From Candidatus Limnocylindrales bacterium (lineage in GTDB: Bacteria > Verrucomicrobiota > Verrucomicrobiia > Limisphaerales > UBA11358): a stretch of DNA of 64,000 nt. The stretch spans positions 2,202 to 66,201 of the forward strand of contig DATNHM010000027.1 of the NCBI GenBank assembly GCA_035604955.1, written 5' to 3'. The position numbers and the translations under genes were made by a program. This document shows, in pieces, positions 1 to 64,000 of this stretch (within the stretch, counting starts at the first letter, position 1; every line of letters starts with the position of its first letter). The notes under the pieces were generated by a model. It made no database searches, was not told the origin of the DNA, and was given only the letters and a program-made list of their open reading frames with translations.

Positions 1-420
1 CTTTTCCTCGTCGCGCCGCGCGCCGCCGATCAAACAATCAAATTGAAATTCCTCAACCGCGGCGAGGAGGGTCGGGATTTGCAGTTGATTGCGGCTGATT
101 TCGCCAGGCCGCGGCACGGCGATGCCTTTGGCAATGGCCTCCTCGACTTTGCGGACGATGAGTTTGGCGCCCAGTTCTTTGGCGCGCCGGTCGCGGAATT
201 CGTTCAGTTCGGGAAAGTGGTGTCCGGTGTCAATATTGAGCAGCGGCATGGGAATGTCCGACGGGCGGAACGCCTTTTCAGCCAGGCGCAGCAGCGAAAT
301 GGAATCTTTGCCGCCGGAGAAGAGCAGGGCGGGGCGATCGAATTCTGCCGCGACCTCGCGCATGATGTAAATCGCTTCCGTTTCCAGGTACTGCAAATGA
401 TCCAAATGATAACTGTTCAT
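1..420 (-). CDS. cysD: sulfate adenylyltransferase subunit 2 (CysD), N-terminal part; the gene continues past the left window edge
   Basis: Absent from the ORF track because it is open at the edge. Minus-strand translation from the ATG at 418-420 reads MNSYHLDHLQYLETEAIYIMREVAAEFDRPALLFSGGKDS...IGGARRDEEK. This carries the SGGKDS PP-loop and is collinear with E. coli CysD as I remember it. Confidence 0.9.
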   Translation of the reverse strand, partial: MNSYHLDHLQYLETEAIYIMREVAAEFDRPALLFSGGKDSISLLRLAEKAFRPSDIPMPLLNIDTGHHFPELNEFRDRRAKELGAKLIVRKVEEAIAKGIAVPRPGEISRNQLQIPTLLAAVEEFQFDCLIGGARRDEEK

Positions 421-425
421 TTTGA

Positions 426-848
426 CACGGATTTCACGAATTGGCACTGATTCATAAAATAACGCGTTTCCATTCTAGCGAATCTGAGCCGAAATTAACA
501 AGCAATCCCAAACGAAGTTTTGCAGCGGCCAAATAATTTAAGACCTGTTTAGTGTGCGCGTCGGTCAGTCGCTCCACAGCTTTTCCCTCGAACAAAATTT
601 TGTCCCATATCACGAAATCGGCGCGGTAAGAATGGGGGAGAGTCACGCCTTTGTATTGCACCTCGTATTTGTTTTCACGGGCGAACGGAATGTTCGCTCT
701 CCGCGGTTCAACAACCAACGCATCCTTGTAGATGACTTCGTCATAACCCTTGCCCAGTTCACCGTGAATCTCCATGCAAAAGCCGATCAACTGATGCGTC
801 TCTTCGCGGTAAAGAAGTTCGGACATAAATAATTCGTGAAAATCCGTG
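426..848. repeat. 17/18-nt inverted repeat bracketing the GxxExxY gene
   Basis: cacggatttcacgaatt (426-442) versus aattcgtgaaaatccgtg (831-848). They are reverse complements apart from one extra A. Confidence 0.8.
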
Positions 849-856
849 CAATCCAT
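452..856 (-). CDS. GxxExxY family protein (PD-(D/E)XK-like; family known from 23S rRNA intervening sequences)
   Basis: ORF 452..1018 trimmed to the ATG at 854-856 (MDCTDFHELFMSELLYREETHQLIGFCMEIHGELGKGYDEVIYKDAL...). It has the GxGxxExxY-type motif (GKGYDEVIY). The upstream 54 codons overlap the cysH 3' end and look non-coding. Confidence 0.8.
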   Translation of the reverse strand: MDCTDFHELFMSELLYREETHQLIGFCMEIHGELGKGYDEVIYKDALVVEPRRANIPFARENKYEVQYKGVTLPHSYRADFVIWDKILFEGKAVERLTDAHTKQVLNYLAAAKLRLGLLVNFGSDSLEWKRVIL

Positions 857-870
857 GTCAAAACCTTTTG

Positions 871-1533
871 TTAAATCCCTGATCCGAGCGCTTGCGAACC
901 CCAGGTGGCATGCAGGCCGCACTCGCGCTTGTCGTCGGCCTTCGCCGGGTCGAAATAATCCCACTCGTTGGGGAGATGGTGCTGCTTCAGGTAAGCTTCC
1001 ATGTCCGCGTCGGTCCAATAAAAAACCGGATTCACCTTGAGCGCGCCAAAATTTTTGTCCTCCGCCACCACATCCAGTTCCGCGCGGTTCGGATTCTGCA
1101 CCTTGCGCAGGGCCGTAATCCAGACCGTCGGCGCCAGTTCCTTCATGCCGCGCTGAAACGGCTCCAGCTTCATCAACGCGCTGAATTGTTTCAGAGCTTC
1201 CTCGTCATCGGTGGACGGAATGTCGCCATAAAGCGCGTCGTGATGCGCGGCGGAAATTTTTGGCAGATACGTTTTCAGGTTGAGCTTGAGCAATTTTTTC
1301 AATTCCTCGGCGTGTTTGTAGGTTGCCGGGCGGTTGTAGCCGTGGTCCACCCACAGCACGGGAATGTCCGGTAGCGCCTGCACGCACAAATGCAGAATCA
1401 CCGCTTCATAGGGACGAAAATTTGTCGAGACCAGCGCGCGCCTGTTCACCTGGGCAACCGCCCAGCGGACAATTTCGAGCGGCGACTTGTCACGCAACTC
1501 GATATTGGCTCTGGCAATTTGGTCGGCGGTCAT
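871..1533 (-). CDS. cysH: phosphoadenosine phosphosulfate (PAPS/APS) reductase
   Basis: ORF 871..1710 trimmed to the ATG at 1531-1533 (MTADQIARANIELRDK...), 24 nt after the sulfite reductase stop. It has PAPS-reductase family motifs and the C-terminal catalytic ECGLH. No CC...CxxC Fe-S motif is present, so it looks PAPS-type. Confidence 0.9.
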   Translation of the reverse strand: MTADQIARANIELRDKSPLEIVRWAVAQVNRRALVSTNFRPYEAVILHLCVQALPDIPVLWVDHGYNRPATYKHAEELKKLLKLNLKTYLPKISAAHHDALYGDIPSTDDEEALKQFSALMKLEPFQRGMKELAPTVWITALRKVQNPNRAELDVVAEDKNFGALKVNPVFYWTDADMEAYLKQHHLPNEWDYFDPAKADDKRECGLHATWGSQALGSGI

Positions 1534-1556
1534 GGGATGGGAATTTAATTGCCGAC

Positions 1557-3296
1557 TCAATTGACCGCGACCGGGACCGGCTCTGCTTCCCACAACACCC
1601 GATCGCACCAGTCGCCGAACCGTTCGCCGGGATTTCGTTCCTTGGCAAATCGGGCGAGCACGGGACGCAATTCGTTTTCGATATCCGGGTCCTTGACCGT
1701 TTCCTTCCACACGCGATTAAGGCGCGTGCCGGAGACATTGCCACCAAGCCAGAGCTGATAACGCCCCGGCGCTTTGCCGACGAATCCGATTTCGGCCATG
1801 TAAGGCCGCGCGCAGCCGTTCGGGCAACCGGTCGAGCGGATGATGATTTCCTCGTCACCCAGTCCCAAATCGCCGCAAAGCTTTTCGATACGGTCAACGA
1901 GTGCGGGCAATATCCGTTCGCTTTCGGCGAGCGCGAGGCCGCACGTGGGCAGGGCGGGGCAGGCCATCGCGGCGGCGTGCAGGAGGCTTGCCTGATTTTC
2001 AACCGGAATTTTGTGCGCGGCAAAAATCGAATTGATGCCGGCTTTGTCCGCATCGTTCACGTTGGCGAGAATCACATTCTGATTCGTGGTCAGGTGGAAT
2101 CCGGTTTGCGGAAATTTCTCCGCGATTTCGCGTAGTGCGATTTTTTTTTCGTTTTTTACGCGGCCGGTTTCGACAAACAGCGTGAAAAAGTTTTTCCCGT
2201 CCACGGCCTTGTGCCAGCCGAGTAAATCGGCAGTCGTTGTGAACCGGTAAGGCCTGATCGGCGCGAATTGGATGCCGGCGCGTTTCTCGACTTCGGCGCG
2301 CGTCCAATCCACGCCGCGCTCCTCGACAACGTATTTAAAGCGCGCGTGCTTGCGGTCGGTGCGGTCGCCAAAATCACGGTGTATCGTCAGCACGGCTTTG
2401 GCGACATCAATCAATTTGTCCGGCGTGATAAATCCGAGTTCGCTCGCCAGACGCGGATACGTTTCCTTGTTTCCGTGCGTGCGTCCCATGCCGCCGCCGA
2501 CGACGAGGTTGTAACCGACTAATTTGGAGTTGGGAGATAGAAGTTGGGAGTTGGGGTTTTCCCTATCTCCCATTTCCGAACTGCCATCTTCGATGATGGC
2601 GATAAAGCCCTGGTCGTTGGTGAAAATGTCGAGGTCGTTCACCGGCGGGATGACGAACGCGGTTTTGAATTTTCGCGGCAAATAAGTTTTGCCGTAAAGC
2701 GGGTCAACGAACGCCCGATTGAACGGGTCATCAATCTTGAGCTGGAAACCGTCAATCCAGATGGCGTAATAAGCGCGGGTCTGCGGCTTCAGCGCATCCG
2801 CCACCCGCACGCAATCGCGATAGACTTCGTCACGCGCCTTGGTGTAGGCGGGCGTGGGTGGCGCGAGGACGTTACGGTTCACGTCGCCGCAAGCCGCAAG
2901 CGTGGAGAGCAGGCACTCATTGATCTTTTTGACCACCAGGCGCAGGTTCGCCTTGACGACGCCGTGAAACTGAATGGTCTGGCGGGTCGTAATTCGCAGC
3001 GTGTTGTTACCATACAGCCACGCGAGTTCGTCGAACACGCGCCACTGGTTGGCGGTCATCACACCGCCGGGAATGCGGCTGCGAATCATCATGATATATT
3101 TCCGGCCGGCCGCCGAACGCAAATCGCGGTCGTCCTGCGGATAAACGCCGTGAAATTTCAGGAATTGGGCGTCGTCGCCCGAGAACGTGTCGGCGGTCGG
3201 GTCGGCCAGCCTGGACGCGATGGTGCCCGCGAGCGTGGGAATCGCTTCCTTGATCTCTTCATTGTGCGTCAACTCGCGTGGAGCCTCTGTACTCAT
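1557..3296 (-). CDS. cysI: sulfite reductase hemoprotein (siroheme/4Fe-4S; CysI/Sir type)
   Basis: 579 aa. Motifs seen: RITTRQTIQFHGV, LVVGGGMGRTHGN, and the cluster cysteines CPALPTCGLA and TGCPNGCARP. Confidence 0.93.
   Translation of the reverse strand: MSTEAPRELTHNEEIKEAIPTLAGTIASRLADPTADTFSGDDAQFLKFHGVYPQDDRDLRSAAGRKYIMMIRSRIPGGVMTANQWRVFDELAWLYGNNTLRITTRQTIQFHGVVKANLRLVVKKINECLLSTLAACGDVNRNVLAPPTPAYTKARDEVYRDCVRVADALKPQTRAYYAIWIDGFQLKIDDPFNRAFVDPLYGKTYLPRKFKTAFVIPPVNDLDIFTNDQGFIAIIEDGSSEMGDRENPNSQLLSPNSKLVGYNLVVGGGMGRTHGNKETYPRLASELGFITPDKLIDVAKAVLTIHRDFGDRTDRKHARFKYVVEERGVDWTRAEVEKRAGIQFAPIRPYRFTTTADLLGWHKAVDGKNFFTLFVETGRVKNEKKIALREIAEKFPQTGFHLTTNQNVILANVNDADKAGINSIFAAHKIPVENQASLLHAAAMACPALPTCGLALAESERILPALVDRIEKLCGDLGLGDEEIIIRSTGCPNGCARPYMAEIGFVGKAPGRYQLWLGGNVSGTRLNRVWKETVKDPDIENELRPVLARFAKERNPGERFGDWCDRVLWEAEPVPVAVN
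2527..2571. repeat. heptamer-periodic segment with a 9-bp inverted repeat, in frame inside cysI
   Basis: gggagatag (2532-2540) is the reverse complement of ctatctccc (2563-2571). The minus strand reads AACTCCC/AACTTCT/ATCTCCC/AACTCCA units. It encodes the extra peptide SSEMGDRENPNSQLLSPNS. Confidence 0.7.
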
Positions 3297-3413
3297 ATAC
3301 GAACGACTAGAATAACAGGTTTCCTTTTTGCCCGCAACAAGCGAACTACTGAGCGCAGGTGCGGATGCAAAAAGGCGGAAGGTGATTGCCTGTTCAAGCG
3401 CTGCTTGTCAGGC

Positions 3414-3857
3414 AAAGGCTGAATTCTAAAGACTGAAGGCTAAAGTGAGGTATTTCAGGCTTTGGCTTTTTTGTCAATGGTCGTAAAGATAGCGATGAGT
3501 TGTCGTGTTTCGTCAAGCAGCTCGGCCATTCGGCCGGCTGGAACGCAGCCACTATCCACGATCAATTCGAGCCAATATTCGGTTTCATCAATTTCTTTGA
3601 GACAGTCGCCTATCTTGGAAATGAACTCCGCTTTGGAACGGGCGCGGGGGGCTTCGCGATAATTTGCGCCAACCGATGTTCCGGAGCGCAAGACCTGCCG
3701 GCCGAGCACCTGTGCGACGGCGTTGTTCCCGGGCAGTTTGGAATACATATGAATGACCCGAAGCGCAAACGCCTTTGTTCGTATTTTTAAATCCTTCGCC
3801 TGTTCGTTCATATTTCTTTAGCCTTTAGCGTTCAGCCTTCAGTCTTTGCTTTTCAGG
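3414..3857. repeat. complementary heptamer arrays bracketing the four-helix-bundle gene
   Basis: aaagactgaaggct (3428-3441) is the exact reverse complement of agccttcagtcttt (3834-3847). Both arms are 7-nt periodic: (ggctgaa ttctaaa gactgaa ggctaaa) versus (ctttagc ctttagc gttcagc cttcagt ctttgct tttcagg). Confidence 0.8.
3455..3811 (-). CDS. four-helix-bundle protein (23S rRNA intervening-sequence protein family, TIGR02436-like)
   Basis: 118 aa: FALRVIHMYSKLP...LGRQVLRSGTSVGANYREAPRARSKAEFISKIGDCLKEIDETEYWLELI. This is the typical signature of the family. Confidence 0.85.
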   Translation of the reverse strand: MNEQAKDLKIRTKAFALRVIHMYSKLPGNNAVAQVLGRQVLRSGTSVGANYREAPRARSKAEFISKIGDCLKEIDETEYWLELIVDSGCVPAGRMAELLDETRQLIAIFTTIDKKAKA

Positions 3858-4734
3858 TTGCCGGCACGAATCGTTGAAGTCCCAACGTTGCGCCGAACAG
3901 GATTAAGAACACTGCGCTCAATGCGAGTGGACAGCCCGGCGCGACCGCCAGCCAGTCCACCAACACAATTCCCGCCAGCAGGCCGGAAACGATTCGTCCC
4001 ACGTTCACAGCGCCTCCCTGAAAAATGGGCCGCGCACAACGCGCGATCCAGAGCACCAGGACGAGCGACAGCCAGAGGGCGGGAATGCGATTTTCTCCGG
4101 CATCCATCAGCATGGCCAAACAAACCGGCGCGGCCAGCAGGGCCAGCGGCCAATAGGGAACTCGCCCGCGCGAACTTTCCAGCCGCGCCACGTGACTCAA
4201 GCCGGCGACGTAGAATGCCAGGGCCACGCCGCACCAGATCGGCCAGCCGTTCACACCCCAACTGGCACAAGACCCGGCGATGACATAAATCCAGAACCGG
4301 CACAGTCCCATGAGCCACGGTGAAGCGGTGATGACTTTATGCGTGGCATCGTAGACGACGATGCACAGCAGCAACACGAGGGCCAGCGCGCCGGTCGTTT
4401 TCCCGATCATAATCAAACTCAATGCGCCCAGCACCAGCCAGGCCAGTCCCCAGCCCCAAACCGCCGGCAGCGAAATCGCGCCGGAGGGAATCGGCCGTTC
4501 CGATCGGTGTTGGCGGTCGAAATCCGCATCAAACGCGTCGTTCAAATACATCCCACCCAGATAAAGCGCGGTAACGCCGAAGAATAACCAGGGCAGATTC
4601 GCATAATTCTCTCCATCACCGAGCAGCCAACCGACCAGGCAGTTCGACCAGATCGTTGGCAGGTTCGACACCCGCCCCAAAATCACCAGCGTACGGAGTC
4701 GGCGTAAGAAATCCCGGTTCATTGCGCGGAGCAA
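3853..4734 (-). CDS. UbiA-family aromatic prenyltransferase (EboC-like?)
   Basis: 293 aa polytopic membrane protein with the Asp-rich motif NDAFDADFD. It lies 10 nt downstream of the TIM-barrel gene. Confidence 0.85.
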   Translation of the reverse strand: MLRAMNRDFLRRLRTLVILGRVSNLPTIWSNCLVGWLLGDGENYANLPWLFFGVTALYLGGMYLNDAFDADFDRQHRSERPIPSGAISLPAVWGWGLAWLVLGALSLIMIGKTTGALALVLLLCIVVYDATHKVITASPWLMGLCRFWIYVIAGSCASWGVNGWPIWCGVALAFYVAGLSHVARLESSRGRVPYWPLALLAAPVCLAMLMDAGENRIPALWLSLVLVLWIARCARPIFQGGAVNVGRIVSGLLAGIVLVDWLAVAPGCPLALSAVFLILFGATLGLQRFVPAT

Positions 4735-4744
4735 ACCAGAAAAC

Positions 4745-5929
4745 TCACCGGTTGGCGAGTCCGCGTTCCGCCAGTTGCGGCAGCAACCAATCGTATTCGG
4801 CCACGAGTTGTTCGACGACGCTGAGGCTTTTCAGTTCCGGCGGCAACACCTCCCAGGTATAGGTTTCCATTTCCAGATGCGAGCAGAGTTTTGGGTTTTC
4901 GCCCAATAAATCCAGCACCGCGAGCAAGTGATCGCTGGTGGTTTCAAACGGCGGTGTGTTGGGGGCGTGCAGCGGAACATGAAAATGGACGCGCCATTCG
5001 GGCAGAACGCCGGCCGGGTTCGGTCGCCGGGCGTCCGGGTCGGCCAGCGCATCGGGCAGGTCATAATAGATATTCCGATTGCCCGCCGGCTCGCGCACAA
5101 CCACCTGATGCAGGTAAACATCGTTGGCAAACGATTTGAGCGCCTCGCGGGTTTCAACCGTGGGATGGACCTTGAGCGCGGAGCTCAGGTGGATTTTGCT
5201 GATTTTGATGCCGTGCTGGCAGAGGCACGGCAGCGCGTTCTGGGGTTCCTCGAAATTCACGGCGAAGTGGCAAGTGTCGTAGTTGACGCCGAGGTGCTCG
5301 GCCAGGCGGGGGTCGCGCGGATGTTCGATACGCAAGCGGTCGAACAGTTGGATGGTCTCGCCGCTGCTCTCCAACAGGCACAGCGGCTCGGGTTCAAGGC
5401 CGAGGTGCAATTTCCTGCCCGTTTGTTCGGCCAGATGGGCGATATGTTCGACACAATGCCAGAGGTTGTTGCGGGCGGTTTTCAGCGCGTCGGGATGCAA
5501 ATGAAAGCCCTTGAAGGAACCGGGCAGGGTACTGACGCTGCCCTCGACGCCCGCGGGCAATAATTTCGACAGCAGATCGAAAAGCAGGTTTGTGTAAGCC
5601 AGCCGTTCCGGAGAGGTCCAGTCCGGCAGGTAAACCTGCTCCTTCACCCGGGTCTGGTGAAACTGGCCGTAGGGGAAACCATTAATCGTGAAAATGTAAC
5701 AATTCTTTTGCGCGAGCCAATGTTGGAAGGCCAGCAACGTGGCGGGTTCGCTCAACTCTTGCGCGGCCCAGTTGCTCAGGCGCAGGCCGATGGCAAACGG
5801 CTTTTGGGGACAAACCCGCTCGCGCACCGCGAGGGCATGGTTCTGCAGTGAGTCAAACGTCTCGCGCCAGGTTTCGCCGCGATGAATATTGGTGCTATAA
5901 GCCAGGTGCAGACCGTGATTTAATCGCAT
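4745..5929 (-). CDS. xylose-isomerase-like TIM-barrel protein (EboE-like sugar phosphate isomerase/epimerase family)
   Basis: 394 aa. The N-terminus LAYSTNIHRGETWRETF and the length match my memory of the EboE family. The assignment is by recollection, not by search. Confidence 0.6.
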   Translation of the reverse strand: MRLNHGLHLAYSTNIHRGETWRETFDSLQNHALAVRERVCPQKPFAIGLRLSNWAAQELSEPATLLAFQHWLAQKNCYIFTINGFPYGQFHQTRVKEQVYLPDWTSPERLAYTNLLFDLLSKLLPAGVEGSVSTLPGSFKGFHLHPDALKTARNNLWHCVEHIAHLAEQTGRKLHLGLEPEPLCLLESSGETIQLFDRLRIEHPRDPRLAEHLGVNYDTCHFAVNFEEPQNALPCLCQHGIKISKIHLSSALKVHPTVETREALKSFANDVYLHQVVVREPAGNRNIYYDLPDALADPDARRPNPAGVLPEWRVHFHVPLHAPNTPPFETTSDHLLAVLDLLGENPKLCSHLEMETYTWEVLPPELKSLSVVEQLVAEYDWLLPQLAERGLANR

Positions 5930-6065
5930 GGCTGATGGCTTGCTGACTGTCCGCGTTTACTTCTGTTCCGGCCCGGCTTCCGTGGCGCAACCCGTACAGC
6001 GGTTGTTCCGGGTCCATGCTTAGAAGATGGTACGAAATCCCCGTTTGGCAAGACGCAAACCGGCG

Positions 6066-6092
6066 TTGACATCTTCGGCCCAAACGTATAAT
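6066..6092 (+). promoter_or_regulatory. candidate sigma70-type promoter for the 6120 gene
   Basis: Perfect TTGACA (6066-6071) and perfect TATAAT (6087-6092). The spacer is a short 15 nt. The site is 28 nt upstream of the ATG at 6120. Confidence 0.4.
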
Positions 6093-6119
6093 TTGACACA
6101 AAATTGAAGTGACCCATCC

Positions 6120-6887
6120 ATGTTGATTCGCATTAGTTTGATTGTGGCGATTATCGCGGGGCTGCTCGCGGGCGCCCTGAACATCGTTAAAGTTCGGGAC
6201 AAGATCAGTACGCTGATTATCCAGCGGGACGATTTCCACACCGAAAGAGACCAGGCCCGGACCGAACTCGCCAGCACGAAAAAGGACCTGGCCAAGACGA
6301 AAGATGATTTGACCCAGACCCAGCAGCAATTGACGGATACCCAGGCCCAGCGCGACAAGGCGGTGGCCGACGCCAAGACGCAAACCAAACGCGCCGATGA
6401 CTTAGCGGACAAGCTGACCAAGACAACGCAGGACCGTGATGACGCGCAGGCCAAGCTGGCGGCCTATCAGGCAACGGGGCTGACCGCCGACCAGGTAGGC
6501 GGCTTGAACAAGTCGCTCAAATCCACCCAGAATGAGCTCGAGGCGGTCAAGGAGGAAAATGGTGTTTTGCAGCGCACGGTCGGCCGGTTGACTGCTCAGA
6601 TTTACGAATTGATCGGGACCAATTATGTCGTCACCTTGCGCGCGGATCTGAAAGGGAAGATCGTCGCCGTGGATCCCAAGTGGGAATTTGTGGTACTGAA
6701 CATCGGTGGGGACCAGGGCGTGCTGCCGAACGGTGAAATGCTGGTAAGCCGTGACGGCAAGCTCGTGGCCAAGGTCATCGTTCGCAGTGTTCAAAAGGAC
6801 CGCAGCATCGCCAATGTCGTTCCGGGCTGGCAACTGGGAGACGTCATTGAAGGCGATGAGGTCACCCCGGCACATCCGGCTTCCTGA
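6120..6887 (+). CDS. membrane-anchored coiled-coil protein, function unknown
   Basis: N-terminal TM helix (MLIRISLIVAIIAGLLAGAL), a roughly 150-aa charged heptad-rich region (TKKDLAKTKDDLTQTQQQL...), and a beta-rich C-terminal domain. Confidence 0.7.
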   Translation: MLIRISLIVAIIAGLLAGALNIVKVRDKISTLIIQRDDFHTERDQARTELASTKKDLAKTKDDLTQTQQQLTDTQAQRDKAVADAKTQTKRADDLADKLTKTTQDRDDAQAKLAAYQATGLTADQVGGLNKSLKSTQNELEAVKEENGVLQRTVGRLTAQIYELIGTNYVVTLRADLKGKIVAVDPKWEFVVLNIGGDQGVLPNGEMLVSRDGKLVAKVIVRSVQKDRSIANVVPGWQLGDVIEGDEVTPAHPAS

Positions 6888-6888
6888 A

Positions 6889-7056
6889 ATGCAAGGCCCG
6901 GCCATCAAATGGCTTTTGCTGCTCATGTTGGGGGTTCTTTTTTTTGGGATTACCGGCTGTGAAACCAACGAACCCGAAAATGCCTCGGTCCGGCCCTGGA
7001 ACTCGCCGCAGAGCTGGGAGGGCAATTCGCCGATGCTCGACCAGCAGCACCAGTGA
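6889..7056 (+). CDS. small lipoprotein (55 aa)
   Basis: The ATG lies 1 nt after the upstream stop. Signal peptide with a lipobox: MQGPAIKWLLLLMLGVLFFGITGC. Confidence 0.55.
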   Translation: MQGPAIKWLLLLMLGVLFFGITGCETNEPENASVRPWNSPQSWEGNSPMLDQQHQ

Positions 7057-7058
7057 GG

Positions 7059-7086
7059 TGACAAGTGACGGGTGACACGTGACAAG
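7059..7086. repeat. 4 tandem heptamers GTGACNN between convergent stops
   Basis: gtgacaa gtgacgg gtgacac gtgacaa. A single complementary gtcac is at 7095-7099. Confidence 0.75.
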
Positions 7087-7095
7087 ACCAGCGCG

Positions 7096-7668
7096 TCACG
7101 TTCTGAGGCAGTGTGTGGGGGTCACGATAAAATCTACACGGACGTCATGGGTTTCCGCGGGTATTTCCTTCACCATTTGCGCATCAAACGCCACGCCGCA
7201 TTTGATGCCATGTGCTTTCGCCAGCAGCTGGTCGTAGAATCCACGGCCGCGTCCCAGCCGGTGTCCATGCCAATCAAAGGCGACCGCGGGAACCAGAATT
7301 AAATCGAACTTCTCCAGCGGTATGTCCACGCAACTGGCGGATGGTTCGCGAATGCCGAATTTCCCGGCGGCAATGTCCGTCGTTAAATTTTGAACCCGTC
7401 GCGCCGAATAGGTTCGGGTGGCGGAGTTGAAGGCGGGCAGGGCGCAGATTTTTTTTGTCGGCAGCAATTTTTCCAGCAACGGCCAGACATCCGGTTCATC
7501 CGGCAGCGGCGCGAAGAACAAAATCGTGTGGGCGCTCTGCAACTGGGGTTCCAACCGGTCGCAAAGTTCAATGGATTCCACCGCCCGTACCGCTGGTGAA
7601 ATCTTTTGCAGCGCTTCGCGGGTTTGTTCCCGCAGCGCAGCCTTTTGTCCATTCAAATCAACAGTCAT
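7096..7668 (-). CDS. 5-formyltetrahydrofolate cyclo-ligase
   Basis: ORF trimmed to the ATG at 7666-7668, which forms an ATGA overlap with the rarA stop. Family motifs present: PLPDEPD, FDxxGxRLGRGRGFYD. Confidence 0.88.
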   Translation of the reverse strand: MTVDLNGQKAALREQTREALQKISPAVRAVESIELCDRLEPQLQSAHTILFFAPLPDEPDVWPLLEKLLPTKKICALPAFNSATRTYSARRVQNLTTDIAAGKFGIREPSASCVDIPLEKFDLILVPAVAFDWHGHRLGRGRGFYDQLLAKAHGIKCGVAFDAQMVKEIPAETHDVRVDFIVTPTHCLRT

Positions 7669-9035
7669 TTTTCTTTTTGCTTTCGCGCAGCGGCCAGTTC
7701 CGCCCGCCATTTCTCGACGCGCTCCTTGATTTTCTTTTCCACGCCCTGTTCGGTCGGCTGGTAATAAATCTTGTCCGTGCCGAGATAATCCTGCGCCACA
7801 AAATGGCCCGGATGGTCATGGGCGTATTCGTAACCTTTGCCGTGGCCCAGCCGTTCCGCGCCTTTATAATGCGTGTCCCGCAAATGCTCCGGCACCGGCA
7901 GTGTGCGGCCGGACTTTACGTCCTCCAGCGCGGCGTCAATGGCCAGATACGCGCTGTTGCTCTTGTTGGCCGTGGCGATGTAAACCGTCGCCTCGGCCAG
8001 GGGAATGCGCGCCTCCGGCCAGCCGACAAATTCCGACGCCGACAACGCCGCGTTGGCCAGCACCAGGGCCATGGGATCGGCCAGGCCCACATCTTCGGCG
8101 GCGCAAATCACAATCCGCCGCGCGATGAAGCGCGGGTCTTCGCCGGCGTGAATCATCTTGGCCAGCCAGTACAGCGCGGCGTCCGGGTCGCTGCCGCGCA
8201 TGGATTTGATGAAGGCGGAAATGGTGTCGTAATGCGCGTCTTCGTCGTCATACACGACCGCCTTTTTCTGGATGCTTTGCTCGGCGGCGACAAGGTCAAT
8301 GTGGACAACACCCTTTTTGTCCGGCGCGGTGGTGAGCGCGGCGATTTCGAGCGCGTTCAGCGCCTTGCGCGCGTCGCCGTCGGCGATTTTGGCCAGGTGC
8401 CGCAGGGCGTTTTCGTCGGCCTGAATGTTCAGGTAACCGAGGCCGCGTTCAGCATCGGCCAGCGCGCGTTGCAGCAACGCGAACAATTCCGCTTCGCTCA
8501 ATGGGCGCAGTTCAAAGATTTGCGAGCGTGAGACCAGGGGTGAGTTGACAAAGAAGAACGGATTGTGCGTGGTGGCGCCGATGAGCCGGACCACGCCGCT
8601 TTCGACATCCGGCAGCAACACGTCCTGCTGGGCCTTGTTGAAACGATGGATTTCGTCAATGAACAGGATGGTCGGCTGGCCGGTGTTTTCGAGGCGGTTG
8701 GCGGCGGCGGCCAGGACCCGGCGCATGTCAGCCACATTGGATTCCACGCCGCTCAACCGTTCGAACTTGCTTTTGGTCTGAAGCGCGATGATTTGCGCCA
8801 GCGATGTCTTACCGGTGCCGGGCGGCCCGAAGAAAATCAGCGATTGGATGCGATCGGCCTCAATCGCGCGGCGGAGCAACTGGCCGGGAGCCAGAATGTG
8901 CGTCTGGCCGGCAAACTCATCAAGGTTGCGCGGTCGCATTCGCGCGGCGAGCGGCTGGTTTTTGGATACGTCCGGCCCGCCGGCGGCTTCCGGTCCGGGT
9001 TCCACCGGTCTTTGGAACAGATCGTCGAGCGGCAT
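7665..9035 (-). CDS. rarA: replication-associated recombination protein A (AAA+ ATPase)
   Basis: 456 aa. Walker A is GPPGTGKTSLA and Walker B is LFIDEIHRFNK. It also has the MgsA C-terminal domain (YEYAHD, GAERLGHGKGY). Confidence 0.93.
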   Translation of the reverse strand: MPLDDLFQRPVEPGPEAAGGPDVSKNQPLAARMRPRNLDEFAGQTHILAPGQLLRRAIEADRIQSLIFFGPPGTGKTSLAQIIALQTKSKFERLSGVESNVADMRRVLAAAANRLENTGQPTILFIDEIHRFNKAQQDVLLPDVESGVVRLIGATTHNPFFFVNSPLVSRSQIFELRPLSEAELFALLQRALADAERGLGYLNIQADENALRHLAKIADGDARKALNALEIAALTTAPDKKGVVHIDLVAAEQSIQKKAVVYDDEDAHYDTISAFIKSMRGSDPDAALYWLAKMIHAGEDPRFIARRIVICAAEDVGLADPMALVLANAALSASEFVGWPEARIPLAEATVYIATANKSNSAYLAIDAALEDVKSGRTLPVPEHLRDTHYKGAERLGHGKGYEYAHDHPGHFVAQDYLGTDKIYYQPTEQGVEKKIKERVEKWRAELAAARKQKEK

Positions 9036-9077
9036 GGATTGAAATTAACACCGGCGAAAGAATTGCCCAAAACAAAA

Positions 9078-9100
9078 AACCCGCCGTCGGGCGGGTTTTG
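9078..9100 (-). terminator. orphan intrinsic-terminator-like hairpin between divergent genes
   Basis: aacccgcc-gtcg-ggcgggtt (9078-9097). On the minus strand it is followed by ttttttgtttt. No upstream CDS is on that strand. Confidence 0.5.
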
Positions 9101-9425
9101 GTTCGGCAAAATAAAACCCCGCCCTTGCCGTGTGTAACTCTTCCTTTGAACATGTTTTGCAACATGTGGGACGGGCTGGACTGCTTTCGACTTCCAGCGA
9201 AGGCGTGTCGGCCGCAGCCCCGGCTTGGGTCCCGGGATCGTATTATTACGGTTCAAGGATTAGTTGCCTAATCACGAACAGGGCAGGGTAAATTCAACTT
9301 TTAATCAAAGAGCAATTCGCGTTTCTGACGGGTTCAATATCGCTTGAGTCGGGCATTTTCTCAAGAAAAATTCCTGTAAATATTTTGTTGCAACCGCGAA
9401 AACCGCTTGCAAACTCGTGCCGTTC

Positions 9426-10736
9426 ATGAACCGCTCTTTGCGCATCAGGCTGTTCGGCATGATGGTTCTGGAATTTTTCATCTGGGGCGCGTGGTTGCCG
9501 CTCATTTTCAGTTATCTGCCCGGCTTGAATTTTGCGCCGTTCCAGCAATCCTTGATTTTAAACGCCTTTCCGGTTGCGGCCATCATCGGCCTGTTCTTCA
9601 GCAACCAGTTCGCCGACCGGAATTTTGCCGCGGAAAAATTCATGTCCTTCAGCCATCTCGTGGGCGGACTCGCACTGCTCGGCCTGGCGATGACGAAGAC
9701 CTTCTGGCCATTCTTCGGCTTGATGCTGGCGTATTGCCTGCTTTACGTGCCGACGCTTTCGATTGCCAATCAGATTGCGTTCGCGCACTTGAAGGACGCC
9801 AGGGACTTCGGTTTTGTCCGCATGGGCGGCACCCTCGGTTGGATTCTGGCTGCCTGGCCGTTCACGTTTATTCTGGTGGACTGGGACAAGGTGCATGCCG
9901 CCCATCCGCACGGGATTGCCGGTTGGATCGGCATGGCATTGGCCAATGGATTGACCGGCCCCGCATTACGGAACGCGACCAAATGGACTTACGTCGTCGC
10001 TGGCATCGCATCCTTGTTGTTGGCGGCCTTCAGTCTGGTGTTGCCACATACGCCACCCAGGAAAGCGGGTGAAGGCGGCGCAGAAAAATTGGCCTGGGCC
10101 GAAGCGATGAAACTGCTGCGGCATCCGTTTGTGCTGGTGTTGTGGGTGGTCACATTTCTCGATGCCGTGGTGCACAATTGTTATTTCAATTGGGCGGGTT
10201 CGTTTCTGGGCGCGGGCAGGGATGCGGGTGGCGTCGGCATCCCCGGCAACTGGATCATGCCGGTGATGAGTGTCGGCCAGATTGCGGAGCTGCTCACGAT
10301 GTTTATCCTCGGCGCGACCTTGAGGCGCTTCGGCTACCGCGTGACCATGATCCTCGGCATTCTGGCGTATCCGGTGCGTTTTGCGGTCTGGGCATTTTTC
10401 CCGCAGAGCCCGACGCTGATCATTCTGGTGCAAATTCTCCACGGCATCTGCTACGCCTTTTTCTTCGCGGCCGTTTACATTTTTGCGGAGGAATATTTTC
10501 CCAAGGACGTGCGGGCCAGCGCGCAGGGACTTTTCAACGTCATGATTCTCGGCGTTGGCGTGCTGGTGGCCAACAGCATCTGTCCGCGGCTGGCGCAGGA
10601 AACGTTCCTGCGGAATGGTGCGACCGATTTCCATCATCTGTTCCTGGTGCCGCTGACGCTTGCCCTGATTTCGGCGGCTGCGCTCGCGCTTTTCTTCCGG
10701 CCCCCTCCGAGAAGAGAAAGCGAATCCAGCCCGTAA
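9426..10736 (+). CDS. MFS transporter, nucleoside:H+ symporter-like
   Basis: 12-TM pattern. The N-terminus RIRLFGMMVLEFFIWGAWLPLIF resembles the NupG/XapB/YegT family. The ATG at 9426 is preferred over the GTG at 9417. Confidence 0.75.
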   Translation: MNRSLRIRLFGMMVLEFFIWGAWLPLIFSYLPGLNFAPFQQSLILNAFPVAAIIGLFFSNQFADRNFAAEKFMSFSHLVGGLALLGLAMTKTFWPFFGLMLAYCLLYVPTLSIANQIAFAHLKDARDFGFVRMGGTLGWILAAWPFTFILVDWDKVHAAHPHGIAGWIGMALANGLTGPALRNATKWTYVVAGIASLLLAAFSLVLPHTPPRKAGEGGAEKLAWAEAMKLLRHPFVLVLWVVTFLDAVVHNCYFNWAGSFLGAGRDAGGVGIPGNWIMPVMSVGQIAELLTMFILGATLRRFGYRVTMILGILAYPVRFAVWAFFPQSPTLIILVQILHGICYAFFFAAVYIFAEEYFPKDVRASAQGLFNVMILGVGVLVANSICPRLAQETFLRNGATDFHHLFLVPLTLALISAAALALFFRPPPRRESESSP

Positions 10737-10743
10737 CGCCTTC

Positions 10744-13700
10744 CTAGTTACGACCGAGATGGTCCTGTAAAATCTGCAGAAGTTTTTGGGGTAGATACGG
10801 TTTTTGCAGAAAGTTGACGCCGTCAATCAAATTGAGACTTTTGCCAACCACCTCGCCGCTGTAACCGCTGGTATAGACGACCTTGAGTCCGGGTCGGGCG
10901 GTCTGCAATTGTTGGGCCAGTTCATAGCCGTTCATGCCGTCGGGCATTATGATATCGGTCAGCAAAAGTTGAATCCGGTCCTGATGTTCCTGCCAGACTT
11001 TCATGGCGGCCACGCCGGATTCCGCCGCCAGGACGGTGTAACCGCAACGCTGGAGCAGATTGGAGACCAGCAAGCGCACAGCCAGTTCATCTTCAACCAC
11101 CAAAATGGTGCCCGTGCCGTGGGGCAGCTTGGCGACGGCGAGGAGGGGGTCCTTTTCCAATCGCTCACCTTCCACGGCTGGGAAATAGATGTTAAAGGTG
11201 GTTCCTTTGTTGACTTCGCTTGATGCCGTGATCCAGCCGCGATGTTGCTGGACGATGCTGTAAACGGTCGCCAGTCCCAGCCCCGTGCCCTTGCCCACGG
11301 CCTTGGTGGTGAAAAACGGCTCGAAAATGCGCGGTAGGTTTTCCTTGGGAATGCCGCAACCAGTGTCTCTGACGGCAAGGCGAACGTGCGTCCCGGCGAC
11401 CGCGTCGTGATTTTTTTCCACCTGCGCCTTGGTAAATTCCTCCTTGCTGGTACTGATACTCAACTGTCCGCCGGTGGGCATCGCGTCGCGCGCGTTGACC
11501 AGGAGATTCATGAGCACCTGTTCGATCATGCCGGTGTCGGCGTGAATGAGGGCCAGCTCGGACACATAGTTGGTTTGCAGTACAATGTCCTCGCCCAAAA
11601 CGCGCCGCAGCATCTTGGTCATGTTGGCAACCACCTCGTTCAAGTCCACGTTAGCCGGCCGCATGACCTGCTTGCGGCTGAAAATGAGCAACTGGCGTGT
11701 CAGGCTGGCGGCGCGTTCGGCGGCCTGGACAATCTGGCGCGAACAACCGGACCTCTCCGCGGTGTCAAGTTGTGGATTCAACAGCAGGGAAGCATTGCCC
11801 TGGATGACGGTGAGAAGGTTGTTGAAATCATGCGCCACCCCGCCCGCGAGCTGGCCGACGGCTTCCATTTTCTGCGACTGCCGGAGTTGTTCCTCCAGGT
11901 GCCTGCGCTGGACCCGGTTTCGCAGGGTGGCAATACCGAAGGCCAGGTCGTCGGCGAGTTCCATCAACAATGCTGTTTCCGACGGGTTGAAGGCATCGGC
12001 CTGTGAAGAGAAAACCGATAAAACGCCAAATATTTTGTCATCCGCTTTGAGTGGCAGGCCGATGCTGGAGCTGAAACCATGACGCAACGCCTCTTCCCGC
12101 CAGGGCGCAAAGTCGGGGTTCTCTGCCAGATTCGCGAAAGTGGTCGGTCGGCCGGTGCGGATGGCCGTACCGGTTGGGCCGCGGCCGCGTTCCGTGTCCG
12201 CCCAGGAGATTTGCAGATTTTCAAGATAGCCGGCTCCTGCCCCGGCCCAAGCAACGGGACGCACGGATTTGGATTCGTCCTGCCCCGAATAGCCCACCCA
12301 GGCCAATCGAAATCCGCCAATCTCCGTTATGATTTGACAAATCTTCGTCAGCAGCGTGGTTTCGTCGGTGGCCCGCACGACCACCTCGTTACATTTGCTG
12401 AGAGTCTCGAGCGACCGGTTAAGTCGGTGCAATTCCTCCTCTGCCTGCTTGCGTTCGGTGATGTCGCGCCCGATTCCCACCAGACCCTGAATCCGTCCCT
12501 GGCTGTCCCGGAACGGCACCTTGGTTGTCAGGTGGATACATTTCTGGCCAGCGGGGCTGACGCCTTTGCCCTCATGGTCAATGAGCGGTTCGCCGTTGAG
12601 GACCTCCAATTCCGCCGCCCGGAACGCGGCGGCCGCTTCGTTGGGGTAAAAGTCCGCGTCCGTCCGGCCAACGATTTGGGAGGGGCTCTCCTTTCCGAAG
12701 TGTTTGGCGAGTGCCTCGTTGGCAATCAGGAACCGGCTGTCCCGGTCCTTGACGTAAAAAGTTTCCGGCAGCAGATCAATCAACGTGCGGAGCAATTGGC
12801 GTTCGTTGGCAATGGCTTCCGCCACCTGTCTGCGCTCGGTGATGTCCTGGCAGAAGCAAATGGAAAGGCTGCTTTCCGTCATGACCGCGCGCAGTGAAAC
12901 CCAGATCGATTTTCCATCCCGCCGCTTGAAACGGTATTCACCCTCAACATGCTTCTCGGTTGCCAGGATCTGATACGCCTGGCGCACTTTCTCAAGGTCT
13001 TCGGCGGGATGTAAATCCTTGATGGACGTGCCCAACAAAGTCGCAGCGTCATAGCCCAACAAATTGACGGCGGCGGGATTGCAGTCCACCAGGCAGCCTT
13101 TTTCATCGGCCACGAACACCGCCAATGGTGCGTTTTCGACATAAGAGCGGAATTTGGCTTCACTTTCTCGCAAAGCGCTTTCGCTTTTCTTCAAATCGGT
13201 GATGTCGGTGTTGATGCCGAAAATCTGCCAGCGGTTCTCTCCCAGCTTATGGATGGTGATGAATTCCTGCATCCAGTGCTCAATCCCGTGCTTATCCGTG
13301 CAACGAAACTCATTTCGATAAAACGGTTTGTCATGGAGTAATGCCTCCCGGGTAACCTTGTGCATTTCATTAAAATCCTCCGGGTTGCGGCTCTCACTCC
13401 AGACCTGCTGATAGGTCTTGTCCGGCGGCACGTCCAACGGAAACACCTCCTGCGCCGCCTCTTCATTCAGCACGGGAAAGTTCCAGTGGAAGATCGTCAG
13501 CTCATTCATGACCCGTTCGCGCCAGCCTTCGGGCGCCTCCACTTCTCCGCAATTGAGGATGCAACGCGTGCTCCGCATCACTTCCCGCAGCCGCTCCTGA
13601 CTTTGTTTCAAAGCCTCTTCCGCCCGCTTCGTGTGGGAGATGTCACGGAAACTCCAAATCCTTCCGTAACACTTTCCATCCTTACCGACCACAGGCGCGG

Positions 13701-14247
13701 AATACCGGTCCAAAACGGTTCCGTCTTTCAATTCAACTTCATCCCGGCTGATTTCGTTGGGATGCGAGTAAAGGTAAACGACTTTTTCGACAAACTTTTC
13801 CGGGTTTTTGGTCTGGTTCATGACGAACTGGACCTGCTTTTCGTCATCATGATTATTGGCGATGTCCTGTGGAATTTTCCACAGGTCGATCGTGCGCTGA
13901 TTTTGGATGACCTTTTTTCCGTGATTATCCACGACCAGAATCGCTTCGATGGAGGAATTGAGCTGGGCTTCCAGCAGTGCGGTTTTTTCCAGCAACCCTT
14001 CCTCTGCCTGCCGGCGTTCCACGGCTTCCTCGGCCGTGCGCCGCAACTGGCTTCGCAACAGGAAGTAAAGCGCCAGGGCCGTGGTGGCCACGAATGTCCA
14101 ACCCTTGTAGATTTCCAGCCGGTTGCGGAGGGCCGGATCGGGAACCAGGGCGAACAACACCCGGCCCGAAAGCAGTATCCAGGCGCTCCCAATTACGGCG
14201 TAAACCAAACAGGTGCGCAGCGCTACTTTGGCTGGTCTATTTTTCAT
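10744..14247 (-). CDS. hybrid sensor histidine kinase (TM, multiple PAS, GAF, HisKA, HATPase, C-terminal REC)
   Basis: 1167 aa. H-box is [15 protein letters not shown]-boxes are DTGCGI and GTGLGLATV, and the receiver is ILVVEDE...[14 protein letters not shown]...LQKPY. Confidence 0.92.
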
Positions 14248-14510
14248 CCAGATTGTGGCAATTCAACCGTACCTCGCGCCTTGATTTGCCGTTAAACCAA
14301 TGTTGCGATTTTGAAATCAATTTTTGTTGTTATTCCAATTCACGCCTCTGCTTGTGTCATTATGGCTATGCCACTCCATCAGCAGGATTTCTGCCGTTTC
14401 CGGGAAAACGACCGGCTCCGTCCATCAGCATCCCCATGACAACAAACGGATGAACTTCCAACTCGCTTTGCCCCGGCCATTGGCATAATTTGCCCGTCTG
14501 ATTATTTGCC

Positions 14511-17321
14511 ATGACGACAACCGCTCCCATTCGTCCGAGCAGCCGGATCCGGCAGGACTTTCTCGACTTCTTCAAGTCGAAGCAACACACCATCGTACCG
14601 TCTTCGAGCCTTCTACCCGATTCGCCGAACCTCCTGTTCACGAATGCCGGCATGAACCAGTTCGTGCCCATCTTCCTCGGCCAAGCCCAATGTCCCTATA
14701 AACCCGGTCGGGCCGCCGACACCCAGAAATGCATCCGCGCCGGCGGCAAACACAATGACCTCGAAGATGTCGGCCTTGACACCTATCACCACACGTTCTT
14801 CGAGATGCTCGGCAACTGGAGTTTTGGCGATTATTTCAAAACGGAAGCGATCGACTGGGCGTGGGAATTGATTACTGAAGTCTGGAAATTTCCGCCCGAA
14901 CGTCTTTACGCGACGATCTATAATCCTGACAAGTCCCAAGGCGACCCTTCCGAGCGCGACGAAGAGGCCTGGAACTGTTGGGCCGACAAATTCCGCGCTG
15001 CCGGACTTGATCCCGCCGTCCACATTGTCTATGGCGGCAAGCAGGACAATTTCTGGATGATGGGCGACACGGGTCCATGCGGCCCGTGCTCCGAGCTGCA
15101 CGTGGACCTCACGCCGGGCGGCAACACCAACGGCAGTCTGGTGAACAAGGGCGACGCCCGTTGCATCGAAATCTGGAACCTCGTTTTCATCCAGTTCAAT
15201 GCGAACCCCGACGGCACGTTCAGCCCGCTGCCGGCCCGGCACGTGGACACCGGCATGGGCTTCGAACGTGTCACTTCCATCATCCAGGGCACGAAGAATT
15301 TCAAGGATTTCGCCAACGCAAAAATCTCGAACTACGAGACCGACATCTTCCGTCCGATTTTTGACGCGCTGGAGAAATTGAGCGGGAAAAAATATGGCAG
15401 CACACTCCCGCCGGTTGATCTCTCAACGCTCAGTCCCCAGCACACGATTGACATCGCTTTCCGGGTCATCGCCGATCATATCCGCACGCTCGGTTTTGCG
15501 ATTGCCGACGGCATCCAGCCGTCGAACGAAGGGCGCGGTTATGTCCTGCGGCGTATCCTGCGCCGCGCCGTGCGCTACAGCCGTGCACTCGGTTTCAAGG
15601 GGCCGTTCTTCTACAAACTCGTGACCGTGCTCGCCGATACGATGGGCGATGTCTTTCCCGAAATCCGCGCCCGGAAGAAACACATCCAGGAAATCATCCG
15701 CGTTGAGGAGGAAATGTTCAATAAGACGCTGGACCGGGGCATTGAGCTCTTTGCTGAAGAGGCCCGGCGGGTTTCCACGAACGTCGTCGAGTTCCCTGTG
15801 CCCAAAGGTGGTCCAATTGTTGAGATCACCGATTTTGGCAGCAAGGTGATCGCGGGTGAATTTGCCTTCAAACTCTACGACACCTACGGTTTTCCACTCG
15901 ACCTCACCGAATTGATGGCCCGCGAACGCGGCATGACGGTGGACCGGGATGTTTTTGAAAAGTTGATGGAAGAGCAGCGTACCCGCGCCCGGGCAGCGCA
16001 AAAGAAGGAAGTCATTTCGCTTTCAAAATTGGAAACCGCCACGCCGACAAAGTTTGTCGGCTACGACCAGCTTGTGGTGGAGGCCAGGGTTTTGGAGGTG
16101 GTGTCGCTTAAAAACAAAACCGCCATCGTCCTTGACACCAGCGCTTGCTACGCCGAAATGGGCGGCCAGGTCGGCGACACCGGTGAAATTGTAGACGCGA
16201 ATGTCAATTCGCGGGCTTCCGCGCTTTCACAAGCGCGGCTACGCGTCACGAACACACAGAAGTCCGGGAATACGTGGCTGCACTTTGTCGAAGGCGGCGA
16301 CCCGCCGGCGACCGGCTCCAGCATAACGCTCGCTGTTGACAAGCACCGCCGGAATGCCATAGAGCGCCACCACACCGTCACGCATTTGCTGCACTGGGCG
16401 TTGCATGAGGTAGTGAGCCGCGAGGCGTCGCAGAAAGGCTCTTTCGTCGGGCCGGACAAACTGACCTTCGATTTCAACAGCGTACCGCTCACGCCGCAGC
16501 AGGTGGCCGACATAGAGAAACTCGTCAACGAGCGCATCCTCGAAAACGCCGGCGTTAGCTGGACGGAAGTTCCCTACGCCGAGGTGAAATCGCGCAAGGA
16601 CGTAATGCAATTCTTTGGCGACAAATATGGCGACGCCGTCCGTGTCGTCCAAGTCGGCGGCCGGCCAAAAAAGCTGGATGGTTATTCGATGGAACTATGC
16701 GGCGGCACGCATACACGGGCCACGGGCGAGATTGGGTTGTTCCGCATCATCGGTGAGGGCGCGATTGCCGCCGGTGTTCGGCGCATTGAAGCGGTTGCCG
16801 GGCTGGAAGCTTATCGCCGGGCCACCGACGAAGTCACGCTCATCCAATCACTCTCGGACAAGGTCAATTCACCGGTGCACGAGTTGGAAAAGAAGATCGA
16901 GGCGCTGCTCGAACACCAGAAAATGGTTGAAAAGCAACTCAAGTCGGCGCAACAACGCGAAGCCTCAAATGCCGCCAGCCGTTTGCTGGAGGAGGTTCAC
17001 CAGGTAAACGAAATACCGGTCATTCTCCACAACCTCGGCGCGGTGGACGGCGACTTCCTCCAGGCCGTCGCCGATTCATTGAAGGAGCGTTTCAAGGGAG
17101 TGATTGTTCTTGGTGGCGGTGAGCAGCCTGGAAGCGTGGCGCTCGTTGCCGCGGTCACACCTGATTACATTTGGAAGATTCAGGCCGGCAAAATCGTTCA
17201 GCAGATCGCGCCAATTGTCGGCGGCAAGGGGGGCGGCAAACCGGACAACGCACGCGGGGGCGGCAAAGATGCCAGCAAACTGGACGAGGCGCTGGCCATG
17301 GTCAAAACATTGTTGCATTGA
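14511..17321 (+). CDS. alaS: alanine--tRNA ligase
   Basis: 936 aa. Motifs seen: FTNAGMNQF, FFEMLGNWSFGDYFK, the HxxxH editing site HTVTHLLHWAL, and CGGTH. Confidence 0.97.
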   Translation: MTTTAPIRPSSRIRQDFLDFFKSKQHTIVPSSSLLPDSPNLLFTNAGMNQFVPIFLGQAQCPYKPGRAADTQKCIRAGGKHNDLEDVGLDTYHHTFFEMLGNWSFGDYFKTEAIDWAWELITEVWKFPPERLYATIYNPDKSQGDPSERDEEAWNCWADKFRAAGLDPAVHIVYGGKQDNFWMMGDTGPCGPCSELHVDLTPGGNTNGSLVNKGDARCIEIWNLVFIQFNANPDGTFSPLPARHVDTGMGFERVTSIIQGTKNFKDFANAKISNYETDIFRPIFDALEKLSGKKYGSTLPPVDLSTLSPQHTIDIAFRVIADHIRTLGFAIADGIQPSNEGRGYVLRRILRRAVRYSRALGFKGPFFYKLVTVLADTMGDVFPEIRARKKHIQEIIRVEEEMFNKTLDRGIELFAEEARRVSTNVVEFPVPKGGPIVEITDFGSKVIAGEFAFKLYDTYGFPLDLTELMARERGMTVDRDVFEKLMEEQRTRARAAQKKEVISLSKLETATPTKFVGYDQLVVEARVLEVVSLKNKTAIVLDTSACYAEMGGQVGDTGEIVDANVNSRASALSQARLRVTNTQKSGNTWLHFVEGGDPPATGSSITLAVDKHRRNAIERHHTVTHLLHWALHEVVSREASQKGSFVGPDKLTFDFNSVPLTPQQVADIEKLVNERILENAGVSWTEVPYAEVKSRKDVMQFFGDKYGDAVRVVQVGGRPKKLDGYSMELCGGTHTRATGEIGLFRIIGEGAIAAGVRRIEAVAGLEAYRRATDEVTLIQSLSDKVNSPVHELEKKIEALLEHQKMVEKQLKSAQQREASNAASRLLEEVHQVNEIPVILHNLGAVDGDFLQAVADSLKERFKGVIVLGGGEQPGSVALVAAVTPDYIWKIQAGKIVQQIAPIVGGKGGGKPDNARGGGKDASKLDEALAMVKTLLH

Positions 17322-17500
17322 AGGTCAAACCCGCTGTTTTATGCGTCTTTGGAGCCTTTGCGCCTGCCTTTTACCGATGTTGCCAAAAGTTGGCATTCTC
17401 CAGTTAACAGTACATTATTCTGTTGATTATAAGTTACTTATGAAAACTTTTTTCTTTTTCCCTGTTGCCGAATAATCCCTCCCCGTAAAATTCAGCCGGT

Positions 17501-18043
17501 ATGAAACACAATCGGGGGCCAAATAGGGCCCCAAATGGCAATATCGAATTAAGGCAGATGCAGTTAAAGGACCTGCCTCCTGTTTTTCGACTGGGACAAA
17601 GACTTTTCACAGCAGAAGACCTGCCCACGTTGTATCGCAGTTGGGATGAGCACGAGATTCTGGAATTGTTTCGTTCGGACGAAGAAACCTGCCTGGTGGC
17701 TGAGGACGATGAAAAAATCATCGGTTTTGCATTGGGCTGCATGATGGATAAACCGCGCAGCGCCTGGCGATATGGCTGGCTGGAATGGCTGGGAGTGGCG
17801 CCGCGTTACAAGCGGCACGGCATCGCCCGGCGGTTGCTGAACCAATTGACGCAATTGTTCATTGATCGCGAAGCGCGCATCATGCTGGTGGACACCGATG
17901 AGGACAATGCCGACGCGCTGGCCTTCCTGCGCCAGACCGGCTTCGGCCAGGAAACGCGGCATGTGTATCTGTCACGAAATCTGGACGAACATCCCAGAAG
18001 TCTCGAACGCAGGAACGGACACCGGAACGGCAAAGTTCACTGA
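17501..18043 (+). CDS. GNAT family N-acetyltransferase
   Basis: The acetyl-CoA motif region LGVAPRYKRHGIARRLLNQL is typical of GNAT motif A. Confidence 0.8.
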   Translation: MKHNRGPNRAPNGNIELRQMQLKDLPPVFRLGQRLFTAEDLPTLYRSWDEHEILELFRSDEETCLVAEDDEKIIGFALGCMMDKPRSAWRYGWLEWLGVAPRYKRHGIARRLLNQLTQLFIDREARIMLVDTDEDNADALAFLRQTGFGQETRHVYLSRNLDEHPRSLERRNGHRNGKVH

Positions 18044-18058
18044 ATTGGCAGCGTACTT

Positions 18059-18085
18059 GCCGACAAATTAATTTGTCATGTCGGC
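18059..18085. repeat. palindrome spanning convergent stop codons (bidirectional terminator-like)
   Basis: gacaaattaatttgtc (18062-18077) is a perfect 16-nt palindrome. An alternative outer pairing is gccgaca (18059-18065) with tgtcggc (18079-18085). Confidence 0.6.
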
Positions 18086-21000
18086 GCAGTCGCGGATTTT
18101 CTGGAGGAGTTTGGCGGGTTCGAAGGGTTTTTCGAGGAAGGTCTCGTTGTGGCGCAGGGGTGAATCCTTACCGGGCAGGTTGTTGGCATAACCGCTGCAG
18201 TAAATGATCTTGAGTTCGGGTTTATCGGTACGCAGGTGGTCGGCCAGTTCCCGGCCGTTCATGCCGTCGGGCATGACCATGTCGGTGACCAGGATGTCAA
18301 TGCCTTCCCGGCGCTCGCGCCAGATTTCCAGGGCCTGCACGCCCGAAACGGCGGCGTGGATATGGTACCCATGCCGTTCCAGCACACGTTGCATCAGCCG
18401 GCGCAAGGCGGTCTCGTCCTCCACCAGCAGAATCGTCTCGTTGCCACCCGGCACCTCGGCCGGAGCCGTCGGTTGCTCCCCATTGACTAGTTTCTGGGCC
18501 AGGCGTGGGAAATAAATGTGGAAGGTGGTTCCCTGATTGAGCTGGCTTTCGACTTCAATCCAACCCTGATGTTGTTCGACGATGCCAAAGACGGTAGCCA
18601 GTCCCAAGCCGGTGCCTTTGCCGATGTCCTTGGTGGTAAAGAAGGGTTCAAAGAGGTGTGGCAGATGCTCGGGCGCCACGCCACAGCCGGTGTCGGTGAT
18701 GGACAGGCGGATAAAGTCGCCGGGCTGGGCGGTGTGTTTGGTGAACTGGATGGTGTCGGTCAAGGTGACCGGAGCGGTTTCCACAGTGAGCCGGCCGCCT
18801 TTGGGCATGGCATCGCGGGCATTGACGGCCAGATTCATGAGGATCTGTTCCAACATGCCAGGGTCGGCGTGGATGGAGGCGCCACCGGGGGCGTAACGGG
18901 TTTCCAGGGCGATGTCCTCGCCGATGAGCCGGCGCAACATTTTGGTGACATTGGCGACGACCTCGTTGAGGTCGAGGTCCTTGGGTTGCATGGGCTGGCG
19001 GCGGCTGAAGGTGAGCAACTGGCGGGTCAGGTTGGCGGCGCGCTGGGCGGCGCGAAAGATTTCGGCGTTGGCGGAGGCTTGTTCGGTCTCGGAGAGCTGG
19101 CCCATTTGCAGGAGGGAGACGTTGCCCTGGATGACGGTCAGGATATTGTTGAAATCGTGGGCCACTCCGGCGGCCAATTGGCCGAAGGCCTGCATCTTCT
19201 GGGATTGGCGCAATTGCGCCTCCAACTGCTTGCGCTCGGTCAAATCGCGTAAAGCTGTCACCCGCACATCGCGACCGCCCTGGGAAATGGTCCGGGCTTG
19301 TGCTTCGCATTCAAAGACACTCCCGTCTTTATGAAGACATTGATGTTCAAAGCGTTCTTCTTCACCAGAATGGACCCGTTCGGCGACGGCCGAACGCCAT
19401 TCGGGTGCAATCAGAGGGTAAATGTTACGCCCGATCAGTTCATTTCGCTCGTAACCGAACATGGTGGCGAATTGGTCGTTCACATCCAGAATTCGGCCGT
19501 TTTCACTGACACAGATGCCTTCGAAAGAGGCCTCAGCCAGGGTCCGTAATCTCTGCTCACTTTCCCGTACCGCGTCCTCAGCCCGCTTGAGTTCAGTGAT
19601 GTCGTCGTATGTCCCCAAAATGCCGATGACCCGGCCATCCGTGTCATGCAACGGCACCTTGCTGGATCGGTACCAGCCGATAGAGCCATCCTTCCGGGTT
19701 TGTGGTTCCTCGAAATTGAGTTTGGGCTGGTCTTTTTCCATCACCGCCAAATCATTGGCGCGGTATTGCTCGGCGTATTTGACGGCGCCGGTCTCGAAGT
19801 CAGTCTTGCCGATAATGTTGCCGCACTCTTCCATAACCGCCCGATTGCAGCCGAGGATGGTGCCCTGGCGGTCTTTCCAGACAATATGGTGGGGAATGGT
19901 GTCCAGCACGGTGCGGAGCATCAATCGGGAGCTGGACAATTCCTCCTCGGTCTTCCGCATCCGGCGGCGTTGCCATAATAACGCCAGGATCAATGAAGTT
20001 TGCACCGCGAGAGCGGCCAGAACGACAATGGCAATCACATGATAAGCCTGCCACAAGGTCGGCGGGCGGAAACGCCCTTCACTGTTGGGCGGAAGCCGGG
20101 TTGTGCTCAAATGGTATTTTTGCAACTGGCGCCAATCGAACACGAAGCGGCTGCTTTGATCCCGCGCGGTGGGGACAGAATCGGCGTTGCCTGCCCGGAT
20201 GACTGAGGCAATTTGGCCGGCGATCTCCGAATTCAGCGTCGAATTGTTGATGCACATTCCCCCGACAATGCCATTTCCGATATAAAATCTGGAATAACTG
20301 AACATGGGCGCCGTTGAAATGGAGCTTAGTTCTTCCGCTGCCGCCCATGGAAGCATCACCGGCCCCGATCCGTCAGTGCGAATATCGTCGTAATACACAA
20401 TCGTCTTCGGCGGCAATTCAGACAGACGATGCTTGGTTTCGGCCATCGTCAACCCCACCAGATTGATCAATTCAAAATGGTTCGTGCAAAAGCCCTCGGC
20501 GTGCTGCAAATCGCGCTGGTAGGATTCCGCGACATCTCCCGCGGCGCCGCCGGGGGAAACGAAAGCAATCCGGCGCGTGCCGGGAAACAACTGCACGGCC
20601 GTTATCAAGGTGCCTTGGACATCATTGTCAACAATGAATCCGGTGACATTGGTTTGTCCGCCGAGCTCATTAGTCAGAGTCTCCCGGTTTCCAATGGCAA
20701 TGATTGGCACCCCCGGCCACGCCGAAACCCGCACCTTCAGGGCGAAGTCAATTGATTTTCGGCCGGAGGCAACAATCGCGTCCAATTTGTTTCCTCGGTA
20801 TTTGTTGCGCAGCCACCCGGCCAGTTCCTGACGGTAGTCGTCCCTGGTGAAGTGCGTGAAGTCCAGATTCTCCTGATAAATTGTCACCGGTTTCGACAAA
20901 TTCGACATCAAGATCGGGCGCAATCCGTACACGTAATCCACATAGACCGGGCGATAACCACCCTGGTTGACAACCAGAATGGATACGCCTTCCTCGTCAG

Positions 21001-21163
21001 CTCGCCCGGCTGCGCTCAGGCATCCTACCGTGATGAGAACCAATCCTCGCCCGAAAATCCTCCTGGCGATTCGACCCAACGCGCCGTTCTGGCGGAAGCG
21101 CAATCGAGATTGGTGGGACGAGGATTGCATTATGTTCAGTTTATCGGAGCCAGCACGGTTCAA
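18068..21163 (-). CDS. hybrid sensor histidine kinase (periplasmic substrate-binding-like domain, TM, PAS x2, HisKA, HATPase, REC)
   Basis: 1031 aa. H-box is VAHDFNNILTVIQG, and the HATPase and C-terminal receiver are present. The transmitter module is paralogous to that of the 10744 kinase. Confidence 0.92.
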   Translation of the reverse strand: MNRAGSDKLNIMQSSSHQSRLRFRQNGALGRIARRIFGRGLVLITVGCLSAAGRADEEGVSILVVNQGGYRPVYVDYVYGLRPILMSNLSKPVTIYQENLDFTHFTRDDYRQELAGWLRNKYRGNKLDAIVASGRKSIDFALKVRVSAWPGVPIIAIGNRETLTNELGGQTNVTGFIVDNDVQGTLITAVQLFPGTRRIAFVSPGGAAGDVAESYQRDLQHAEGFCTNHFELINLVGLTMAETKHRLSELPPKTIVYYDDIRTDGSGPVMLPWAAAEELSSISTAPMFSYSRFYIGNGIVGGMCINNSTLNSEIAGQIASVIRAGNADSVPTARDQSSRFVFDWRQLQKYHLSTTRLPPNSEGRFRPPTLWQAYHVIAIVVLAALAVQTSLILALLWQRRRMRKTEEELSSSRLMLRTVLDTIPHHIVWKDRQGTILGCNRAVMEECGNIIGKTDFETGAVKYAEQYRANDLAVMEKDQPKLNFEEPQTRKDGSIGWYRSSKVPLHDTDGRVIGILGTYDDITELKRAEDAVRESEQRLRTLAEASFEGICVSENGRILDVNDQFATMFGYERNELIGRNIYPLIAPEWRSAVAERVHSGEEERFEHQCLHKDGSVFECEAQARTISQGGRDVRVTALRDLTERKQLEAQLRQSQKMQAFGQLAAGVAHDFNNILTVIQGNVSLLQMGQLSETEQASANAEIFRAAQRAANLTRQLLTFSRRQPMQPKDLDLNEVVANVTKMLRRLIGEDIALETRYAPGGASIHADPGMLEQILMNLAVNARDAMPKGGRLTVETAPVTLTDTIQFTKHTAQPGDFIRLSITDTGCGVAPEHLPHLFEPFFTTKDIGKGTGLGLATVFGIVEQHQGWIEVESQLNQGTTFHIYFPRLAQKLVNGEQPTAPAEVPGGNETILLVEDETALRRLMQRVLERHGYHIHAAVSGVQALEIWRERREGIDILVTDMVMPDGMNGRELADHLRTDKPELKIIYCSGYANNLPGKDSPLRHNETFLEKPFEPAKLLQKIRDCADMTN

Positions 21164-21593
21164 AAGATGGACCGGTCGAGATGTTCCAACGACGATGCAA
21201 GAGGGAACTCATCCAGCAAGTCAGGATTTGACATTTCATTACCAAAATATGTCACAGCACTTCCGAACGATTTCGTAAGTCGTTCAGCAGTAATGTGATT
21301 ACAAGATTTCGAGATAATTTGCGGGTGACGCATGACATCGCCTATAGCAATTTTCGCTCCGAAAATGTGTAATTAACGATGTGTTATCCATTTGGACAGA
21401 CCCAAACCCGTCTTATCGGCTGCGTCAACCCTTGGCAGTGCTATCTCCCTACTTTGTCGTGTTCTGCGAAGATTTTCCAGGAGCACGGACGACCTTGTCC
21501 GCAAGCTGCTTCCGTCCGGGAAGAGACACGCGGACAAAAGCTGTCCGCGCTCCTTTGATTGCGGCTTGGCCGCGCTAAGTCCATGCCATGCGG

Positions 21594-21720
21594 ATGTTCT
21601 GAGGTAATTTCGAGGGGTTCGAACAGATTTACCAGGAAGCTCTCGTCGTCCCGCAGAGGGCAATTCCTGCCCGGCATGTCGTTGGCGTAAGCAACACCTG
21701 CACGACATCACTCCCCGGTG
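21594..21720 (-). pseudogene. relic of the 3' end of a hybrid-kinase receiver domain
   Basis: The translated AYANDMPGRNCPLRDDESFLVNLFEPLEI aligns with GYANNLPGKDSPLRHNETFLEKPFEPAKL at the C-terminus of the 18068 kinase. DNA similarity is also visible (gggttcgaa, aggaag, ccgggca, gttggc). There is an upstream frameshift and no N-terminal part. The fragment abuts the pckG stop. Confidence 0.5.
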
Positions 21721-21747
21721 CCTTAGGGTGAAAGGGGGAGATGGCGT

Positions 21748-23550
21748 TCAACCCAGCCGTTTGCGGAGCTTTTCAAACTGTTCACTTAATGCGTTCGGCA
21801 GTTTGCCGTCAAACTTGGCATAGTTCGCGGCCACGTCCTCGGCCTCTTTCTGCCACCCCGCGGTGTCCACAGCGAGCAGTTCCTGGAGATCGCCGGCGGA
21901 CAGATGCAATTCCAAGACATCCAGTGCGTCCGGCGTGGGCAAATTCCCGATGGGCGTCTTCTGCGCCTTGCCGGTTCCTTCAACCCGCTCGCAAATCCAC
22001 TTGAGCACGCGGCTGTTTTCGCCGTAGCCGGGCCAGAGCCATCTGCCGTTCGCCGCTTTGCGGAACCAGTTCACGAAATAAACTTTGGGCAGTTTGGCGC
22101 GGTCGGTGCGTTGCGCGAAGGAGAGCCAGTGCGCGAAATAATCCGCCATGTTGTAGCCGCAGAACGGCAGCATGGCAAACGGGTCGCGGCGCAGCACCCC
22201 GGCTTGGCCGAGCGCGGCGGCGGTGGTTTCCGAACCGCAGGCGGAACCCATGAACACGCCATGCTCCCAATCGAACGCCTCGTTCACCAGCGGAATGGTG
22301 TGGGGCCGGCGTCCCCCAAACAAGATCGCCGAGAGTGGCACGCCTTCGGGATTCTGCCAATCGGGATCAATCACCGGACATTGCGCCGCCGGTGCCGTAA
22401 AGCGCGAATTCGGATGCGCGCCTTTTTTGCCATTGTCAGGTGTCCATTCGTCGCCCTGCCAGTCAATGCCTTTGGCCGGCGCGGGCACACCCATGTCTTC
22501 CCACCAGACGTCATCGTCCGGCGTCAGCACGACGTTGGTGAAAATGGTATTCTTCGCGCAGGCCGCCAGTGCATGGGGATTGCTTCGCGCCGAGGTGCCC
22601 GGAGCCACGCCAAAAAAGCCCGTCTCCGGATTCATCGCGTAAAGCCGTCCGTCCTTGCCGACGCGAATCCAGGCAATGTCGTCGCCCAGCGTCGTGACTT
22701 TCCAGCCCGGCACCGTCGGCTGCATCATCGCCAGATTCGTTTTCCCGCACGCGCTCGGAAACGCCGCGGCAATGTAATACTTTTTGCCCTGCGGCGAAGT
22801 CAGGCAAAGAATAAGCATGTGTTCCGCCATCCAGCCTTCCTTCTTCGCCACGGTTGAGGCAATGCGCAGCGCCAGGCATTTTTTTCCGAGCAACGCGTTG
22901 CCGCCATAACCCGAACCGTACGACCAGATGGAAGGTTCCTCAGGAAAATGAACGATGTATTTGTTTTTGGGATCGCCTTCACACGGCCAGGACACGTCCT
23001 TTTGACCGGGCTTCAAAGGAGCGCCGACCGAATGCAGGCAGGGAATGAACGTGCCGTTCGCGCCCAGCTTGTTCAGCACGGCCTGACCCATGCGCGTCAT
23101 GATGCGCATGTTGACGACGACGTACGGCGAATCGCTGATTTCAATGCCGATTTTGCAGAGGGGCGAATCAAGCGGCCCCATCGCGAACGGAATCACATAC
23201 ATCGTCCGGCCTGCCATGCAGCCCTTGAACAGGCCAAGAAGTTTTTGCTTCATCCCGGCGGGATCGGCCCAGTTATTGGTCGGCCCGGCTTCCTCCTTCG
23301 TTTTCGAGCAGATAAACGTCCGGTCTTCCACGCGGGCCACGTCGCTCGGATGCGAGCGCGCCAGATACGAGCCGGGACGCTTCTTTTCGTTGAGCCGGGT
23401 GAAGGTGCCGCTCTTGACCATTAAATCACAGAGCCTTTGATTTTCGGCGTCCGAACCGTCGCACCAATGAATATCCCTGGGTTGGCAGAGTGCTGCCATT
23501 TCATTGACCCATGAAATCAACTGTTGGTTCTTCGTGTTTGCTTTGTCCAT
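21748..23550 (-). CDS. pckG: phosphoenolpyruvate carboxykinase (GTP)
   Basis: ORF trimmed to the ATG at 23548-23550 ([15 protein letters not shown]...). GTP-PEPCK motifs seen: [27 protein letters not shown]. Confidence 0.95.
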
Positions 23551-23770
23551 GCGCTTCTCCTGTCCGTGCATTTTCTGCAAAAGATGTCCGGGTAAACTGC
23601 CAGAACCGGCGCGGCTTGAACAGTCCAAATTGAAGAAATTTGGATACTCGGGCGCAACTCGGCACCGCCGCCGGAGCGCCGGTTTGGAAATCGGCGCTAC
23701 GATTCACGTTTTCTCCTCGGAGGCAAGTGACGCCCATTCGCCGCCAGGTGGGTAATGTCCTGATTTGAAA

Positions 23771-23822
23771 GTAGGGCACGACATAAGTGCTATCACAAGC
23801 GACTCGTTACCTCGTCGCCTAC
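23771..23822. repeat. GTAGG...CCTAC-bracketed double-hairpin element (copy A)
   Basis: Hairpin 1 is gcac-gacataa-gtgc and hairpin 2 is gcgac-tcgttacctc-gtcgc. It shares the cores CGACRTAAG and CTCGTWACCTCG with copies at 35418 and 56631. Confidence 0.75.
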
Positions 23823-23895
23823 AAATTAGGACACCACCGCCAGGTGGACGCTTTTGCGTCGCGCCGTGCTTCGGGCTATGCTAAACATGAATTGA

Positions 23896-26313
23896 ATGAA
23901 TTCGCCGTCTGCAAACCGCGCCGACCAGCCCGAGGCCAATAGCTGCCTCGCGCGCTCGGTCGTGGATACGCTGGCCGAGGAGCCGACGCTGGAAGCGGTG
24001 ACCATTGACCGCGCGCAGCGGAAAATCTCCGTGGCCACGCTGGGCCGCGCCGACATGGCCCGGCTGACGGAGCGCATCACCACCCAATTTCAGACCGCCC
24101 AGACTGCCGATGCCGGCCACACCTGCTCCCTGTTGAACGGCGAAGGCGACTGCTTTTCGTGCAACACGCCGTTGTCCGAGGACGAGCGCAAGAAAATCAC
24201 GATTCAAAACGACGGTCCGACGACCACCATTGCGCGGGTCACGTGCCCGACTGCGCCGACCTTCTGGCGCTGGCGCGACATGCCGTTTCCGAAAGTCGTC
24301 CCGCGCGACGTCGAATTTCTCGAACACGTCGGGGAGATTGACGAGTGGAAAACCCAGCTGGCCGCCGCGATTTTGTGTGGTGTGTTCGGACTGGCCGGCT
24401 TTTTCCTCGGCCGGTTTGGCCAGCCTGCCCTGTCGGTTACCAGTTTCATCATGGCCTATCTGGCCGGCGGTTTTTATCCGGCGGAACAGGTCTGGGAACG
24501 GCTGCGGAAGCGCACGATTGACGTGCATTTTCTGATGCTTTTTGTGGCCGTGGGCGCCGCTTCCATCGGCGCCTGGGCGGAAGGCGCGACGCTGTTGTTT
24601 CTGTTCTCACTCTCCGGCGCGCTGGAGCATTTCGCGCTCGGGCGCACCCAAAAGGAAATCCGCTCGCTCTTTCGCGACGCGCCCAAAGTCGCCACGGTGA
24701 TTGACGCCCACGGCAAAGAACGCGAGGTCAAGGTCGAGCTGCTCAAACCAGGCATGCGCCTGCTGATCAAACCCGGCGCGCAATTTCCCGTGGACGGCGA
24801 AATCACCAAAGGCAGCACCGCGGCGGACGAATCGAATCTGACCGGCGAAGCCACGCCGGTGAAAAAGGCCGTTGGCGACACCGGGCTGGCGGGCACCATC
24901 AACCTGTGGGGCGCGGTCGAGATGGCTGTCGTGCGGCCCGCCGCCGAAAGCGCACTGCAAAAAATCATTACGCTGATCAAGGACGCCCAGCAGCAGAAAG
25001 CGCCCGCGCAACAGTTCACTGATAAATTCAGCACGGTTTACACTTACGCTGTCATCGGGCTTTCATTCGCGATGTTTTTTGTCTGGTGGCTGGGTTTCCG
25101 GCTCGCGCCCTTTGAGTCCGCCGTCGAGTCGCACAGCGCCTTTTACCGCGCGATGACGCTGCTGGTCGTCTCATCGCCGTGCGCGCTGGTGCTTTCGATT
25201 CCGTCGGCGGTGCTGGCGGCCATCGCGTGGGGCGCGCGGCACGGCATTTTGTTCCGCGGCGGTGCCGCGGTGGAAAAGCTCGCCGAAGTGAACATCGTGG
25301 CGCTCGATAAGACCGGGACGCTCACCACCGGCGAATTGCGTGTCGAAAAAATTGAAAGTTTTCCGCCCGGACGCGAATCGGAAATCGCGCGGCTGGCCTT
25401 CTCCTTGGAACGGCTTTCGACGCATCCGCTCGCCCGCGCCATCACGCGCCACGGCAAGCAGCAGAAGCTGGAGCCGATCGAGTTTGAGCATTTTGAGTCG
25501 GTGACGGGGCAGGGCTTGCTTGCCCGGCGCGACGGTATCGAATACCGCCTCGGCGGCCGCGATTGGTTTGAGGGGCCCGGGAGCGCCGGCATCTTGCCGG
25601 CGAGTTCCAAAGACGTTTCTTCCCCGCCCGCCGGCAAGATGCCGGCGCTCCCAAACCCGGTGGACGCCGGTTTTTCCGAGGTTTGGGCCGAGGGCGGTGA
25701 TTTGGTTGGCCGCGTCATTTTGCGCGACGACATCCGTCCGCAATCGGCCGCCGTCATTCAGGAATTGCGGAATGAAGGTTTGCGCACGGTGGTTCTGACC
25801 GGCGACCGCAAGGCGACGGCCGAGCATCTGCGCGCGAAATTGAACCTCGACGACGTGCGCGCGGAATTGAAGCCGGAACAAAAGGTTGAGGCGATTCGTG
25901 CGTTGAGCGAAGACAGTTGCCGGGTGGCGATGATTGGCGACGGCGTCAACGATGCGCCGAGCCTGGCGGCGGCGCATATCGGCGTGGCGATGGGCGCGCG
26001 GGGCGCCGACGCCGCGCTCGAACAGGCGGACGTGGTGTTGATGAACGACCGGCTGGAAAATTTTCTGGCCGCATTCCGCCTGAGCCAGCGGGCGCGGCGC
26101 ATCATCCGGCAAAATCTGTTCATCTCGCTCGGCACGGTGGTGGTACTGGTGTCGTTCGCGATGCTCGGAAAAATTCCGCTGCCCATCGGCGTGGTCGGCC
26201 ACGAAGGCAGCACGGTTGTGGTGGTGATGAACAGTTTGCGATTGTTGTTTGGCGGCACACCGGGGGCCAATCATTCCAATCCCGGATCAACCCTACGCAC
26301 GCCGGGATCATAA
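23896..26313 (+). CDS. heavy-metal translocating P1B-type ATPase (SPC / HEGxT signature, P1B-4-like)
   Basis: 805 aa. Motifs seen: TGEA, DKTGTLT, GDGVNDAP, transmembrane SPC (VVSSPCALV) and HEGSTVVVV. Confidence 0.92.
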   Translation: MNSPSANRADQPEANSCLARSVVDTLAEEPTLEAVTIDRAQRKISVATLGRADMARLTERITTQFQTAQTADAGHTCSLLNGEGDCFSCNTPLSEDERKKITIQNDGPTTTIARVTCPTAPTFWRWRDMPFPKVVPRDVEFLEHVGEIDEWKTQLAAAILCGVFGLAGFFLGRFGQPALSVTSFIMAYLAGGFYPAEQVWERLRKRTIDVHFLMLFVAVGAASIGAWAEGATLLFLFSLSGALEHFALGRTQKEIRSLFRDAPKVATVIDAHGKEREVKVELLKPGMRLLIKPGAQFPVDGEITKGSTAADESNLTGEATPVKKAVGDTGLAGTINLWGAVEMAVVRPAAESALQKIITLIKDAQQQKAPAQQFTDKFSTVYTYAVIGLSFAMFFVWWLGFRLAPFESAVESHSAFYRAMTLLVVSSPCALVLSIPSAVLAAIAWGARHGILFRGGAAVEKLAEVNIVALDKTGTLTTGELRVEKIESFPPGRESEIARLAFSLERLSTHPLARAITRHGKQQKLEPIEFEHFESVTGQGLLARRDGIEYRLGGRDWFEGPGSAGILPASSKDVSSPPAGKMPALPNPVDAGFSEVWAEGGDLVGRVILRDDIRPQSAAVIQELRNEGLRTVVLTGDRKATAEHLRAKLNLDDVRAELKPEQKVEAIRALSEDSCRVAMIGDGVNDAPSLAAAHIGVAMGARGADAALEQADVVLMNDRLENFLAAFRLSQRARRIIRQNLFISLGTVVVLVSFAMLGKIPLPIGVVGHEGSTVVVVMNSLRLLFGGTPGANHSNPGSTLRTPGS
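25579..25652. repeat. perfect 24-bp inverted repeat with a 26-nt loop, in frame inside the ATPase gene
   Basis: gggagcgccggcatcttgccggcg (25579-25602) is the exact reverse complement of cgccggcaagatgccggcgctccc (25629-25652). It is translated as GSAGILPASSKDVSSPPAGKMPALP. Confidence 0.9.
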
Positions 26314-26314
26314 A

Positions 26315-26392
26315 CCTGGGAGCGCCGGCGTCTCGCTGGCAGGTTCGCAGTTCCCATTCCCAACAAGCCGGCGAGACGCCGGTCCTTCCAGG
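26315..26392. repeat. sibling palindromic element 2 nt after the ATPase stop (terminator-like)
   Basis: cctgggagcgccggcgtctcgctggc (26315-26340) pairs 22/26 with gccggcgagacgccggtccttccagg (26367-26392). It has the same 26-nt loop length and the same GGGAGCGCCGGC arm start as the 25579 element. Confidence 0.8.
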
Positions 26393-26461
26393 TGGCCGGA
26401 ACAAAGAAACTTTTCTGTTCATTCCGGTCTTGGTCGTGTTTAATCAAGGCCGGTTGAATTT

Positions 26462-27328
26462 GTGAATCCTTTCCGAGAATATGTTTCCGAACAGGCACGG
26501 CTTCTGCACCGTGGAGCAAAGCTGCCGCTGGGCCGTTCGCAGAAAATCCCGCAGCCGCCCAGGCTGTCGGGAGATGCGCCCAAGGCCTTGATTTTCTCGC
26601 CGCATCCGGATGATGAATGCATCGTCGGCGGGCTGGCATTGCGGCTGTTGCGCGAATCGAGATGGAACATCATCAACGTCGCCGTCACGCTTGGCAGCAA
26701 AAGGGAACGGCGGACGGTGCGACTGCGTGAACTGCAAGGCGCCTGTGCCGTGCTGGATTTTGGTTTGATGGTTCCGAAGGCACAAGGTTTGGAGCATATC
26801 AATCTTAAATCACGGAAACAGAACCGGGCGCATTGGCAGGCGGCGGTCAAAGTCATTGCCGGAATTCTCGCCGAACAGCGGCCACGCGTGATTTTTCTGC
26901 CGCATGAGCATGACGGGCATCCCGTGCACGTCGGCACGCATTTTCTGGTGCTGGACGCCCTGAAAACTCTGCCCGCCGGTTTCCGATGCCACGTTGTTGA
27001 GACGGAATTTTGGGGACAAATGGCGGAGCCCAATCTGCTGGTCGAGTTGGGCGTTGCCGAGGTTGGCGATTTGGTCGCAGCCCTGGCGTGTCACACCGGC
27101 GAGGTGCGGCGCAATCCGTATCACGCACGGTTGCCGGCGTGGCTGATGGATAATGTGCGGCGCGGTGCGGAACGGGTCGGTAGGCAGGGCGGGGCAGCGC
27201 CGGATTTTGTGTTCGGCGCCATTTACCGGCTGGGAAAATGGTCGCAGGGCCGGTTAGCTCCGGTCCAACGCCGACAAAGATTTTTATCGGGTGCAATGAA
27301 TGTCGGTAAGTATCTGGAGTTGAGATAA
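26462..27328 (+). CDS. PIG-L/LmbE family deacetylase
   Basis: GTG start. Carries the SPHPDDECIVGG motif and downstream His residues (PHEHDGHPVH). Confidence 0.8.
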   Translation: MNPFREYVSEQARLLHRGAKLPLGRSQKIPQPPRLSGDAPKALIFSPHPDDECIVGGLALRLLRESRWNIINVAVTLGSKRERRTVRLRELQGACAVLDFGLMVPKAQGLEHINLKSRKQNRAHWQAAVKVIAGILAEQRPRVIFLPHEHDGHPVHVGTHFLVLDALKTLPAGFRCHVVETEFWGQMAEPNLLVELGVAEVGDLVAALACHTGEVRRNPYHARLPAWLMDNVRRGAERVGRQGGAAPDFVFGAIYRLGKWSQGRLAPVQRRQRFLSGAMNVGKYLELR

Positions 27329-27335
27329 ACGGCTG

Positions 27336-27884
27336 CTACCGGTAGTTCTTGTCGTCCACCCGGTTGAGATCCATGCCGTCCTTGAACACGCCCACGGTCA
27401 CGATGGCAAAGGTGAACACCGCCGTTCCGGCTTCGAGATGTCCGCCGAACGCCTTGTCGGGATCGGCGAAGGTGATGTGAGCGTGGACACGGCCGTCAAT
27501 CACGTAGCCGTTCATGCCGGCGATGTCGGCCGGGCCGGTGGGATTCTTCACAAAGATATTTTTCGAGGGAAAGACGCCGTTGCTCACCACGTGGTAATGA
27601 TAGCTTTTCACCGAGCCAATGCCGGACAGGATGACGGCGTTGCGGATTTTGCATTGCTTTACCATGCGTTCCAAACCGGCCAGCAGGTCGGTCTGGTTTT
27701 TGAAACGCAACACGACGATGCGGTCGAACTGGCCGGTGAGTGCATACACGTCCGGCACCTGGTCGCTGTTCGGTTTGGCGTCTTCCGCCGGTGTGGTGGC
27801 GTTGGTCAATTCGGTACGTATCGGTTGGGCGGCGGCGAGGTTAAGCATGGCCAGAAAACCCAGAACTTTAATCAGTCTGCTCAT
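27336..27884 (-). CDS. secreted PPC (DUF296) domain protein
   Basis: Signal peptide MSRLIKVLGFLAMLNLAAA. PPC-domain pattern ILSGIGSV...HAHITFADPDKAFGGHLEAG. Confidence 0.7.
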   Translation of the reverse strand: MSRLIKVLGFLAMLNLAAAQPIRTELTNATTPAEDAKPNSDQVPDVYALTGQFDRIVVLRFKNQTDLLAGLERMVKQCKIRNAVILSGIGSVKSYHYHVVSNGVFPSKNIFVKNPTGPADIAGMNGYVIDGRVHAHITFADPDKAFGGHLEAGTAVFTFAIVTVGVFKDGMDLNRVDDKNYR

Positions 27885-28034
27885 AAAATGCCTGTGGTGT
27901 TGATGGATGGCGGTCAGGTGTGATGAAGGCTAAGCCTGGGCCGGTTGGACAACAAGCCTGGAAGGTGGTGATACAGCTTTCAGGTTTGCTTCGGGCGGGA
28001 ACTTTTCACATTCTTGGTACATCCGACCAATGGG

Positions 28035-28508
28035 ATGAAGAAAAAATTGATCTGGATTCTCGGGCTGCTGGCAGTGATTTTTGTGCTATTGCAGTTCACC
28101 AATCCTGCGCGCACGAATCCGCCGGTCGTTCATGATTTCCTGGCCGCCGAAAACCCGCCGCCGCCGCTCGCTGCCATGTTCCGCGGCGCGTGTTACGATT
28201 GTCATTCCTGCGAAACCCGGTGGCCGTGGTACAGCCATATCGCGCCGGTGTCATGGCTGATTGCCAACGACGTGTCGGGGGGGCGGCGACATTTGAATCT
28301 TTCCGATTGGCCGGTGGACGACCCGGAACGCGCCGCCAAGCGGCTGGAAAACGCCAGCGAAGAATTGGGCTACCACGAAATGCCGCCGGCCAAGTACCAG
28401 GCCATCCATCCGGCATCCCGGCTCACGGCCGACCAACGCCAGCAATTGATTCAGTGGCTCGATCAGGAGGCTAAACGCTTGAAAAGCGTCGCTGCTTCGG
28501 GAAAATAA
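28035..28508 (+). CDS. heme-binding domain protein (Haem_bd family)
   Basis: The start MKKKLIWILGLL is preferred. Motif CYDCHSCETRWPWYSHIAPVSWL...LNLSDW. Confidence 0.75.
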   Translation: MKKKLIWILGLLAVIFVLLQFTNPARTNPPVVHDFLAAENPPPPLAAMFRGACYDCHSCETRWPWYSHIAPVSWLIANDVSGGRRHLNLSDWPVDDPERAAKRLENASEELGYHEMPPAKYQAIHPASRLTADQRQQLIQWLDQEAKRLKSVAASGK

Positions 28509-28511
28509 TTC

Positions 28512-29141
28512 ATGCTCCAAAGCGAATTGATCCCGGCCCGGGAAAGAAATTCCCGCCGGTTGATGGTGATGCTGCATGGTCTGGGCGACAGCATTGAAGG
28601 TTACCGCTGGCTGCCGGAGGCCATGAATCTGCCGTGGCTGAACTATTTGCTCGTCAACGCGCCATTTGATTACTACGGCGGTTATGCGTGGTTTGATTTG
28701 AATGACATCGGGCCCGGCGTGCAGCGCAGCCGGAAACTGCTTTTTGAACTGCTCGACGATTTGCACGTCCGCGGATTTCCGCCGGAACAAATCACCTTCG
28801 GTGGTTTTTCCCAGGGCTCTTTGATGGCCATTGACGTCGGATTGCGTTATCCGCACCGGTTCGCGGGGATCATCGGCATCAGCGGCTGGGTCAATGAGCC
28901 GGAGAAATTGTTGCAGGAACTTCCGCCGGTGGCCCGTCAACAACGGCTGCTGATGACGCACGGTACCGGCGACCCGCTGCTGCCCATTGACCAGGTCCGC
29001 CCGCAAATTCCGCTGCTCAAAGCCGCCGGCATTAGGGTGGAATGGCGAGAATTTGCAAAGGTCCACACGATGATTGAAGAGGAAATTGTGCTGATTCGGG
29101 ACTTTGTGAGCGCCGGGTACGAAAAAGGATTGGTGGATTGA
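28512..29141 (+). CDS. alpha/beta hydrolase (phospholipase/carboxylesterase family)
   Basis: Has HGLGDS, the nucleophile elbow GFSQGS, and the C-terminal HGTGDP and H motif. Confidence 0.85.
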   Translation: MLQSELIPARERNSRRLMVMLHGLGDSIEGYRWLPEAMNLPWLNYLLVNAPFDYYGGYAWFDLNDIGPGVQRSRKLLFELLDDLHVRGFPPEQITFGGFSQGSLMAIDVGLRYPHRFAGIIGISGWVNEPEKLLQELPPVARQQRLLMTHGTGDPLLPIDQVRPQIPLLKAAGIRVEWREFAKVHTMIEEEIVLIRDFVSAGYEKGLVD

Positions 29142-29195
29142 TGGATGAATGGATTGACGGGATGAATCATCAATCCAACCATCCCATCATCCAAC
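29127..29195. repeat. heptamer-periodic hairpin spanning two convergent stop codons
   Basis: 7-nt units are ggattgg tggattg atggatg aatggat. ggattgatg (29135-29143) pairs with catcaatcc (29168-29176), with imperfect extension. Confidence 0.65.
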
Positions 29196-29393
29196 TTTTA
29201 TCTCGCGGCGGGCGCCGGGAATCCAGATTTGTTCCGGGCGCGGTTGACTGGCGGCTTCCCAATCCATGGCGTGGCTTACGAGGTTTCGCATCTGGGTGAA
29301 CCACCAGTCGGCGCGGGTGCGCCGGTTCTGCGTTGCGGGATTTAAGAGGACTTTGCCACCATTGATGCCAAGTTCGAGTTGTTCGTTGTTCAT
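29187..29393 (-). CDS. small conserved-looking hypothetical protein (68 aa)
   Basis: The RRTRADWWFTQMRNLVSHAMDW...RPEQ pattern resembles small hypothetical proteins I recall from PVC genomes. No function is known. Confidence 0.45.
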   Translation of the reverse strand: MNNEQLELGINGGKVLLNPATQNRRTRADWWFTQMRNLVSHAMDWEAASQPRPEQIWIPGARREIKVG

Positions 29394-29685
29394 ATTTAGC
29401 CTTTCATTTTTGCGACATCATAACGGGTGGGGTTGGACAAACGCTGTCCAAGCCGAAAGAAAAACGGGAGTATGTACTTAACGCAAATTAACAGAATTGA
29501 CGGTTTTTGGGCATTTGGTGATGCTCCTCCCGATTGTGGTTAATGAACTTCCAGTATCCGCCAAGCCGCCAGAAAGAAAGCCTGGGCATTTTGAACGATT
29601 TTTGTCCAGCTTACTTGATATTGTCTCAGAACGCATTCCCGGTGCTAAGCAGGCTATTGAATTTATTAAAGGAGGGGTTAAAGAA

Positions 29686-30273
29686 ATGACACGGACGGGC
29701 TGGAGTTTTCTGGCCCTCTGCATTTTGATAATTGCGGTTCCGAGCGCGGTTATCTTTTACTATCTGGGTTGGCATCACGGGTGGACGGCTTATGAAAATT
29801 TTACTGGTGATGCATTGGCTAAGGAAGTAGTTGTGCTTTCTCCGTCAGAACGCGGGAAAAAATATGAGGAATTGTTCTCTGACAACAAGGGGAATGCCAT
29901 GAATCTGGTAATATATGGCCGGTCAGCTTTCAGGGCTGGAGACTATGATTGGGCTGTTAAGTTTTATGAAGAGTCAGAGCTTCATGTGTGGGATGATGCG
30001 TGTCGGGCAAACTATCCTTTTTATCCGGCGGCATTGGTTTTGTTAAAGCGCCAAGATGAGGGGCACCAGAAGTTCAAACTGATGATACGGTTTATTGACG
30101 AGGATATTTCAAAAAATAGCGGGTATCTTCGCTATCGAGTTGCGTTGGGCGCAATTTCGCAAAACTTGAGTGAGGCAAGAAAATTGATGCCAGATAGCGA
30201 AAAAACATACATAGATACAATCCAAGAAGAAGTTGATCAGCGAATAGCAGAGGTGGAAAAAGGACAAGATTGA
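29686..30273 (+). CDS. single-pass membrane protein, function unknown (low-GC island)
   Basis: A strong SD aggagg (29671-29676) lies 9 nt before the ATG at 29686. TM helix is WSFLALCILIIAVPSAVIFYYLGW. Local GC is clearly below the window average. Confidence 0.6.
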   Translation: MTRTGWSFLALCILIIAVPSAVIFYYLGWHHGWTAYENFTGDALAKEVVVLSPSERGKKYEELFSDNKGNAMNLVIYGRSAFRAGDYDWAVKFYEESELHVWDDACRANYPFYPAALVLLKRQDEGHQKFKLMIRFIDEDISKNSGYLRYRVALGAISQNLSEARKLMPDSEKTYIDTIQEEVDQRIAEVEKGQD

Positions 30274-30299
30274 CTCTTCGATCACTGTTTGTCGCCTGA

Positions 30300-31478
30300 C
30301 TACGGCTTCTTGAGAATCTTCCCGAACTCGCCTTCGACCGGTTCGATTTCAATCCGGCCGCTTTCGTGGGTCACATGGTGCCTGGCTTTCTTTTCCACTT
30401 TCGGCGTACTGGTCAAGGCCGGCAGAGCGGCAGTGGCCGGGACCGATTCGGCCGGCTCGTTATCGGGCGGTTCCGCATTCTGGCCGGGGATGAAAAAGTT
30501 GCCCCGGGTTTCCAGCCACTTGGCGTAGCGCTGGAAGGTCCACATGCCGTGGTCGGCGCCGGTTTCGATGGCCGTAATGACTTTAAAAAATTCGCGAGTG
30601 CGGATGAAATTTTTCACGGCATGGGTGGCCATCAGAATTTCACATTCGGGCACCAGGATGTTCAAGTCCTGCCGGAACCGGAGCCGTTGCGAAATGACCG
30701 CGACGAGGCAATCGGCCAGTTGCGAGCAGACGGCGCTTTGAATTTCTGCCGGGAATGCTGACGCCACACGCTGGATCGCCTCGGCGCAGGTCGAGGAATG
30801 CACCGTGGCCAGGACAAGATGACCGGTCTCCGACGCGCTCAAAGTCAAACGCATCGTTTCCGGGTCGCGCATTTCGCCGACCATTAGCACGTCCGGGTCT
30901 TCCCGCAAGGCGTCCAGCAAGGCCTGCTCGAAACTCGGCGTGTCGCGTCCGACTTCGCGCTGGCGGATGTAGGCGCGGCGCGGGCGGAAAGTGTATTCAA
31001 TAGGGTTTTCCACTGTGACGATATGCCGGGCATCAGCGAGATTGATTTCCTGAATCAAGGCCGCAAGTGTCGAGGATTTGCCGCTGCCGGTCGGACCACA
31101 AATCAGAATCAGGCCGTGGGTATTTTTGACGAGTTTTTTCAGGTCCGGCAGCAGGTTGAGTTTTTCCACCGTGGCCTGAAACGCCGCGAGCAGGCGGATG
31201 GCCAGGCCGACGCCACGCGAAGATTGCAGCACATTAATCCGGCAGCGGACGCCGCGAATCGTTTTGGACAGGTCATACGAGCGCCGCTCCAGGAAGGCCG
31301 GCCATTGGCCTTCGCCGATGAGCGTCCGGGCCATGTCCAGCAGGGCTTTCGGCGCAATCGGTTCGCCGGCCACCCGCAAGGCGCCGCGGATGCGCAATGC
31401 CGCGGGCATCCCGGCTTCCAGATGGAGGTCGCTGGCGCCGTTGGCCGCCGCCGATTCAATCAATGATTCCAATTCCAT
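30300..31478 (-). CDS. pilT: type IV pilus retraction ATPase PilT/PilU family, with a roughly 50-aa C-terminal extension
   Basis: Walker A is GPTGSGKSST, Walker B is VLMVGEMRD, and the His box is GHLVLATVHS. Confidence 0.88.
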   Translation of the reverse strand: MELESLIESAAANGASDLHLEAGMPAALRIRGALRVAGEPIAPKALLDMARTLIGEGQWPAFLERRSYDLSKTIRGVRCRINVLQSSRGVGLAIRLLAAFQATVEKLNLLPDLKKLVKNTHGLILICGPTGSGKSSTLAALIQEINLADARHIVTVENPIEYTFRPRRAYIRQREVGRDTPSFEQALLDALREDPDVLMVGEMRDPETMRLTLSASETGHLVLATVHSSTCAEAIQRVASAFPAEIQSAVCSQLADCLVAVISQRLRFRQDLNILVPECEILMATHAVKNFIRTREFFKVITAIETGADHGMWTFQRYAKWLETRGNFFIPGQNAEPPDNEPAESVPATAALPALTSTPKVEKKARHHVTHESGRIEIEPVEGEFGKILKKP

Positions 31479-31523
31479 GCGATTTCAGCCTGTCTAAAGC
31501 AACACTTGGGCCAATGAAAAGTT

Positions 31524-32291
31524 TTAAGATTTGATGAGGGAATTTTTCCAGGCGGCCACGGCGGCCTTGATTTCCGCTGCACAATTGGCCCGTGGTTTGA
31601 CGAAACGCGGCGTGAACCACGGAAACATGCCAATCAAATCCGGCGTCACCAGAATCTGCCCATCGCAGTCAGGGCCGCTGCCGATGCCGATGGTTGGAAT
31701 CGGATGGGCTTTGGTCAATTTCTGTGCCACCGGTGGCGTTACCAGTTCCAAAACAATGGCGAACGCACCCGCGTCTGCCAGCGCCTGCGCGTCCTCGAGC
31801 AAAGCCTGTTGTTCCGTTTCTATTTTGCCTTTGACATGATAACCGCCTTCTTCGACCACGTGTTGCGGCAACATGCCCAGGTGTCCGCAAAATGGAATTC
31901 CGGCGGCAATAATCGCGCGAACGGGTTCAAGGATTCCGCGTCCGCCTTCGGCCTTCACGAATTCCGCACCGGCGGCAACGAGGCGCTTTGAATTCCCGAC
32001 CGCCTGTTCGGGCGTCTCGTAGCTTTTGAATGGCAAGTCTGCGCCGAGCAAGGCCTTTGGCTTGGCGCGGGCGGCGGCACGCACGTGATGCTCCATTTCG
32101 GCCATCGTCACGTGCGTGGTGTCCGGATGGCCGAGCACGACCATGCCCAGCGAATCGCCGACATGAATGAGCGGAATGCCCGCTTCATCGAGCAGTTTCG
32201 TCAGGGGGAAATCATACGCCGTCAGCGCGGCAATTTTCTCGCCGCGGCTTTTCATCGCGCGAATCGTTTCGACGGTGATTTTGGAATTCAT
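31524..32291 (-). CDS. panB: 3-methyl-2-oxobutanoate hydroxymethyltransferase
   Basis: 255 aa. Motifs seen: LTAYDFP, HVGDSLGMVVLGH, VKAEGG. Confidence 0.95.
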   Translation of the reverse strand: MNSKITVETIRAMKSRGEKIAALTAYDFPLTKLLDEAGIPLIHVGDSLGMVVLGHPDTTHVTMAEMEHHVRAAARAKPKALLGADLPFKSYETPEQAVGNSKRLVAAGAEFVKAEGGRGILEPVRAIIAAGIPFCGHLGMLPQHVVEEGGYHVKGKIETEQQALLEDAQALADAGAFAIVLELVTPPVAQKLTKAHPIPTIGIGSGPDCDGQILVTPDLIGMFPWFTPRFVKPRANCAAEIKAAVAAWKNSLIKS

Positions 32292-32298
32292 TGGCTGT

Positions 32299-32350
32299 GG
32301 TAGGGTCGGCGCGCTGCGCCGACCGGACGCCGCAACGCGGCGTCGCTACC
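32299..32350. repeat. GGTAG...CTACC-bracketed double hairpin (copy F) filling the rfaE-panB spacer
   Basis: ggtcggcgc-gct-gcgccgacc (32304-32324) and gacgccgc-aac-gcggcgtc (32326-32344). Confidence 0.8.
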
Positions 32351-33365
32351 GGTTAAAACTTTTCAGCAATTCCGCCGGCGAGGTTGTGGCGGTGCCGACC
32401 TTGCCGACGACGATACCCGCGGCGTGGTTCGACAGGATTGCCGCCTCCAGCGGCGACGCACCGGCGGCAATTCCCAGCGTAAACGTGGCGATGACGGTGT
32501 CACCGGCGCCGGAAACATCGAACACTTCCTGAGCGACGGTGGGGATGTGGAACGGCTTCTGGCCGCGCTGGCAAAGCAACATGCCCAGTTCGCCGAGCGT
32601 GATCAGGAGAACCGCCGGGCGCAGTTCGTTGAGCAAACGTTCGGCGGCGAGCATGAGATTGTTGTCGGCGAGCGGATTTGGGCAGCGCGTTTCGTCCGGC
32701 AGATTCGCCAGTTCAAAGGTTTCCTTGCGATTGGGCGTGATCAGCGAAAGGCCGGTCAGGTTCAAATGGTGAACCGGCTTGGGATCGAAGCTCAACCAGA
32801 CGCCGCGCGCGCGGCAAAGCGATTTGAGTTCATTCAGCAACGGCTGGGTGATGACGCCTTTGCCGTAATCGCCGACAATCACGGCGTCGGCTTTCGGGAG
32901 TTTTGATTTTATTTCCGCCAACAGGCGCCCGGTCAGGCGAGCATCCAGACCGTCGCGGGTTTCGCGGTCAATGCGGACGACCTGTTGCTGGTGGGCGACG
33001 ATGCGGGTCTTGACGCTGGTATGACGCGCGGCATTGGCGAGCAGGCCGCCACAGTGGATATTTTGACCGCAGAGGAGTTCTTTCAAATGCCGGCCGTTTT
33101 CATCATGGCCAATCATGCCGAAAAGTTCCGTGGGCACGTCGAGCGCGGTCAGATTGCGGGCGACGTTGGCCGCGCCGCCGGGCATGAAGCTTTCGCGTTC
33201 GAACTCCACGACGGGTACCGGCGCCTCCGGCGAAATGCGCGACACGCCGCCCCAAATGAAATGGTCGAGCATGACGTCGCCGACGACCAGGACGCGGGCC
33301 CGGCGCGCGGCGGCCAGCAGTTTCCGGACGCGCTCAACCGATAAAATGGTATAGTTCACGACCAT
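32346..33365 (-). CDS. D-glycero-beta-D-manno-heptose-7-phosphate kinase (RfaE domain I, PfkB family)
   Basis: 339 aa. Motifs seen: VLVVGDVMLDHFIWG...ISPEAPVPVV and DVSGAGDTVIA. Confidence 0.88.
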   Translation of the reverse strand: MVVNYTILSVERVRKLLAAARRARVLVVGDVMLDHFIWGGVSRISPEAPVPVVEFERESFMPGGAANVARNLTALDVPTELFGMIGHDENGRHLKELLCGQNIHCGGLLANAARHTSVKTRIVAHQQQVVRIDRETRDGLDARLTGRLLAEIKSKLPKADAVIVGDYGKGVITQPLLNELKSLCRARGVWLSFDPKPVHHLNLTGLSLITPNRKETFELANLPDETRCPNPLADNNLMLAAERLLNELRPAVLLITLGELGMLLCQRGQKPFHIPTVAQEVFDVSGAGDTVIATFTLGIAAGASPLEAAILSNHAAGIVVGKVGTATTSPAELLKSFNR

Positions 33366-33430
33366 CTTTTAACCCGTATTGGCCGGCGAAGGAAACAAAG
33401 AATTGAGGCCCGGCGGGCGGTAACAAATTT

Positions 33431-33460
33431 CCGCGCCCCAGGTCACAAATCGGGGCGCGG
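33431..33460 (-). terminator. GC-rich hairpin downstream of the OMP gene
   Basis: ccgcgcccc (33431-33439) pairs with ggggcgcgg (33452-33460) around a 12-nt loop. The U-tract on the minus strand is weak. Confidence 0.35.
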
Positions 33461-33485
33461 AGGCGCGATCTGATTGTGAGCGGGG

Positions 33486-34280
33486 TTAGAACGTCCAGGT
33501 AAAACTAACGGCGAGGGAATGAGTAAAAAAACCACCCTCTTTGACATGGTCGGGGATTTCGCTGAGGAACCACTTTGGGTCTGACATGCCAAAGAATTGA
33601 TAGCCGACATCAACGGAAGCGTTCCGGGACAACTTGTATTCCACGCCAACTTCCGCCTGATAGGCAAATACGAAGGTGTAATCACTCACGGTGGTGGGCG
33701 CCAGCCCACCGGTGTCAAACGAGATGATGGCCGCTGCTCCGCCCGCGCCGACTCCGACATAGGGAGACCAAGGACCTTTGGTTCGGAACTTATAAACCAC
33801 GTTTGCCAGAAATGGAACGGTATAGGTATCCAGACTCTGGCCAATGGAGCTCAATGAAGTGCCGCCAACTTTGTCCATGGAATTCCAAAGTACTCCTGTA
33901 TCAAGTTCCACCGCCAGTGACTCGTTGATGTCGTAACCCAAAGCAATATCCCCCTTCAGCCCTAGATTAAATGTCGCAGTTTGGGAAGGCATGGTTGATT
34001 GATACAAAGTCGTGTCCTGCTGGTATAAGCCGCCGACATTCAGGCGGGCGTATAGATTTTGCAGCGAGAAGAACGACGAGTTTCCTTCCGGGTCTTGTGC
34101 ATTTTGCGTCCAACCCTGGGAGCGCGGTGTCTGACTTTGGGGACTCGGTGTCTGAGCCGGGGAGCTGGGCAGCGTCCAGACGGTTGAACCTTGCGAACCT
34201 TTGGTCCAATCCTGTGCGGCTCCCGCAACGGCGGACACGACGAGAACGACAACGATGCTTGCGATTGAACGAATGTTCAT
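33486..34280 (-). CDS. outer-membrane beta-barrel protein
   Basis: Signal peptide MNIRSIASIVVVLVVSAVAGAA. Alternating beta-strand pattern and a C-terminal ...SFTWTF. Confidence 0.75.
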   Translation of the reverse strand: MNIRSIASIVVVLVVSAVAGAAQDWTKGSQGSTVWTLPSSPAQTPSPQSQTPRSQGWTQNAQDPEGNSSFFSLQNLYARLNVGGLYQQDTTLYQSTMPSQTATFNLGLKGDIALGYDINESLAVELDTGVLWNSMDKVGGTSLSSIGQSLDTYTVPFLANVVYKFRTKGPWSPYVGVGAGGAAAIISFDTGGLAPTTVSDYTFVFAYQAEVGVEYKLSRNASVDVGYQFFGMSDPKWFLSEIPDHVKEGGFFTHSLAVSFTWTF

Positions 34281-34524
34281 TTCCGTTTGCGACGAATAGC
34301 AACTCTAATGCCACGGCGCCCATCAGCGAATGTTCCTGAGCAGCCCGCATCCGGAAAAATCCGGTACGGAATTCGGGAATATGCGCTGGGAAAGGGCAAT
34401 CTGGTAACGGCCTGATTGCCACGGCACAAGATCGCTCGCTCCTGCAGGACCATCCACCCGGTGCCTAAAATTCTGTTTAGCTGTCCTGTAAAATTTTCCC
34501 GGTTTCGATCCCGCGATTGCCCGT

Positions 34525-35304
34525 CTAATCCAGAAACGCGGTCAGCGGACTCGTGGCGCTGGCGGTTTCCTGTTGCGCGGCGAGGCCGGTTTCGTAGGCG
34601 GCGCGGCCGGCTTCGACCGCGGCTTTGAAGGCCACCGCCATCCGGTTCGGGTCGCTCGATACTGCGATGGCCGTGTTGACGAGCACGGCGTCCGCGCCCA
34701 TTTCCATCGCTTCCGCCGCGTGGCTCGGCGCGCCGAGACCGGCGTCCACAACCACCGGCACCGTGGCCTGCTCGATGATGATGCGGATTTGGTCGCGCGT
34801 CTGGATACCGCGATTCGAACCGATGGGCGAACCGAGCGGCATGACTGTCGCGCAACCGGCATCCTGCAACCGCTTGGCCAGCACCGGGTCGGCGTTGATG
34901 TAAGGCAGGACGGTGAATCCTTCCTTCACCAGCATTTCGGCGGCCTTGAAGGTTTCCACCGGGTCGGGCAACAGGTAACGCGGGTCGGGATGGATTTCGA
35001 GTTTGATCCATTTCGGCAGTCCCGCGGCGGCGGCCAGGCGCGCGAGCCGGACCGCTTCCTCGGCGTTCATCGCGCCGCTGGTGTTGGGCAGCAGCAGATA
35101 TTTTTTCGGGTCAATGAATTCCAGAATGTTCGCGAACGGATCATGCTTGCCGCTCAGGTCAGCGCGGCGCAAGGCAACGGTGACCAATTCCGCGCTGCTG
35201 GCGTCGAGCGCGTCGCGCATGGCTTCCGGCGACGAGAATTTTCCCGTGCCCAGAATCAGGCGCGACCGGAAACTTCTGCCCGCGATGGTCAATGGCCGAG
35301 TCAT
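34525..35304 (-). CDS. thiG: thiazole synthase
   Basis: 259 aa. Motifs seen: [14 protein letters not shown] (Schiff-base Lys), [21 protein letters not shown]. Confidence 0.96.
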
Positions 35305-35308
35305 TTAT

Positions 35309-35343
35309 GATTTACGATTGGTGATTTACGACTGGCGGATTTT
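35309..35343. repeat. heptamer array GATTTAC/GATTGGT immediately upstream of thiG
   Basis: gatttac gattggt gatttac gactggc ggatttt, with a 14-nt super-period. Confidence 0.65.
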
Positions 35344-35417
35344 CAGCCGCGCAAGTCAAACGACATTCCAACAGTTTAAGAAAAAAATGCCACTTGTCGA
35401 GGCGGGAACTGGCTTGG

Positions 35418-35490
35418 GTAGGAGACGACGTAAGGAGTCTCTAACTGAAAATCCGGAATCAAGAATGAGACTCGTAACCTCGTCTCCTAC
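35418..35490. repeat. GTAGG...CCTAC-bracketed double-hairpin element (copy B)
   Basis: gagac-gacgtaagga-gtctc (35422-35441), a 25-nt spacer, then gagac-tcgtaacctc-gtctc (35467-35486). The two arms also pair with each other at 18/21. Confidence 0.85.
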
Positions 35491-35498
35491 AAAACAGT

Positions 35499-36380
35499 TT
35501 ATTTGTGGCCGCCGTGCTGGCTGATCATGTCGGCGGCCTCCTTATACCATTTATCCGATTGAGCGCTGTAACCTTTGCCCACCGTCATTTGCAACGGCGT
35601 CCGGCCGGCGTTATCCTTTGCGTTTACATCCGCTCCATTGGCTAAAAGCAATTCCGTCGTATCCGGGGAACCGTTTAGCGCCGCGGAATGCAAAGGCGTT
35701 TCGCCATTATTTTCTTTCGCGTTCACATCCGCTCCATTGGCCAGCAGCAATTTTATTATGTCCGTGTGTCCCCTGGAGAATGCCGTCAGAAACAAAGGCG
35801 TCTCGCCCTTGTTGTTCCGGGCATTGACATCCAATCCTTTCGCCAGCAGCAATTCCGCCACGCCGGGATGAAAGAACCCTGCCGCAGCGTGTAACGGCGT
35901 ATTGCCATCCTTGTCCCGCACATTTAAATCGGCCCGATGTGCGAGCAACCATTTCACCATGTCCGTTTGACCATTTCTGATTGCCGCCAGCAGAGGCGTC
36001 TCGCCGGATTCGTCCTTGGCGTTGACATCCGCGCCTTTGGCAAAAAGCAGTTCTACAATCTCTTGGTGTCCCCACAGCGCCGCGCCAAGCAAAGGCGTTT
36101 GGCCGCTGTTGTTCGTGGCGCTGACATCGGCATTATTCGCCAGCAAAAATTCCACAACCTCTTTGCGATCGTAGAACGCCGCCAGATACAAAGGAGTGGT
36201 GCCGCGTAAATCCGGTCGGGGTTCCGTGTCCCGGCTGTTCACCAAATCGGAATTGGCTTTGAGCAGCGCCTTGACCTTTGCCAAATCACCACCCGCCGCT
36301 GCGTCATGAATCTCGCCGCAGAAGGCGAGAGTGCTCCAAAGCAATGCGACCAGCGGAACTGCAACAAGCTTCCGGTTCAT
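35499..36380 (-). CDS. secreted ankyrin-repeat protein
   Basis: Trimmed to the ATG at 36378-36380 (MNRKLVAVPLVALLWSTLAFC). About 8 ANK repeats (GxTPLHxAAxxGHxxxVxLLLxxGADVNA). Confidence 0.88.
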   Translation of the reverse strand: MNRKLVAVPLVALLWSTLAFCGEIHDAAAGGDLAKVKALLKANSDLVNSRDTEPRPDLRGTTPLYLAAFYDRKEVVEFLLANNADVSATNNSGQTPLLGAALWGHQEIVELLFAKGADVNAKDESGETPLLAAIRNGQTDMVKWLLAHRADLNVRDKDGNTPLHAAAGFFHPGVAELLLAKGLDVNARNNKGETPLFLTAFSRGHTDIIKLLLANGADVNAKENNGETPLHSAALNGSPDTTELLLANGADVNAKDNAGRTPLQMTVGKGYSAQSDKWYKEAADMISQHGGHK

Positions 36381-36426
36381 GGCTTGTGGGGATAGCCCGT
36401 TTGCGGGACATTGGCAAGCGTGACTT

Positions 36427-36495
36427 GTAGCAGCCGACATAAGTCGGCTCTATCTAAAAAATGAGCAGACTCATCCCGCATTGCGGGACTGCTAC
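36427..36495. repeat. GTAGCAG...CTGCTAC-bracketed double hairpin (copy G), with probable terminator function
   Basis: agccgac-ataa-gtcggct (36432-36449) and tcccgca-t-tgcggga (36474-36488). On the minus strand the second hairpin is followed by cattttttag. Confidence 0.75.
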
Positions 36496-36499
36496 TGCT

Positions 36500-39394
36500 T
36501 TAAGGCGCGGGCGTGACGGTGACGTGGTCGAACAGCGTGGAGTTTAATTCCGTGTTGTTGTGCGCGGTAAGAGCAAGACCAACATAAACAGTCTTGCCCA
36601 TGTGCACGGCGATGCTGTCCACCCATTTCCAATCCTGGCCGTCCGGCGAAACATAGCCGGTGAACGTGTCGCCGGCGCGAACCAAACGCACCCAGCACGA
36701 CACATTTACGGCCGGACCGTCGGTGTTCCAGGTGGGTCCGTCCGTCTTCACGCGCCGTTGATAAACCGAGCCACCACCGGCGGTGACAATCATCATGGCG
36801 TCCTTCGCGCCGGCGGAGAAATTCTCCCGGAACATGACGCCCGCCTTCGCCCACGGGTCGGTGTATTGCATCGAAACGATGTGCGCAATGATTTGTCCGT
36901 CACCGGTCAGCGGCGTGCCGCCGAAGTGGCAGCCGTCGGCGGTGCTCCAGATATCCGTGCCGGACGCGACCAGGTTGAAACGTCCATCCGCATAACCGGC
37001 GTCACCGGCCACGCCGACGTTACCGACGTCCGCGTGCTTCCAACCCGGCGGCAACGACGGCACGATCCGCGACAGGGAATTGATCCAGGCAGCGAGAACG
37101 GCGACGGCATTGGTGTCGGTCACGTTGCGGGCCAGCGGCGGCATCTGCAGGTTGCCGACAATGCTGACGCGATGAAAGAGAACGGACCTGGACACGTCGC
37201 CGGGGACGATGATTTTCGCGCCGGAAATGCCGAGGGGATTGGCGATGGGACCGTTGATGAGTCCCTGTTTTTCGAGCGGCGTGTCGAACCGGGTGTCGAA
37301 GAACGCCTCGACGCCGCCAGGGCGGTGGCATTGCGCGCAGTTGGCGTCGAGATAGGAGCGGGCGCGAAGTTCGAGCGGCTCACTGGCATCGTTGACCGCG
37401 ACCAGTTTGGCAAAACGCGAAATATTATTTTCGTCGAGTTTGGTGTCGAAAAGGCCGAGGTGATTCCAGGCGCGGAGTTGGTTGTCGGTAACGCCGTTGG
37501 GATACTGGAAATCGCCGTTGAGCTGGCGGGTTTTGACACCAAGCACGCCACCCGACACGGGCGTGTGGCAGGTCAGGCAATCCTGCCGTCCGGGGTAAAA
37601 CCAGTTTTGCGTGCGCATCCCCGCCGCGGTTTTGATTTCAATCGGCTCGGTGATGCCCGCGGTGACCAAATCCGCGTCGCTATGATCGGCGCGCCATTTG
37701 TAACTCGCGCCATAAACCGTGCCGTTGGTGTCACGCACGAGCAGGCGGGTTTCGAGCCGGCGCAGGATTTGCGGGTTCGTGTCGTCCACGGGCAGTTGAA
37801 ACGTTTTGACGAAGACGGTTCCGGCGGGGAATTGCCATTCGCCGTTCGGTGCAAAATGAATGGCCGTGCCGGCGGGCAGCGCCATCCAGCGCGTTTTGAC
37901 CGCGCCGTCCGACCACAACGGCGTGTTGACGGAGTAGGGGATGAGACCGTCAGCCGGCTGCATCGTTTGCAGGTCACGGAACGCGCCGGTTTGCGACAGC
38001 AATTTTGGGAACGGATGACCGGGCGGCGGCGGCCCGCCGCGGGCGATGGTGTAAATGCGCCCGCCAATGCTGCTCATCTGGCACATGTAAATTTCGCCGT
38101 TGGCGTCCGTGCCGAACGACGAAAGCCCGGTGTAATCGGAGCCGGAATTGGGTCCGGAACCCTTGGGAATGGTGCAAAGCAGATGTTTGGCCACCGGCGT
38201 GGTGGTTTCGTCCATGGCCCAAATGATCCGCATGACGTTGTCACCGAAGATGTATTTGCCGCCGAGATCGGCGGCGAATTTTTGGCCGCGGTAAACGTAG
38301 CCGCCGATGACCGCGCGCCCGTCGCTGTGCGGATAATCCAAAACCGGCCCGCGGCTGATACCGAGGTAAGACGACGGCATTTTGCCGAGCGTGCCTTCGC
38401 AATAAGGCCACTGAAAATTCAGGCCGGATTCGCCCGGCTCAATGATATCCACCTCCTCACGCGCACTTTCACCAACGTCACCGATAAAAATCCGGCCGGT
38501 GGCCGGGTCGTGGGTCATGCGATGCGGGCTGCGCAGGCCAAGGCAGAAAAATTCCTCAAGGACGTTGGGTTGACCGACGAAGGGATTGTCGTTGGGGATG
38601 AAATAATTCGCCGAGTGGCCGTTGAGCGGCTGGCGCGGAATGGGATGGCTGACGGAACCGCCGCGGCAATCCACGTCCAGGCGCAGCACGCCGCCGTACA
38701 AACTTTTGTTGATGACCTGGTCATTATCACCGACGGAATTATCGCCGATGGTCAGATAAAGAAATCCGTTCATCGGGTGAAAAAACATGCCGCCGCCGTG
38801 ATGCCAGATGGTCTGGTCGGCCAGATCAATCAAAACGGTTTGGGAACCGGGAATTGCCACGCCGTTTGCGTCGAGCGTGTAACGTTCTAGCCGGTCGTGG
38901 TAATTGCCCGTCGGCGGCGGGCGGACCGTCGGGCTGCCGGCCACCTTGCCGGGCGGACACCAGGTGTAATAGACGAACAGGTAATGGTTCGTCCCAAAAC
39001 CCGGATGAAACGCCACGCCTAGCAAACCGGAATCGTCCCAGCCCTGACATTGGTTGTGAACGTCGAGCACGAGTTTTTTTTGCGTCGCGCCCGGGTCATT
39101 TTTAAACGTCCAGACACGGCCTTCGCGTTCCCAGACGCACAATTGATCTGTGCCCGGCACCGACGCAAGACCGACGGCGTTGGTGAAAGGCAGATTCGGA
39201 AAGGCGACTACCGCCGACCAGTCACCCGAAATACCCGGCGCAGTTTCGGGCATCGTGCCGTCGAGGAACGGCCCGATGGACGGGTATTGGGTGATTTCAT
39301 AAGGTCTTGCGTTCGCTGGAAAGACAAATCCGGCCAGCAGTGTGAGAGCCAGAATCCATTGGCGGTTTTTGACGGGCAACTTGTTCACGAACAA
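36500..39394 (-). CDS. secreted fusion protein: PQQ-dependent sugar dehydrogenase-like beta-propeller + diheme c-type cytochrome (SO2930-like) + ConA-like C-terminal domain
   Basis: 964 aa with a signal peptide. The N-terminal half resembles glucose/sorbosone dehydrogenase (GLLGVAFHP, HHGGGMFF, GLRSPHRM). It has two CxxCH motifs (CLTCH, CAQCH). The C-terminal part has W..DIW...WAKAGVMFR, a lectin/glucanase-like pattern. Confidence 0.8.
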   Translation of the reverse strand: MFVNKLPVKNRQWILALTLLAGFVFPANARPYEITQYPSIGPFLDGTMPETAPGISGDWSAVVAFPNLPFTNAVGLASVPGTDQLCVWEREGRVWTFKNDPGATQKKLVLDVHNQCQGWDDSGLLGVAFHPGFGTNHYLFVYYTWCPPGKVAGSPTVRPPPTGNYHDRLERYTLDANGVAIPGSQTVLIDLADQTIWHHGGGMFFHPMNGFLYLTIGDNSVGDNDQVINKSLYGGVLRLDVDCRGGSVSHPIPRQPLNGHSANYFIPNDNPFVGQPNVLEEFFCLGLRSPHRMTHDPATGRIFIGDVGESAREEVDIIEPGESGLNFQWPYCEGTLGKMPSSYLGISRGPVLDYPHSDGRAVIGGYVYRGQKFAADLGGKYIFGDNVMRIIWAMDETTTPVAKHLLCTIPKGSGPNSGSDYTGLSSFGTDANGEIYMCQMSSIGGRIYTIARGGPPPPGHPFPKLLSQTGAFRDLQTMQPADGLIPYSVNTPLWSDGAVKTRWMALPAGTAIHFAPNGEWQFPAGTVFVKTFQLPVDDTNPQILRRLETRLLVRDTNGTVYGASYKWRADHSDADLVTAGITEPIEIKTAAGMRTQNWFYPGRQDCLTCHTPVSGGVLGVKTRQLNGDFQYPNGVTDNQLRAWNHLGLFDTKLDENNISRFAKLVAVNDASEPLELRARSYLDANCAQCHRPGGVEAFFDTRFDTPLEKQGLINGPIANPLGISGAKIIVPGDVSRSVLFHRVSIVGNLQMPPLARNVTDTNAVAVLAAWINSLSRIVPSLPPGWKHADVGNVGVAGDAGYADGRFNLVASGTDIWSTADGCHFGGTPLTGDGQIIAHIVSMQYTDPWAKAGVMFRENFSAGAKDAMMIVTAGGGSVYQRRVKTDGPTWNTDGPAVNVSCWVRLVRAGDTFTGYVSPDGQDWKWVDSIAVHMGKTVYVGLALTAHNNTELNSTLFDHVTVTPAP

Positions 39395-39450
39395 ACCGAC
39401 ATAGCATTCTCCAATTAGGACGCGACGTCAAATACCATAATTTAGTCGGG

Positions 39451-39485
39451 CCGCTTTCCGCTTTGCGCTTTCTCTTTTCCGCTTT
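39451..39485. repeat. 5 tandem heptamers CCGCTTT just upstream of hisA
   Basis: ccgcttt ccgcttt gcgcttt ctctttt ccgcttt. No complementary arm is nearby. Confidence 0.75.
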
Positions 39486-39496
39486 AGTTTGGGCGC

Positions 39497-40267
39497 ATGT
39501 TCCGTCCGTGCATTGACCTCCATGAAGGCAAAGTGAAGCAAATCGTCGGCGGCTCGCTTGGCGATTCGGGCTTGCGAACGAATTTCATCGCCGAAAAACC
39601 TGCCGCGTGGTTTGCCGAACTTTACAAGCGCGACGGCTTGGCCGGCGGCCACGTCATCATGCTCGGGCCCGGTAACGAGGCCGAGGCCCGTGCGGCGTTG
39701 GCGGCGTTCCCGGGTGGCCTGCAAATCGGCGGCAGCGTCAACGCGCAAAACGCGCGGGGCTGGCTTGAGGCCGGTGCCTCACACGTCATTGTCACCAGTT
39801 GGGTTTTTCGTGAGGGTCGCGTGGATGAAGAACGGCTTGCCGGATTAGTTAAGGCGATTGGCCAAGCGCGGCTCGTGCTGGATTTAAGCTGCCGTCGGCG
39901 GGGTGCAGATTATTTTGTCGTTACCGACCGCTGGCAAAAGTTTACCGAGCTGACCATTTCTTCGGAAACTCTGCAAAACCTCGCCCGGAGCTGCGCCGAA
40001 TTTTTGGTTCACGCAGTGGACGTGGAAGGTTTGGGTCGCGGCATTGACCGCGAGTTGGTGGAGAAACTTGGTCAGTGGACGCCGATCCCGACGACTTATG
40101 CGGGCGGCGCAAATTCGCTGGGTGATCTGGAAGAGGTCACGCAGTTGGGGCAGGGGAAAGTTGATCTAACCATCGGCTCGGCGTTGGACCTCTTCGGTGG
40201 TAGCGGCGTGAGATACGAAGACTGCATAAAATTCAACCGCCGCCAGAAAAATTCCAGCGGCGGTTGA
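39497..40267 (+). CDS. hisA: ProFAR isomerase, eukaryote-like His6-type HisA
   Basis: MFRPCIDLHEGKVKQIVGGSL...VIVTSWVF...LDLSCRR...HAVDVEGL...GKVDLTIGSALDLFGG is collinear with yeast His6 as I remember it. Confidence 0.88.
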   Translation: MFRPCIDLHEGKVKQIVGGSLGDSGLRTNFIAEKPAAWFAELYKRDGLAGGHVIMLGPGNEAEARAALAAFPGGLQIGGSVNAQNARGWLEAGASHVIVTSWVFREGRVDEERLAGLVKAIGQARLVLDLSCRRRGADYFVVTDRWQKFTELTISSETLQNLARSCAEFLVHAVDVEGLGRGIDRELVEKLGQWTPIPTTYAGGANSLGDLEEVTQLGQGKVDLTIGSALDLFGGSGVRYEDCIKFNRRQKNSSGG

Positions 40268-40285
40268 GATCATCAGGAACCGTAC

Positions 40286-40627
40286 TTATTTGGCCGCTTC
40301 AATTTTGGAGGCTACCAGCATTTCTTTTTCACCCTTTTCCTTGACTGTGCCGGTAACGGTGACTTTTTCGCCATCATTCTGGCAAATATTGGAGTGGAAG
40401 TCTTTGCTGACCTTGTTTTGGGTCAGGTAGTAGTTGACCGTCTTGCCGTCCTTTTCGACCTGCAAAACATTCTGGCACTTATCCGCTTCGTGCAGTTTGC
40501 ATTTGGCACAGACCATTGTGCCGGTCAGGGTGGTTTCTGTGCTGGCGTCGCTGGCCAGCAGGCGCGCCGCACCAAAAGCCAGCAGCAGGCCCGTCGCCAG
40601 AGCCAATGTGAGGGAGGTTTTTTTCAT
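40286..40627 (-). CDS. small secreted Cys-containing protein, function unknown
   Basis: Signal peptide MKKTSLTLALATGLLLAFGAA, plus a CAKCKLHEADKC motif. Confidence 0.6.
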   Translation of the reverse strand: MKKTSLTLALATGLLLAFGAARLLASDASTETTLTGTMVCAKCKLHEADKCQNVLQVEKDGKTVNYYLTQNKVSKDFHSNICQNDGEKVTVTGTVKEKGEKEMLVASKIEAAK

Positions 40628-40704
40628 AGGCTATATTCAGGTTTGTGGTTGTCGGGATTAAGACAGCCTAAGCCGCGTTTTCATTCAAGCATAAAAACAG
40701 AAAA

Positions 40705-41190
40705 TTAATCCGCCTTCGGCTGTGCGGCGAACAATTCGGCGATAACAATTTGAAATTCCGGGATCAACGCCTCTCCCAGCACCTCGCTCCCCGCGAGAAT
40801 GCCCTTCAGCGCCAGCCCCCATTCGGTGCACTGGTAGATCTCCACGTTGTCATAGCGCGGGTCAACCATCCACAGCCGCGGCACGCGGATATCCTCGTAA
40901 AGCTGCTTTTTAATGACCGTGTCGGCCTGATGATCTTCCCGGCTGATAATCTCCACCGCCAGCCAGAGTTTGCCGGTGGCCACCGTGACCAGAGCCAGAT
41001 CAGGGCAAATCGTGGTGGAAGGGGAAACTCGGACTTGGGTGCGCGGAGCTAGCAATTGCGTGGCAGGAAGGTTCGCGACGCTGGCCGTCATCAACGTGTG
41101 CAGGCGTTCGCAAATCGCTTCGTGCCGCGCGCCCGGCGCGGAGCGGGGCAGGGTTTCGCCGCTTAAAATTTCTTCATAGGGCCGGTTCAT
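40705..41190 (-). CDS. Uma2 (DUF820) family putative endonuclease
   Basis: Trimmed to the ATG at 41188-41190. Carries the PDLALV...LAVEIISRED...K pattern of the PD-(D/E)XK Uma2 family. Confidence 0.7.
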   Translation of the reverse strand: MNRPYEEILSGETLPRSAPGARHEAICERLHTLMTASVANLPATQLLAPRTQVRVSPSTTICPDLALVTVATGKLWLAVEIISREDHQADTVIKKQLYEDIRVPRLWMVDPRYDNVEIYQCTEWGLALKGILAGSEVLGEALIPEFQIVIAELFAAQPKAD

Positions 41191-41252
41191 TCCGCCAAGC
41201 AAACCAATGATTGGCAAACTCGGCAAGCAGCCTTTTTCCTCGAAAACAGGAC

Positions 41253-41281
41253 TTGCCAAGCACGCCGCGCGACGTTAAACT
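41253..41281 (+). promoter_or_regulatory. candidate promoter of the rpsP cluster
   Basis: TTGCCA (41253-41258), a 17-nt spacer, then TAAACT (41276-41281). It lies 22 nt before the rpsP ATG. Confidence 0.3.
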
Positions 41282-41302
41282 CTGTGCTCTTTTGAATAAT
41301 TT

Positions 41303-41557
41303 ATGGCAGTAAAAATTCGCATGAAACGTGTCGGGACGAAGAACGCCCCGGTGTTTCGCATTGTGGTGGCTGACGGTCGCAGTCCGCGCGATGGCAAGTT
41401 CATCGAGGAAATCGGCACGTATCAGCCGTTGAAGAAGGGCGATAATTTTTCGCTGAAACTTGACCGCGCCCAATACTGGCTGGGTAAGGGCGCACAGCCG
41501 AGCGAAACCGTCGCCAGCTTTATCAAGAAGGCAGGCAAAGCCACGGCTCCGGCCTGA
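41303..41557 (+). CDS. rpsP: 30S ribosomal protein S16
   Basis: [42 protein letters not shown]. Confidence 0.97.
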
Positions 41558-41573
41558 CCGGATTTTTTGTGCC

Positions 41574-41828
41574 ATGCAGGCGTTTTTGGAATACGTCATC
41601 AAGGGACTGGTGCAACATCCCGAGGCGGTTTCCATTACGCCGGTGGAACGCGAGGGCATGACGGTATACGAGCTGCGCCTGGATCAGCAGGACGTCGGCA
41701 AAATTATCGGCCGGCACGGTGTGACGATCAACGCCATCCGATCCTTGTTGCTGGCCGGCAGCGCCCGCAAGGGCCTGCGTTGTTCGGTGGAAATCGTCGA
41801 GGACAAACCGGCGGGTCGCAGTCAGTAG
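41574..41828 (+). CDS. KH-domain RNA-binding protein (UPF0109/YlqC family)
   Basis: The ATG at 41574 and the GKIIGRHGVTINAIRSL GxxG KH motif. It occupies the canonical position after rpsP. Confidence 0.85.
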   Translation: MQAFLEYVIKGLVQHPEAVSITPVEREGMTVYELRLDQQDVGKIIGRHGVTINAIRSLLLAGSARKGLRCSVEIVEDKPAGRSQ

Positions 41829-41902
41829 TGGGCAGTCAGTAGTCCGTAGCAAAACGACTCGCGGGCAATTGCCACTGACTATTAACTACTGACTACTGAC
41901 TG
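41819..41902. repeat. AGTCAGT-heptamer hairpin filling the KH-trmD spacer
   Basis: cagtcagtagt (41819-41829) pairs with actactgactg (41892-41902). Inner repeats pair imperfectly. The apex palindrome is ggcaattgcc (41864-41873). The left arm overlaps the KH stop and the right arm abuts the trmD GTG. Confidence 0.8.
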
Positions 41903-42571
41903 GTGAAAATTGACGTGCTCACATTGTTTCCGGCGATGTTCGCCGGGCCGCTCGATGAAAGCATCATCCAGCGCGCGCGGGCCGGCGGATTGCTGGATGT
42001 GAAGATTCACCAGCTCCGTGACTGGGCGCATGACCGGCACAAAACGGTGGATGACCGTCCGTTTGGCGGCGGGCCGGGGATGTTGCTGAAGCCCGAACCG
42101 CTCTTTGAAGCGATTGAAGATTTGCGGCGCAAAAGCACGCGCGTGATTTTGTTGTCGCCGGCCGGCCGGAAATTTGATCAGGCCATCGCGCGCGAACTGG
42201 CTGGACAAAAACATCTGTTGCTGGTCACCGGGCATTACGAAGGTTTTGACGAGCGCGTGCGGGAAAAACTGGCCGACGACGAGTTGTCCATCGGCGACTA
42301 CGTGTTGACCAACGGCGCGCTGCCCGCAATGGTGGTGATCGACGCGGTGACCCGGTTGTTGCCCGGCGTGCTGGGCGACGATGAAAGTTCGCGCGACGAG
42401 TCGTTCAGCGCCGGATTGCTGGAATATCCGCAATACACACGGCCGGCGGAATTTCGCGGGATGAAAGTTCCCGGGATGTTGTTGTCCGGCAACCACGCTG
42501 AAATTAAAAAGTGGCGCGCAGAGCAGGCGAAGTTGCGGACGAAATGGCAGCGGCCGGATTTGCTGAAATAG
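41903..42571 (+). CDS. trmD: tRNA (guanine37-N1)-methyltransferase
   Basis: GTG start. Sequence reads [13 protein letters not shown]...[12 protein letters not shown]...[10 protein letters not shown]...[10 protein letters not shown]. Confidence 0.96.
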
Positions 42572-42650
42572 TTTTTAATTTTTAGTTTTGAATTTTGAAT
42601 TCGAAACGCGGCAATTAAAAATTAAGAATTAAAAATTTAAAATTGATTTT
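42572..42650. repeat. AT-rich heptamer hairpin filling the trmD-rplS spacer
   Basis: The left units tttttaa tttttag ttttgaa ttttgaa face the right units aattaaa aattaag aattaaa aatttaa. Complementarity is imperfect. Confidence 0.65.
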
Positions 42651-43034
42651 ATGAACCAGGCATTGTTGGAAAAAATTGAGTCGGAGCAGTATCGCAAGGA
42701 CGACGCGAAATTCGCCGTCGGCGACAGTGTGCGCGTGCACACCAAGGTCGTCGAAGGCGACAAGGAGCGCATCCAGATTTTCTCCGGGGTGGTCATCGGC
42801 AAACGCGGGCACGGTTTGAACGAAACTTTCACCGTCCGCCGCATCAGCTATGGCGAAGGCGTCGAGCGCGTGTTTCCTTTGCACTCACCGCGCGTGGACA
42901 AGATCGAAGTCGAACGCAAAGGCGAAGTCCGCCGCGCCAAGCTCACTTATCTGCGCAAACGCCTCGGCAAGGGTGCGACCCTCGTGCGTGAAAAGGAAGA
43001 AAAAGCCGCAACTACCGAGCCGGCAACGAAGTAA
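42651..43034 (+). CDS. rplS: 50S ribosomal protein L19
   Basis: [60 protein letters not shown]. Confidence 0.97.
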
Positions 43035-43074
43035 ACCTCCGCAAAAGGAGGTAGTGGGGCTCTCCAATTGACGC

Positions 43075-43101
43075 CAGGGTGGATTAGCCCTGCTTTTTTT
43101 G
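43075..43101 (+). terminator. intrinsic terminator after rplS
   Basis: caggg-tggattag-ccctg (43075-43092) followed by cttttttt. Confidence 0.6.
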
Positions 43102-43140
43102 CTGTCGTTTCTGACCAAGGCCTGCTAAATTGACGGTATT

Positions 43141-43566
43141 ATGAACAGGCTCGCCGTTCAATTTCTGGATCAAGGGCTGCATCGCGTCTTGTTCGATGCC
43201 ATGCCGCTGCCGGTATTTGTTGTGGACAAGGACGTCAATGTCCTGGAATGCAATGCCGCAGCCGCCCGGCTGTTCAAACCAGGCAAGCAAATCAACAGGC
43301 AACGCAAGGCAGGTGATGTATTGCATTGTCTGCATACGACGGAATCGCCGAAAGGGTGCGGTGAGGCAACGGCCTGTTCCGACTGTGGGCTGCGCGCGGC
43401 GGTGCGGGCAGCGTCCCGGGGCCAATTGGTAATGCGCCAGTGGGCGGAAATGGAATTGATCCGGCGGGGCCGGCCCGTCACGGTGGAACTACGGGTGAGT
43501 TGCCAACCGTTCACGTATGACCGGAGTGCTTTCGTCCTCCTGGTTCTCGAGGGTTTGAACGATTAG
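43141..43566 (+). CDS. stand-alone PAS-like sensor domain protein with a Cys/His cluster
   Basis: 141 aa. The fold pattern is PAS-like (LFDAMPLPVFVVDKDVNVLECNAAA). It carries the HCLH...GCG...CSDCG cluster. Confidence 0.6.
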   Translation: MNRLAVQFLDQGLHRVLFDAMPLPVFVVDKDVNVLECNAAAARLFKPGKQINRQRKAGDVLHCLHTTESPKGCGEATACSDCGLRAAVRAASRGQLVMRQWAEMELIRRGRPVTVELRVSCQPFTYDRSAFVLLVLEGLND

Positions 43567-43589
43567 CCGTTCGCGTTCCGGCGAACGGC
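43566..43589. terminator. 9-bp hairpin between convergent genes
   Basis: gccgttcgc-gttccg-gcgaacggc. There is no clear U-tract. Confidence 0.35.
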
Positions 43590-43651
43590 CGCTTCGGATT
43601 AAAATTGGCAGAGCCAGGCTGACGCTCCGGTGAGTTGTCGGAGTGAACGAA

Positions 43652-44788
43652 TTATTTGGTTGAACCGCGCCCCGTGGCTGCCTCGGCCAGTTGTTTTTCA
43701 ACAAATTCCCCGAACACGGTCGGTTCATACGACCAATTTTTAAACATCGTTGGTCCCGCGGTAGCGCTGAAATTCCAGGCGGTCCACATCCGGAGGTCAT
43801 GTCCCTTTACGTAACCCATCAACCGTTGTCCGTAAGCAGGACCATTCGTGCCGCTAAAGGCCCGTCCGCCAAAACCCCATTCTCCGACATACACCGGATA
43901 TTTCAGGCTGATCCTGCCAAAGTTGTTGTCCCAATTCTTTTTGTTGGGATAGGGATGGGTTTCATAGACGTAATTTGTGCCGGTGATGGCGTTGCCGTCC
44001 AACACGCCGCTCAAGTCATAGCCCCAATCCAGTCCGGCAACGGTCACGACATTCTGCGCGCCGGTCGCGCGGACCGTGTCATAAAGCTTCTGCATGCCCA
44101 CTGATTCGTATTTGGTTCTTGCCTCGTCGCGGTTCCAGTTTGCCGGGATGTCAGTGACCATTCCGCCATTGCGCCAGACATTCCAGGGCACGTCATGCGG
44201 TTCGTTGTAGAGTCCGAAGATGACGTTGGGATGGTTTTTGAAACGCGTGGCCAGGTCATGCCAGAAAACAACGGAAATGGGATCCGGCATGTTATGCTGG
44301 CCGAGCTGGCCGCCTTCGTTGACCCATTTGCCGCAGTCTGACCAGTGCAAATCCAGGTCAATGTAAACATGAGCGGCCGCGCAGGCATCCACGAGATTAT
44401 CCACAACGGCACGATAAGCCGCGCCGCCGTCGGTCTGGTCTTTCATTTTGCCGAACCAGCGGTCCTGGGCCAGCGGCAGGCGGATCAGGTTTGCCTTCCA
44501 ATCGTTGATGGCGCGATTTACGGATTCCTGCACATGGTCGCCGTCGGTTCGATATTCGAGGGACGCGATGTTGACTCCGCAGAGCCAGACCGGCCGGTTA
44601 TTCGCATCAAAAATCCGGGTGCCTGCGGTGTGCAAGGACATCGGTGCGAGCGCCGAATCGTACGGATGCGTCTGACTGGCCAGCAGTCCGGTTTCAGGCG
44701 GCTGGCCATTTCCCTTCGAGTAAAACAGAATGAACCAGGCTAACACGGCAAACGTTGTTTTAAAAGAATTCATGCTATGCCGGAACAA
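43652..44788 (-). CDS. glycoside hydrolase family 5 (secreted)
   Basis: Signal peptide present. The GLYNEPH acid/base and VGEWGF nucleophile motifs are present. Confidence 0.85.
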   Translation of the reverse strand: MFRHSMNSFKTTFAVLAWFILFYSKGNGQPPETGLLASQTHPYDSALAPMSLHTAGTRIFDANNRPVWLCGVNIASLEYRTDGDHVQESVNRAINDWKANLIRLPLAQDRWFGKMKDQTDGGAAYRAVVDNLVDACAAAHVYIDLDLHWSDCGKWVNEGGQLGQHNMPDPISVVFWHDLATRFKNHPNVIFGLYNEPHDVPWNVWRNGGMVTDIPANWNRDEARTKYESVGMQKLYDTVRATGAQNVVTVAGLDWGYDLSGVLDGNAITGTNYVYETHPYPNKKNWDNNFGRISLKYPVYVGEWGFGGRAFSGTNGPAYGQRLMGYVKGHDLRMWTAWNFSATAGPTMFKNWSYEPTVFGEFVEKQLAEAATGRGSTK

Positions 44789-44814
44789 GCTTTATCAGAC
44801 GTCTGGCAGCGAGA

Positions 44815-45348
44815 TCAAATGCAAACTTCCCGAAACGCGGTTTGGTGAACCGCCAGCGCACTCGCGCCGAAGCAAACCAGAATCACCTTTTGCATCGAAC
44901 GGTTTTGTTCCAGAAAATGTTTCGTCTCGCGCAGGGCAATTCGGGCCGCGCGCTCCATTGGAAAACCATAGGCACCGGTGCTGATGGAGGGAAACGCCAC
45001 GGTTTTTATTCCCCGCTGTTCCACCAGCGCGAAGCAACTGCGATAACAACTGGCGAGCAGTTCCTCCTCATGGTGGTGGCCGCCACGCCAGACCGGGCCG
45101 ACGGTGTGAATCACCCAGCGGGCGGGAAGTTTGTAGCCGCGCGTGATTTTGGCCTGGCCGGTGGCACAACCACCCAGGGTACGGCATTCCGCCAGCAACT
45201 CCGGCCCCGCCGCGCGATGAATGGCACCGTCCACACCACCGCCACCAAGCAACGATGTGTTCGCCGCATTCACCATCGCGTCCACCTGCTGTTGCGTGAG
45301 GTCGCCTTCAATCACGGCGATGCGATTTGAAACCGGCTCGCAGTGCAC
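44815..45348 (-). CDS. macro-domain protein (O-acetyl-ADP-ribose deacetylase / ADP-ribosylhydrolase, YmdB-like)
   Basis: [26 protein letters not shown] ... [13 protein letters not shown]. Confidence 0.9.
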
Positions 45349-45352
45349 GAGG

Positions 45353-46546
45353 TTATAGTTTTTCCGGCCTGGACATCAAATCCGCGACGTGCTGAAGCAA
45401 CCGACCCGCCGCGCCGCCGTCGATCACACGATGGTCGAAGCTCAACGTCAGGTTTGCCTCCATGAGCGGCACGAACTGGCCTTTCACGGAATCCCAACTG
45501 GGTGCGTGCCGGGCCGCACCCATGCCCAGCACGAGCGTTTGTTCCGGCAGCGGAATCGGCGTCGCCCATTCCAGACCGAACGTGCCGAAATTGGTGACCG
45601 TGGCGATGGAACCGCCCGTGGCATCCGGCGGCAGCTTGCGGTCACGCGCCAGCCTGACCAGTTCATCGTAGGGCGCAATCAGGTCCTTCAGGAGCCGCTT
45701 GTCCGCGTTGCGAATGACGGGAACCAGCACGCCTTCCTCGGCCTCGACGGCAAAGGCGATGTCAATCGAGGAGGGATGCACAATCTTGTTTCCCACCAGG
45801 CGGCCGGCCGGGGCGCTGTTTTCCGCCAGGGCCACCGCCAGCGCCCGCAAGGCACAGAGCGCCGGGCCGGGTTTGGGCCGGGCCACCTTGCGGTAGGCAA
45901 AAAGCGGGTCGAGACAAACCGGCATCCCGACGTGCGCGATGGGTCGCGTCCAACTGCGCCGCATGGCGTCGGCCACGGCCACGCGCATCGTCGAAGCCTG
46001 GCTCATTTTTTGTTTCTCGAGATGGGCGATGAACTTTTCAAAATCTTCAACAGTCACGCGCCCCGCCGCACCGCTGCCGGCGACACCCGCGAGGTCAGCG
46101 GCGCTCAAGCCCAGTTCCGTCATGCGCGCCTTGAGCCGTGGGGAAAGAAAGCTGGCGCCGGCGACGTTCGCCGGCACGGGCAGACCACGCACGGTTGGCT
46201 GCACACGGCTCCTGCTGCCGTTCCCTCCCCCCTTGGCCACGCGGTCGGTTTCGCCCGGTTTGGTGGGTGCGGAAACGTCCAAACCCAGCCGCGCGGCTTC
46301 CTCCTGGGTGGTTTCAATACGGCCCAGCGTGGCGCCCACAGCATAACTTTCATTCAGTTGGGCCGAGAAGTTTTCGATGCGTCCGCCGCAGGGCGACGTC
46401 ACTGTCATGCTGGCTTTGTTGGTTTCCACTTCAATCAAATCCTGGCCGGCCTCGACGGCGTCGCCCGGCTTGACCAGAAAGCCAATGATATTTGCCTCGG
46501 CAATGGATTCACCGAGCTGCGGCATGATGATCGGAATCTGTGGCAT
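45353..46546 (-). CDS. 2-oxoacid dehydrogenase E2 (dihydrolipoamide acyltransferase)
   Basis: Lipoyl domain [11 protein letters not shown], a peripheral subunit-binding domain, and the catalytic [10 protein letters not shown]. Confidence 0.92.
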
Positions 46547-46553
46547 AATTTTT

Positions 46554-47519
46554 TCAAAGCCTCAGGAGTTTTCGGGCGGCGGCGGCAATGGCCCGGGCCG
46601 TCGGGCGATGGGCCGCCCACAAATTCGGGTGATACGGCACGGGGGTGTCCTTGGCATTGAGCCGTTGCGGCGGCGCGTCGAGCAAACCATAGCCTTCACT
46701 CGTCACGCGCGCGATGATTTCCGCCGTCACTCCGCCCCAGGACCAGGCTTCACCGACGCAGAGCAATCGCCCCGTGCGCGCCACGCTGGCCATCACCGTG
46801 TCGGTGTCAATCGGTTTCACGGAACGCAAGTCCACCACTTCCACTTCCCAGCCTTCGGGCGCGAGTTCCTTCGCTGCCTCCAGCGCTTCGTGCACCATGG
46901 CGCTGTAAGTGACGATGGTCATGTCGCGGCCTTCGCGCGCGATGCGGGCCTTGCCGACGGGCAGGGCTTCGCTCGGCAATTTTTCGGCCTTGAGATGATA
47001 ATAAAGAAATTTGTGCTCACAGAAAATCACCGGGTCGTCAATCGCCACCGCTTCCAGCAACATGCTGTAGGCGTCTTCGACCGTGGCGGGCGTCAGCACG
47101 ATCAGTCCCGGGTAATGCGCATAAACCGTTTCCATGCACTGGCTGTGAAACGGTCCGCTGCCCGACGTGCCGCCAAACGGCAGGCGCACGGTGATGGGAC
47201 ACGGTACGCTCGTCCGCCAGAAAAGGGTCGCCGCCTGGTTGACAATCTGGTTGAAACCGACGGTGGAGAAATCCGCGAATTGCATTTCCACAATCGGCCG
47301 CATGCCTTCAATCGCCGCGCCGACGGCCAGACCCATCATGGCATCCTCGCTGATAGGTGAGTCCAGGACCCGACCGGGAAATTCTTTGGCCAGATTTTTC
47401 GTGGCCTTGTGTGCGCCACCGAACGCGCCGACATCCTGTCCATAGATGAACACCCGCGGATCGTCACGCAGGGCATGGGCCTGCGCTTCACGGATGGCTT
47501 CAAGGTAAGTGACACTCAT
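46554..47519 (-). CDS. 2-oxoacid dehydrogenase E1 beta subunit
   Basis: 321 aa with transketolase-like pyrimidine-binding and C-terminal domains (FGGAHKATKNL, DSPISE). Confidence 0.92.
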   Translation of the reverse strand: MSVTYLEAIREAQAHALRDDPRVFIYGQDVGAFGGAHKATKNLAKEFPGRVLDSPISEDAMMGLAVGAAIEGMRPIVEMQFADFSTVGFNQIVNQAATLFWRTSVPCPITVRLPFGGTSGSGPFHSQCMETVYAHYPGLIVLTPATVEDAYSMLLEAVAIDDPVIFCEHKFLYYHLKAEKLPSEALPVGKARIAREGRDMTIVTYSAMVHEALEAAKELAPEGWEVEVVDLRSVKPIDTDTVMASVARTGRLLCVGEAWSWGGVTAEIIARVTSEGYGLLDAPPQRLNAKDTPVPYHPNLWAAHRPTARAIAAAARKLLRL

Positions 47520-47525
47520 GCCGGA

Positions 47526-48566
47526 TTATTTCTCGTTTTCGTCGTGGGTCTCGCTCAATTGTTTTGACGAAATCGCGCGCCATTCCTCGACGAAAGGGTC
47601 AGGCGCGGGCTCACGCTGAACCTGGGCAATGACCTGCTCGATTTCATGAATGGCCTCGCTGCGCCAGGCCGCCAGCGCCGCGCTGTCCGCCCATTTCTGC
47701 CGGATCAGATATTCCTCGGCCACCTTCAAACAGTCGCGTCCCACCGGCGACGTTTTCAACTTCGAATCAACATATCCGGCATCGTCGTGCTCGCCATGGC
47801 CGCACAGCCGGAGCAACGTGGCCACGACCATCTGCGGTCCGCGACCCGCCCGTGCCTGAGCAATCGCCTGGCCAACGGTTTTCAAACACGCGTCCAAATC
47901 CGTGCCATCCACGGAATCCGCCTCGACGCCGTAGCCGGCCGCCTTGTCCGTGAGGTCGTGGCAGGCGAACTGGCGCGAAGTCGGCGTGGAATAGGCGTAT
48001 TGATTATTGGCCACAATCAATACGAGCGGCAATTTTTCCACCGCCGCCTGATTGAGTGCTTCATGAAACGCCCCGGTGGAAGTTGCGCCGTCGCCGACAC
48101 TGGCGACACCGACGGTGCCGGGAATTTTTTTAAAGCGGTGCGCCAGCAGGATGCCGTTCACGACGGAAATCATCGCGCCGAGATGGCTGATCATCGGCAG
48201 ATAACCTTCCTTCGGTTTGCCGCGGTGGACGTTGCCATCACGTCCCCGCATCGGCCCCAGCGCCGAGCCGAGGTAGGTGCGCGCCGCGTCCAGGACCGTT
48301 TCGCCAAAGGCCAGCCGTCCCGCGGCGTCACGAATCAATGGCGCAAACACATCGCTTTTTTTCAGGGAGACACCGGTCGCCGCGCTCAAGGCTTCCTGGC
48401 CGCGTCCCAGGAAGACGCCGCCATGGATTCTACCGGAACGCCAAAGCGCGGCGAATTTGTCATCCAACAACCGCGCCAGCAACATGAAGCGGTAGGCGGC
48501 CAGGTACGATTCACGAAATAAAACCGTGTTTTCCGCCCTGCCAGGCTCAAGCACCGTTTGCAGCAT
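47526..48566 (-). CDS. 2-oxoacid dehydrogenase E1 alpha subunit (TPP-dependent)
   Basis: TPP motif GDGATSTGAFHEALNQAAVEKLPLVLIVANNQYA. Confidence 0.92.
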   Translation of the reverse strand: MLQTVLEPGRAENTVLFRESYLAAYRFMLLARLLDDKFAALWRSGRIHGGVFLGRGQEALSAATGVSLKKSDVFAPLIRDAAGRLAFGETVLDAARTYLGSALGPMRGRDGNVHRGKPKEGYLPMISHLGAMISVVNGILLAHRFKKIPGTVGVASVGDGATSTGAFHEALNQAAVEKLPLVLIVANNQYAYSTPTSRQFACHDLTDKAAGYGVEADSVDGTDLDACLKTVGQAIAQARAGRGPQMVVATLLRLCGHGEHDDAGYVDSKLKTSPVGRDCLKVAEEYLIRQKWADSAALAAWRSEAIHEIEQVIAQVQREPAPDPFVEEWRAISSKQLSETHDENEK

Positions 48567-48736
48567 GGGCGGATTTTACCGTCGAAACCCTGCGCCAGCA
48601 ATGTTTCTTTCGGCATTGGAAATGCGGTAAACCCAAAAAAACGGGTTGGCCAAAATGGCAAAACTGATATTGAATGGGTGGCCTGAGGCAAAGCGTCCTT
48701 AAAATAGACATCACACGTTAAATTAAAGTCGTCGTC

Positions 48737-51181
48737 ATGAGACAAGCCGCAGCTCAAATTTTCCTGGTGGGCAACAATCCGGAATTGCTGGCGACGCTGT
48801 CCGAGCTGCTGCGGGCGGACGATATCGCCATCCGGCTGGCGCCATCCGGTGGCGGGATTTTTGAAATGCTTCGCGACCAGCCCCCCGAACTGATTCTGCT
48901 GGATGGCGCGGATGTGGAATTACTGCAGGAACTCAAGGAAGTCCCGGCCACCCAGACCGTCCCCGTCATTGTGTTCCTGGCCGCGAATGCTCCGGCGGAG
49001 AAGGTTCGTGCGTTTGAACTGGGTGCGCACGACTGTGTGAGCCGGCCGTTTGAGGTCGCGGAACTCCGTGCCCGCCTCCACGCGGCGTTGAAAATCAAGC
49101 GGCAGTTTGGCGACTTGCTCCTGCGTCAGCGCGAGTTGATGTCAGCCCGGATTACCGCCGAATCCGCCGCGCGCGCGAAGGCAGATTTTCTGGCGGCCAT
49201 GAGCCATGAAATCCGCACGCCGATGAACGGCGTCGTGGCGATGGTCGGTCTGCTGCTCGAAACGCAGTTGACCGCCGAGCAGCGGGGCTACCTGGAAACG
49301 ATTCATGCGAGCAGCGAGGCCTTGCTCACCATCATCAATGACATCCTCGATTTTTCCAAAATTGAAGCCGGCAAACTGGAACTGGATTCGCGGCCGTTCG
49401 ACCTGCGCGCGTGCGTGGAAGAAACGCTGGACCTGATGGCCACGAAGGCATTCGAAAAGAATCTTGACCTGGTTTATCAGATGGACGGCGGGATTGTTTC
49501 GCTGGTGGAAGGCGACGCCTTGCGCCTGCGCCAGGTCCTGGTGAATCTTTTGAGCAACGGTATCAAGTTCACCAAGACCGGCGAGATTCTGGTGCAAATC
49601 AAATTACTTTCGGCCAAGGTGGAGGAACAACAAAATCGCTCCCTGTTGCACCTTCATTTTTCCGTGCGGGACACGGGGATTGGCATTCCGCCGGACCGCC
49701 TGGCGCGTTTGTTCAAACCCTTCATGCAGGCCGACGCCTCCACCGCGCATCGTTACGGCGGCACGGGACTGGGCCTGGCCATCAGCAAACAACTGGTCGA
49801 ACTGATGGGCGGCAAAATGTGGGCCGAGAGCGTGGCGGGTGAAGGCTCGACATTCCACTTCACCATCAACGTGCTGGCCCAACCGCAAACCGCCCTGTAC
49901 GCGCTGGCGGGCCGGCAGGATCAATTGGCGGGCCGGCCGGTGTTGATTGTGGACGACAACGCCACCAGCCGCCGCGCGCTGGCCGAACTGGTAACCCGGT
50001 GGGGGATGATTCCCCGCGACGTGGGGGACGCGCAGCAGGCAATGAATTTCCTCCGCGACGGCAATCAGGTTGATCTGGCGATTCTCGACGCGCAATTGCC
50101 GTACATGGATGGTTTCACTCTGGCCGGCGAAATTCATCGGTTGCCGCAGACGACCACACTGCCGCTGGTGTTGCTTACGCCGCTCGGGTGGCGCCGGGAA
50201 ACGCCCGCTGCCGCCTCCGACCCGTTCCTTGCTTTCGCCGTCAAGCCGGTCAAACCCGCGCAATTTTTTGAAACGTTGAACCGCGCCCTGTCCGATACCG
50301 ACCCCGCGCTGGAGCCGGCACCGCTGCCGGTTCAGACCCATCAAACGACTTTTGCCCGCCGTCAGCCATTGCGCATATTATTGTGCGACGACAACGCCAT
50401 CAATCAGAAGGTTGCCGTGCGCATCTTGCAGCAGTTGGGCTACGAGCCGGATTTGGCCGTCCATGGCCGGGAAGCCCTCGAGGCGCTTGACCGGAAGCCG
50501 TATGATTTGATTTTTATGGACGTGATGATGCCGGAAATGGACGGTTTGGAAGCGACGCGCGCGATTCGCGAGTTCCAAAAAGCCGGCGGGAAGGCCAATT
50601 ACAACTCCCGGATTATCATCGTTGCCATGACGGCGCAGGCGATGCAGGGCGACCGTGAGAAGTGCATCGCCGCGGGCATGGACGATTACCTTGCCAAACC
50701 CATTCGCCCGAAGGATGTCCGCACCGTCATCGAGCGCTGGAGTTCGGAGCTGGGTTCATCGGCCTTGGCCCAACCCGGGCTCCCGCCCGTCGCCGCCGCG
50801 CCGGACCCGGAAGCATCGCCGGTGGAAATGGATCGGCTGATGGATTTGGGGGGCGGGAACGCGGAAAGCCTTTGCGAGTTGGTGGAGCTTTACTTCAAAC
50901 AGACCCTCGGGCAACTTGCGCAATTGGAAACGGCGATTCAGGCGGACAAAGCCGAGGAAGTGCGCCAGGTGGCGCACAGTTGCGCCGGTGCCAGCGCCAC
51001 CCTGGGCATGACGCGACTGGTGCCGTTGTTGCGCGAATTGGAGCGGCAGGGCAAGACCGGCCGGTTGAGCAACGCGCAACAACTCTGCGCTGAGGCCCAG
51101 CGCGAATTCAGACGCACCCAGGATTTTCTGACGAAGCATCCGGCCCTGACCGGGCGGATTGCGACCACGGTGCATTCATGA
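48737..51181 (+). CDS. hybrid histidine kinase: degenerate REC - HisKA - HATPase - REC - REC - Hpt
   Basis: H-box is FLAAMSHEIRTPMNG and G-boxes are DTGIGI and GTGLGLAI. There are two receivers (ILDAQLPYMDG; FMDVMMPEMDG) and a C-terminal Hpt (QVAHSCAGASATLGM). Confidence 0.92.
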   Translation: MRQAAAQIFLVGNNPELLATLSELLRADDIAIRLAPSGGGIFEMLRDQPPELILLDGADVELLQELKEVPATQTVPVIVFLAANAPAEKVRAFELGAHDCVSRPFEVAELRARLHAALKIKRQFGDLLLRQRELMSARITAESAARAKADFLAAMSHEIRTPMNGVVAMVGLLLETQLTAEQRGYLETIHASSEALLTIINDILDFSKIEAGKLELDSRPFDLRACVEETLDLMATKAFEKNLDLVYQMDGGIVSLVEGDALRLRQVLVNLLSNGIKFTKTGEILVQIKLLSAKVEEQQNRSLLHLHFSVRDTGIGIPPDRLARLFKPFMQADASTAHRYGGTGLGLAISKQLVELMGGKMWAESVAGEGSTFHFTINVLAQPQTALYALAGRQDQLAGRPVLIVDDNATSRRALAELVTRWGMIPRDVGDAQQAMNFLRDGNQVDLAILDAQLPYMDGFTLAGEIHRLPQTTTLPLVLLTPLGWRRETPAAASDPFLAFAVKPVKPAQFFETLNRALSDTDPALEPAPLPVQTHQTTFARRQPLRILLCDDNAINQKVAVRILQQLGYEPDLAVHGREALEALDRKPYDLIFMDVMMPEMDGLEATRAIREFQKAGGKANYNSRIIIVAMTAQAMQGDREKCIAAGMDDYLAKPIRPKDVRTVIERWSSELGSSALAQPGLPPVAAAPDPEASPVEMDRLMDLGGGNAESLCELVELYFKQTLGQLAQLETAIQADKAEEVRQVAHSCAGASATLGMTRLVPLLRELERQGKTGRLSNAQQLCAEAQREFRRTQDFLTKHPALTGRIATTVHS

Positions 51182-52362
51182 AAAAAATTCTCATAATCGA
51201 AGATGATCAAATCATAGCGAACATCTACCGGAATAAATTCGCGACCGAAGGCTATCAGGCGGAGACGGCCTACGATGGCGAAAGCGGCTTGAAAAGCGTG
51301 AGGGCGTTTCAGCCCGACGTCATCCTGCTTGATCTCATGCTGCCCAGGATGTCGGGCGTGGATTTCATCATCCACATCCGCAGCGAGGCGGATTTTGTCA
51401 AGGTGCCCATTATCGTTTTTTCCAACACTTACCTGACCAATATGATTCAGGAAGCCTGGAAAGCCGGCGCGAACAAATGCCTCTCCAAGACCAATTGCAC
51501 GCCCAGAGACGTTCTGGAAGTTGTCCGCCAGACCATCGGCGCCAGCGGCTCCGTTCCGCGTGATCCCGCGGAGCGGACCACTTCGACCCCTTCCGCCCGG
51601 CCGAATTTCACCGATACCGAGGGGGACACAAAATTTCTAAACGAATTGCGGACGGCGTTTATTGAAGGCGAACCGGCCACGCTGGCGGCGTTGCGCAGCG
51701 GTTTGCAAAACCTCATCAAGGCGGACAACGAAGCCGTCCAGCTCAAGGACATCCACGAGCTTTACCGCCGCACCCATGCGCTCGCCGGCAACGCCGGCCT
51801 CGCCGGATTCGTTTATGTCTCGCAAATGTCCGCCGCCGTGGAGGCGTTGCTCAAGGAGCTTCACGAAAAACCGAAGAGCATCAATACCTCCACCCTGCGT
51901 ACCGTTGCGGCGGCCGTGGATTTTCTCGGTTTTCTCTTTGAACGCGGCAAGCAGCCGGATAATCCTGACCCGCCCGCCGTCAACATCCTCGTGGTGGACG
52001 ACGAGCCGATTTCGCAGCGTGCCGTGATTTATGCCCTGGAAAAGGCGCAGTTGCCTTCCACCAGCACCGCCGACCCCAACGCCGCCCTGAAATTGCTGAC
52101 GGAAAAAAAGTTCGACCTGGTGTTCCTGGACGTGGACATGCCGGGCATGACCGGTTTCGAACTCTGCACCAAGCTGCGCGCCATGCCGCAGTACAAGAAA
52201 ACTCCCGTTGTCTTTGTCACTGCGCTCAGCGATTTCGACAGCCGCACCAGTTCCATGATGGCCGGCGGCAACGATTTCATTGCCAAGCCGTTCCTGTTCA
52301 TCGAACTTACCGTCAAGGCCCTCATCCACGTCCTGCGGGCCAGGTTGCAACCGGCAAAATAA
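51178..52362 (+). CDS. response regulator REC - Hpt-like - REC
   Basis: ATGA overlap with the kinase stop. The N-terminal REC is ILIIEDD...ILLDLMLPRMSG. The central region is an Hpt-like helix bundle (THALAGNAGLAG). The C-terminal REC is ILVVDDE...VFLDVDMPGMTG...IAKPF. Confidence 0.88.
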   Translation: MKKILIIEDDQIIANIYRNKFATEGYQAETAYDGESGLKSVRAFQPDVILLDLMLPRMSGVDFIIHIRSEADFVKVPIIVFSNTYLTNMIQEAWKAGANKCLSKTNCTPRDVLEVVRQTIGASGSVPRDPAERTTSTPSARPNFTDTEGDTKFLNELRTAFIEGEPATLAALRSGLQNLIKADNEAVQLKDIHELYRRTHALAGNAGLAGFVYVSQMSAAVEALLKELHEKPKSINTSTLRTVAAAVDFLGFLFERGKQPDNPDPPAVNILVVDDEPISQRAVIYALEKAQLPSTSTADPNAALKLLTEKKFDLVFLDVDMPGMTGFELCTKLRAMPQYKKTPVVFVTALSDFDSRTSSMMAGGNDFIAKPFLFIELTVKALIHVLRARLQPAK

Positions 52363-52398
52363 AATGCGGCCGATTTACTGTTAGACAAGTATCAACTT

Positions 52399-52854
52399 AT
52401 GGTACTCATCCAATATATGATGATGATTGGGCTGGGTGCGTTAGGAATATGGATGCTTTACACCGAGCGTAAGACGATTTGCCAGGCATTTGCTGCTTAT
52501 CGATGGATGACGACGGAAGGGATAGTTGTGGATATGTTCGATGACTCTTTTACAACGTCAGGGATTGACAGAACCAGTGCGGGCATTGTTCCGGTCACGT
52601 ACATGGAGACAAAACATGTCTATGAGTATATGGTGGGTGGTCAAGTTTACCGGTCCAGCAATTTCTGCTTCGGTGGTCATGTTGAGCAGGCTGAGGCGTC
52701 ATTCGCCGTCGGCGCGAAAGTGAAGGTTTTTTATAACCCAAGAGACCCACAGACTGCCGTATTGAAGCGCGGCGTTCCAGGCGTGGCGTTTATTGGCGTG
52801 CTTCTTGTTGGCGGAGGAGCATTCATGGGCTGGAAAATCTTTTCTGGCGGATGA
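52399..52854 (+). CDS. DUF3592-like membrane protein
   Basis: N- and C-terminal TM helices flank a beta-rich domain (WMTTEGIVV...YEYMVGGQVYRS...VKVFYNPRDP). GC is lower than in the neighbours. Confidence 0.65.
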   Translation: MVLIQYMMMIGLGALGIWMLYTERKTICQAFAAYRWMTTEGIVVDMFDDSFTTSGIDRTSAGIVPVTYMETKHVYEYMVGGQVYRSSNFCFGGHVEQAEASFAVGAKVKVFYNPRDPQTAVLKRGVPGVAFIGVLLVGGGAFMGWKIFSGG

Positions 52855-52884
52855 GTCTGACATGCGTCTGCTTCTCGATCTTTT

Positions 52885-53742
52885 CTAACCCGTCATTGAC
52901 CCGCTGAACATTTCCCTCGCGATCACGCCGTCGGCCACCTTGGCCACGGCGCCGGTCATGCGAATGGCATAATCGTTGCCAATCTCGATTTCAATGATGC
53001 CACCGGGCATGTGCACCGAAACCTCGCGGTCGCACAGGCCGAGCCGGTGCGCCACCGCCGCCGCCGCGCTACTGCTGCTGCCGCTCGCCAGGGTGTAGCC
53101 CGCGCCGCGTTCCCAGATTTCAATCTGGATGTTGTTCCGGTCAATCACCTTCATGAACTGCACGTTGGTGCGTTTGGGAAATCGCAGGTGCGTTTCCAGC
53201 AACGGCCCCATCTGCCTGGCAATTTCCGGGCTGATTTTTGACATCGGCAGCACGCAATGCGGATTGCCCACGGTGGCCGCGCAGAAATTGAATCGTTCGC
53301 CGCGCAGATGAATCGGTTCGTTGATGACCTCGCGGCGCGGACCGGCCACGGGAATCTCGTCGCTCCAAAAACTGACCTTGCCCATCTCCACGCGCACAAT
53401 TTTGCCGCGTTCCGTGACCGTGGCCTTCACCAGGCCTCCGGCGGTTTCGACGGCGAACTCGTCCTTGCCGACCAGTTTCTTGTCCCACAGGTAACGCGAA
53501 AAAATCCGGAGGCCGTTGCCGCTCTTTTCCGCCTCGCTGCCGTCGGGATTGAAAATGCGGACCGCGAACTTCGCGTTTTTGGAGGGCAGGGGACCGAGCA
53601 GAATGCCGTCCGATCCGATGCCGTAATTGCGATGGCAAATCGTCTTGATCTGCGCGGCTGTCAGCGGCGCCGGCAGGTTCTTCGGGTCAATGACGATGTA
53701 GTCGTTGCCAAGCCCGTGATATTTGGTAAAGGCCCACAGCAT
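52885..53742 (-). CDS. diaminopimelate epimerase homolog with both catalytic Cys replaced by Ser
   Basis: The DapF motifs HGLGNDY, GNPH and ERGAG are present. The two catalytic positions read EKSGNG (AGC at 53521-53523) and LASGSS (AGC) instead of CGNG and ACGSG. Confidence 0.85.
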   Translation of the reverse strand: MLWAFTKYHGLGNDYIVIDPKNLPAPLTAAQIKTICHRNYGIGSDGILLGPLPSKNAKFAVRIFNPDGSEAEKSGNGLRIFSRYLWDKKLVGKDEFAVETAGGLVKATVTERGKIVRVEMGKVSFWSDEIPVAGPRREVINEPIHLRGERFNFCAATVGNPHCVLPMSKISPEIARQMGPLLETHLRFPKRTNVQFMKVIDRNNIQIEIWERGAGYTLASGSSSSAAAAVAHRLGLCDREVSVHMPGGIIEIEIGNDYAIRMTGAVAKVADGVIAREMFSGSMTG

Positions 53743-53812
53743 GAATCCAGCATAGCGCGCCGGGCGCGAAGCGCAAAATAGAATAGTGGCGCAGGCTTCT
53801 GGCCTGTGTGCT

Positions 53813-54805
53813 TTAACTTTTCAGTATGGCCTCAATTTTCCGAAGTTCTTCGGCGCCCAAAGTCAGATGGTTCAATGTGCCGACGGCGTCTTCGATTTGC
53901 GCGACGCGGCTGGCGCCGACCAGCGCGGAGGTCATTCCCGGATGGCGCAGCGCCCAGGCCAGCGCCATTTGAGCCAGCGTCTGGCCACGCGCCCTGGCCA
54001 GTTCGTCCAGCTGTTTTACCCTGGCAATTTTCGCGGGGGTAACGTGTTCCGGCCGCAGAAAACCATGCGGTTTGGAAGCGCGGGAGCCTTTGGGAATGCC
54101 GTCAAGGTACTTGTCCGTCAACAAGCCTTGCGCCAGCGGCGAGAACACGATGCAACCGATGCCTTCCTGCGCGAGTGTTTCCAGCAGCCCGTCTTCGATC
54201 CCGCGGTTGAACATGTTGTAGGACGGCTGATGAATGAGACACGGCGTGCCCAGCGTGCGAAGCATTTGCGCGGCCTGGCGGGTCGGCGCTGGCGGATAGT
54301 TGGAAATGCCCGCGTACAATGCCCGCCCGCTGCGCACAATGAAATCCAGCGCGCCCATCGTTTCCTCCAGGGGCGTGTCGGGGTCGGGCCGGTGGGAATA
54401 AAAGATGTCCACGTAATCCAGTTTCATCCGCTTTAAACTTTGGTCGAGGCTGGCCACCAGATACTTGCGCGAACCCCATTCGCCGTAAGGCCCCGGCCAC
54501 ATCAAATAACCCGCCTTGGTGGAGAGGATCAGTTCGTCGCGGTAAGGCTTCAAATCACTGCGGTAAATGCGTCCGAAATGCTCCTCCGCCGAACCCGGCG
54601 GCGGTCCGTAATTGTTCGCCAGATCGAAATGCGTGATGCCCAAATCGAACGCGCGGCGCACCATTTTCCGGCCGTTGTCAAAGCTGTCCACGCCGCCAAA
54701 GTTATGCCAGAGACCGAGCGAAATGGCGGGAAGCTTGAGACCGCTGCGGCCGCAGCGGTTGTAGCGCATGCCTTGATAACGTGAATCCGATGGCGAATAT
54801 TTCAT
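53813..54805 (-). CDS. aldo/keto reductase (YghZ/Tas-like)
   Basis: Trimmed to the ATG at 54803-54805 (MKYSPSDSRYQGMRYNRCGRSGLKLPAISLGLWHNFG). The AKR catalytic D/Y/K/H pattern is present. Confidence 0.9.
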   Translation of the reverse strand: MKYSPSDSRYQGMRYNRCGRSGLKLPAISLGLWHNFGGVDSFDNGRKMVRRAFDLGITHFDLANNYGPPPGSAEEHFGRIYRSDLKPYRDELILSTKAGYLMWPGPYGEWGSRKYLVASLDQSLKRMKLDYVDIFYSHRPDPDTPLEETMGALDFIVRSGRALYAGISNYPPAPTRQAAQMLRTLGTPCLIHQPSYNMFNRGIEDGLLETLAQEGIGCIVFSPLAQGLLTDKYLDGIPKGSRASKPHGFLRPEHVTPAKIARVKQLDELARARGQTLAQMALAWALRHPGMTSALVGASRVAQIEDAVGTLNHLTLGAEELRKIEAILKS

Positions 54806-54851
54806 GGCGTTTTGTCTGATGAGAACACGGGTGTGCGCGTGAAGCTCCATT

Positions 54852-55229
54852 CTAAACCCTGGTGTCTTTATCCTTCCCCTGATCACGCCGGCTTTCCTCC
54901 AGATGAAACTTGTGGAGGAACCGGTGGAAGACCGGCGCAAAAATAATTCCGAGACTCGTGATGAACGCCAGCCCGCTGAAGAGGGCGTAGCAACCGGCGA
55001 AAATCTTGCCGCCATCGGCTTGCAGTGACGACACCGGCCCCATACCGGACAAAATCATCGCCGCGTTGACAAAGGCATCCACCCATGACATGGGCTCAAA
55101 ATAGCGGTAACCGGCCATCCCGATGCCCAGCGCAAACACGACGAGCAAGGCGGCAATGGCCGTGCTGCGCGCCAGGCGCCTGTAAAATTCCCGGCGCGGC
55201 AACAGCGGTTTTGAACGATGCTCGAACAT
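54852..55229 (-). CDS. two-TM ion-channel-like membrane protein with a degenerate selectivity-filter region
   Basis: Trimmed to the ATG at 55227-55229. TM1, then pore-helix-like SWVDAFVNAAMILSGMGP, then TM2. No TVGYG filter is present. Confidence 0.5.
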   Translation of the reverse strand: MFEHRSKPLLPRREFYRRLARSTAIAALLVVFALGIGMAGYRYFEPMSWVDAFVNAAMILSGMGPVSSLQADGGKIFAGCYALFSGLAFITSLGIIFAPVFHRFLHKFHLEESRRDQGKDKDTRV

Positions 55230-55240
55230 ATCAGATTTTG

Positions 55241-55317
55241 GATTTACGATATTCGATTTACGAGTCTCTTGAGAATTGGCTGCGGCGCGCAAATCATAGA
55301 TCGCAAATCGCAAATTA
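55241..55317. repeat. heptamer hairpin between the pyrD stop and the channel-like gene
   Basis: gatttac gatattc gatttac (55241-55261) faces gcaaatc atagatc gcaaatc gcaaatt (55290-55317), with one mismatch per unit. Confidence 0.65.
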
Positions 55318-56229
55318 CGTTTTCACCGCCACACTGCCGATGATTTCTTTTACGTCCTTCAGGCCATGCTTTTCCATGAATTCGCGGAGGCCGGCAATCA
55401 CCTGCAACGGCGTCTGCGGTTCGTAGAAATTCGCCGTGCCGACCGCCACCGCGGTTGCGCCGGCCACCATGAATTCAATCGCGTCCGCCGCGTTCTGAAT
55501 GCCGCCCATGCCGATGATGGGAATTTTCACCGCCTTGGCCGCTTCCCAGACGAGTTTGACGGCAATCGGCTTGATGCACGGCCCGGTCAGGCCGCCGGTC
55601 ACGTTCGCCAGTTTTGGCGTGCGCGTCTCAATGTCAATTGCCATGGCCGGATAGCTGTTCATGATGGACAACGCGTCGCTGCCGGCGTCCGCCGCCGCCC
55701 TGGCGAAGGGCGCGATGCACACCACGTTCGGGCTCATCTTGGTAATCAAGGGCAGCTTCGTTACCTTGCGGCAGGCGGCGACGACTTGTGCCAGTAATTT
55801 TAAGTCGGTGCCGAACTGGGCGCCGCCTTCCTTGATGTTGGGGCAGGACACGTTGAGTTCCAGCGCGCCGACGCCACCAAGCGCGTCGAAGCGCCGCGCC
55901 ACTTCCGCGTATTCTTCAACCGTGGTGCCCCAGATGTTGATGATGGTCGCGACTTTGAGTGTTTTGAGAAACGGCCAGTATTTTTTAATAAAGCCGTCCA
56001 CGCCCGGCCCTTGCAGGCCGATGGCGTTGATCAGTCCGCTCGCAACCTCGACCGTGCGCGGCGTGGCATTGCCGCGGACCGGATGCAATCGGATGCCCTT
56101 CACGACGACCGCGCCGAGCTGGTTCAGGTCGAGAAGCTGCGCGTACTCGACGCCGTAACCGAACGTCCCGGAGGCGACCATCACCGGGTTTTGCAGCGTC
56201 AGCTTGCCGATTTTGACAGAGAGGTTCAT
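55315..56229 (-). CDS. pyrD: dihydroorotate dehydrogenase, class 1B catalytic subunit
   Basis: Trimmed to the ATG at 56227-56229 (MNLSVKIGKLTLQNPVMVASGTFGYG). Carries LNVSCPN (catalytic Cys) and GGIQNAADA. Confidence 0.95.
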   Translation of the reverse strand: MNLSVKIGKLTLQNPVMVASGTFGYGVEYAQLLDLNQLGAVVVKGIRLHPVRGNATPRTVEVASGLINAIGLQGPGVDGFIKKYWPFLKTLKVATIINIWGTTVEEYAEVARRFDALGGVGALELNVSCPNIKEGGAQFGTDLKLLAQVVAACRKVTKLPLITKMSPNVVCIAPFARAAADAGSDALSIMNSYPAMAIDIETRTPKLANVTGGLTGPCIKPIAVKLVWEAAKAVKIPIIGMGGIQNAADAIEFMVAGATAVAVGTANFYEPQTPLQVIAGLREFMEKHGLKDVKEIIGSVAVKT

Positions 56230-56263
56230 GAAAGCACCTCCGGGCTGAGGGGAAAAATGGATG

Positions 56264-56361
56264 AACATTCAACATTCAACATCGAACTTCGAACATCAAA
56301 TGACTCCATTCGCCCGTCACTCTGGTTGGGCGTTGAATGTTGAATGTTGAATGTTGAATGT
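56264..56361. repeat. complementary heptamer arrays (AACATTC x5 versus GTTGAAT x4) forming a long hairpin in the pyrK-pyrD spacer
   Basis: attcaac attcaac atcgaac ttcgaac (56267-56294) faces gttgaat x4 (56332-56359). The loop is about 37 nt. Confidence 0.85.
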
Positions 56362-56383
56362 TTTCCACCCATAAATTGAAATC

Positions 56384-57274
56384 TCATTTTGTGGTTTCCC
56401 AAATAATCTGTCTCGCATCAAACACCGGCCCCTCGGTGCAGGTGCGTTGGTATTCCCAGCCGTCGCCGGTTTTGACCGGGATCACGCAGGTCAGGCAAAC
56501 GCCGACGCCGCAGCACATGTGTTCGTCCATCGAAAGTTCCGCCGGGACATTGAAATCCCCGGCGATTTTGCCAACCGCCTTCAACATTCCCGTCGGACCG
56601 CACGCAAAAATTTTGACCTTCCGAACTGCCGGAGCCGACGTCAGGAGGCTCTGACCCTTTTTTGATTTTTGAATTTGAGCCTCGTTGCCTCGGCTCCCGC
56701 GCAATTCGACCAGCAAAGGTTGCGTGACCAGACCTTTTTCACCGTGGCTGCCGTCCTCGGTGGTCACGCGTACGTCCCAGCCGAGCGCCTGAAATTCCTT
56801 TTCACACAGGATATCCACGCGCCGCCGGCCGCCGACAAAGGCGATGCCTTTCAGGGGCGAGCGTTGCGCGAGCAGATACATCGCCGCCATACCGTAACCG
56901 CCGGCGACGAGCAAGGGCGTCCCGCCGCCGCGCTTGGGCACGGTGAATCCGTGGCCGAGCGGCGCGATGACGCTGAGTTCCTCGCCGGCACCCAGCCGGG
57001 CGAGCGCGTCGGTGCCTTTGCCGACAGTTTTGTAGAGGATGGAAAAAGTGTCGCCGGAAACCTGGAAGATGCTGAACGGCCGGCGGAGCAGGGCCTCCTT
57101 CAGCGACAGGACACGAACATGTGCGAATTGACCGGGCTGGATGAGCGGCGCGATTTGCGGCGCGCGCAGGACGAGACGGAAATAAGAATCAGTGTCGCGC
57201 TCGTTGGAGACTATCTGGACAGTTTGCTCAAGCATCGGCGTCGCCAGCATGGTCGGCAACGGCAAACCTGTCAA
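56384..57274 (-). CDS. pyrK: dihydroorotate dehydrogenase electron-transfer subunit (FAD / 2Fe-2S)
   Basis: RPFSI FAD motif, GGYGMAAM, ACGPTGMLKAV, and the cluster CCGVGVCLTC...C. The true start may be an internal Met (57250 or 57235). Confidence 0.9.
   Translation of the reverse strand: MTGLPLPTMLATPMLEQTVQIVSNERDTDSYFRLVLRAPQIAPLIQPGQFAHVRVLSLKEALLRRPFSIFQVSGDTFSILYKTVGKGTDALARLGAGEELSVIAPLGHGFTVPKRGGGTPLLVAGGYGMAAMYLLAQRSPLKGIAFVGGRRRVDILCEKEFQALGWDVRVTTEDGSHGEKGLVTQPLLVELRGSRGNEAQIQKSKKGQSLLTSAPAVRKVKIFACGPTGMLKAVGKIAGDFNVPAELSMDEHMCCGVGVCLTCVIPVKTGDGWEYQRTCTEGPVFDARQIIWETTK
56631..56697. repeat. double-hairpin element (copy C) in frame inside pyrK
   Basis: gagcc-gacgtcagga-ggctc (56632-56651), a 25-nt spacer, then gagcc-tcgttgcctc-ggctc (56677-56696). 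It has the same 67-nt architecture as 35421-35487. It is translated as about 23 extra residues (GSRGNEAQIQKSKKGQSLLTSAP). Confidence 0.85.
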
Positions 57275-57387
57275 GGTAGGGACGGATCGCCAAGGCCCGA
57301 ACCATCTGCCTTAAGAAGCACCTTTCGCATGATGCCTCGGGTCTAATGGGCTGATTGAAATTCATGGCTGTTGTCAGGTTCGGATAT

Positions 57388-58473
57388 TCAATCCGAGGAT
57401 GGCGGGGACGGGGAGGAGGGCGGGTCGGAACGATGGCTGGAAATCCATTCTTCCGCCAGCCGGTAGCCGACGGCCAGCAGCGTCGGGCCGAGAAAAACAC
57501 CGATGAAGCCGAAGGCCAGCGCGCCGCCAATCACGCCGATGAAAATCAAAATGAACGGCATGTTGCTGCCCTGGCTGATGAGCCACGGCTTGACGACGTT
57601 GTCGAGGCTGGCCACGCCTACGCCCCAGATGAGCATGAAAATGCCCCAGCCGGTCGCTCCTTGATGAAACAGCCAGAGCGCCGAGGGAATCCAGATCAGC
57701 CCGGTTCCCACAATGGGCACGATGGAAGCGAAAAAGGTCAACAAGGCCAGCAGAGCGGCCCCGGGCACGCCGGCGATGAACAAACCGATGCCGGTCATGA
57801 CCGCCTGCGCCAAGGCGGTGCCGAGGATGCCATAGACCACCCCGCGAATGGTCTGGCCGGCTACGGTCAGCAGGTGTTTGCCTTGTTCACCACCGATGCG
57901 TTCCACTGCCGTGATCAACCGGTCGGCGACCGCCACACCGTCGCGGAAAAGGAAGAACGCGATAAAAATACTCAAGGCCAGTTGCAGGAGGCCGCCACCC
58001 AATGCCAGGCCCCGTTGAAGCAGCCAGGCGCTCACGGGTTTAATGAACTGCTCCGTTTGCGCCCACAGTCGGGCGGTGTCCGCCGTCAGGTTCTGCCAGT
58101 ATTCCGTTGCCCAGGCACCGATCACTGGCACGCGGGCCAGCCAGTCGGGCGGGGCGGGCGGGCCGTTTTGGGCCCAGGCTTTAACGGCGCCGGTGAGTTG
58201 GTTGATGTTGTCGGCGAGGGTGGCGCCGATGATGACAAAGGGCAGGAGGATGATGAGGACCATAGCCAGGGTCATCAGGGAAGCGGCCAGCGTGCGCCGG
58301 TTGCGGACCAATCCGAGCAGCCGGCGATAGATGGGCCAGCTTGAAAAGCAGAGCACGACGGCCCAGAGCAGCGCGGACACGAACGGGCGCAGCACGAGCA
58401 GGCAGCCGGCCAGCAACGCCAGCAGGACAATCCAGCCGAGGTACTGCTCCAATTTGGGCCGCAATGGGTTCAT
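57388..58473 (-). CDS. AI-2E family transporter (PerM/UPF0118)
   Basis: 361 aa with about 8 TM helices. Family-typical segments: LRPFVSALLWAVVL and GVFLGPTLLAV. Confidence 0.85.
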   Translation of the reverse strand: MNPLRPKLEQYLGWIVLLALLAGCLLVLRPFVSALLWAVVLCFSSWPIYRRLLGLVRNRRTLAASLMTLAMVLIILLPFVIIGATLADNINQLTGAVKAWAQNGPPAPPDWLARVPVIGAWATEYWQNLTADTARLWAQTEQFIKPVSAWLLQRGLALGGGLLQLALSIFIAFFLFRDGVAVADRLITAVERIGGEQGKHLLTVAGQTIRGVVYGILGTALAQAVMTGIGLFIAGVPGAALLALLTFFASIVPIVGTGLIWIPSALWLFHQGATGWGIFMLIWGVGVASLDNVVKPWLISQGSNMPFILIFIGVIGGALAFGFIGVFLGPTLLAVGYRLAEEWISSHRSDPPSSPSPPSSD

Positions 58474-58530
58474 GGCGAGAGTCCGCGGCGAGTGTGTGAT
58501 GGCGACGCCACGGCGTCAATGACGCAGGCA

Positions 58531-58558
58531 ATTTACGATTACCGACTTACGATTGAGC
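58531..58558. repeat. 4 degenerate heptamers ATTTACG-like
   Basis: atttacg attaccg acttacg attgagc. Confidence 0.5.
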
Positions 58559-58614
58559 CGTCGGAATCACATTCTCAATCAATGAATACAGAGCGATTAA
58601 GATTGCGAGAAAGA

Positions 58615-60678
58615 TTAAGATTGGCGGCGGACGACTTCGGGCGCGGTTTCCATGCCGGGATGCGACTGGCCATCCATGTCCTCCGCTTGTGGAGCTTGTG
58701 GAGCGTTGGCACGTTCGACAATTTTGCGATACGTCGCCAGCGCCAGCAGCGGCCAGGCGTTGCGGTACATGTCGTATTTCAAATAGAACACCTTGGGGAA
58801 ACCAGTGCCGGTGGTTTCGTGCTCCGTCCATGAGCCGTCGGGGTTTTGCGTGCGTGCCAGATATTCGATGCCGCGCTTGAGATAGGGATTGTCCGGGTCG
58901 TCGAACGCGCACAGGCCCATGACGGCCCAGGCGGTCTGCGACGCTGTACTCGGACCGCGCGCCTTGAAGACCGGGTCATCGTAGGTGTTGCAACGTTCAC
59001 CCCAGCCGCCGTCTTCGTGCTGGACGCTTTCGAGCCAGTGACGCGCCTTGAGCAGCCACGGCTGGTTCATGTCCAGGTTCATCGCGCGCAGGCCGCGCAA
59101 CACCTGCCACGTGCCGTAAACGTAATTCACGCCCCAGCGGCCGTACCAGGAGCCGTCAGGTTCCTGTTGGGAGCGGATGTAATCGAGCGCCTTTTTCACG
59201 CGCGCATGATTCACCCGGAAATTCTCGGCGCCGAGCAATTCCAGAATGCGCGCGGTGATGTCGGCGCATTCGGGGTCGAGCATGGCGTTGTGATCGGCGA
59301 ACGGGACCTTTTCCAGGATGTTCTTGGTGCAATCCTTGTCGAATGCCGCCCAGCCGCCGTCCTTGCACTGGAAGGTCAGCATCCAGGTCAAGCCGCGCTG
59401 GAAACACTCGTCGCGCCGGTTCGGATGATCAGTAGGAATCTTGCGGAGCGCGAGCAGCACCATGGCCGTGTCGTCCACGTCCGGGTTCCATTGATTATTA
59501 AATTCAAAGACCCAGCCGCTCGGTTCGACGCGTGTGGGATTTTTGTGATGCCAATCGCCGCGAATGCGGATTTCCCGGTCCATCAGCCAGGTGGCGGCCT
59601 TTTTCAGGGCGGGATGGTTTTCGGAGATGCCCGATTCGTGCAGGGCAATGATGACGTACGAGGTGTCCCACACCGGCGAGAAACACGGTTCGATGCGCAC
59701 ATCGTCATCGGTTTCGTGCTCAAGTTTCTTCAATTCGTGCGTGGCGCGGACCACTTCCGGGTGGTCGTCGGGATAGCCCAGTGACTGGAGCGCGATGAGC
59801 GAATTGAGCATCGCCGGGAAAATTGCCGCCAGCCCGTCCGAATGTTCGAACCGTTCGAGCATCCATTGCTCGCATTTCCGCAAGGCGCGCTTGCGGAACG
59901 GATGGATTTTGTGTTCGGCAAACCATTCGGCGAATTTGTGCAACCGGTCGAGCCAGAGAAAGAAATTCCGCCACGACAACGCGTCCGGGTCGGGCGCGAG
60001 GGCGAGGTCGCGTTCATGCAGGCCTTCAGGATACAGCTCGTCCAGGTCCACCTTGACCGGGCGGGTGGGTTTGAAATGGTTGATGATGGCCAGCGGGACG
60101 AGCATGGCGCGCGACCAGTTGCTCATGTCCCAAAAATTCACGTGGAACCATTTGCCCAGCATCATCACCTCACAGGGGATGGTGGGCACGTATTCCCAGG
60201 AATAAAGCCCGAGCAGGGCGAGATACAGCTTGGCGAAGGTGTTCATGCGCGGCACGCCACCGAGGTGCAATGCCACTTCGCGGGCGCGCAGCATGCGGGG
60301 GTCGGTCTCCGGGACGCCGGCGAGTTTGAGCGCGAGATACGCCTTGATGGTGGCGTTCACGTCCGACGGGCCGCCGTGATAGATGTTCCAGCCGCCGTCG
60401 GGCAATTGCATGGAAAAGATGTGATTGACGGCCTTGCGCTGCCACTCGCGGTCAATTTTGCCATGCCAATGGTGGTACGCCACCGTGTCCGACACGAGCG
60501 TGGAATCCACCATCAGTTCGCCGATCCAGTAGCCTTCGGGCTTCTGCAGGCCCAAAAGGTGCTCCTGCGACCGCAGAATGGCCGTCTCGATCTCTCTCTC
60601 AAAGTCCGTTTGAAGCCGGGCCGACCGGGGCGACTGCGTCGTCTGAACCCTTGATTCGCTTTCAGTCAACACGCCCAT
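58615..60678 (-). CDS. shc: squalene-hopene cyclase
   Basis: Trimmed to the ATG at 60676-60678. It has QW repeats, the DVDDTAMV (DxDD) motif and GGWG motifs. Confidence 0.93.
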   Translation of the reverse strand: MGVLTESESRVQTTQSPRSARLQTDFEREIETAILRSQEHLLGLQKPEGYWIGELMVDSTLVSDTVAYHHWHGKIDREWQRKAVNHIFSMQLPDGGWNIYHGGPSDVNATIKAYLALKLAGVPETDPRMLRAREVALHLGGVPRMNTFAKLYLALLGLYSWEYVPTIPCEVMMLGKWFHVNFWDMSNWSRAMLVPLAIINHFKPTRPVKVDLDELYPEGLHERDLALAPDPDALSWRNFFLWLDRLHKFAEWFAEHKIHPFRKRALRKCEQWMLERFEHSDGLAAIFPAMLNSLIALQSLGYPDDHPEVVRATHELKKLEHETDDDVRIEPCFSPVWDTSYVIIALHESGISENHPALKKAATWLMDREIRIRGDWHHKNPTRVEPSGWVFEFNNQWNPDVDDTAMVLLALRKIPTDHPNRRDECFQRGLTWMLTFQCKDGGWAAFDKDCTKNILEKVPFADHNAMLDPECADITARILELLGAENFRVNHARVKKALDYIRSQQEPDGSWYGRWGVNYVYGTWQVLRGLRAMNLDMNQPWLLKARHWLESVQHEDGGWGERCNTYDDPVFKARGPSTASQTAWAVMGLCAFDDPDNPYLKRGIEYLARTQNPDGSWTEHETTGTGFPKVFYLKYDMYRNAWPLLALATYRKIVERANAPQAPQAEDMDGQSHPGMETAPEVVRRQS

Positions 60679-60818
60679 ACTTTGCGGGGTTAACGGGAGA
60701 CTGTAAAGATTTTTAGTCGCCGGCCGGCACACCATAAGAAACTTAAATTTTTGTGTTGGACAAACCTGGCAAATTCTCCTAGTTGATGAATCGGCGATTG
60801 GACAGACACCAACAAGCC

Positions 60819-61580
60819 ATGAGCTACAAGATATCCCGCTACGGCTGGCTGCCGGATTTGCCGGATCATCGCGACCATTATTACGCCGCGCCGGTTGAAG
60901 GGGCGGAGGCTTTGCCGCCCAGCAAGGATTTACGCGCCCAATGCCCGCCGGTTTACGACCAGGGCCAGCTCGGCAGTTGCACCGCCAATGCCATTGCCGG
61001 GGCGATTGAATTCGACCGGTTGAAACAAAAAGTAGCTGACTTTACACCCTCACGCCTGTTTATTTATTACAACGAACGCGTGATCGAACGCACGGTGAAC
61101 ACAGACAGCGGCGCCCAAATCCGCGACGGCATCAAGAGCGTCGCCAGGCAGGGCGATTGTCCGGAAACCGAGTGGCCGTATGTCATCGCCAGATTCAAAA
61201 CCAAACCGCCGGCAAAATGTTACTCCGACGCGCTCCAATACCGGGTAGTGACGTATCAGCGTCTGGTGCCGGTGCTCAGCCAATTGCGAGGCTGCCTGGC
61301 GTCGGGCTATCCGTTCGTGTTTGGTTTTACCGTTTATGAAAGCTTTGAAAGCCCGCAGGTGGCCCGTACCGGCCACGCTTCGCTGCCGCTTTCCGGCGAA
61401 CGCGCCATTGGCGGCCATGCCGTGGTTTCCGTCGGCTACCAGGACCGGCAGCAGTGGTTCATTATCCGGAATTCCTGGGGCAATCGGTGGGGACTAAAGG
61501 GTTACTTTACATTACCTTATGCTTATTTAACCGACGAAAATTTATCAAGTGACTTCTGGACAATCCGTGTCGTTCAGTGA
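60819..61580 (+). CDS. papain-like C1 family cysteine peptidase
   Basis: QGQLGSCTANA (Cys), GGHAVVSVGY (His) and IRNSWG (Asn). No obvious signal peptide. Confidence 0.88.
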   Translation: MSYKISRYGWLPDLPDHRDHYYAAPVEGAEALPPSKDLRAQCPPVYDQGQLGSCTANAIAGAIEFDRLKQKVADFTPSRLFIYYNERVIERTVNTDSGAQIRDGIKSVARQGDCPETEWPYVIARFKTKPPAKCYSDALQYRVVTYQRLVPVLSQLRGCLASGYPFVFGFTVYESFESPQVARTGHASLPLSGERAIGGHAVVSVGYQDRQQWFIIRNSWGNRWGLKGYFTLPYAYLTDENLSSDFWTIRVVQ

Positions 61581-61606
61581 TAATTTAATTAAACCCAAAA
61601 AAAACT

Positions 61607-61927
61607 ATGACTCTAACCAAACGCGACCTTGTTATTCGCATCAGTAATGAAACCGGCCTCGTCCAACAGCAAGTGTTCGACGTGGTCCAGAAAACATTGG
61701 ACTACATCGCCGAGGCCCTGGCCAAAGGCGACAAAGTGGAGCTGCGCAACTTCGGCGTCTTTGAAGTCAAGGTCCGCAAGGCGCGCGTGGGCCGCAACCC
61801 GAACAAACCGGAAACCGACGTGCCCATTCCCGCCCGCGCCACCGTGAAATTCAAGGCCGGCAAGGAAATGCGCGCCGATGTCTTCAAGCTGTCGCCAAAA
61901 GCACAGGCGTCAGCCGCCGCGGTTTGA
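61607..61927 (+). CDS. HU/IHF family DNA-binding protein
   Basis: LTKRDLVIRISNETGL...VELRNFGVFEVKVRKARVGRNPNKPETDVPIPARATVKFKAGKEM. Confidence 0.92.
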   Translation: MTLTKRDLVIRISNETGLVQQQVFDVVQKTLDYIAEALAKGDKVELRNFGVFEVKVRKARVGRNPNKPETDVPIPARATVKFKAGKEMRADVFKLSPKAQASAAAV

Positions 61928-61988
61928 TTTTATCAGACTGGCCGGGTGTTTGTGCGCTGCCGTAGTTGATGACCGGACTTTTCAAAAT

Positions 61989-62035
61989 CCGCAAAAGATT
62001 TATTTAGTTTTTGCGGGTTTTATGCTTTTTTGCGG
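61989..62035 (+). terminator. terminator-like hairpin after the HU/IHF gene
   Basis: ccgcaaaa (61989-61996) pairs with ttttgcgg (62009-62016), followed by a T-rich tract gttttatgctttttt. Confidence 0.5.
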
Positions 62036-62042
62036 CTGATTT

Positions 62043-63299
62043 ATGGAACGACTGCCCGGTTTCCGCGATTTTTATCCCGAACCCCTGCCGTCCCGCGACA
62101 CGGGATGGAGTTTTGACGCCCGCCAATACGTCTTCGATAAATGGCGTGAAACCGCCCGGCGCTACGGCTTCCGCGAATACGACGGACCCCCGCTGGAATC
62201 ACTCGAACTCTTTACCACCAAAAGCGGCGACGAAATCGTCGGGCAGCTCTACAATTTCACCGACAAAGGCGACCGCGCCGTAGCGCTCCGGCCGGAAATG
62301 ACGCCGACGCTGGCGCGCATGGTTGCTGCGCACGAACGCAACTACAAGAAACCCATCAAGTGGTTCGCCATCCCGCAACTGTTCCGCTACGAACGGCAGC
62401 AGAAGGGCCGGTTGCGCGAGCATTTCCAGTTCAACGCCGACCTCATCGGCGAGACCGATCCGGCGGCGGACGCGGAACTCATCGCGCTGCTCATTGACAC
62501 GCTGCGGTCATTCGGCCTGACCGAACAGGATTTTATCATCCGCCTGAGCAGCCGGAACGCGTGGCACGAATTTTATGAAGCCGGAAGTCAGAAGTCAGAA
62601 GTCAGAAGTGCCAGCCACGAATACGAATTTTTCCAGACGATTGACAAACTGGAGCGCACGCCGCCGGAAGAGAGTGAAAAGAAGCTGGCCGCGCTCGGAT
62701 TTTCATTGGCCGACGTGAACCGGTTCATCGAATCCGGCAAACCGGCGGCGGGGTTGCAGAGCATTCTCGACAATCTCGCGGCGCGCGGTCTGCGCAATTT
62801 TGTGAAAGTGGATTACCACGTCATTCGCGGGCTGGCGTATTACACCGGCGTGGTGTTTGAGGCATTCGATGCCCAAGGCGAGTTCCGCGCCATCGCCGGC
62901 GGCGGGCGTTACGACAACCTCGTCAAGCTCGTCAGCGGCGGCAAGGTGGATTTGCCCGCGCTCGGCTTCGGCATGGGCGACGTAGTGCTGTTGGAACTGC
63001 TCAAAGCGCGCGGTTTACTGCCGAAATTCGACGCTGTTACCGATGTTTTTGTTTTGATTGAAGACGAAACATTGCGCGTCCAATCACTCAAGCTCGTACA
63101 GGAGTTGCGCGCCGCCGGTTTTGCGGTGGATTATCCGCTGACACCCGTCAAGCCGGACAAGCAATTCAAACGAGCGCAGGAGTTGAAGGTGGGTCACACC
63201 GCCCGCGTGGAAAGCGACGCCTATGTGCGCATCCGGAATTTGAAGACCCGCGATGAAGTCGTCGCTGGCTTTGCCGACGTGGCGAATCATCTGGGATGA
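62043..63299 (+). CDS. hisS: histidine--tRNA ligase
   Basis: 418 aa. Class II motifs seen: MERLPGFRDFYP, ALRPEMT, FRYERQQKGRLREHFQ, GGGRYDNL. Confidence 0.96.
   Translation: MERLPGFRDFYPEPLPSRDTGWSFDARQYVFDKWRETARRYGFREYDGPPLESLELFTTKSGDEIVGQLYNFTDKGDRAVALRPEMTPTLARMVAAHERNYKKPIKWFAIPQLFRYERQQKGRLREHFQFNADLIGETDPAADAELIALLIDTLRSFGLTEQDFIIRLSSRNAWHEFYEAGSQKSEVRSASHEYEFFQTIDKLERTPPEESEKKLAALGFSLADVNRFIESGKPAAGLQSILDNLAARGLRNFVKVDYHVIRGLAYYTGVVFEAFDAQGEFRAIAGGGRYDNLVKLVSGGKVDLPALGFGMGDVVLLELLKARGLLPKFDAVTDVFVLIEDETLRVQSLKLVQELRAAGFAVDYPLTPVKPDKQFKRAQELKVGHTARVESDAYVRIRNLKTRDEVVAGFADVANHLG
62584..62611. repeat. tandem heptamers GAAGTCA x3 (+1 imperfect) in frame inside hisS
   Basis: gaagtca gaagtca gaagtca gaagtgc, translated as SQKSEVRSA. 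It is flanked by the 9-nt direct repeats acgaatttt at 62566-62574 and 62623-62631. Confidence 0.9.
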
Positions 63300-63341
63300 A
63301 AAACCGGCGGGTTCGTTTGGATTTGCGTCGTGGGAAATGTC

Positions 63342-64000
63342 ATGATTGATTCGGCTCAACGATTTTCCAGCCGGGTGGAAAACTATATCAAATACCGGCC
63401 CGGCTATCCGGCGGCCATTCTGGATTTGCTCAAGGAAAAATGCGGGCTGACTTGCCGTTCCGTCGTGGCGGACATCGGGTCGGGCACGGGCATTTTAACG
63501 GAATTGTTCCTGCGGAACGGCAACCGGGTTTTTGCCGTGGAACCCAACCGCAATATGCGCGAGGCCGCCGAACGGCGGCTGGGGCAATATCCGAACCTCA
63601 CGAGCGTTTCCGGAACCGCCGAAACCAGCACACTGAAGGACCAAAGCGTGGACTTCATAACCGCCAGCCAGGCATTTCACTGGTTTGATCGCAAGCAATC
63701 GCGCCGGGAATTTCTACGCATTCTCAAACCCGGCGGCTGGACGGTGTTGATTTGGAATGAACGGGTCATAGCCAGCCCGTTTGCCAGGGCTTACGAACAT
63801 TTGCTCCGGACTTACGGAACAGATTACGAGGATGTGAACCACAAACATACCGACGCCAAGGTCATTGGACCGTTCTTTGGCACGAACGGTCATGAGCAGG
63901 CAGATTTTCCAAACCGGCAGGTTCTCAATGGGGACGAATTGAAAGGGCGGCTCCTGTCATCGTCCTATGCGCCGGAGCCGGGGCATCCCAGGCACGTTCC
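63342..64000 (+). CDS. class I SAM-dependent methyltransferase, N-terminal part; the gene continues past the right window edge
   Basis: Absent from the ORF track because it is open at the edge. The ATG at 63342 gives MIDSAQRFSSRVENYIKYRPGYP...VADIGSGTGILTE (motif I)...ILKPGGW. Confidence 0.85.
   Translation, partial: MIDSAQRFSSRVENYIKYRPGYPAAILDLLKEKCGLTCRSVVADIGSGTGILTELFLRNGNRVFAVEPNRNMREAAERRLGQYPNLTSVSGTAETSTLKDQSVDFITASQAFHWFDRKQSRREFLRILKPGGWTVLIWNERVIASPFARAYEHLLRTYGTDYEDVNHKHTDAKVIGPFFGTNGHEQADFPNRQVLNGDELKGRLLSSSYAPEPGHPRHV

Follow-up and report, generated by a model that had tools for sequence, protein, structure and literature searches.

A heptanucleotide array in the hisS gene of a Limisphaerales-like bacterium is probably a microsatellite grown in frame within an ancient loop

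The hisS gene of a Limisphaerales-like member of the Verrucomicrobiota from peat metagenomes includes a run of GAAGTCA heptamers lying between two copies of a 9-nt sequence, ACGAATTTT, which raises the question of whether this segment was inserted with duplication of its target site or arose in place. The gene was examined in a 64,000-nt stretch of genomic DNA (the window), together with 208 HisRS relatives (120 close orthologous proteins and 88 DNA loci). The sequence features from which an insertion had originally been predicted were confirmed, as the two copies of the 9-mer are 57 nt apart, the perfect core of the array consists of three GAAGTCA units and a further GAAGT (3.7 copies), and the peptide WHEF-YEAGSQKSEVRSASHEYEF-FQTIDKL is encoded within the HisRS reading frame. 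The coordinates of these and other features of the window are listed in Table 1.

Table 1. Position of hisS, its array and flanking motifs, and other repeat features in the window
Feature	Coordinates	Strand	Basis or remarks
In-frame insertion of recent origin, 57 nt (19 codons), within cysI (sulfite reductase hemoprotein, 1557..3296)	2532..2588	-	filled versus empty site
IVS-like cassette with a PF05635 (23S_rRNA_IVP / Avd-like four-helix-bundle) ORF, 3455..3811	3410..3847	-	Pfam 2e-16
ORF-less inverted heptamer pair AGTCAGT / ACTGACT, directly upstream of trmD (41903..42571)	41820..41901	+	hairpin -38.9 kcal/mol, z -3.75; trmD by Pfam
ORF-less inverted pair of AT-rich heptamer arrays, trmD-rplS gap	42569..42644	+	z -2.2; flanking genes by Pfam
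Solo heptamer array CGCAAAT, just after pyrD	55288..55315	-	position and unit family conserved in relative L082
ORF-less inverted heptamer pair GAACATY / GTTGAAT, between pyrD and a pyrK-like gene	56263..56362	-	hairpin -44.4 kcal/mol, z -4.8
hisS, histidyl-tRNA synthetase, 418 aa	62043..63299	+	ORF and Pfam tRNA-synt_His, tRNA-synt_2b, HGTP_anticodon
Motif A, W-H-E-F-Y, residues 174-178, end of first helix	62562..62576	+	holds 9-mer copy 1 (62566-62574)
Five-unit in-frame heptanucleotide array GAAGCCG, GAAGTCA x3, GAAGTGC	62577..62611	+	perfect core 62584-62609
Motif B, Y-E-F-F-Q, residues 194-198, second helix	62622..62636	+	holds 9-mer copy 2 (62623-62631)

The hisS product matched Pfam tRNA-synt_His at 8.9e-39 and is of the archaeal/eukaryote-like type, with 3hri/3hrk as the closest solved structures (3.5e-78). 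It is full length, and the class II and HisRS motifs are intact. The AF2 model of the protein is poor overall (mean pLDDT 54) and was used for local secondary structure alone, which places helices at residues 171-184 (block pLDDT 70-83) and 190-201 and the array loop at the tip of the resulting helical hairpin, a placement resting on local confidence and sequence alignment. In the trypanosomatid HisRS structures, the stretch to which the loop aligns is gapped and shows no conservation. W174 and F177 of motif A and F196 and Q198 of motif B are invariant in alignment A1; the W and F/Y of motif A were found in 88 of 88 loci, and motif B, written as [YA]-x-F-[FY]-Q, in nearly all relatives.

The 35-nt array encodes EAGSQKSEVRSA and was detected with a TRF score of 52 and 100% matches. 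In a separate test, the observed match count was reached by none of 100 shuffles, and the window holds three perfect period-7 runs where 0.05 are expected. With 3.7 perfect copies, or five when the edge units are included, it falls within the long simple-sequence repeats (LSSRs), in which a unit of 5-11 nt is repeated head to tail three or more times, in excess of chance. Neither RNA structure (z +0.25) nor G4 potential was detected at the array, and there is no further copy of the segment within the window. The array is spanned by contigs from four metagenome assemblies (four runs, three studies) with zero indels, and has a single length in these contigs, which would hide rare variants. A metagenome contig collection was also scanned with window-type edge anchors for arrays of 1-9 units and yielded no window-type variant, rare variants being beyond the reach of such a scan.

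Both flanking motifs (W-H/Q-E/D-F-F/Y and Y-E/D-F-F/Y-Q), separated by at least 11 residues, were found in all 208 relatives. The spacer between them is 11 residues long in its ancestral form and 13-17 in the crown clade that holds the window genome, while the RLSSR..KLER stretch measures 34 aa in the deep branches, where both motifs are kept in a non-repetitive sequence. Among the 120 close orthologs, 92 have a stretch of 38-40 aa. Much of the crown-clade spacer reads as a 7-nt repeat starting from a conserved Glu codon (GAA) right after motif A. The orthologous arrays all begin directly after the F-[YF] codon, and the five-unit frame is fixed in the closest relatives. The unit, on the other hand, differs between relatives, being GAAGTCA in the window and L087, GAAGCCA in L086, GAAGGCR in L084, GAATCCA (4.4 copies) in L011, GAAAGCG (4 copies) in L004 and CGAGGAA in L015. 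This is the turnover at an orthologous locus that characterises LSSRs, with at least six unit types at one loop. Among the 120 close orthologs, 36 have loop peptides that repeat at a 7-aa lag, and these loops begin in 25 different ways. The array is wholly absent from 15 of the 120 and from all deep branches. Only in-frame loop lengths occur across the 208 orthologs.

Across sister Limisphaerales species the units of the loop array change in concert, the same T>C difference being present in four units between L086 and L087. Divergence at 4-fold sites is 0.19-0.44, and the chance of 26-33 neutral nt staying unchanged over that path is about 1e-5. In the three closest relatives the arrays are degenerate, differing at 10 of 35 nt, which is approximately the neutral rate. 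A loop of 14 units, made up of GAACGCG x4 and about ten ACCCCAG/CCGCCAG units, was found in the distant relative L026, the sister of which (L048) has the basal loop, and is an independent gain; the tree is a quick NJ distance tree on which the number of independent gains within the crown clade is uncertain. Some relatives carry a GC hairpin or long palindromes in the hisS loop instead of an array, including L088, L002, L005 and L007 with long GC-rich palindromic inserts. No copies of these inserts elsewhere were found by BLAST against all of the DNA examined, and the only homology detected was within two pairs of inserts, L088 with L002 and L005 with L007.

It is therefore probable that the hisS feature is a five-unit heptanucleotide simple-sequence repeat (SSR) and that its in-frame growth took place where the HisRS insertion domain begins, in a helix-turn-helix loop of ancient origin that selection tolerates. 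The suggestion in the original prediction of a locally expanded heptamer array in this domain is supported. Replication slippage or misaligned repair would make and re-homogenise the array, the process that fills intergenic spacers with period-7 arrays would be the same one acting at hisS, and selection on the presumably essential aminoacyl-tRNA synthetase would purge every frame-breaking length. The length of the array would then be frozen at the five-unit frame, with the unit drifting in concert, because selection removes frame-breaking lengths. The anatomy of the array, its conserved flanks, the differing units of the orthologous arrays, the gain in L026 and the genome-wide period-7 excess are observations, and from them we infer the mechanism (slippage or gene conversion), the array's exact seed and a neutral role for the peptide that it encodes. 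What counts against this microsatellite reading is that no slippage event was seen directly, the contigs of four metagenomes having a single length, and that a step of one unit in either direction would be a frameshift in a presumably essential gene, so that homogenisation without a change in length is hard to account for. In the account of Mrazek et al. (2007) given in PMC4679880 and PMC4692102, heptanucleotide units are the most abundant class of long SSR in many bacteria and are attributed to polymerase slippage, while genes tend to avoid units with a length not divisible by 3.

Arrays with a period of 7 nt are in excess genome-wide. Of the tandem arrays detected, 13 of 15 have this period in the window and 38 of 87 when all loci are taken together, and 12 of 14 window arrays are in non-coding DNA, although non-coding DNA amounts to 11.7% of the window (P = 5e-10). 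They often form inverted hairpin pairs, and nearly every locus has its own unit. In L082, a GC-rich palindrome replaces the heptamer pair located between pyrD and the pyrK-like gene (Table 1). A search of an open literature library found no paper linking heptanucleotide repeats to Verrucomicrobia. The insertion in cysI consists of CCCAACT-type heptamers and an inverted copy, together forming a hairpin (z -2.2). It is present only in the window and in one 94%-identical relative (P0121/L090), and is absent from 118 orthologs, one of them at 91% identity. The original estimate that this insert is about 19 codons long was borne out, and it is a true 57-nt insertion with an empty site in the 118 orthologs.

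Genes of the PF05635 family were observed between inverted heptamer arrays, both here and in four further phyla. In the window, an upstream array (3816-3847) and a downstream one (3410-3445) bracket the PF05635 ORF and can form an arm duplex of -33 kcal/mol, and the orthologous spacer in L089 contains a short hairpin of the same unit family in which the PF05635 ORF is absent. Heptamer arrays were found at the ends of PF05635 ORFs in 7 of 8 cases in the loci examined and in 11-12 of 12 in an unbiased plasmid sample covering four phyla. In the plasmid sample, 14 of 24 flanks are periodic at 7 nt, compared with 0.3 expected, and the two flanks are complementary to each other for 8 of 12 genes. 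Arrays of AGAAGTC/AGGAGTC, which is the hisS unit, are located near PF05635 genes in L108, L144, L153, L214 and L215. A search of the same library found no link between PF05635 and heptamer arrays beyond a note on the Coxiella 23S rRNA IVS (PMC4990558).

Generic polymerase slippage gives no account of the inverted complementary pairs or of the PF05635 link. A broader view, which we put forward tentatively as a minority possibility, is that heptamer arrays in this and other bacterial lineages, rather than being plain products of slippage, serve as arms in an IVS-like hairpin element of wide occurrence, the full form of which encloses a PF05635 gene (Avd-like, pentameric, four-helix bundle), and that the process building or propagating these arms seeds from local sequence and occasionally makes arrays or hairpins in housekeeping loops, recently in cysI and repeatedly in hisS. 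The corresponding explanation of the window locus, namely that the solo hisS array and the cysI hairpin are by-products of an IVS-like heptamer-hairpin system that spilled over into permissive coding loops, is considered unlikely. On this view the arrays would be arms of hairpins with or without a PF05635 gene, and a process tied to such elements would seed or copy them. It would fit the PF05635 gene within inverted arrays in the window and the ORF-less hairpin in L089, the association seen in the loci examined and the plasmid sample, the recurrence of the hisS unit at several PF05635 genes and the recent, two-armed nature of the cysI insert, and in Coxiella GACAGAT repeats in strain-variable number precede the S23p ORF of the IVS (PMC4990558). 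However, while the 3410-3847 locus has the form of an IVS-like cassette, the hisS array has neither an inverted partner nor a PF05635 gene, its start in every lineage is a GAA codon that is local and conserved, and its units are unlike those found in the cassette of the window. The association is furthermore a correlation only, and AGAAGTC-type arrays may recur near PF05635 genes merely because they are Shine-Dalgarno-like.

That the array is functional and kept by selection, as a site for an RNA- or ssDNA-binding protein, as a translational pause site or as a selected HisRS peptide, is decidedly improbable. Perfect arrays do persist in several lineages despite the neutral divergence given above, the five-unit length is constant among close relatives, and binding of a cold-shock protein to heptamer repeats is discussed in PMC4679880. 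However, the array has decayed in the three closest relatives, is replaced by a GC hairpin or long palindromes in some others and is missing from further close orthologs and the deep branches, and the region is without RNA structure. Selection on the repeated peptide in particular is judged unlikely because the units, and hence the peptides, differ between sister species.

The insertion originally predicted, in which 57 nt of DNA, either a heptamer array or a small mobile element, entered hisS and duplicated a 9-nt target site, is highly improbable. The 9-mer pair and its 19-codon spacing are real, and cysI of the same genome does carry a true in-frame insertion of 57 nt, but an empty site was found in none of the 208 relatives. 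Deletion of one repeat and the intervening DNA was expected to restore WHEFFQTIDKL, and this joined form occurs in 0 of 208. Alignment of orthologs, which had been proposed as the way to check the insertion, found the intervening segment in every relative, refuting the gain of 19 residues. Compared with the ancestral loop, the window has gained about 5 codons net; the repeat character of the segment is shared by many relatives, the deep branches being non-repetitive.

The 9-mer itself is a codon identity between the two ancestral aromatic motifs rather than a target-site duplication, as its copies encode the conserved residues H-E-F-Y (cAC GAA TTT Tat) and Y-E-F-F (tAC GAA TTT Ttc). When tested against composition, the match is also expected by chance: 1.14 occurrences of the 9-mer are expected in the window and two are observed, a number reached in 26 of 100 shuffles. 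Distinct pairs of direct repeats of at least 9 nt, spaced 20-100 nt apart, number 65 in the window and about 38 in shuffles, and as a rough estimate from pair counts about 6% of window positions are bracketed by such a pair. A match of 9-11 nt links the motif regions of L001 and L045, both without an array, whereas none is present in L081 and L082, the closest relatives of the window, which have one.

Neither dispersed copies with conserved ends nor terminal inverted repeats were found for the hisS segment, which also lacks a hairpin. A scan of metagenome contigs for (GAAGTCA)3 returned more than 120 with the repeat, which range from 33-69% GC, have flanks unrelated to one another and have a modal length of about 4 units. 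By a crude count, 33 of 80 matches were inside a long ORF, but this count is unreliable in GC-rich DNA and was set aside. Contigs co-occurring in the same peat samples likewise carry a GAAGTCA array with unrelated flanks. (GAAGTCA)n is thus a common SSR unit and not a family with defined ends, and a mobile element with target-site duplication was rejected for hisS. An assembly or sequencing artefact in this metagenome-assembled genome has a vanishingly small probability, for although short tandem repeats are prone to mis-assembly and a depth spike over the array reflects k-mers common to other loci, the array is spanned in frame and without indels in independent runs, and comparable in-frame arrays are found in orthologs from many independent assemblies.

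Several known systems resemble the array in part. Phase-variable contingency loci, for example in Haemophilus and Neisseria, are SSRs in the reading frames of surface or restriction genes, and share with hisS a unit that is not a multiple of three inside an ORF. However, hisS encodes a full-length, presumably essential aminoacyl-tRNA synthetase rather than a dispensable surface or regulatory product. A single length was seen in the contigs of four runs, in which rare variants would be hidden. Rickettsia palindromic elements (RPEs) are in-frame palindromic insertions in conserved genes and constitute dispersed copies of one mobile family. As with RPEs, repetitive DNA is tolerated in frame in a surface loop of a housekeeping protein, but the hisS array is a local tandem repeat with no conserved ends and no hairpin, and the palindromes of L088, L002, L005 and L007 and the cysI hairpin resemble RPEs more closely. 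The STRR repeats of heterocystous cyanobacteria are named consensus heptamers, among which GAAGTCA is not known to be included. Identity of the hisS array with STRRs was rejected, as the host is a verrucomicrobium and the tandem-heptamer format alone is in common.

The heptanucleotide LSSRs of Mrazek, Guo and Shah (2007), as they are described in PMC4679880 and PMC4692102, share with the hisS array head-to-tail 7-nt units in about 4-5 copies, with slippage proposed as their origin, and share with the window arrays a period-7 excess, a mostly intergenic location and variation of sequence and length between close relatives. Unlike the usual LSSRs in these accounts, the hisS array is in frame in a presumably essential housekeeping gene, a setting that normally excludes units with a length not divisible by 3, and across species it keeps a frozen length although the unit sequence shifts in concert. 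The arrays of GGGAATC in Xanthomonas and GGGGAYT in Nostoc (PMC4692102) and of TAACTGA in Beggiatoaceae and cyanobacteria (PMC4679880) are, like those of the window, intergenic, between co-directional genes and preferentially of about four units, and sometimes occur as inverted pairs able to form stem-loops. However, the Xanthomonas, Nostoc and Beggiatoaceae genomes favour one consensus unit (G-quadruplex-forming or TAACTGA), in contrast to the separate units of the window loci. The Coxiella IVS (S23p/PF05635; PMC4990558) is similar to the 3410-3847 cassette in having heptamer repeats before the ORF and an inverted-repeat stem enclosing it, but the cassette is between protein-coding genes and not in rRNA, and both the ORF and a partner arm are lacking from the hisS array.

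These findings correct an attractive but mistaken reading, and indicate that insertion cannot be deduced from a short direct repeat around a repetitive gene segment if conserved residues are what the repeat encodes. If the microsatellite reading is correct, hisS is a clean natural case of a presumably essential gene harbouring a microsatellite with a unit length not divisible by 3, and the locus would be useful for the study of repeat homogenisation without change in length because its length is frozen while the unit turns over. The hisS loop acts like an intergenic spacer, recording repeat-generating processes in the form of heptamer arrays, GC hairpins and long palindromes. If the tentative IVS-like element were true, the heptanucleotide excess (Nostocales STRRs, Xanthomonas and others) and the orphan function of PF05635 would share one testable explanation. 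The link between PF05635 and the arrays could outweigh the hisS finding, as it would, if upheld genome-wide, tie an orphan family to long-unexplained bacterial repeats.

The original prediction of a 9-mer pair enclosing GAAGTCA heptamers in the histidyl-tRNA synthetase (HisRS) gene hisS was confirmed at both positions (see table). The gene encodes a complete enzyme, for which the closest solved structures were HisRS of trypanosomatid and archaeal type. The array is highly non-random, with a TRF score of 52 (100% matches) and a match count reached by none of 100 shuffles, and three perfect period-7 runs were found in the window against 0.05 expected.

Features of the window discussed in the text
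Feature	Position	Strand	Details
cysI, sulfite reductase hemoprotein ORF	1557..3296	-	
Recent in-frame 57-nt (19-codon) insertion in cysI	2532-2588	-	ortholog comparison
IVS-like cassette between ubiA and cysI	3410-3847	-	PF05635 ORF bracketed by inverted heptamer arrays
PF05635 ORF	3455..3811	-	23S_rRNA_IVP / Avd-like four-helix bundle; Pfam 2e-16
Inverted heptamer pair just upstream of trmD	41820-41901		no ORF; own unit; hairpin z -3.8
Inverted heptamer pair between trmD and rplS	42569-42644		no ORF; own unit; hairpin z -2.2
Inverted heptamer pair, spacer of pyrD and pyrK-like gene	56263-56362		no ORF; own unit; hairpin z -4.8
hisS ORF	62043..63299	+	complete HisRS, 418 aa; Pfam tRNA-synt_His 8.9e-39
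9-mer ACGAATTTT	62566-62574 and 62623-62631	+	sequence check
Five-unit, 35-nt array	62577-62611	+	GAAGCCG, GAAGTCA x3, GAAGTGC (variant edge units included)
GAAGTCA x3 + GAAGT	62584-62609	+	between both 9-mer copies

The segment had been read as a 19-codon insertion flanked by a 9-nt target-site duplication, such that deleting one repeat copy and the DNA between the two would restore the sequence WHEFFQTIDKL. The 120 closest HisRS proteins (83-100% identity) were aligned, and the hisS region was taken from 88 DNA loci of relatives across the order, down to 60% identity. Both flanking motifs, W-[HQ]-[ED]-F-[FY] and [Y]-x-F-[FY]-Q, and a segment between them were present in every sequence, and the 19 residues are not missing at the repeat in relatives. 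The interval RLSSR...KLER was exactly 34 aa in all deep branches, which have a non-repetitive 11-residue spacer (the basal loop, for example AWQEF-FESRCKDQDRA-YEFYQ), and is 39 aa in the window, a net gain of about 5 codons, not nineteen. The 'restored' WHEFFQTIDKL was not found among the aligned proteins and DNA loci examined.

The two copies of the 9-mer are the codons cAC-GAA-TTT-Tat (H-E-F-Y) and tAC-GAA-TTT-Ttc (Y-E-F-F). Such a pair is not unusual, as 1.14 occurrences are expected in the window, two were reached in 26 of 100 shuffles, and the window holds 65 distinct direct-repeat pairs of at least 9 nt spaced 20-100 nt apart. The motif-region match was 11 nt in L001 and 9 nt in L045, two loci with the basal loop and no array, and was absent from L081 and L082, the closest relatives of the window. 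As equal or longer matches occur without an array and none in these closest relatives, the 9-mer repeat reflects which codons are used at two ancestral motifs, and a target-site duplication was rejected. The observation is confirmed in part, as the array is real and the flanking repeat is trivial. An insertion is unsupported; the alternative offered originally, a locally expanded heptamer array, is supported.

An insert of about 19 codons was also predicted in cysI, correctly. The window and a single relative (94% identical) alone have these 57 nt, which are cleanly absent from 118 other orthologs, one of them at 91% identity. The empty site reads GAG-AAC-GAG-CAA-CTC-GTC, and the insert is composed of CCCAACT-type heptamers, which are similar to the local CAACTC, and an imperfect copy of the array in inverted orientation, folding into a hairpin (z -2.2). 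The cysI segment shows the features of a real recent insertion in this genome, and hisS does not share them.

Arrays were found in the same hisS loop of relatives, with units GAAGTCA (four copies, L087), GAAGCCA (four, L086), GAAGGCR-type (L084), GAATCCA (4.4, L011), GAAAGCG (four, L004), CGAGGAA (three, L015) and AGACGCC-like (L003), and all of these start, as in the window, at the Glu codon after the first aromatic motif. The five-unit frame is fixed among the closest relatives. In the three closest (L081-L083; 4-fold-site divergence 0.19-0.35) the arrays are degenerate, with 10 of 35 positions unlike those of the window, approximately the neutral rate. L086 and L087 differ by an identical T>C change in four units, and the probability that 26-33 neutral sites stay unchanged at K4 0.39-0.44 is ~1e-5, which indicates that the arrays are undergoing re-homogenisation or re-expansion and have not simply been retained.

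A quick NJ tree, for which the loop was masked, grouped the expanded loops with the window in a crown clade. An independent expansion of far greater size was found in the 69%-identical relative L026 (3532-3639), where four GAACGCG units are followed by about 10 ACCCCAG/CCGCCAG units, adding 29 aa in frame (ERGTRNAERGTQTPDPRPQPPDPRPQPP...); L048, the sister of L026, has the basal loop. Some relatives carry a short GC hairpin ('GRDGVSPS' type) in the loop, and long GC-rich in-frame palindromes (-45 to -80 kcal/mol) are present there in L088 (2453-2596), L002 (3532-3633), L005 (3532-3651) and L007 (1823-1927). The palindrome ends are common to L088 and L002, and likewise to L005 and L007, and a search of all the DNA loci analysed gave no further copies. 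As arrays, GC hairpins and palindromes all occur in one loop, it is a permissive site in which any repetitive DNA that the genome produces accumulates. A homologous segment is recognisable in the T. brucei and T. cruzi enzymes, aligned with a 5-residue gap. An AF2 model, poor overall (mean pLDDT 54) with local blocks of 70-83, placed a helix at 171-184, a turn at 185-189 and a helix at 190-201, and from this placement the array is predicted to encode the tip of a helical hairpin where the insertion domain begins.

Period 7 was found in 13 of the 15 tandem arrays of the window and in 38 of 87 over all loci, each array having its own unit, typically in 3.7-5 copies, and 12 of 14 arrays fell within non-coding DNA, which makes up 11.7% of the window (P = 5e-10). 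Several form strong hairpins as inverted complementary pairs; the hisS array lacks both an inverted partner and structure (z +0.25). The array after pyrD keeps its place and unit family in the syntenic relative L082. Two intergenic sites of L082 (~860-940 and ~2050-2110) carry a GC-rich REP-like palindrome (CCCTCTCCCCGC...GCGGGGAGAGGG). One of the L082 palindromes stands in place of the pyrD-pyrK heptamer hairpin of the window, a replacement that parallels what is seen in the hisS loop.

No indel was present in the hisS array in the contigs that span it from four peat metagenomes (three studies), though rare variants are invisible in assembler contigs. Read depth in four peat metagenomes showed a spike of about five-fold or more at 62573-62614, the source of which was other contigs of the same community with (GAAGTCA)n and unrelated flanks. 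No window-type arrays with 1-9 units were found in the metagenome contig scan. The scan for (GAAGTCA)3 identified >120 sites (33-69% GC, modal ~4 units) with unrelated flanks, so GAAGTCA is a common SSR unit, not a mobile element whose ends are defined. Among long SSRs, those with heptanucleotide units are the most frequent in many bacteria and are attributed to polymerase slippage, and genes disfavour units whose length is not a multiple of three (Mrazek et al. 2007, as cited in PMC4679880 and PMC4692102). The hisS feature is a heptanucleotide SSR, of a kind already known, and is unusual for an SSR in that it lies in frame within a gene presumed essential, is frozen in length and has units turning over in concert.

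Heptamer arrays also bracket the PF05635 ORF between ubiA and cysI, where the arms can pair at -33 kcal/mol. The corresponding cassette of L090 is at 2005-2560. The orthologous spacer of L089 (2875-3003) has no PF05635 ORF, and a short hairpin whose units belong to the same family remains there, which makes this a presence/absence polymorphism of a cassette resembling an intervening sequence (IVS). Inverted heptamer arrays flank 7 of the 8 PF05635 ORFs in all the loci analysed, most of which had been pre-selected for an array. Because of this selection, an unbiased sample was drawn by tblastn against plasmids, giving 12 genes from Cyanobacteria, Alphaproteobacteria, Gemmatimonadota and Bacteroidota (L212-L223; Calothrix, Pseudanabaena, Aulosira, Nostoc, Picosynechococcus, Anabaena, Stanieria, Azospirillum, Geminocystis, Gemmatirosa and Riemerella). 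A stretch with 7-nt periodicity of 85% or more was present in 14 of their 24 flanks against 0.3 expected in shuffles, a further 3 had a period of 8 nt and other periods were virtually absent, and the upstream and downstream flanks were reverse-complementary in 8 of the 12.

Heptamer, occasionally octamer, flanks of PF05635 genes were also observed at L108, L112, L144, L153 and L166. PF05635 genes on cyanobacterial plasmids (L213, L216 and L217) are wedged between cas6 and cas4 (Pseudanabaena, Anabaena 90) or cas10 and cmr3 (Picosynechococcus), and appear as small cassettes inserted in CRISPR-associated operons. A PF13366 (PDDEXK_3) gene is a further example of a small insertion into an operon spacer: it separates the two PAPS-reductase genes in the cys cluster of L089 (5416-5790) and L091 (9427-9687), and no heptamer array was found in its flanks there.

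The usual layout across phyla, a purine-rich array upstream of the PF05635 gene and its reverse complement downstream, is the same as that of the Coxiella IVS (PMC4990558), beyond which no description of a general association was found in the searchable literature. Several of the flanks use AGAAGTC/AGGAGTC, i.e. the hisS unit. The association is a correlation only, which motivates rival readings and leaves the verdict on hisS unchanged, and it merits an independent genome-wide test.
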